DNA of 33,607 nucleotides from Vitrella brassicaformis CCMP3155 (Eukaryota > Protista > Chromerida): positions 1 to 33,607 of the forward strand of contig CDMY01000669.1 of the NCBI GenBank assembly GCA_001179505.1, written 5' to 3'. The position numbers and the translations under genes were made by a program. Under the pieces are notes generated by a model that searched no databases, had not been told where the DNA came from, and saw nothing but the letters and a program-made list of their open reading frames with translations. This document shows positions 1 to 33,607 of the stretch, in pieces; position 1 is the stretch's first letter; every line of letters begins with the position of its first letter.

Positions 1-98
1 ACACACGGACAGACGGCGCATGCACAACACAGCGGATGATGATGTCCCTGCTTGTCTCGATCGGATCAGTGTGTGTGTGCTTCGGTGTCCTCACTCAC

Positions 99-351
99 TG
101 TGGTGCCAGAAGAAGAGAAAGACAGTCAACAGCACCGAAGATCCGGCAACCAGCCCCGCAACCAAACCGTTGCCGGATTGCAGCTCGACTGCTCGGGCTT
201 CTCCAGACGTCGACTTGAAGTGCCCGTGGCCTGGCTTCTGTTCCAGAAGGGCCCTATAGGCCAGCTGCAGGTTGAGTGCCGGATCTGCCTCGGCCACCAG
301 GACAGATCCGGAGAGCAGCAGCGGCAGCATGAGCATCCAACCAAGGCCCAT
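99..351 (-). CDS. First coding exon of an unknown membrane or secreted protein; gene continues off the left edge
   Basis: ATG at 351 opens MGLGWMLMLPLLLSGSVLVAEA (signal-peptide-like), then DPALNLQLAYRALLEQKPGHGHFK and a second hydrophobic stretch GLVAGLVAGSSVLLTVFLFFW. Codons are GC3-rich and a GTGAGT donor follows base 99. No family recognised. Confidence 0.45.
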
Positions 352-435
352 GGCGACGGTGCGCTGCCGCCAACACGCCGGAGGGATTTTGAGCGGCGTC
401 TGCCCTTCTAAGCTCGCAGCTAAACGGTAAACAAC

Positions 436-2325
436 ATGAAGGACGACGCCCTCTCCGACACCCCATCGAGTGCCTTGACTGTGGTGCACACGGAGATGAC
501 ACAACAGGAGATAGCCAGCCATGAGCGGACCAAGCAACAGCTCATCGACGAGATCAGCAGACAGAGAGACGAGTACAAGCCTGGTACAAGCGGGAGAGAG
601 ATGAGTGGAAGCAGCGGTGTCAGCAGGCAGAGGCCGAATGCAGAGACTGGAAGCGGCGGTGCGAGGAGGTACACACAACCACACGAAAGATGACGGACAC
701 GTGTGCGGGGAACTGGTGTGTGGCCGTGCCTCTGCAGGCCGAGACGAAGCTGACGTACCAGTTGACGATGTGAAGTCAATCAATCAGGAACAAACAGATC
801 GCAGTGTGTGTCAGTTCAGGAAGCGGTCAAAGGCATGGAGCTGCAGTGCGCTAACTGTAGAACGGGTAGTCATTTAAGAAAAGAGTGTGTGACATTGTCG
901 GATTCTGTGTGTGGATGCGTGTGTGCAGGGAGGACGATTAAGGTCGAGTGCTTTATGGATCCTTACCTCAGCGTAAGCTGCGAAATCAGCAGCTTATATG
1001 TTTGTCGACGCCGTGCGCGCAGAATCTCACGGTGACGCCCGTGGACAATATGGATCCCGTTGCCCTACCGCCATCACTCGCCAGATTCGACCTGAAATGC
1101 GTATGATGGCCACGAAATGCGTATGAAATGCGTTGAGTCGGTTTGTGTCTTGTCATTCATCAGGTCTCAGCCATCGTCAAGAGCGAAGAGATCCTTCGCA
1201 ATGTCAGCCCTACCCAGATAGCACCCAATCTAAGAGAAGGGAATCTTGCGCACGTGACTGTGCATCAGTGTCCGGATTTCTATGCCCATGATGATGTGAG
1301 CAACTTCGTTGCTCTAGACGAAGTTGCTCTAGAGGTTGACTTGTCAAGTGAGACGAAGTACTTGTTTTCCCGCTTTGACAATTCCTTACTCACCGACAAA
1401 TTCTATACGTGCCTCAAAATACTCAGGTACGGACAATACAGTGGAAGACAGAAACAGTACATTTACTGGGACTGTGTGTGTGTGTGTGTGTGTTGTGAAT
1501 AGGATGAGTGCTGAGCTGCATGCGCGTAGACCAGCGAGTGCTGATGTAAATACGCGTACACGCACTCGGAGCGGTGGCGAGTGTTCTGTAATGTGATTTA
1601 CTTCTGTATGTCAGTCATTTTCGTACCTAGAGCGATTTAATCCTAGTGGACGGCCTGCTGCCCTGTGTTGTACTGAACAGGCGTGTAACACATGTGCACT
1701 TTTCTCGTGAGATACATGCCGACGCTGCACATAGGCGGGATGTTGTGTTATATCAGAGTTAGGTCATTTTCCATATGCGTTCCTCCATATGTGTTTCTAC
1801 GCCAGCTCTCACAAATGCACCAGTATCGGAGACAAGTATTGCTCGTGTCACCCTGCGTCTGTCAGCTCCTCCTCCGCTCTCTGTCTGTGTCTCCCTGTGG
1901 GACAGGTTCGCCGATCGGCAGCATTGCCCACCCCTATGAGTGCTGCCACCCATCCCTCACCCTGCAAGACGCCGCCGTGAGTAATGCATGAGACACGCAG
2001 CACAGCACACCACAGCACAGCACGACAGAAATCGCGTTTGTTTATGTGTGTGTGTGCAGGGCCAGTACACGCTGAGGCTCCGCTCGCCCTGCTTCATGTG
2101 CACGAAGAGGAGCCCATATTGCTGCCAAAAGATCAACTACAGACTGGAAGATGCCAACACGGGGGACTCTGTGGCACATCTCGTCCACGGGGGCCATCGG
2201 CCTCTTCGTGTGTGCTGAGGATCAGGTGTCTGCAGGGCATGGACATGGCTGTGGCGTGGCAGTGCTGCCCGAAGCACATGGGGGGCCGCCGGTGGTGCTG
2301 CAGCTCGAGGCCAAGCTGTGAGTGA
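436..2325 (+). CDS. Phospholipid scramblase-like (PLSCR / Tubby-C-like fold) protein, multi-exon; 3' end uncertain (2218 or 2325)
   Basis: Exons 1906-1976 and 2060 onward join in phase to GSPIGSIAHPYECCHPSLTLQDAAGQYTLRLRSPCFMCTKRSPYCCQKINYRLEDANTGDSVAHL. This parallels PLSCR1 [60 protein letters not shown] as recalled. ATG 436 (MKDDALSDTPSS) and a protein-like exon at about 1163-1427 are assigned to the same gene by inference. Confidence 0.6.
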
Positions 2326-2869
2326 TGGGTCACTAGCTACTGTGACCAAGGGAGTAGAGAGATGTGGAAGGCACAGACTCTGAGGCGATGCGATGGGGTG
2401 TGGGACATCGCGTACGTCCATCGGATCTGTGTTTGTCGATCGACCGCCGAGAAAACAGTTCAGTACAGACGGCCAACCTGTCGTCAGTGTGTTCCCTAAC
2501 GCGTCTGTGTACTGTCCCTATGCAATGCAATGCCCCCGCCCCCCACCCAATGAACACTCTGTCGATTTGTTATCCTTTGGACCGCCACTGTGACACCCAC
2601 GCCACGCACAGACAGATAAATGAATGCATCGACCGTCCATCTGGGCACACTGCACGCGACACGCACATCCACGATGGATGGATGGAGCAAGGCCCAAATC
2701 ACACACACACACATACAGAATAGTACCCACATCATATGTGTCACTCACGGTTGAAAGCCTCTTTTGTATCGATCTCCTTTGCCTAAAGTACATCCGTCCA
2801 CAATCATGCCTACTTCTTGCACACCCACAAACTCCGCTAGCCTGATGCGTGCCAGCCCGTCGCTGTCCG

Positions 2870-5737
2870 TCAGACCCCGCCACTACCCGCCGCGTCCTGC
2901 CTGGCCTCCATGACGACCGCGTCGATGTCGAGCCCCAGCGACAGCATGTCGGCCTCGTCGTAGAGAGGCTCCTCATAGAGCTGCAACTCCTCTTCTTCGG
3001 CCTCCTCCATTTGTTGCCGCTGCGTGGGCGACATGATATCTGACCTCTCGCTTCCGACGTGGGGACCCACCCTGACGGGTCCATCCTCCGGAATCTCGTC
3101 ATCTCCCCCCACTGAGCTGGCCGGGGCGGCGACACTGGGCTGGTCGTTGGTCGCCAGGAACGGCAGCCGCGGCTGCTCGGGGTGCAACCCCGAGAAAGGC
3201 CTCTGATCATTGTTCTGGTTCGCACCAGCCCCATGCTCGTCGATGGGCTCCATCCTGATTGATGCACACGTGTATGTCTCTGTGTCTCTGTGTCTCTGTG
3301 TCTCTCTTTTCCGTGCGGTACTTACTTGGTGCGCTGCTGCTGCTTCTGGTCGATGTGTCTCCGCTGGTCGGGTGGCGTCTGTCGGTTTCTTGGCGAGAGT
3401 GGGTTGACCCACCTTCCGACCCAGGATGCGGGCGACGCTGGCTCGGAGGTGGGGCCGCCCTCCTTGGGGGACGACCCGGGCGACTTGCTTCCCTTCTTGG
3501 GCGAGTAGATGGTCGGGCTCTTGCCGCCAGTCCCCTTGGACATGTTCGACGTGGTTCTAAGGGACTGGAAGTGTTGCTGTTGATAGATGTGTGAGGAAAA
3601 GAAAAGACATATGCGTGGTGTGGCGTGGAAGGAGAGAGTGAGGGGGCAGGGCACCTTACCTTTTGCATGAGTCTGCTGATCTCCTCTTGGTATTCTTCCT
3701 CATCGATGTCGCTCTTGGCGCTGTCGCTAAATGCACGGTTACTGCCGCGGAAGGACAGGCGCCTGGTGAATGACACACGTACAGACAGACAGACAGACAG
3801 ATAGACAGGCAGATGAATGGATGCAACCATGACAGACAGACCTGCCTCTCCTCTCCAGTGAGTGACTGACCCGCTGGTCTTTGCGGTCCGTTCCTTTATG
3901 AACTTCCAATCGAGCTGGACCGACGTCTGCCTTTTGATCTTGTCGCCGTGCTTCTTTAGCGCCACCGTGTCCCTCAAGGCAGCCAAGTAGTCTTGTTGAG
4001 ATACCACCTGGACAAGGAATGGACAGGCATCAGTCAGTATTATTGACTGGATGCAATCAACATCCCTGTCTAGCATAGCATACCTCCATTTTGAGCATGA
4101 TAAGGCTGCTGCGGAGCTTGTAGATGTCGGCCTGGGGCAGCTCCTCCAGCTCGCGCATGATCTTCAGCTTTGACATCCGAGAGCACGCACGCCCAACCTG
4201 CAGTCCGAAGCCGTACACATATGACACAGCAAAAGAGCTGGTGGATCGGATCGTCGGCCAATGGCGTGGTGTGCAGCTGGCCGACGGACGATTCGGAGGT
4301 CGTATGCGAGTCCGAGCAGGTTCTCCTCAAAGACGCGCCGCAGCCGTGGGCTGTGCTCGGTGAAGAGGGGGAGTACGACGCCCACGAGCACCACGCTGAC
4401 GCAAACCGACACCGACACCAGAATGATCGTGGAAAATATCTGACAGACAGACAGACAGACAGAGACAGACATACCACACATTCGTGTCTGTGGCTGACAT
4501 GTGGCTTGCGCTGACATGTGAGTTTTCTTCTCTCTTCTCGATGAAATAGAAGCCGGCCGCCGCCAGCACGGACAGACTCAACATCATGGCCACATCCATC
4601 ACTGCGTGACACCACACACACACACACACACAGAAATGCACAACGGCAGGTGGGCCTCTCCCGTTCTCACCGTTGTTGAGAACGCTACGCCAGGGCCAGA
4701 AGAATATCTGGGATTGAGACACATGAATGAAAGGAGCCAAGAGAGAAACATAGGCACGGACGTCACAATGTGTGTTGGCACGTCTGTGTGCCGGCCCACG
4801 CACCTGCAAGCCTAGGAAAATCAGCAGGAGACAGATGGTGAGAAAGATTTGCAGATGGCCATCTGCAGCGACAATGAATGGGACATGACATTGACGCACA
4901 CCTGGGATCGGGATCGGGACCGTCAGGTGTGTACATTACCATTAGGCACGATCGCGGGCACCATAGCAAGCAGACAGTTGCGCAACAGCAGTATAGAGCC
5001 CCACCTGCACTCATGCAATGCAGCCAGACCAGGCAGCCAACCACAAAGTTACACATCCATTCATGCATTGTGAGAAGGTGTAAGTGTGTGTGTCCACCAG
5101 TAGACGTCCGGACGGAATCTGCAAACAAAATGAAAATGCCTGAGCGTGTTTGTGTTCGTTCGCTGTCACTCTATCTCCGTCTGTGTCCGTACCTGAAGAA
5201 CAGGAACCTGTATCGTGTTCTAAAGCCGGGCTCGTCGAAGTGGAAGGGGCTGATGTAGCTAATCCAGGCGAAATACACGAAAACTCCAATCTGTATGCAC
5301 ACAGCCAATCGAGCAACCAGCCGGCCGGCCACCATGTCCGTTTGTTTCCGTCTGCCAGCCACGTGTGCGCGGGTCGGCTTCCTTCCCCACTAACATGGAC
5401 GTACCACGTAGACGAGGAGTCCAAAGATGCCCAGCGGCAAGTAGGTGGTGGTCCACCGCTTCCCATAGCCTGTCTCTGGGTCGAAGCACGTTATCTCGGG
5501 GTGCTCGCGCACCGTATACCGACCGTTGGGATGCTCAAAGCACTGAAGGGAGGGAGGATGGGAGCCAGAGACACGTGAGTGGGACAATGTGTGTGTGTCA
5601 GAGACCTCGAGGGTGCGACAGACCTGGAATATGACGCACACGTTGCTGACAAAGGCAACTGGTGATGGAAACACACGCAAAAAAGCCATCCGTCGTTCTG
5701 TTTGTCTGTGTTTTTCCGTTCGCACGGCTTGGCTTAC

Positions 5738-5791
<54 letters not shown>

Positions 5792-8700
5792 GTGATTGGT
5801 TGCGAGATCACCTGTACTGAGTCCGCGTGAGTGTGTGCGTCCGTGCGTGTGTAGACTGACAAGGATGTTGATCATCATTCCGATGGTGTTGATGGTTTTG
5901 TCGAGCGACATGACGTCGGACCGGAGCCAGGCTTTCCAGTTCAGCACCGACTCGAAGTACTTGCCCGTGTTGATATGCCTCCGGGCTCTCTCGTCCTCTT
6001 TGGCAAAGGCCTTTTTCCGCTCAACCATAAGCTCGTCACGCGGCGGAGTGCCCTCGCGTATGAGGGGAATGCCGAAGACCTGCATGGGCTTGGGCCGCTT
6101 CTTGAGCTCACTGAGTGGTTCCCGCCCCACGACGGCGATGGATGCGCTTTTCTTCATCTTCATCTTCTTGGCAAAGTCGAACTGCGGGAGGCCCTCTGGC
6201 GTCTGTCTGTCGAACTTGAGACTCAGCCTTTTCCCACCCCCCTCCGATTTGACGGGCTTGAAGCTCAGGAATGGTGTCGGCGCAGCTTCCTGCACCAGAC
6301 CATAACGCTCCAACAGCGGCACTGATGAATGGAATGGAACAGCATGCAGCAACCGATCCACTGTGTGTCTGTGCCACAGAGTATGGATGCCTCTCTCTCT
6401 CTCTGTCCTTGACGTACGCATCATTCTGTACGCTCCTTGAGCGATGAGGAAGTTGAGGAGGAAGATGAGGGTGAGGAAGAGTGGCACGCTCAGCCGCAGT
6501 ATGTAGTCGGTCAAGGGGTCGTCACCAAAGACACAACCAGGCCGCAGAAACTGCACGTCCAGCACTGAGCAGATCAACACATGAGCAGAGGTCCGGCCCC
6601 CATTTGGCAGAACGTGTGTGCGGCATGGGCCTGTGTGCTGTGCTGAGTGACCGAAGATGGTCGCCCAGTTGAACATCTCGCGGACGCGGCCCGGGAAGCC
6701 GATGTTAAAGGTGCCAACGATACTCAGACTTTGACCACAGACAGACATACAGACAGACAGACGAAGTTGGGCCGGCAGCTCAGTCCGCTTCCTTCCTCCC
6801 TACCTCTGCATGAAGTTGATGATCATGCCTGAGCGAGACACACACAGGTGACATGTGTGTGGTGTCTCCGCACGCGGACAGATCGACCGCCGAGGCCTCA
6901 GACATACCCATAGTGAGGGAGATGTTGAGTGTGACGGCCATGCGGCGAGTGATCGGGGAGTTCACCTGATGATCAGAGAGACAGACCCTCGCATCACGTC
7001 ATCCACTTGGCACATTCGTGCAGCTGCGAGTGTCTACGAAGAAGTGGAAAAAGAGCCCAAAGAAGAGGAGGAGGACGAGAACGAGCCAAAAGATGACCGT
7101 TGATGAGGTGCCGCTCCGAGCGCAGGGTTTGCACACACCGCCCGTCTTGTAGTACTCGTCACCGCACAGTCTGATGGATAGACACAGAGACGGACAGCGA
7201 GCAGCTTAGCTTAGATGTGTGTACATACATACATACATCCGTCCCTCCCAGCTGGCTGACTTACGAGCAGGAGACAGTTTTGCTGTCCCTTCCCTCGGCG
7301 CACATGGGGAAGTCGTCCTGAAGGGCTGGATCAAGGCTGCCCCCTGCGCGCACACACCGATGCGCCAGTGTCTGTGTGTCTCATGTGCGGGTCTCACCGA
7401 GGCATGCGCCCTCATCCCGGCAGCGGAAGACGGATGGCGCATCGAATGTGAGGTTGTAGTCGTCGCCGAGGACGAAGGCGAAGTAGTTGACCTCGAGGCG
7501 CGGCAAGGCGTGGCCTTCTTCCATGTCCACTCTGGCGCACACGAGACCCTCGTAGTCACCGCAAGCTGCACCCGTCCACCCACCATGTGTGTATGTCATG
7601 TCTTCGTCTCCATACATGTGTATGTCATGTCTTCGTCTCCATAAATGTTACTTACTGTCTTCCTTACTTCTGCATCTGTCGTGCTTGTAGTCCAGGTATG
7701 ATCCCGTGGGGCATGTGCAGGCTGACGCGCTGATCTCGCCCCTGCTGAATGTGGTCTTGGTCTCGTTGCATGGCTGGCAGCTCGTGGCCTTCACAACACG
7801 TACATACACACGCGCATGTGCAAAGACACACTCCTGCGGTCTGTCCGTTGTCCGTCGGGCGATGTCTTGTACGTACATTGCGGTATGGATTGAAGCTCCC
7901 CACTTCACATTGCTCGCACGTCTGCGCCCCTATTGTGTCCGAGTATGTGCCCGGCGTACACGTGAGGCAGGAAGACTGCCCCTTCAAGTCCTGATACGAA
8001 CCAGGACTGCAAGACAGACAGACAGACAGACAGGGACGGAGGGAGGGAGGGAAGGAGGGTCGGAGGCGGGGACGAAGGGAGGAAGCATCAGACGACTTGT
8101 TGCCGGGTTGTGTGTTCGATCGTCTTTATGGCTTCCTTGCCTGCATTGCGTACAGATCGCTGCGCCTTCATCCGAGTACGTCCCTGCCTGATATATGAAG
8201 AAGGAGCAACGTATAAATGAATAAAGAGGCAAGATTAAGGCAGACTTCGATGCGCTGACCTCACAGTTTTTGCAGCTGGTAGAGGCGGTCTCGTTTGCGT
8301 ATTGTCCCGGTTGGCACAGCTGGCAGAGCCTCTCGTCTTTGGCATTACTGAATGAACCCGGCAGACAGTCTTGACAGTTGCCCTGACCCGACAACACAAT
8401 CCTGGACGAATGGATCCATTCACTGTTCCAGTGTGCAAGAGCCTCACGGACGTTTGAGTCGATGTATTGCCCCTCTAGACATGGGTTTGGGCGGTCGGGG
8501 GGACGGAATCCCGACTTGTTGGCGGGGAAAAAAGTGGTGCCGTCGTTCCACTGGAAAAAGCTGTCGTTGTTCCACGCGAAGCCGTTGTGGGTCGACCAGC
8601 TTCCCAACACGACTTGCTGATCGGTCCGCTGCACACATTAGCAAGGAGACAGATAGGAATGAGCGGGTGAGAAATGAGAGAAAGACAGCCAGACAGACAT

Positions 8701-11204
8701 ACATACACACACACACACACTTGATCCGCCCTGACTGACTCTGATTTGTTTGATGTCGAAGAGGCCGTCGCGGTCGCCGCTACCATTCAGAAAGCTGACA
8801 TAGCCGGTCGTCCCTTGAAAGGGCTGCACACCACACCACACCACACCACTCAGCGCCATGCGATGGATGTCCAATCACTCTGTGCTTGACTGACCACGGA
8901 GACGCTGTAGTTATAAAGGAAGTTGGCCACCGTTTCGTTGGCTTCATAGAGATCCGTCTCATTCCCACCTTCCTCTTCCAGCCATTCGTGAAACATATAT
9001 GCGTATTGCCTGGCAAATGTACACAGCCACTCACCCACTCAACCACGAACATAAAGGACTGCCGCGTGCGGATTTCTGACTGACTGACTGACCAGAGCCC
9101 GTCGTAGAGGTAGCTGGCCGCCCAGTGACAACCGTCGCTCGTGGTGTCACAAAGGTCGTGATAGATTTCCTGGATCTGAAAATCAAATTTGGAGTGCGCA
9201 CTTCCACACGTGGACACAAAAAGGGAATTCTTCTCTTGGCTCAGCTTGTAGTGCTTTACCTCGTCAAGTGTTCGGTTGGCGAGGTCGTGTTTCTCAGAGC
9301 CAGATTGGAATCCAGCAACAGACAGGCCAATAGAGTTGTTCGCGGCCTGCGACACACCACACCACACCATACCATACCATACCACACCACACCACACACC
9401 ATGCATCCTCCACGCCGCTGCCCGGAGGGCTGAGACTCACTTCGAGGAGTTCATCCGCATTGCATTCGGTCAAGTTGCTCTGGTCTGCAATGCGGATCCA
9501 GTCACCCGGCCACCTGCACATACCAGCCAACCACTTTGAAGTATGTGTGAGCTTCGAGCCACTTACTGCCTCCTTCCTGACATACCACATGGTTGGCGAG
9601 ATGAAGTAAAAGCTGCTGTTGCGCCCATACATGCCTGCCCGGTGCATGGCGCTGAAACGATCCAGCCATGCAATGCATGTCACACTGAAGGTCTTGGTAT
9701 GGAGCAGGTACGGTACGCACCAAAAGATTTGCGATGAGTGGTCTTCGAAGGCCGAAATGACCACGACATGCACCCGCAGACCAGGCAGCTGACTTACGAT
9801 GTCGTCAGCGACCTCTTCCGTCGGGCCCTGCAGACATGCATTCACAAACGGACGGATGCACCCACGCGGTTGCTGGGTGCATCCAGGTGACATACCGCCA
9901 TGACGAAGGTCTCGATTTCTTCGTAGTTGGAGTTGATCCTTCCCATCTCTCTTTTGATTCCATCCGCGTACTCGATGCAGAGACCCACATTCTGACCGAT
10001 GCAATCAATTCTGATCGCTGCCGGCATCCTACTGACTGCAAGCTTCACCTGGACAATGTACGCCAAACGAACGAACTCAAGCTCCTTTAGCAGCTCTCCA
10101 ACCGCTTGAACCAGCTGAAAAGGAAAGGAATAAGCGATCCAAAAAGGTCGTCAGTAAGCAAGTTCTGCACCGAGCGTCATTCATCATTCATGTGAGCAGC
10201 TGATTGGCTGACCTGTTCGGCTGCGGTGGGCACGGTGCGTGTGAAGTATGGGTAGACGGTTCGGTCGCTCAGCACACCGGATGTGCAGAAGGCGGCCTTG
10301 GTCAGCAGGTTGTACACCTGGGCGATGGGAGCCTCTGTCAAGCACGCCGGACTGCGTGACAGAGAGTCACACGGTCAGGCGATGTCTCGTGCCGTGTCAG
10401 GTCTTGTCATCCCTCCTGTCTGCCCCACGCACGTGCAGCAGTCGCCGATGATGCCCACAATTGGAGGCCTGCATGAACGTACGTATATACATCAAAAGAC
10501 GCAGTCAATCCATTCGTGTGTGGGAGCTGACCCGGGGTTTGTAGGGTCTGATCCATTCTTGAGCGCCTCGGCAGTCACGAGCGCGCCGATCACTGACACC
10601 CACCAGCCAACCAATGAATAGCGAACAAACGATTTGACTTGTAGTGTACCGTCGTTGCATTCTGAGTCGACGATGAGCATGTCAAGGTCGTGGTTCGGCA
10701 GCACATCAGTTCGGTTGTTGATGTCCTCCAGAGCTACAAAACATATCCAAAACACGCACGTACGTATCCACACACGCGCGAGCAGCCACACAGAAAGGAA
10801 AAACCACTGTGCTTCATCATGCAGGCCTGCAATGGCGCATATACCGTGCAGAAGAAGGGGCTCCGATTTCCTTCAAACAAGCACACAGACAACGGATCGG
10901 AATGAGTGGCGTCTTTATCTGCCCTGGCTGCCTGGTTGAGCCGCGTTTTTCCCCACCCCATGATGTTGCCGATCTTGGGGCTCCTTGAGCACACCGAGAG
11001 CAACGTCAGGTTAGCCTTCTGTCCGGCCACAAGGCGATTGGAAAGAACAAGACAGAGGACCAACAGAAACGATGACCACACAGGGGCGACCACTGCCCGT
11101 GCGAATGAGGGTGAACGCTGAGGACGCCTTTCTCTGCAGGCGAGGCTTCCACCCCGGACGCTGAAACAATCTGCATGCGGCTCCTGTCGATAGAATTGCC
11201 TCAT
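2870..11204 (-). CDS. Large receptor-like membrane protein: signal peptide, Venus-flytrap (ANF-receptor / PBP1) ligand-binding domain, GCC2/GCC3-type Cys-rich repeats, multi-pass TM domain, SP-rich and acidic tail; many exons
   Basis: ANF-receptor hallmarks are ALEDINNRTDVLPNHDL, IVGIIGDCC, LSDRTVYPYFTRTVPTAAEQ, ASYLYDGLW and FQGTTGYVSFLNGSGDRDG. Cys repeats include CQDCLPGSFSNAKDERLCQLCQPGQY and CLTCTPGTYSDTIGAQTCEQCEVGSF. TM module includes LQCFEHPNG...EITCF, LPLGIFGLLVYVV, FRTRYRFLFFRY and FWPW. Stop at 2870-2872. The start Met is tentative. Confidence 0.88.
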
Positions 11205-11329
11205 TTGTCGGATTCACGCGTCCCGAAGATAGCCTTCTGCTTCCGGTCACACACTGCCCGCTCTTGACCGGGGGCCAGGTGGGGGCCAGCTCGCACCTCA
11301 GAACCCGTGCACCGAGACCGAAGGGAGGA

Positions 11330-12976
11330 ATGGACCTGCAGTACGACATCGAAACCCCCGTCGGGCATAACAGCGAGAGCTGCAGACGCGAGCCCACCCA
11401 GGCCTTCAGTAACGAAACAAAAGCTTCTGTCCGTTTCAGCAAGTGTGTTGCGCAATCACTGTGATCAGGCTTCTCCGACTCATATGTTCATGCGGCGCGA
11501 CCCAATGTGTACGGCAACGACCGTTTGTTTAGCAACGACGGAAGCGAGTCGTCGGACTCCTCCGGCATCGAGATGCCCGGGACAGCGGCACCCCCCTTCG
11601 GGCGTTCAAACTTTCTGCCGCCGATTCGCGAGTCTCGAGCATTCATCGAAGCGTCTGCGGTGCGAAAGCAGCTTGCTTCCCTTGCTCGAGAGAACCGTAC
11701 GGATGACGAAGCCACACGGCACATGGTGATCGGGGATCTGTTCAGCCCTCAGCCCTCCATGGCCGTCGGCCATGAGCGCAGTGGCAGACGGACTTCAGCG
11801 GTGGAAAAATTGATGAGGAGAGGCGAAACTCACATGTCTGACACGATGGCCTTCCCTGCAGTTGTGGGGGTGTTGTCGAGGGAAAACACAGGCCCGCTGT
11901 CGCGGATGTTCACAAGTGTCAGAAGGGCCGACAGCGACGGTGCTCTCGAATGGGGGCATGCACTAGACGATGAGGGGACAGCGGAGACCACGCCGGAACA
12001 GAAGGGGTCACACTGGCCAGCGGCTCCCCAAGAGTCCGCGTTCGGCACGCCACATATGGTATGCCTCTCTCTGTCTCTGTCTCTCTCTCTCTCTGGTGAA
12101 GGAGAATATGCATAGCTTACAAAGTGTGTGTGTCTGTGTGTGTGTGCGTATTGGCTGTTCTGACTTTGCAGCAGCCGGCTCAGGTCAATGTGGTTCAGGC
12201 GGCCTTCGGTGTACCCAGGAACATCACCAGCCGCCGTCAATCCGACGCAAGCGTCCTGCAGATGCAGATGATAAAGCGGTCGCCAGAGCAGCAGAAAACA
12301 TCGCCACCCACACAGAACCAGCAGCAGGGCCAGCAGCAGAAAGAGAGGAAAAGCAAAAACAAGAGGAAGGTCCCACTGGAGCTGCTGCTAGGTTCGCCGG
12401 CGACCACGAGCAGCCACAGCGTCCGGCGCAGAAAGGAGGGGCGGCGAGGATCGCATGCCACGCTCATGACGGGGGAGGACCTGCAGATGGTGCCCGTCAT
12501 GCTGACACCGCAGCAGCAGCCAGCCCCACCAGCAATGACATTTGGTACGACCTTTGTCATGTCCATGCACGCACACGGCCGACATCTGTGTCATTCGTTA
12601 GGTAATCCTGCGGCGATGGGTTCGCTGGCCTTTTCGTTGTCTGTCGCGCTGAATTCCAGTCTGTCGGCTGGCTGGATAGAGGTTGGGAAGAACGCACGCG
12701 GGATGGTGGCGTCATTCACTCTCTGCCACTCGGGGATGGGACAGCTCCTCACCGGCATGTGGATGGTACGCTACAAATGCACGCAGGCAGATGTGTGTCA
12801 AACAAACTGTGGGTATCTGGGGGATGTCTGTCCGCAGTTTGCGCGTGGCAATGGATTTGGTGGTGTCGTCCAGTCTTCGTACGGGCTCCGGAATATCAGT
12901 CTGGGGCTCTACCTCATTCTCGAGTCTCAAATCTCAGAAACAGATGCATCAATCGCCACCGAAGGTAGCTAGTCGG

Positions 12977-13010
<34 letters not shown>

Positions 13011-13967
13011 GGCGTAAGGGTGTGCGGTCGGGTGCGTGGATGGATGCGTGGATGGATGTATCGATGCGTGCAGGTGCCACAGCGCTCATGGTGGTCAACA
13101 TCCTGTGGTGTGTGGTGACATTGGGGTTCTTCATGGCCTCCCTCGGCGGGCCGCGCGTCGCACAAATCACGCTGGGGACGGCAGCACTCATGGTATGTAT
13201 GTATACATATACACTACATACACATTATATTTACACATATGCATATACATATACGCATGTATCGACAACTGATACCGATCCCCTGGTCCACCTGCAGTTT
13301 GCTTTCGGGGCTGGTTCGCGATTCATGGTCCCTCTCAAGTACGTGTCGGCCATGTTTGGCATGTGCTCAAGTGAGTGCGACAAAAAAGAGAGAAAGAGAG
13401 AAAGAGAGAGAGAGAGAGAGAGAGCTGCAGCCTTACCTTCCAGCCTCGCATGTGTGTAGGTGTGTCGGCGTGTTACAACGCCATGGGTCTGCTGACGATG
13501 GAGGCATACCCCAACCTCTTCCTGCCAGGTCCATCCATGTCTCCCTGTGTTTCACTCACTCGCAACCGTGTTCGTTCATCTACCCATTTTTGGTGTACGC
13601 ACGTGTTGCAATGCCTGCAGGCTTCACACCGTGGAACTGCGAATGTTGCCGCAGGCGCCGCAAGCGCTCGACGCCAGGCCCTGCGAGCTCCGTCCCGCTG
13701 TCGGATCTCGGCGCCCGCTCCCCCCGCCGCAAGTCGCCCAGTGGTGGTGGGCCGGACTCGGGCTTCCCAAGTCCGAGCGACGAGTGCGGCTCCCCGATAG
13801 TCAACAAGAATGACGCGGCGTTGTCGCCCTCGTCGAGGAAAATTGCTGGTGTCAGCAGTCAGGGGCGGCAGGTGGTGGAGGAAATGCGGCACAGGGCCAC
13901 CCTCGGCAGCATCGGGAGTCCCATGTCAGCCGGCAGCGCCAGATCGATCGCTTACAAGGCCGAATGA
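11330..13967 (+). CDS. GPR1/FUN34/YaaH (SatP/Ady2-like) acetate / monocarboxylate transporter with long low-complexity N- and C-terminal tails
   Basis: GNPAAMGSLAFSLSVALNS matches the family ANPAPLGL motif, GMGQLLTGMW matches GGLxQLLAGMW, and GNGFGGVVQSSYGLRNISLG matches GNTFGATAFSSYGAFWLS. Further hydrophobic exons lie at about 13074-13195, 13288-13370 and 13460-13530. Stop after AYKAE at 13967. Intron 1 (GTAACG..CAG, about 11409-11469) restores frame from ATG 11330. Confidence 0.85.
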
Positions 13968-14251
13968 CGGATGGCTGGCTGGATGGAAGGATGGATGGAG
14001 ACGGGAGGCCATTGCTCATATCTGCATGCACGCCTTATTTGTGTTGCTATTGGCTTCGGTGATGACTGACGGCCGAGTGCATACGTCCGTACATTCACGC
14101 AGAGAGAGAGAGAGAGAGAGGCAGCCAAAGAGAGCAGAGAGAGGAGGAGGGAATTCTGTCGCTCACATGGGTTTGTTGTGCCGCATTGGTGTCTGGGCAC
14201 CCGTACGTACGAGAGATGGTTTGCTGTCTGTCTGCCTCTCTCTGTCTCTCG

Positions 14252-14282
<31 letters not shown>

Positions 14283-15076
14283 TTGTGGGTGCTGAAAGGC
14301 AGATAGGCCGGTCATGGGTGTCATGGGTGCATTCATTGGGCATTTAGCCTTCTTTCTAGGTTTGAGGGTCGCTTTGTATCTTGAGAGGTGCTAGATGGTA
14401 GATGTTCTGAAGTTGCTTGCAAGCTTAGCCCTGCCCGAGACACACCCCATACAATCATGGCCCGTGAGACACCCGTGAATCAATGCGTGGATGTGCTCAC
14501 ATCGAAGTGTTTGTTGCGTCAACACACACACCAATGAAGCCTCATCGTCAGGTCATCCACCCATCTACACGGTGTGGCACGCACACGGTCGACACCACGC
14601 CACATCACATTCATCCATCTATGGAGGCAGCGTTTGCACGTGACGACTATGTATCTATCTACTGTGCAGCAGGCCCGAACAGCCGCGTCTCTCAGCAAAC
14701 CACCCCGCACTCTATCTAGCCCGACCGGTCTCTACCTGCTGAGACGCCTGCTGCTCCCTCGGTCACTGCCAAATCGCCTCCCTCTCTCTCTGCAGCTAGT
14801 ACGGCATGTGTGAGTGGCGGGGCAACATGACGGGTAGGTCAGGGCCTGTGATGTCGACATGCCAGTGGCCCCTGGCAGCAGCGGGGCCGGGTGGGGGCAA
14901 TCACCTGTTGCAGGCAGAAACCAGACAAACAGCCACACACACACATAGGCAAGGGAGGGAGACACGTGCATAACATTGTGTGTGGATGGTTGACGCGACG
15001 TGCGTGGGCATGGACGGGATGGGTGCCAGGGGTTACCTCGTAAGGTAAAGGTGCCATGACCCCACCATGCTCTGAG

Positions 15077-15930
15077 TCATTTGGGAGGCAGCCAGACGAT
15101 GATCTCGCAGCAACTCGGGATGGGATAGGCCTCCAACCCTGACTTGCCCAACTCAGCCTTCAGACCAGACCAATTGGACCAGACGTACACACACACACGC
15201 ACACAGGTGTCGAGTGTGTCGAGCTGCTGCCCGTGTGTCTGTGTGCCGTGCCGTGCCTGGAGGTGGTTGAAGTGTCTGATGAGGACCTTGATGCAGCCGG
15301 CCTTCAGGCGCTCGGCGCCATAGACATGCGCCATCCTGTGGGTGTGTCACGATACGAACACATTGGTGCAGTGCAGTGCCCGCCACACCCTGGCACCTCA
15401 CCTGCCTGACCGGTAGAACTGCCCTGCCCACCTCATGTGTAGGATAACGTTGTCCACCTCCACGCGCTTCATGACGTACTTCTCAAACAAACGCGTCAAA
15501 CGATCCATCCCGTACTCGTGAGACCACTGCATACCCATGCCCATTCTCCCTCTGTGTGTGCGTGTGTTCGCCTCGCCCACTCTTAACCTGCCCAGCTGTA
15601 CCTTGAGCAGTGGCTCAACGGTGTCCTGGTCTACGATGCACCTGTCGCTGTAGAGGAAACACAAAAACGCCGCGAAAGCCATGGGCGTCACACCCTCGTC
15701 GGCCATCGGCTATCGGCGTGGCCGGCGGAGGAATGACCAGATCTTCTCCTCGCCGTTGGCGAAGACGTCGTGGTACGGATGTGGCTGGTCCCCCTCTTTC
15801 GCTTGAGGAAGTCCTTGCTCGGGCGCTTCTCGGTCTTGGTGTAGAGGAGGCGGAACCGCCGCACGTCGGCTGACGTGCCGGTGGATGTGCCGCGTGCTGG
15901 TATGGGGTCTGTGGGGCTGGCTGGGCGTTC
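15077..15930 (-). pseudogene. BTB/POZ domain gene, apparently disrupted by a frameshift and an in-frame stop upstream of the BTB C-terminal half
   Basis: Exons encode MADEGVTPMAFAAFLCFLYSDRCIVDQDTVEPLLK, WSHEYGMDRLTRLFEKYVMKRVEVDNVILHM and MAHVYGAERLKAGCIKVLIRHFNHLQ, which are typical of the BTB C-half and the following helices. Upstream GC3-rich coding-like sequence is broken by a frame change near 15790 and a TAG at 15710-15712. Confidence 0.6.
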
Positions 15931-16059
15931 ATGTTCAAGTAAATGAAGCGATGGCAACAGCCACCACAACGACAGGACGACACCACACCTACACCTACAT
16001 CTACATCTACACCAACACCACACACAGCACACACAGCACAACACAATGAGTGAGGGCTC

Positions 16060-16091
<32 letters not shown>

Positions 16092-16958
16092 ATACATATG
16101 TGAATGTGTCTGTACATATACGGATATGGATGCCGTGTGTGGCCTCGTGTGTGTACCTCAGATGATAGTGCCTTTGATGGTCTCAATCATGCTGTACAAG
16201 GAGGCCGGCAGCATCCACAAATCGCTGAGAAAACGGCCAACAATCGCCTTGAGGAGGGGATGGAGGAAGAGAAGACAGTGAAAAGTATGCGTGTATGTGT
16301 CGTAGGTCACCGTGTAGTGCATTGAGTGGGCTCTCTCGTGGTGCCGGAGGGAGCTGGGCGGGAGCTGCAGTTGTCGCGACAAACACGGGTAAGTGAAATC
16401 TGCCCACACGGAAAAGGGAAAAATGGGTGAGATGAGATGTCAGATATCGGTGGTTTGTGTGTGCCACCTGATAGGGCGTGTCGAGAGGTGTACCTGGTGT
16501 GGTTGTGACGGGCCGGCGGGCTTGGGTCGCTGTACAAGAGGGGGTGAAGTTATCGGCAGACGCAGGTGGGGTGCTGCAGGGTGAGGGAGAGGGAGGGAGG
16601 GGTCGATAGCTAGAGATGGATGAACGAGAGCATCATCCCGGTCGATGTGGCTGTCTCAGCGAGGGCTCATTCGTCGTGGTTGAGGCGGAATGGCCGTCGT
16701 TTTTTTTGGACGATCAGATCTCGAGATCTTGAACTCGTGCGGACAAGGTGCGAACCGCATGTTGTTCAGGACACTCTCATGGTCGTGCTGGTGTCGGATT
16801 GATCCCTCTTAGACTAGGGTTCATGGCGAGTTGAAGTCCCCAGGAATCTCGACGGGGACGTTGTTCGGGGCTGATCTTTTGTGCGTGTGCAGCGCTCGCC
16901 AGCCCGGTCGTGCTGCACCCACAACCATAGGGCCGCACGTGACCCCCAAAACCACCTT

Positions 16959-17152
16959 GTCCCCTCCCCGGTGGTCGTTGATTTTGCCGACGACGAGGTG
17001 CGCCCAATGTCGGCGACTTAGAACTACACACCTCGGTCAGATTTCGCCGTGGGGTTAGCCAACCCTAAACCCTAAGCCCTAAACCCTAAAATAAACCCCC
17101 AAATTTTAACCCTATCACCCTAAAAACCCTGGAGTTCAACACATCTTGACTG
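16959..17152. repeat. Dispersed ~195 bp element, copy 1: GC-rich paired segment plus degenerate telomere-like (AACCCTA)n tract
   Basis: Near-identical to 30376-30574 apart from a few substitutions and small indels. Contains AACCCTAAACCCTAAGCCCTAAACCCTA at 17061-17088 and further CCCTA / AACCCT units to about 17130. Confidence 0.9.
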
Positions 17153-18231
17153 GGAATTGGCATGTCACCGTACCAGGGCCAAAAAGATGTCTGTTTGGCG
17201 GCGCCGATACGTACACGCAGGCAGCCAGAGCACCACGTAGTCATGCAAGGAGAGATCCAAGCATCGGCCGCACACACATGGATGTTTGCTGTTGGATGGT
17301 TGCTATCGGTGTGGGTGAGGCCACATCAGCAGATCTCTCAGGCAGGTGTTCAGGACAGCAGAAGGGATGGAAGGTGGGCACTTAATTGTAAGAGAAAGAA
17401 GCAGAGCAGGACGGAAAAAGACGTGTGTTTGGCTGTCTACAGACATAGACATGCAAACAGCAGCGGGAGCACGATGCAATCACGTAAGGGAGAGGAGAGA
17501 TCAAAGCATCAGCACAGTTGTGTGGCCTGTTCACATGTAGTAGTCGCGCCCCTTCATACACCAGACCACTATGTTGCCGCTGGACTCCCTGTTCAATTCG
17601 CGGCACCGCGTGCAATGTGCGGCCACCGCTGCCCGGAGGTGTGCTTCTTTCGCATCTTCTGTCTGTGCCAGTGGCAGTGCAGGTGGCAGCCTCACTCTCG
17701 GGGACAGGTACGGAATCATGTATCGTGCGGACGCATACGGAGCGAACGCAGACACAAAGGACCTCCTGCATCACACATGTGGACACGTGTATGCGGACAT
17801 ATATATGTATGTCAGGGATACCTATATGGACGTGATGGTCGACTGGCTCGGGCGAGTGTGCGGTCAGTACACGCGGCTGTATATGTGGATGGCTGCACAG
17901 TGCTGTAAGTCAACAAGGAAGAACGTGTGAATGTGTGTGTGTTTTGTGTTCAGCCATATCCAACCTGAAGATCGGTGTGCCGTCAGGATAGCTGCCCACT
18001 CGGACTGGCTCGTCTACCAGCATCTCGCCGCCTCGTGACCGCAGCCCAAAGGATCCACCGCTCAGCGCCACGAGGGCTCACAGTCGATCCGATTCACAGT
18101 CACGAAAAGCCTTTCATGCGTCATACTGACCATATGGGCTGAGTGTGAGTTGACGCGCATGCGGCGAGCGATGCACATGGAGTGGCGGCCTCTGCGTTGG
18201 GTTTCTGCATGACAGCAGCCAATCAATCTCC

Positions 18232-18266
<35 letters not shown>

Positions 18267-18384
18267 TGCTGTAGGCGTGCGAAGGAAATCGTCGCAGGCG
18301 TCGTCCATGCGCTGCGCAAGGGAATTATCGTCTCTCTCTGTTGTAGCATAGGATAAAAGGGCATCTAGGCGTGTTTGTGGATGA

Positions 18385-18648
18385 GTGAGAAGGCTAGGAT
18401 ATGTATTTGTCGAGTACGCACCGACCTTGTGCATGTCGTGTATGCCGTATATCCGTTGGCAAGCATGTTCTCAGTGTCCTCTGTCCGATCACGATTTCTT
18501 GAAATTGTCGGCCCAAGAAAGTCAGCACATGCACCACATGTGGCCACACGGCTGCGACACCGTTTTAAGCACACGTCCACACTGCCGTCAGGCCATTTTT
18601 GACCAACAGAGTCTACTCGGCCATCCATTGGTAGCCGTAGGACTGTAG
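18385..18648 (+). pseudogene. Possible decayed RING-finger fragment
   Basis: CSQC...HMHHMWPHGCDTVLSTRPHCRQAIF resembles a RING C-terminus. A single CGT to TGT change would give CPHCRQAI. Several metal ligands are missing and no exon structure is evident. Confidence 0.22.
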
Positions 18649-19718
18649 TGATCAGCCGGCCCCACACCCCCAGAGGGGTGTGGCGGCCAGCTGCATATCT
18701 TCTGTACCTCATTCACGTCTCCACCACTTTCTTAGTTCGTCCGACGTGTGTCAGCGTTGTGTGTTCGTCCCGCTGTGTTCGTTCCGTTGTGTGTCTCTAT
18801 GCCCCTGCTGCTGTCCCTGCTGATTTCTCTTTTTGGTGCATGTCTGGCTGTAGGCCTCTGTTCTGTGCTGTGCTGCCTTGTCTTTTTCCGACCTCTATAC
18901 GCGCGTGACATGGCATCTCCCCAAGGGAGAGCACCCAGCCGGTGTGCAACCTGACTGTCTATGTGCTGCACGCTTGCTGTGCGTCAATTTTCATGCACAC
19001 ATTGACTTGTCTAAGCCTGCGCCACGCCAGCTTGACGCCATCCCATTTAAACCCTTTTTCCTACTCGAATTCTCTCCTAGCTCAAGTGTACTCAAGTGCC
19101 CTCCCTCACTGGGCCCCATGCATATGATGAGACCCCCGACCCTCGGTCATACAGACGCACGAGTGAGTGAACTACGCAGAGCTGACGCGCAGTATGGGTG
19201 TGAGTGGCCGCACGACTCACCGCAGATGGCCTGCAATGGGAAAAATCTCGCGACAGGGAGATCTGCAAGCTTAGCCAAAGGGAATGGGACTTTCCCCCCC
19301 ACCCCGTGCGTGGTTGTTAGACGGGCGTGTTTGTGTGTGACTGGGCGATCTGCACTGGCTGGCCACCTGGGGATGGGCGGTATCTACGTATGGAGTCATG
19401 GTGCAGCACGCACGCGCGCACGCCGCCTTCAAGCTGCTGCTGAGGTGGCGCGTGTGCAACGTTGTGTGCCTGCCCGTATGTTGCCGTCGTTCGCAGCGCA
19501 TTGCATATCCTCCTGTTTGCTGCATCTGCCCTCTGCGTGTTGCGTGTCTGTGTTGCGTGTCGGGTGCGTGTTTTCATGTTGGACAGACCGACAGGGGACT
19601 TGGCCGTCAGGCCGCCTAGGGTGCTCCCTGAAACCGCTGCTGCAGGGAATGGGACTTTCTGCAGATCTGCTGATGAGAGGTGCGTTCGCTCATCGTATCG
19701 CGGCAGAAGCATCTGCAG

Positions 19719-22700
19719 ATGATGAGCGTGTTTCCGCATCCGATAATGATTCTTCCGCCCGTCGTCCTTGTTGCCCTCTGCTCATCGCTCGTGGCGTCCT
19801 CGCCCCTTCGGCGTACGCTCCAGGCCGCCAATCAGACGGCTGCATCCCCTCCCCTCCCTCCGGGCAGGCGTGACCCCACGCGGCTGAAGCTCCTGCAACG
19901 CTCTCGCGTCTTCCGCCCTGCTGACGAGGTGGACGCGGAGACCGATGAAATGCTGTATGGCGACAACATTCTTCCCTACACCGAAATGGAGGAGCTGGAG
20001 CGGTGTGATTCGTGTCAGGAGGATGCGGCGGCTCTGTTCGACTGGTCCTACGAGGCCGGATTGGTGGACAACGAGACAGAGTCCATCTTTGAGGACAACC
20101 TATGCGTGGTGTCCTTCATCACATGTGTGCGGCTGAGTGAGGCGCTGGCCGACGGCGGACCGCGGAAGGGCTACATCATCGATTTGAGTGGGGATGCCGA
20201 TGATATGGAGATATCGGATGTGCCGCTGATCGTGCAGCAGCGAGGCTGGAAACCTTTCGTCTTTTCGGATGTGTTCTATCGGCTCCGTCACATTATTTGC
20301 TTCTCAGCCTATCAGCTGCCTATGCAGGGAAGCTTGGGCGACGAGATCGCGAAAGTGACATCTCTTCGCGCTATCTTCCTGTCTATAGTGGTGAGCTAGA
20401 TCTACTGATGCGCACATTAACTTACGCACATTCTTGTTGTAATGCTGTTTATCATGTCAGGACGGCATGAATGGGCCCCTCCCAACTACAATTGGCGAGC
20501 TGCCTTACCTGAAGGGCCTGTACATACTGCTTTCATCATTCAGCGGTCCCATCCCATCCTCCCTCACGAACCTCTCGCGCCTCGAAGCTCTTGTGCTTGC
20601 GAGGACAGACCTCTCAGGACCCATCCCTCAAGACATCGGCAGACTCCACCGGCTGCGGATCCTGGAGATCTGGAGCAACAAGCGGATGGAGGGGCCCTTC
20701 CCGGCCAGTGTGACATCTTGCCGCAACCTGAGGCGAATGGCCCTCGATGAGACCGGCTTGGTGGGCTCTCTGCCTGTCGATCTGGGTACCCTGTCCCGCT
20801 TGGATGATTTGCGGCTGGCGAACAATTCGCTGAGTGGGGAGCTGCCCCGGTCACTGGTGCAGCTGAGACGGTTGCGAGTACTCAATCTGTCCAACAACCG
20901 TTTCAGTGGCCCGTTGCCGGAGGGGCTGGAGAGCAAGATGAACAGCCTACAATATCTAGAAGGGGTACATACCGACACACACTCACACCGACACACACGG
21001 ACATCAACGACTGAGTCCATATATACGATCTCCCTCTCCATGGATGTCTGCGTAGTTGTCGGGTCCCTTGCCGATTGAGTTGGGTGGCTGGAAGTCCATG
21101 GAGGTCCTTGATCTGGAAAACAATAACTTCAGCGGCCCCATACCAGCAGAGCTGGGACAACTGTCTCAGCTACGACTTCTGAACCTCGGAAACAACACGG
21201 TAGATACCGACACACACTCATACCGACACGCGGACACCGTTGACTGAATCCATACATATGATCTCCCTCTCCATGGATGTCTGTCTGTGTAGTTGTCGGG
21301 TCCCATACCAGCAGAGCTGGGACAACTGTCTAAGCTACGACAACTGAACCTCGCAGACAACAGGGTAGATACCGACGCACACTCATACCGACGCACGGAC
21401 ATCAATGACTGAATCCATACATAGGATCTCCCTCTCCATGGATGTCTGTGTAGTTGTCGGGTCCCCTGCCGATTGAGTTGGGTGGCTGGAAGTCCATGGA
21501 GTTCCTTGATCTGTACAACACTAACTTCAGCACCCATACCAGCAGAGCTGGGACAGCTGTCTAAGCTACGGAAACTGGACCTCGCAAACAACAGGGTAGA
21601 TACCGACACACGCTCATCCCGACACAAGGACATACATCAATAACTGAATCCATACATATGATCTCCCTCTCCATGGATGTCTGTCTGTGTAGTTGTCGGG
21701 TCCCCTGCCGATTGAGTTGGGTGGCTGCAAGTCCATGGAGGTCCTTGATCTGTACAACAACAACTTCAGCGGCTCCCTAGAGCCGCTCAGCAACTTGACG
21801 TCGCTTATAGACCTGTTCGTGTCCAACAACTCGGTGAGCTAAAGGGGGGGAAGGCGATGGGGCCGGCAAATCTGTGTGTGTGTACGCGTATGTGCTGTGC
21901 TTCCGTGTCATGTCAGTTTGAGGGTTATCTGCCCCTCGGTTCCCACAGTTTCCCGAATCTCACCACCATCGAAGCAGCCAACAATCGGTGCGCACGCAAC
22001 ACCCACGCAAACACTTTTCATGTATGCTGCATCGGTCGTCAGGCTGACTGCCATGCTGGACCGCCCCTCCGGTGGCCCGGCGTACCCGAACGTTCGTTAT
22101 CTGGACCTCGCCTCCAATCGTCTTAACACGTCCATCGACCTGACGTTGTTCCCCAACCTCGTGGAGGCCAGTTTCAGGAACAATCGCATCCCGGGATTCA
22201 TCGGCAACGGATCCATGCCCAAATCGTAAGCGACATATAGAGAGACGAAGACATAGTGACGGGTGTTTGCCTGTCAGGTTGTGGTACTTGAGTTTGGCGG
22301 ACAACCTGCTGACTGCCCTGCCGGAGGGCTTCCGCTCCATGCCGAATCTACTGTCGCTGAATCTCGCCAACAATCGCATCAGCCAGTGGCCCACATGGGG
22401 GTCGACACCACCAGGATTATGCAAGTGGGATTCTCTCAGTAAGTTCTTGGAATACACAGGCGAGCAGGCGGTCGTGTTCTCTCTGTGACGATGCGGTAGG
22501 CTTGGATATTGTGAAGGATGATCCCCCGCCCGACTGGGGCAGCCTAACCGTCCTGGACGTCTCCAACAATCCCATCAACACAGACGTGACCGCATTCCTA
22601 ATGCCCCTCAAATGGCAGAGAAGGTAAGAAGATATACACACGCATTAATACACAGACATGACATGTGTGATCGCTGGAATGCATCTGTGTGATCTCCTCG

Positions 22701-22826
22701 TGTGCGTCAGTTTGATGGAGCTGGATGCATCGAACTGCAGCCTTTACGGCCCCGTGAATTGCGAGGCTTTCACGGCATTCGAGGTTTTCATGGACCAAGG
22801 CATATCGGTAGCCACACGCATACACA

Positions 22827-22865
<39 letters not shown>

Positions 22866-25800
22866 GGAGAGAAGTGCAGAGGACTTTCCTGTGTGCGTGT
22901 GTGTGGTGTGTGCAGGTGACACCTTCAATCTGGTCGTTTCAGATGCGTAGGTCGTTTCCTAGCCTGGTTTTTTTGTCTCTGAGGGACAATCGCATCACGG
23001 CCATCGACACGGGCGGCGTGCAGCTGGCACTCGACCACGTCGACTTTTCCAACAACTCGCTCGTGGACGTGGCGAGCGGCGACTGGAGTTTTTTCGACGT
23101 CCTACATGCAAGGTTCACGGAGAACCCAGACTTGAGGTACGACTCAGTCGACCCCATACCGATTGAGGTGAGAAAAGGCGGGTTGTGTGCGCTGCAGGCG
23201 ATGGCGGTGTATCATCCTCTGTGTGTGTGATTGTATGTCTATCAGAAGTGTCAGGATTCGCGTCACAACTTCAGCGAGATGATACCGAGACCACTAGTGC
23301 CCGATCCGCAGGGTGGGTACCGTAGCACAGCACACGCAGACATTCACTGCCATCGTGATGACGCCTATGCGTACTTGATACAGGATATGTCGTGCGGACG
23401 TTGGACAACGGCGAGGAGCGTTTCGAGTGCACCGAGTTCTGCTCCACATTCAACAAAATTGAGGTCAGCGATCAGCCAGCCAGCAAAAGACGCTCGCGTA
23501 CAGTCACTGTGCTCGGTGTCCGCACAGGTCGACTACACCATCAACTCGGATGCGCTGTGCCGCTGTCTGCCCGGCTACGAGGGCACGGGGGCCAACTGTA
23601 CCATATGCCCACGGAACACATACTCCAAGAGAGATGACGGCACACGAACCTGCGAACAATGTCCCGATGATGCAGGTCAGCAGCATTTGACCGCTTCCGA
23701 CTATATACACGATTGGCTTTAATTGTCCAGGTTCTGACGAGGGGTCAGCTGCATGTTACTGTCGTCTTGGCTACGAGAAGAGGGGCGACGAGCCGTGCGA
23801 GCCGTGCACGGAGGGATCTGTCGGGGAGCGTAAGGGCGGCACTGACGGTAGCCGGCGCACATGGATCTGCCGAGACTGCCTGCCTGGCGTGAACTGCTCG
23901 GTACCTGTCAACTACAAGGCATCAGTCGTTCCAGGATTTTTCCAGCTCACTGTCGAGCTTCAATCGGACGCCTCGTCCCACGCCACACGAGAAGTGACAA
24001 CGTAAGAACACACACTTGGGATGCATGTGAGGAGTTGTGCCTACTTTCCTGTGATCAGGTATGGTGAAGGCTTGACTCGCTTGCCCATAGTGATGCAATG
24101 TCCAGTGAAGTCGGCATGCCAGGGCACCAATGAGACTACAGGACTCAACATATGCTCGGTAAGAAATATATCATCTCTCTGGCAGCCGCCTTTGTATGTA
24201 CGTGTGCCTTTCTGTGTCTCAGGAAGGGCATGAGGGATTCGTGTGCAACCGGTGCAAGGCGACTTTCTCGCGGCAGACGCCCCGTTGGCCCTGCAAACCA
24301 TGTGCCGCACTGTGGCAGATTATCGTGGTCAATGTGCTGTTCGTTGTCACAACTCTGATGGCCATCTTCATCCTCACAGCACTCGCGGAAAGGTCAGCAC
24401 GCATCTACGTGTCTATCGCACAAGCTCGTCCGTTCGCACTGTACCTGTGTTGTGTGTTCAGGGCTGCTTCCTCTCCCCGTGCTGAAGTGCCGTCGCAATT
24501 AATCAAAATTGGGCTCTACCACATCACAGCCGTACGTGAAAGATGACACATGCGCTCACCTTTCACAACCTCTTTGCTGTGACGGTGTGTGTGCAGGTGG
24601 GTGGTCTGGCCTTTGTCGTGTTCGACGAGTCCCTCGAGAACGACCGGATATCGTCGCTGATCGGGTCGTTTTTCGCGTGGGATGGAGGGGTCTTGCAAAG
24701 CTACCAGGTGTGGGAGTGTGTGCTGAGGCGACATGTGGGCGAGAGATGCGTGCTCTATCGACATGCTTTGTGGCTGGGGCTTCCGCTCGTCTGGCTGACC
24801 GTTGTGCCACTCATTGGTGAGGACACCAGTCTGGAAGGAGATGCCTTGTGGTCATTTTGCCTCGGTTCATGGCTGCAGCAAGCGCGTTTGACAAAGTGCG
24901 TGGTGCATTCAAGTCGAGACGGCGCAGGAGCAGCGACCGTTCGACTGACACTTATCTGCGAGCCCCCCAGCGCCCCCAGCCTTCAGAAATGGCAAGGCAG
25001 AGCAGCCTGACACACATGGCCCTCACCAGCGGCCGATCAGCTTCCAATGCTCTCGGATCGAGCCACTGACACCGCCGTCATGTCAGCACACCTCAGCAGA
25101 GCACCGCAAGTGGTGTAGATGGCGGCATTGGCTTGACAACAGGAGCAGTATGATGGTCGTCATCATCTTATTCGTATATCCCACGGTGACCAGGAGCATG
25201 CTGGCCCTTCTGCGCTGCCGGCCCTACCCCTATGTGGACCCTGTCATCCCTGTCCCGCCAGGCGAGAGTATCACTCTGCTACCTACCGACCCGACGGATG
25301 ACATGCGGCCGAGAATGGACGTCGACTCGGAAGTCATATGCTGGTCTGCCGAGCATGCGCCCTTCATGTGGATAGCCGTGGCTGGTCTGCTCGTGTGGAC
25401 GTTTGGCGCGGTCATGTGTGGCGTGGTCTATTTGTGGTGGCACAGAGATGGCCTGCAGGAGCACCAAACGCGCAGGCGGGTGGGCTTCCTCTATGTGGGC
25501 TATCGGAAGCCGTTCTTCTACTGGGATGCCGTGCTGGCCATGAGGCGTGTATTAGTGCTGCTGATTGCACAGCAGGCGACAGCGCAGCCCCGCCTACAGC
25601 TGCTTAGCTGGATGGCGGTCGCCTCTGTGTGCCTGGTGCTGCAACTCATTGTGTGGCCGTTCGACCGCGCCAATATGGACATTCTGAATCGCACTGAGCT
25701 TCGGGGGTTGCTGGTGTGGCTGATGTCGTTATTTGTTATCCATTTTCTAGTCATGCTGGCGGACGGGGGCTCTTTCATCCTGACGATCGCGTTGGTTCTG

Positions 25801-27418
25801 GTGGTGATTACTGCCAATCTGGCGCATTACGTCACAGTTGTGGCAGAGGTATATCGCTTCTGGCTGCTGCAGATGAGTTACAGATACACGGCCGTCTTCG
25901 ACCGCAGCAAGGCTATCGGTGAGCGACGAGCAGTGAGATATGGACCAACTTTCAATTGTGTTTCGGCTCTTGTCGTGTCGTCTCAGCTCGTGTCATGTAT
26001 GGGGGTATGATGGGCCCGCTGATGTTGTGGCTCATTCGTCGTGAGGAAGACAGACGGCGGGTCTCGCCTAAGGTGTTCTACGACTGGTCCAACGCGGCTC
26101 TGTTTGTCGATGGCCCCCCTGTTCCGACATTGGGTCGGCCTTTACGGCCAGCGCGTCGAGCTATAACGGCGATGCAGCTGACCTCCGCTGCGGTGCAGGA
26201 TGTGATGGAGACCCTCAAACTCACACACGTGCCCAGCGACTTGTAAGCAAACACACATTCCATGCCTACGCCTTTTTGTGCCTGTGTTTGTGTGTGGTCA
26301 GCCACGAGTTTCTCTGGAGCCATGCCTTTCTGGTGCAGAGCCTCCGTCAGAAACTAGTAGAGATGCGTAGCCGAAGACGGGACGAGGCGGTCGTACATCT
26401 GCCGAGACCTGATGATGAGAGCACCATGGTAAGACAATGAAGAAAGCGCCCACATGTGCGTGCCAGTGTTCACGGGATGCGGGTTGGCCAGGGGTTGCGG
26501 CATATGCAGACGGTCGACCTCTCATATGCATTCCTCAACCAGTGCTCCAACAAAGGTCAGCTTGCTCTATCACCGCGGTCCAACACACCGGGTCACCTTG
26601 TCATGCGATGGATGCAGTATCAGCTCGCCCCTTAGACAGCAAGACATCTGGTGATGGCTCGTGCGGCCAGTTGGGGGACAGTCGGGTCGAGGGAGGGTTG
26701 GCAGACATGTAACCAAGACAAAAGCAGCTCTGAGACCACTGCTAATGTCATTGTGACGCTTATCCCGTCTATGTGTCAGGGGCGAGGCCGCTGTTGTGTC
26801 GCCAGGCATCACGCAGGAGGCCGCTGTTGTGTCGCCAGGCATCACGTTGTACGATCTGCAAGCCAACTTGTGCTTTGTGGTGGACGAACTGATTGCGAGA
26901 GAGCACCACCACCAGGCGGCCTTGCGGAGGGCTGACGGCAGTGATCTGGAGAGGGCCGATGGTGAGCTGCACCATCGTCACAGTGGCGGCTGGCGAGGGC
27001 TCTACGAGGCATTCAGGAATGCCAAAAGGACCCTCATCGCGGCGGGCAGTCGACCGGTCAGTGAACGTGAGAGCACGAATGTGAACGAACGGGTGGCCAT
27101 TGCTTGATCTGTTTACTACAGGAGGCCATCCCCGAGGTCCTCGCCAGCCTTGCGCCTACCATGATAGAGACATCAGGGGAGGGAAAAGACGTGCACATCA
27201 GTGGCGCCTCATCGCCCGTCAGCGCAAGATCGCAGCAGAGCGACCATCCTACTGCCCTCAGACCTCATTGTCATGTCGTGCCACTCGACTGGAATCGGCT
27301 CAGCAGCGACGGGTCGGACAGTGCGGCTCTCACGACAGTGTCTATTTCTGCCGAGGCCTCGGCAGTGAACGATGCGGTGGCGTCCATGGCAGCAGCCAAT
27401 ATCGATGATGAGGATTGA
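19719..27418 (+). CDS. LRR receptor-like membrane protein: signal peptide, many plant-type extracellular LRRs, Cys-rich (GCC2/TNFR-like) stalk, multi-pass TM domain, cytoplasmic tail; many exons
   Basis: Signal MMSVFPHPIMILPPVVLVALCSSLVASS; 24-aa LRRs such as LSGPIPAELGQLSKLRQLNLADNR and FSGPIPSSLTNLSRLEALVLART; stalk CRCLPGYEGTGANCTICPRNTYSKRDDGTRTCEQCP; TM exon 25150 onward with LLRCRPY...EVICWSAEH...GFLYVGYRKPFFYWDAVLAMRR...VWPFD...ILNRTEL. Stop after IDDED at 27418. No kinase domain seen. Confidence 0.9.
20965..21833 (+). repeat. Tandem array of four duplicated intron + LRR-exon units
   Basis: Four near-identical introns of about 90 nt (20965-21055, 21200-21292, 21365-21453, 21596-21692; GTAGATACCGAC...CTCCCTCTCCATGGATGTCTG..TAG). 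Each is followed by an exon starting TTGTCGGGTCCC: 21056-21199 (144 nt), 21293-21364 (72), 21454-21595 (142), 21693-21833 (141). Confidence 0.92.
22808..22915 (+). repeat. Representative intronic compound microsatellite: (CA)n-(GA)n at the 5' side, TG-rich at the 3' side
   Basis: Intron reads GTAGCCACACGCATA(CA)n(GA)n...GTGTGCGTGTGTGTGGTGTGTGCAG. Similar tracts occur in many introns of the window. Confidence 0.9.
26784..26849 (+). repeat. 33-nt in-frame tandem duplication in the LRR receptor tail
   Basis: GAGGCCGCTGTTGTGTCGCCAGGCATCACG is repeated, giving EAAVVSPGITQ / EAAVVSPGITL. Confidence 0.9.
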
Positions 27419-28239
27419 GCGAGTGAGGTGTCAACTTGCGTTGCGGCACTAAAGGCAGACGTGCATGTGACAAGTTTGTTGTGACCTCCTGTGAAGGCGA
27501 GTGTCGTTGTGTTGTGGCCGTCTTGTCGCATAGTGTTTTCTAGTATGTGTCGTCATCTGGCTGTGAGCGAAGGCCAGTTGCAGACATGTTTTCCTTTTGT
27601 GGAGTCTGTCACAAACCGTAGTGTCGGTGGAAGCTACAATTGTTGCTCAGGCAGCTGTGTATATGCATGCATATGTGTACACACGTGTCGATTATACTCA
27701 CGTGTAATCGACATGTGTATGAGGAATGTGGCGAGTCTACTGCAATATGTCCTGTTGGGGCTTGGGGCTTTTGCGTGGTGTCTGGTTGTCTTGTCGTATC
27801 GGATTTTCTGCCGTCGTCTGGCTGCGAGTGATAACATCAGCCACTTGCAGATATGTCTTGGGTTTTTTGAGGCAACAAGTGTCGCTTGCACTCAGGAAGC
27901 TGTCTATATGTGTGTATACTTTGGGTGTACGGATCGCCCCGCCACGTTCATAGTCTGCTCTTCACATGGCGGGCTGGGCCATCTGCATGCCCAAACGCAA
28001 CCGTCATTTACTGTCATGGTTCATTGCTTTATTGGTCAAGGAAAAACGTTGCCGATGAATGACAAAATACCTGTGTACATACGTGGATGCTGCGGGCCTC
28101 CTGTGTGTGTCGGTTTTTCAGCACCAATTGGTCGGAAGGCATAGGCATGGGTACTAGCTGTATGCGCCTCCCGTTCACCGTGGGCGGCGCTATGGTGTCG
28201 TCGATATGTTGTGTTGTGTGTCGATCTGTTGTGAAGCTC

Positions 28240-30200
28240 ATGTAGGGCGTCCCTTCATCAAGCAGAGCCCTTCACGAGCGATGTGCCCTTTTGTGTGAAT
28301 GTGCGTGCGGAGGTTAGTGACTGTGCGTGTGCATGTATGTGTGAGCTTGACGACGAGTGTGCCTGAGTGTTGCCCTGCCTGCTGTGACTTGACTCGTTGC
28401 TCAAAAGCACGGAAGTCGATCAAGTAATACACAGGTACTTCAAGAGGCCAAACAAACGTCTGGGAGAAGTTGCTTCGCAGTGAGTGGCTGCACGTGACTG
28501 ACCCACCTGCACGCGCACAATACACACGCACCCATCCAAACACACACGTGTAGATGCATGTCACTTTGCTGACTTACCAAAGAGTTCGCGCAGGTCCCTT
28601 CGCGCATTGAGTTTGACGCACAGCTTGCGGGGGATCTTGATACATCTTAATCAGACGCATGCATCATGCTGTGCAAATTCTGCACACACACATACATACC
28701 CACGTATCAGGCGACTGATTGATGTATATGTCACCTGGTGAGTGAGACAGAGGCCGTCCAGCAGGCGCTGCCAACAGCCGGGCACCGAGTCCCTGTGTGT
28801 GAGTGAGCGCAGAAATTTGCGCATTTGCACGGGTAAGATTCATGCATCGGCGGATCGGTCTCTGTCCGTGTGTCGGATACCTGGGTACGACTTCCCAGAG
28901 TGACGACTGCACTCCCCCGCCCTCCTCGTCACCAACACCCGTGCTGAACCACAACCATCACCCCCCCACACACACAACAATGAGGGCTCACGCGTTGATG
29001 TCATTCATTCACCATGTGTCGGCATGCGTACCTGCTGGGCGTGTGCTTCTTTGGGGGGATGTTCGTGTCGGGCACCAGAGGGCTGCCCGCACAGGTGAAT
29101 AGGAGCATGCACGTACAGCCACGTATGCACACTTGCACATGTCCTGCGTCGCCTGGACGTACCGCGGACGGTCGACAGGGACGTTGGTGGATTGACACAC
29201 GCATCCATCCATACCCAACACAACACGTGTATGAGTGGGTGGGTGGGTCCATGCTTCAGTGTCTCACTCACCCATGATGCTGCTGATGCCGATGGTGGTT
29301 GCTCGGACAGCTGTTCGTGCGAACTCCGCAACCTAGACGCGCACACATCCATCCATCCATCCATGGAGACAGGCATCGGTCAATGAGTGTGTATGTGTGC
29401 GGGTACCTCTTTGTTGAGTCTGTCCAGCTCTCCTTGCAGTTGTCGTCAGTCGTGCTGGGGCAGACAATGCAGGAACGCTGCACACCACAAACACACACAC
29501 GACACAAGCATGCATACATCCATCCATACGTGCACCGACCGAGAGATCGTGTGGATGTGTGCGTGTGTGTGGTCTTTACGTGCGCCATTCTTCGGCACCA
29601 TGCATCCGTGTCGCGTTTGGAATGGGGCCGACAGAGCCGCCGCTCCTCCACTAGCAACAGAGAAACATACACGTGGGGGTGTCCGTGGGTGCGTACCTGA
29701 GGAAGTTGACGCTTTCGATAGGTACGTACCGCATTGATATATGTGAGTGGGCGTCCACATGACTTCCATCATAGCAAAACATGGTGGTCATAGCACTAAC
29801 AAAACACACGAATAACTCATCCATCCATCCATGCGCGTGCAGTGAGTGCGCCTGTGCTGTCTCTGGCGACCTGAGCATTCTGTAGCTGAGAGTCATTTTG
29901 TAGAGCGACGGGGGCAGAGACAGAGGTAATGTCATAATAAGGGGTATTCATTCATTCACACATGTCCGTGTGCTCATTGTGGGTGGGCGTGTGTGTTCAT
30001 ACGCATAATGGTCGATGAGGTCCGTCATGGTGGCCATGGATAGGGGCAACGCAAGGGCCACATCCATCCAAATCACCTGCAGGAGGCGATGATACGCACA
30101 AGTGAATTTCTGGGTGTCTGTGGCCCAGTGGGAGAGGGTGCGTGTGTACCTATGTATGTGTACCTTCTCCAACATGCGAGCCTCTCACGGGCACAGACGA
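28240..30200 (-). other. Probable spliced minus-strand gene or gene relic, product unknown
   Basis: A series of short segments bounded by CAG acceptors and GT donors is separated by microsatellite-rich introns. Some joins give protein-like text (CIKIPRKLCVKLNARRDLRELFGGSVTCSHSLRSNFSQTFVWPLEVPVYYLIDFRAF; EARMLEKVIWMDVALALPLSMATMTDLIDHY; RQLQGELDRLNKE). I could not build one stop-free frame. Confidence 0.3.
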
Positions 30201-30375
30201 GGAACATGGATTTGTGTCTTCGTGTGTGGACAGAGCTACGCACTGTATGGACGTACCAATCTTCGCTGTCTGACATTCCTACACACGTACCAAGAATCTA
30301 TGAGAGCTCCTCGTGTGGGCACGCACGTACACACCGGGTGTGAGGCAGCCGGCCAGGTGGTCCTTCGTCCTGCTC

Positions 30376-30574
30376 GTCCCCTCACCCCCGGTGGTCGTTG
30401 ATTTTGCCGACGACGAGGTGCGCCCATGTCGGCGGCTTAGAACTACCTCGGTCAGATTTCGCCGTGGGGTTAGCCAACCCTAAACCTTAAGCCCTAAACC
30501 CTAGAATAAACCGAGCCGCCAAATTTTAAACCCTATCACCCTAAAAACCCTGGAGTTCAACACATACTTGACTG
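30376..30574. repeat. Dispersed ~195 bp element, copy 2, followed by an inverted telomere-like tract at 30575-30589
   Basis: Aligns end to end with 16959-17152 in the same orientation and is followed by AGGGTTTAGGGTTTT. Confidence 0.9.
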
Positions 30575-30605
30575 AGGGTTTAGGGTTTTGGGGATATTGA
30601 GTGAC

Positions 30606-31379
30606 CAAAGTCTATTCGTGCATACGCACGTGTGCGCACAGAGACATTCATCATATGCAGACACTCCAAGTCCACATGTAGAATTTACTTTCAAGCTAGG
30701 ATCCTATCTCCGACGTCAACGCGCTCCGAGCGCGGATCTTGCCCCCTTGCCCAGACCCCTTCCCGCGGGCGTGATGTACGATGTGCGTTTGACGTACGAT
30801 GTGGAAGAGGCGATCTTTAACGTGCAAGCGTTAGGTCTTCCAGTCATTTCCCTCCTTTCTTTCGCCAACTCGCTCTCTCTTTCTCCCAGCCTAATCTGAT
30901 ACGTGTCTCTACCTGCTCTACACTGCTTGTTCCTTTCAGCGTTTTTGCCTCTGTCCTCAGCTTCTCTTTTCTCTGAGCACCTTCAGTGTGTGTTGTCCCT
31001 CGGTGGTCGAAAATGACGACGGCTCTCGCGCGCCTCCTCGTCATCTGCTTCTTCGGTACACACAAAAACACAGAAACCAAAGACCAGTCTATGCGACCCT
31101 GTCCTTCTTCATGCAGCCGCCGCGTGCAGTACAGGGGGTCGAAGCGCTTCGGCGAGACCAAACAGAGTGAGAAGGATGGCCCTGTTCTCATGCCCACTGC
31201 ACACTTGTATTCTGTATGCAGGCGTCAAGGTCTTCGCTTCAGGCGGCGTCAAGGTTTTCCCCTCATCAAACAGTACTGACAGTGGTGCCGATGCGGCAAC
31301 TTCCCGCCGACAACTTGAAGGTGCTAAAGCGACGATCAGATCACCTACCCACACGAACACCTCTGTGTGTGTGTGTGTG
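30606..31379 (+). repeat. Segmental duplication copy A (upstream region plus exons 1-2 of the germin-like gene)
   Basis: Matches 32059-32842 from CAAAGTCTATTCGTG up to the (GT)n tract, with scattered substitutions and small indels. Confidence 0.92.
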
Positions 31380-31862
31380 NNNNNNNNNNNNNNNNNNNNN
31401 NNNNNNNNNNNNNNNNNNNNNNNNNNNNNNNNNNNNNNNNNNNNNNNNNNNNNNNNNNNNNNNNNNNNNNNNNNNNNNNNNNNNNNNNNNNNNNNNNNNN
31501 NNNNNNNNNNNNNNNNNNNNNNNNNNNNNNNNNNNNNNNNNNNNNNNNNNNNNNNNNNNNNNNNNNNNNNNNNNNNNNNNNNNNNNNNNNNNNNNNNNNN
31601 NNNNNNNNNNNNNNNNNNNNNNNNNNNNNNNNNNNNNNNNNNNNNNNNNNNNNNNNNNNNNNNNNNNNNNNNNNNNNNNGCGTCTTTGCGTACAGGGATG
31701 TGCCCGAAGCGCATCAGATGTACGTGTCCCAGACCCACACAGCCGGGCCTGGTGGGAGTGGCGTGCGTCAAGGTGGGCAAGGCATGGGTGATTTATGTCG
31801 TGGTCGTGAATACGGAGAAGAGCAGCATTCAAGTCATCGCAGACTTGCTCAACCAACAGTGA
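31013..31862 (+). CDS. Partial or chimeric paralog: germin-gene exons 1-2 plus an unrelated terminal exon across the gap
   Basis: Exons 31013-31055 (MTTALARLLVICFF) and 31222-31320 copy germin exons 1-2. After the gap, acceptor TACAG at 31695 opens exon 31696-31862, which is phase-compatible and encodes GMCPKRIRCTCPRP...QVIADLLNQQ*. Gap content is unknown. Confidence 0.45.
31380..31679. other. Assembly gap (300 N)
   Basis: Run of N beginning immediately after a (GT)n microsatellite. Confidence 1.
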
Positions 31863-32058
31863 CTGACTAGATAGATAGATTGTGCCTCATATATAGTATT
31901 TACTTATCTGTACCCTGTGGATATGATGTAAATGCCCAGTGGCTGGTCGTTTTGGATTGTATGGGATGTGCCCGCTTCGTGAGCACATGCATATTTGTCT
32001 TCATGTATCCGTCGTGCATGACTGCTCCATGGCTAGATTTGCAATGCTAACGCACAGT

Positions 32059-32842
32059 CAAAGTCTATTCGTGCATACGCACGTGTGCGCACAGAGACAT
32101 TCATCATATGCACACACTCCAAGTCCACATGTAGAATTTACTTTCAAGCTAGGATCCTATCTCCGACGTCAACGCGCTCCGAGCGCGGATCTTGCCCCCT
32201 TGCCCAGACCCCTTCCCGCGGGCGTGATGTACGATGTGCGTTTGACGTACGATGTGGAAGAGGCGATCTTTAACGTGCAAGCGTTAGGTCTTCCAGTGAT
32301 TTCCCTCCTTTCTTTCGCCAACTCGCTCTCTCTTTCTCCCAGCCTAATCTGATACGTCTCTCTACCTGCTCTACACGGCTTGTTCCTTTCAGCGTTTTTG
32401 CCTTTGTCCTCAGCTTCTCTTTTCTCTGAGCACCTTCAGTGTGTGTTGTCCCTCGGTGGTCGAGAAAATGACGACGGCTCTCGCGCGCCTCCTCGTCATC
32501 TGCTTCTTCGGTAGACACAAAAACACAGAAACCAAAGACCAGTCTATGCGACCCTGTCCTTCTTCATGCAGCCGCCGCGTGCAGTACAGGGTGGTCGAAG
32601 CGCTTCGGCGAGACCAAACAGAGTGAGAAGGATGGCCCTGTTCTCATGCCCACTGCACACTTGTATTCTGTATGCAGGCGTCAAGGTCTTCGCTTCAGGC
32701 GGCGTCAAGGTGCTCCCCTCACCAAACAGTACTGACAGTGGTACCGATGCGGCAACTTCCCGTCGACAACTTGAAGGTGCTAAAGCGACGATCAGATCAC
32801 CTGCCCACACGAACACCTCTGTGTGTGTGTGTGTGTGTGTGT
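32059..32842 (+). repeat. Segmental duplication copy B
   Basis: Near-identical to 30606-31379. Confidence 0.92.
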
Positions 32843-33556
32843 GACAGTGCCGGAGAGATACAGCGGGGCATCGGACGAGAAGGACTTCTTCGCGGAGCTC
32901 AATCAGCGCCAGCTGTTCGATGCGGACGACTTTCGGTTTGAGTTCGACGAGGCCGAGGTGGAGTCGGCAAACGGCGACCTACGCCCGAGGATGATCGACA
33001 CCGATCCTGTTCTTGCCGTCCTGCCCAGTGAGGGCGTCGCTCAGAACCTGGTATGTATGCATAATGTATCCCACTACCAAAGGGCGAGTGGAAGCTGTGC
33101 TGAAGGATGTGGTCTCGTGTGTTGTCTCTGTTGTTGTTTGACTGACAGGTGACTTTGGGGCCTTGTGCTGTGAATCAGCCGCACGTCCACCCGCGTGGCA
33201 TCCAGGCTTCCTTCGTCCTCAAGGGCCCGATATTCTTCGGCTTCCTCGAGGAGAACGGCGGACGTTTCATTTCGGCTGACATAGAGGAGAACCAGAGCAT
33301 CGTCATCCCCCAAGGATTGATCCACTTTGCCCAAAACCGAGGCTGCGACACTGTGCAATTTCTCGCCAACTTTGACAACCGCGACCCGGGCGTCCTGACG
33401 ATCGCCTCCAACTTCTTCACTCTTCCTATAGACACACTACGTGGAACCCTCGAAGGGCTAGACGACGAGACGATCAGTCGGGTGGCCCAGATAGCTAAGA
33501 ATGCTGCCAATCCCTCGAGGGACCCCGCGTGTGCCCACGCGTGTGGATTGGCTTGA
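32468..33556 (+). CDS. Secreted germin-like / spherulin-1-like cupin, 4 exons, 250 aa
   Basis: Exons 32468-32510, 32678-32776, 32848-33050 and 33149-33556 join in frame (753 nt). Signal MTTALARLLVICFFGVKVFA; germin box 1 LGPCAVNQPHVHPRGIQ; GFLEENGGRF; box 2 IPQGLIHFAQNRGC; FDNRDPG; terminal ACAHACG as in spherulin-1-like proteins. Confidence 0.92.
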
Positions 33557-33607
33557 GGGAGGGAGGGAGTGTGGCATGCATGGCGTAGTATGTGGGTGCC
33601 GCGTGGC

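Follow-up and report, generated by a model that had tools for sequence, protein, structure and literature searches.

A precise 5′ terminus next to CTNG in a low-copy element family of Vitrella brassicaformis, a candidate for Helitron-like mobilization

A 194-bp unit of the Vitrella brassicaformis CCMP3155 genome, found twice in a single scaffold, carries interleaved pairings compatible with a pseudoknot and, next to them, a run of telomere-like repeats. The locus raises the question of whether such a unit is a structured RNA, the relic of a chromosome end, part of a mobile element, or a duplicated piece of repeat-rich DNA. We took the whole 33.6-kb scaffold (C669) as the window and extended the searches to the genome, a total of 72,700,666 bp in 1064 scaffolds. 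The assembly was built from short reads, scaffolded, and contains N gaps (PMC4501334).

Results

Copies and boundaries of the unit

The features named in the original prediction were recovered by direct reading. GCCGACG (16986–16992) can pair with TGTCGGC (17008–17014), with a terminal G–T, and CGAGGTG (16994–17000) with CACCTCG (17029–17035) in interleaved order; a GGGTT-AGCC-AACCC hairpin lies at 17052–17065, and the run of about six AACCCTA-like units was reported by TRF as AACCCTA ×4.3 at 17061–17090, with degenerate units continuing to ~17132. The second copy in the window was likewise found, 30373–30574 aligning with 16956–17152 at 90% identity and with the differences listed before. The count of two copies holds for the window but not for the genome, where the whole unit occurs three times and its 5′ terminus at least 12 times. 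The original prediction had reserved the case of only two copies for a simple local duplication; a BLAST search with the 194 bp returned, in addition to the two copies on C669, a third whole copy on C904.

The boundaries first given for the unit, 16959–17152, had to be corrected. Both copies in the window start with TCCCC, at 16960 and 30377, directly 3′ of CTTG and CTCG, respectively, and 17152 is only a deletion breakpoint, ~80 nt being missing from copy 1 beyond this position relative to the other copies. The sequence common to copy 2 and the C904 copy runs on for ~25 nt, to 30601; for copy 1, similarity to the C904 copy extends over another 1.4 kb, here called region C (Table 1). Because the homology continues past the unit in both comparisons, 17152 is not the end of the element. 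No Pfam match was found in the ORFs of region C. We refer to the conserved 5′ part of the unit as module A and to the part with the telomere-like tract as module B. Module A of copy 1 ends at a CTCG (17032–17035), the point at which the C904 copy is interrupted by an insertion of a second family, W; module B is found in copy 2 and, with fewer repeats, at C904:6510–6586(−). From the alignments, the two copies in the window are best explained as 5′ fragments or short variants of a family.

Table 1. Features of the unit in the window and copies of the related family W
Feature	Position	Strand	Description and basis
CTTG flanking (target) tetranucleotide, copy 1	16956–16959	+	Last bases of repeat U; U paralogues end ...CCTTGA
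Module A, copy 1	16960–17035	+	Conserved 5′ terminus, starts TCCCCTC; covariance model R1 and alignments
Module B, copy 1	17036–17152	+	Short unique stretch, head-to-head GGGTTAG/CC/AACCC junction, then C-strand telomere-like tract
Region C	17154–18547	+	Continuation common to the C904 copy only; BLAST against C904:5075–6430(−), 86% identity
CTCG flanking (target) tetranucleotide, copy 2	30373–30376	+	Inside repeat V; V paralogues read ...GCTCG, then their own sequence
Module A, copy 2	30377–30450	+	Alignment and R1 search
Module B, copy 2, plus ~25 nt common to C904	30451–30601	+	Includes 14-nt G-strand telomere-type insertion at 30579–30592
W copies	C904 6587–8859 (locus L031); C315, C515 (two in tandem), C567, C581, C430	− (C904)	Repeat search

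The interleaved pairings

The original prediction regarded the pseudoknot-compatible fold as a special feature of the unit. RNA folding of the 107-nt and 194-nt stretches did not bear this out: z scores against dinucleotide shuffles ranged from −1.0 to +1.0 (−0.41, −1.04, and −0.73 for plus-strand folds, −0.10 for the minus strand), and the minimum-energy fold was built from other helices, GTCGTTG/CGACGAC and CGCC/GGCG. Using a script that counted H-type arrangements of two 7-bp stems with at most one G–U each, we found at least one arrangement in 62 of the 662 107-nt segments of the same contig (9%), and the observed count was reached by 3–5% of shuffles.

Comparison of copies gave no covariation. 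In alignments of 6 close copies and of 10 copies including a second subfamily, no pair had a change on both sides, and the covariation check proposed for the two stems thus lent them no support. Stem A, the first of the interleaved pairings, is broken in its middle and without compensation in three of the six close copies (C725, C749, and C380), and the second subfamily has a nonpairing base at one stem-A position; over the copy alignments, stem A contains unpaired cells at two to three positions and stem B is 60–71% paired. Stem B is intact in the two window copies only. Its 3′ arm is absent from C904, C725, C749, and C380 and is missing wherever module A stands without module B, while its outer 4 bp (CGAG/CTCG) recur in some copies of the second subfamily. 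The alignments contain the uncompensated stem substitutions that the original prediction itself had named as evidence against a structured RNA, and by this criterion the structured-RNA reading fails. Rfam 15, searched both with the gathering threshold and with E values of up to 10, returned nothing relevant for the window and related loci, which leaves the telomerase-RNA-like idea with no match, and ARAGORN found no tRNA in the same set.

A dispersed terminus following CTNG

To follow the conserved part through the genome, we combined BLAST, pattern scans, and R1, a sequence-only covariance model of the core of module A. R1 gave 6 strong and ~8 weaker copies genome-wide. The 5′ module was located twice on C669 and on C904, C239, C407, C514, C227, C1010, C798, C971, C827, and C933; 5′-shortened copies or fragments occur on C725/C749, on C380, and at C725:8467, with a further fragment on C710. 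At least 12 copies, on 11 contigs, have an intact start, and all of these begin TCCCCTC(A)CC. The tetranucleotide directly 5′ of the start is CTNG in 12 of the 12 intact copies (CTCG in six, CTTG in three, CTGG in two, and CTAG in one), the flanks of five copies being known from 12 nt of the pattern scans, and the sequence farther upstream is unrelated between copies. The original prediction had proposed that aligned copies be used to define ends and insertion preference, and the alignment yields a precise 5′ end, TCCCCTC(A)CC directly after CTNG. One exact-match scan of metagenome contigs with a 21-nt core produced nine matches covering the queried 21 nt only, that is, chance matches in GC-rich contigs.

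Conservation of the terminus extends over ~70 nt, after which the content varies between subfamilies. C407 and C514 represent subfamily 2 and are 88% identical over at least 1.57 kb; their similarity to the window copies is confined to the initial ~100 nt and to a telomere-like motif, AAACCCTAAAAACCC, that lies ~100 nt in. The ORFs listed for the first 1.57 kb of subfamily 2 are all short and non-protein-like. Module A contains two small hairpins, H1 at 16974–16994 (GTCGTTG/CGACGAC) and H2 at 17001–17015 (CGCC/GGCG). The arms of both are kept and the loops differ between subfamilies, the one T-to-C change in an arm turning a G–T pair into G–C; the pattern is compatible with a recognition hairpin. 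In DNA folding, the hairpins of module A had no extra stability over shuffles.

The flanking repeats allowed the insertion sites to be compared with paralogues. Copy 1 adjoins repeat U (15937–16959), possibly the 5′ part of a family of BTB genes; U is also present on C416 and C729 and, as an inverted pair with outward ends, on C1000 (825–1912 and 3094–3974). Copy 2 adjoins repeat V (29962–30376), with copies on C751, C818, and C671. The V paralogues read ...GCTCG followed by V sequence, and in the window the element follows that CTCG. Because the paralogues keep GCTCG and go on with their own sequence, the CTCG of copy 2 is part of the target. At U, the paralogue on C729 and both of those on C1000 run to ...CCTTGA and then diverge, and in the window the element follows CTTG. 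By these comparisons, CTNG already existed in the target at V, and at U if a 12-nt deletion in U is allowed. In agreement with the original prediction, no target-site duplication was found at the junctions read, nor was there one between filled and empty sites of family W. Against a clean insertion, copy 2 interrupts V, yet the 3 kb of contig that follow do not contain the remainder of V. The three full copies also share their 3′ flank and could be duplications of one locus rather than independent insertions. For the family as a whole, the aligned copies show a precise 5′ end after a target-derived CTNG, a conserved terminus of ~70 nt, and differing downstream content.

A related family inserted in one copy

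On C904, modules A and B are 2.3 kb apart, and the intervening sequence is the insertion of W (Table 1), a family of ~2.0 kb with ~8–11 copies of 86–96% identity. We had considered the C904 copy as a long form whose internal deletion gave the short copies; this was rejected since the 2.3 kb belong to a separate family inserted there and not to a parent. W begins TCCC(A/G)ATGCC after CTNG, with two copies beginning TCTC or CTCC, and its 5′ flanks are CTNG in seven of the eight readable copies. The 3′ end reads ...CTTCGTGCTAG, with CTAG in seven of eight copies and CTCG in one. The filled site on C904 is ...CTAG–W–GTCAG and the same point in copies 1 and 2 reads CTCG–GTCAG uninterrupted, so that the window copies serve as empty sites for W and reveal no duplication, the W copy in question spanning a 300-N scaffold gap. 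A 4-bp duplication of CTAG was also rejected: the 5′ flank varies (CTAG, CTGG, CTTG, and CTCG) while the 3′ end is constantly CTAG, which is better read as part of the element. W starts TCCC after CTNG, ends CTAG, and has entered one copy of the unit without duplication; it is probably a non-autonomous rolling-circle-type element.

Module A could conceivably constitute a complete 78-bp mini-element ending in CTCG. Homology with subfamily 2 continues past the CTCG, which is simply the site used by W.

W has a strong 9-bp hairpin 33–64 nt from its 5′ end (DNA fold z −3.1), while its last 84 nt fold like shuffles (z +0.7, +0.8, and −0.6), the only pairing there being a 4-bp CTAG/CTAG. Both W and module A begin with TCCC and have a GCCGACGRCG motif in a subterminal hairpin, which is strong in W and weak in A. 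Homology of the unit and W beyond the termini was considered and dismissed, only the telomere-like stretch aligning. W contains a frameshifted fragment of a PHD-finger gene and has one telomere-like motif near its 5′ end and another near its 3′ end. At C904 8861–8876, the 16 nt before W at the end of module A are identical at 13 of 16 positions to the last 16 nt of W (6587–6602, minus strand); the likeness could be due to chance, a tandem-W remnant, or a shared termination-like signal.

The original prediction suggested a search for longer copies with RepHel or reverse transcriptase (RT) ORFs. Helitron Rep domains (PF14214) are present in the genome, with 14 matches and a best E of 1.4e-51, but the two Rep-bearing loci compared are unrelated to the unit and to W, and no RT was found in the ORFs of W and region C. 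A link to these autonomous Helitrons, on C366 and C200, was rejected, as they have no termini in common with W or the unit and share only microsatellites; an autonomous partner with the same termini was thus not found among the two. The Y1 transposase (PF01797) gave no match in the genome, while controls responded.

Telomere-like repeats and the repeat neighborhood

The telomere-like motif is far more frequent in module B than expected, with 7 matches in the pattern count against 0.05. C-strand motifs lie 100–170 nt from the 5′ end, in the same orientation, in three related subfamilies: the A–B unit, subfamily 2, and W. Because the repeats recur in position and orientation in all three, they belong to the element and are not marks of chromosome ends. 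The true telomeres of the genome are (CCCTAAA)n arrays at scaffold ends, and modules A and B were absent from all 13 of the telomere-bearing contig ends read. We rejected on these grounds the idea of a fossil chromosome end or common subtelomere junction. Family copies are found inside large contigs beside ordinary genes (on C227 at ~299 kb and on C239), and with no RT in the ORFs of W and region C, the end of a telomere-tropic retroelement, one of the original suggestions, finds no support. In the sequences compared, the telomere-like tract looks like an inherited, expandable internal component of these elements.

Other telomere-type sequences were seen in the data. Copy 2 includes a 14-nt insertion (30579–30592) of two G-strand telomere-type units, absent from C904 and head-to-head with the C-strand tract, that looks like a telomerase-type repair scar. 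Interstitial telomeric sequences from break repair resemble the unit in having short, degenerate, and partly head-to-head repeats away from chromosome ends; unlike them, the main tract of the unit is inherited within a repeated element and recurs in three subfamilies. On C894 (locus L028, 90–170), a telomere-proximal palindrome consists of a 25-nt arm, two to three telomere units, and the reverse complement of the arm, and lies directly inside the terminal CCCTAAA array. A satellite with a unit of ~60–70 bp has hundreds of matches genome-wide, including one unit at 30608–30680 and one at 32061–32132 in the window, others on C725 (~15.8–19.2 kb), and copies on C1017, where perfect telomere arrays of ~120–170 bp are found inside it.

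The scaffold contains several further repeats. Segments 30606–31379 and 32059–32835 form a direct duplication of 98% identity, 1.45 kb apart and flanking a 300-N gap; either this is a true tandem repeat, or the short-read assembly created it during scaffolding or gap filling. A repeat of ~350 bp at 19295–19644 has at least 25 copies with 87–92% identity genome-wide; 18580–19083 and 19649–20500 are also multicopy, and the middle of the scaffold is a repeat patchwork beside an array of LRR cassettes (Pfam LRR, 20467–21078). Elsewhere, C904 ~9670–10000 is a high-copy repeat with at least 35 copies of 93–98% identity, often at scaffold ends.

Position relative to genes

Several copies face an opposite-strand gene start with their 5′ end, at very short range. 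On C239 (locus L076, 1249–1455, minus), the distance from the 5′ end of the element to the start of an RRM-domain exon is 31 nt (Pfam E 5e-8), and on C227 (locus L079, 889–1410, minus), that to the start of a signal-peptide carboxylesterase is 76 nt (Pfam E 6e-23); the transcripts of both genes may start inside the element. Candidate ORFs on the opposite strand start 8 nt (C725/C749) and 19 nt (C380) from the element. Copy 1 lies upstream of a minus-strand BTB-domain gene (exon at 15398–15706), beyond repeat U. Two Pfam-validated gene starts among nine loci correspond to P ~ 0.006, a post hoc value computed with one gene start per 3.2 kb. An ORF-proximity statistic was not significant (P = 0.065): among random sites, 36% lie no more than 115 nt from an ORF of 60 codons or longer. 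The earlier remark that copies sit just upstream of minus-strand units has some support from the nearby RRM, carboxylesterase, and BTB genes, and the promoter-proximal position is retained as a secondary reading.

The scaffolds C725 and C749 are near-identical and either paralogous or haplotypic. Each has a 5′-shortened module A (C725, locus L032, 3609–3668; C749, locus L038, 3919–3978) in a divergent intergenic region of ~330 bp, with a small signal-peptide-like ORF on one side and, on the other, a gene resembling a pyridine-nucleotide disulfide oxidoreductase of the thioredoxin/glutathione reductase type. A Pfam scan of the first 135 codons of the latter found nothing.

Discussion

The 194-bp unit is probably, in our modestly confident judgment, the 5′-terminal part of a low-copy family of non-autonomous elements moved in trans by an HUH rolling-circle (Helitron-like) enzyme, an assignment for which the A–B family was read from the 5′ end and the 3′ CTAG end was taken from W. 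The reading follows from the precise end, the host-side tetranucleotide, the lack of inverted repeats and duplication, the TC start, the CTAG end (in W), and the heterogeneous cargo. Of the suggestions made in the original prediction, the best fit is a non-autonomous mobile element, not described before, that has a Helitron-type terminus. This suggestion is partly supported: copies are dispersed and begin at a precise 5′ end next to a fixed flanking tetranucleotide, and the related W inserted without duplication. Mechanistically, both families could be mobilized in trans by an HUH-type RepHel enzyme. It would cut single-stranded DNA, 3′ of CTNG at the left border and, in W, at the element-encoded CTAG on the right. 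Its recognition sequence would be the conserved 5′ module with the small hairpins, and the telomere-like tract would represent a microsatellite inside the element, able to expand, rather than a relic of a chromosome end.

Helitrons, reportedly described as rolling-circle transposons by Kapitonov and Jurka in 2001, resemble the two families in several respects. The 5′ end begins with TC (TCCCC in all 12 intact copies and mostly TCCC in W), the 3′ CTAG of W, found in seven of eight copies, conforms to CTRR, and both terminal inverted repeats and a target-site duplication are lacking; conserved termini enclose a heterogeneous interior, including the PHD-finger fragment in W, and RepHel genes exist in the genome. 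The differences concern the target and the 3′ end. Helitrons insert between host A and T, whereas here CTNG is followed by G, A, C, or T, and the GC-rich hairpin that Helitrons have 10–20 nt upstream of the 3′ end has no convincing counterpart in W, whose strong hairpin is at the 5′ end. IS91 inserts 3′ of CTTG/GTTC, and IS608 (IS200/IS605) inserts 3′ of TTAC and has subterminal hairpins. As in these groups, one end abuts a fixed target tetranucleotide (CTNG in 12 of 12 copies of the A family and 7 of 8 of W) with no duplication or inverted repeats, a subterminal hairpin is near that end, and the right end of W has the same class of tetranucleotide (CTAG). IS91 and IS200/IS605 are bacterial, however, while the present elements are in a eukaryotic nuclear genome with no detectable Y1 transposase (PF01797). 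By analogy, the resemblance to IS91 and IS608 would be one of working and not of membership, the target rule seeming closer to theirs than to that of textbook Helitrons.

Several other explanations were weighed against the Helitron-like one. A minus-strand retroelement with a LINE- or SINE-like "stringent" 3′ tail would have its constant end, ...GGTGAGGGGA followed by CNAG, as the 3′ end for target-primed reverse transcription at a specific nick, the variable extent on the other side resulting from 5′ truncation. One constant end, the many copies that match the terminal 50–70 nt only, and the short fragments on C725/C749 and C380, resembling extreme truncations, suit this model. Against it, there is no poly(A) or simple-repeat tail, no target-site duplication, and no RT in the Pfam-scanned ORFs of W and region C, the listed ORFs of subfamily 2 being short and non-protein-like. 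As W, moreover, has two fixed ends, mostly full-length copies, and a duplication-free insertion, we consider a retroelement unlikely. The SINE-like RNA of the original prediction fares no better. A SINE would begin with a head derived from tRNA, 7SL, or 5S that carries a pol III promoter, end in an A-rich or LINE-type tail, and be flanked by target-site duplications; ARAGORN and Rfam matches, an A-rich tail, and duplications at the junctions read are all missing from the unit. Gladyshev and Arkhipova are said to have reported in 2007 endonuclease-deficient Penelope-like elements attached to telomeres (Athena/Coprina), and the short C-strand telomere repeats attached to a conserved noncoding module recall them. 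Those elements are at chromosome ends and have RT and hammerhead motifs, whereas here the copies are internal, the 13 telomere junctions lack the module, the repeats are internal to longer elements, and neither RT (in W and region C ORFs) nor an Rfam ribozyme match was found.

The unit could instead be mainly a promoter or 5′-leader cassette whose terminus and telobox-like repeats drive or begin the transcripts of the head-to-head gene and which spreads with or without mobility of its own. The short distances between the 5′ end and opposite-strand start codons (31 nt on C239, 76 nt on C227, 8 nt on C725/C749, and 19 nt on C380), the BTB gene beyond U at copy 1, and the two validated gene starts in nine loci, with the post hoc P ~ 0.006, are in its favor; the ORF statistic at P = 0.065 and the existence of U and V paralogues with no cassette are not, and we regard it as improbable. 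It would also be compatible with mobility, since transposons often land in promoters, and the position at gene starts fits either an insertion preference for such sites or a promoter-donating terminus. If the unit were immobile and had arisen simply by segmental duplication or as a recombination mosaic, with a scar of interstitial telomere repeats, in scaffolds that are rich in repeats and poorly assembled, such an origin would account for the downstream flank common to all three full copies, the patchwork of U, V, the 350-bp high-copy repeat, and the satellite, the telomerase-type scars such as 30579–30592, and the N gaps of a short-read assembly. It is nevertheless highly unlikely, because duplication breakpoints would not give identical starts after CTNG, and 12 copies on 11 contigs start at exactly the same base with unrelated sequence upstream, one of them ~299 kb inside a large contig. 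Finally, a structured noncoding RNA combining an H-type pseudoknot with a telomere-template-like tract, telomerase-RNA-like or self-cleaving, could point to the two interleaved 7-bp pairings present in both window copies and to the outer 4 bp of stem B in some subfamily-2 copies. The z scores of −1.0 to +1.0 with other helices in the minimum-energy fold, the 9% of segments that allow such an arrangement, the missing two-sided changes, stem A broken in C725, C749, and C380, the stem-B 3′ arm lost there and in C904, and Rfam empty at E up to 10 make this extremely improbable; compared with H-type pseudoknots and telomerase RNAs, the unit has no covarying interleaved helices, no extra fold stability, and no match to a curated RNA.

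Returning to the Helitron-like explanation, the Vitrella genome paper reports only ~1.5 Mb of transposable elements, of which ~18 kb is Helitron, with most repeats unclassified (PMC4501334). A family with the present termini appears to be undescribed, none such being included in that paper. The well-supported part of the result is a modest transposon finding with an unusual CTNG flank rule. A more specific proposal is rather unlikely as a whole: a chromerid HUH/rolling-circle lineage that would integrate 3′ of CTNG, have a right end with the same tetranucleotide, lie head-to-head 10–100 nt from start codons, and combine telobox-like repeats with a portable, outward-directed promoter.

The analysis removes a tempting pseudoknot or telomerase-RNA-like candidate as unsupported. 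Should the CTNG rule and insertion without duplication be borne out, eukaryotic rolling-circle-type elements would gain a sequence-specific target rule, which would provide a simple in vitro test for the RepHel enzymes of Vitrella. The copies at gene starts, together with their telobox-like repeats, would make promoter donation by a transposon testable in a close relative of apicomplexan parasites.
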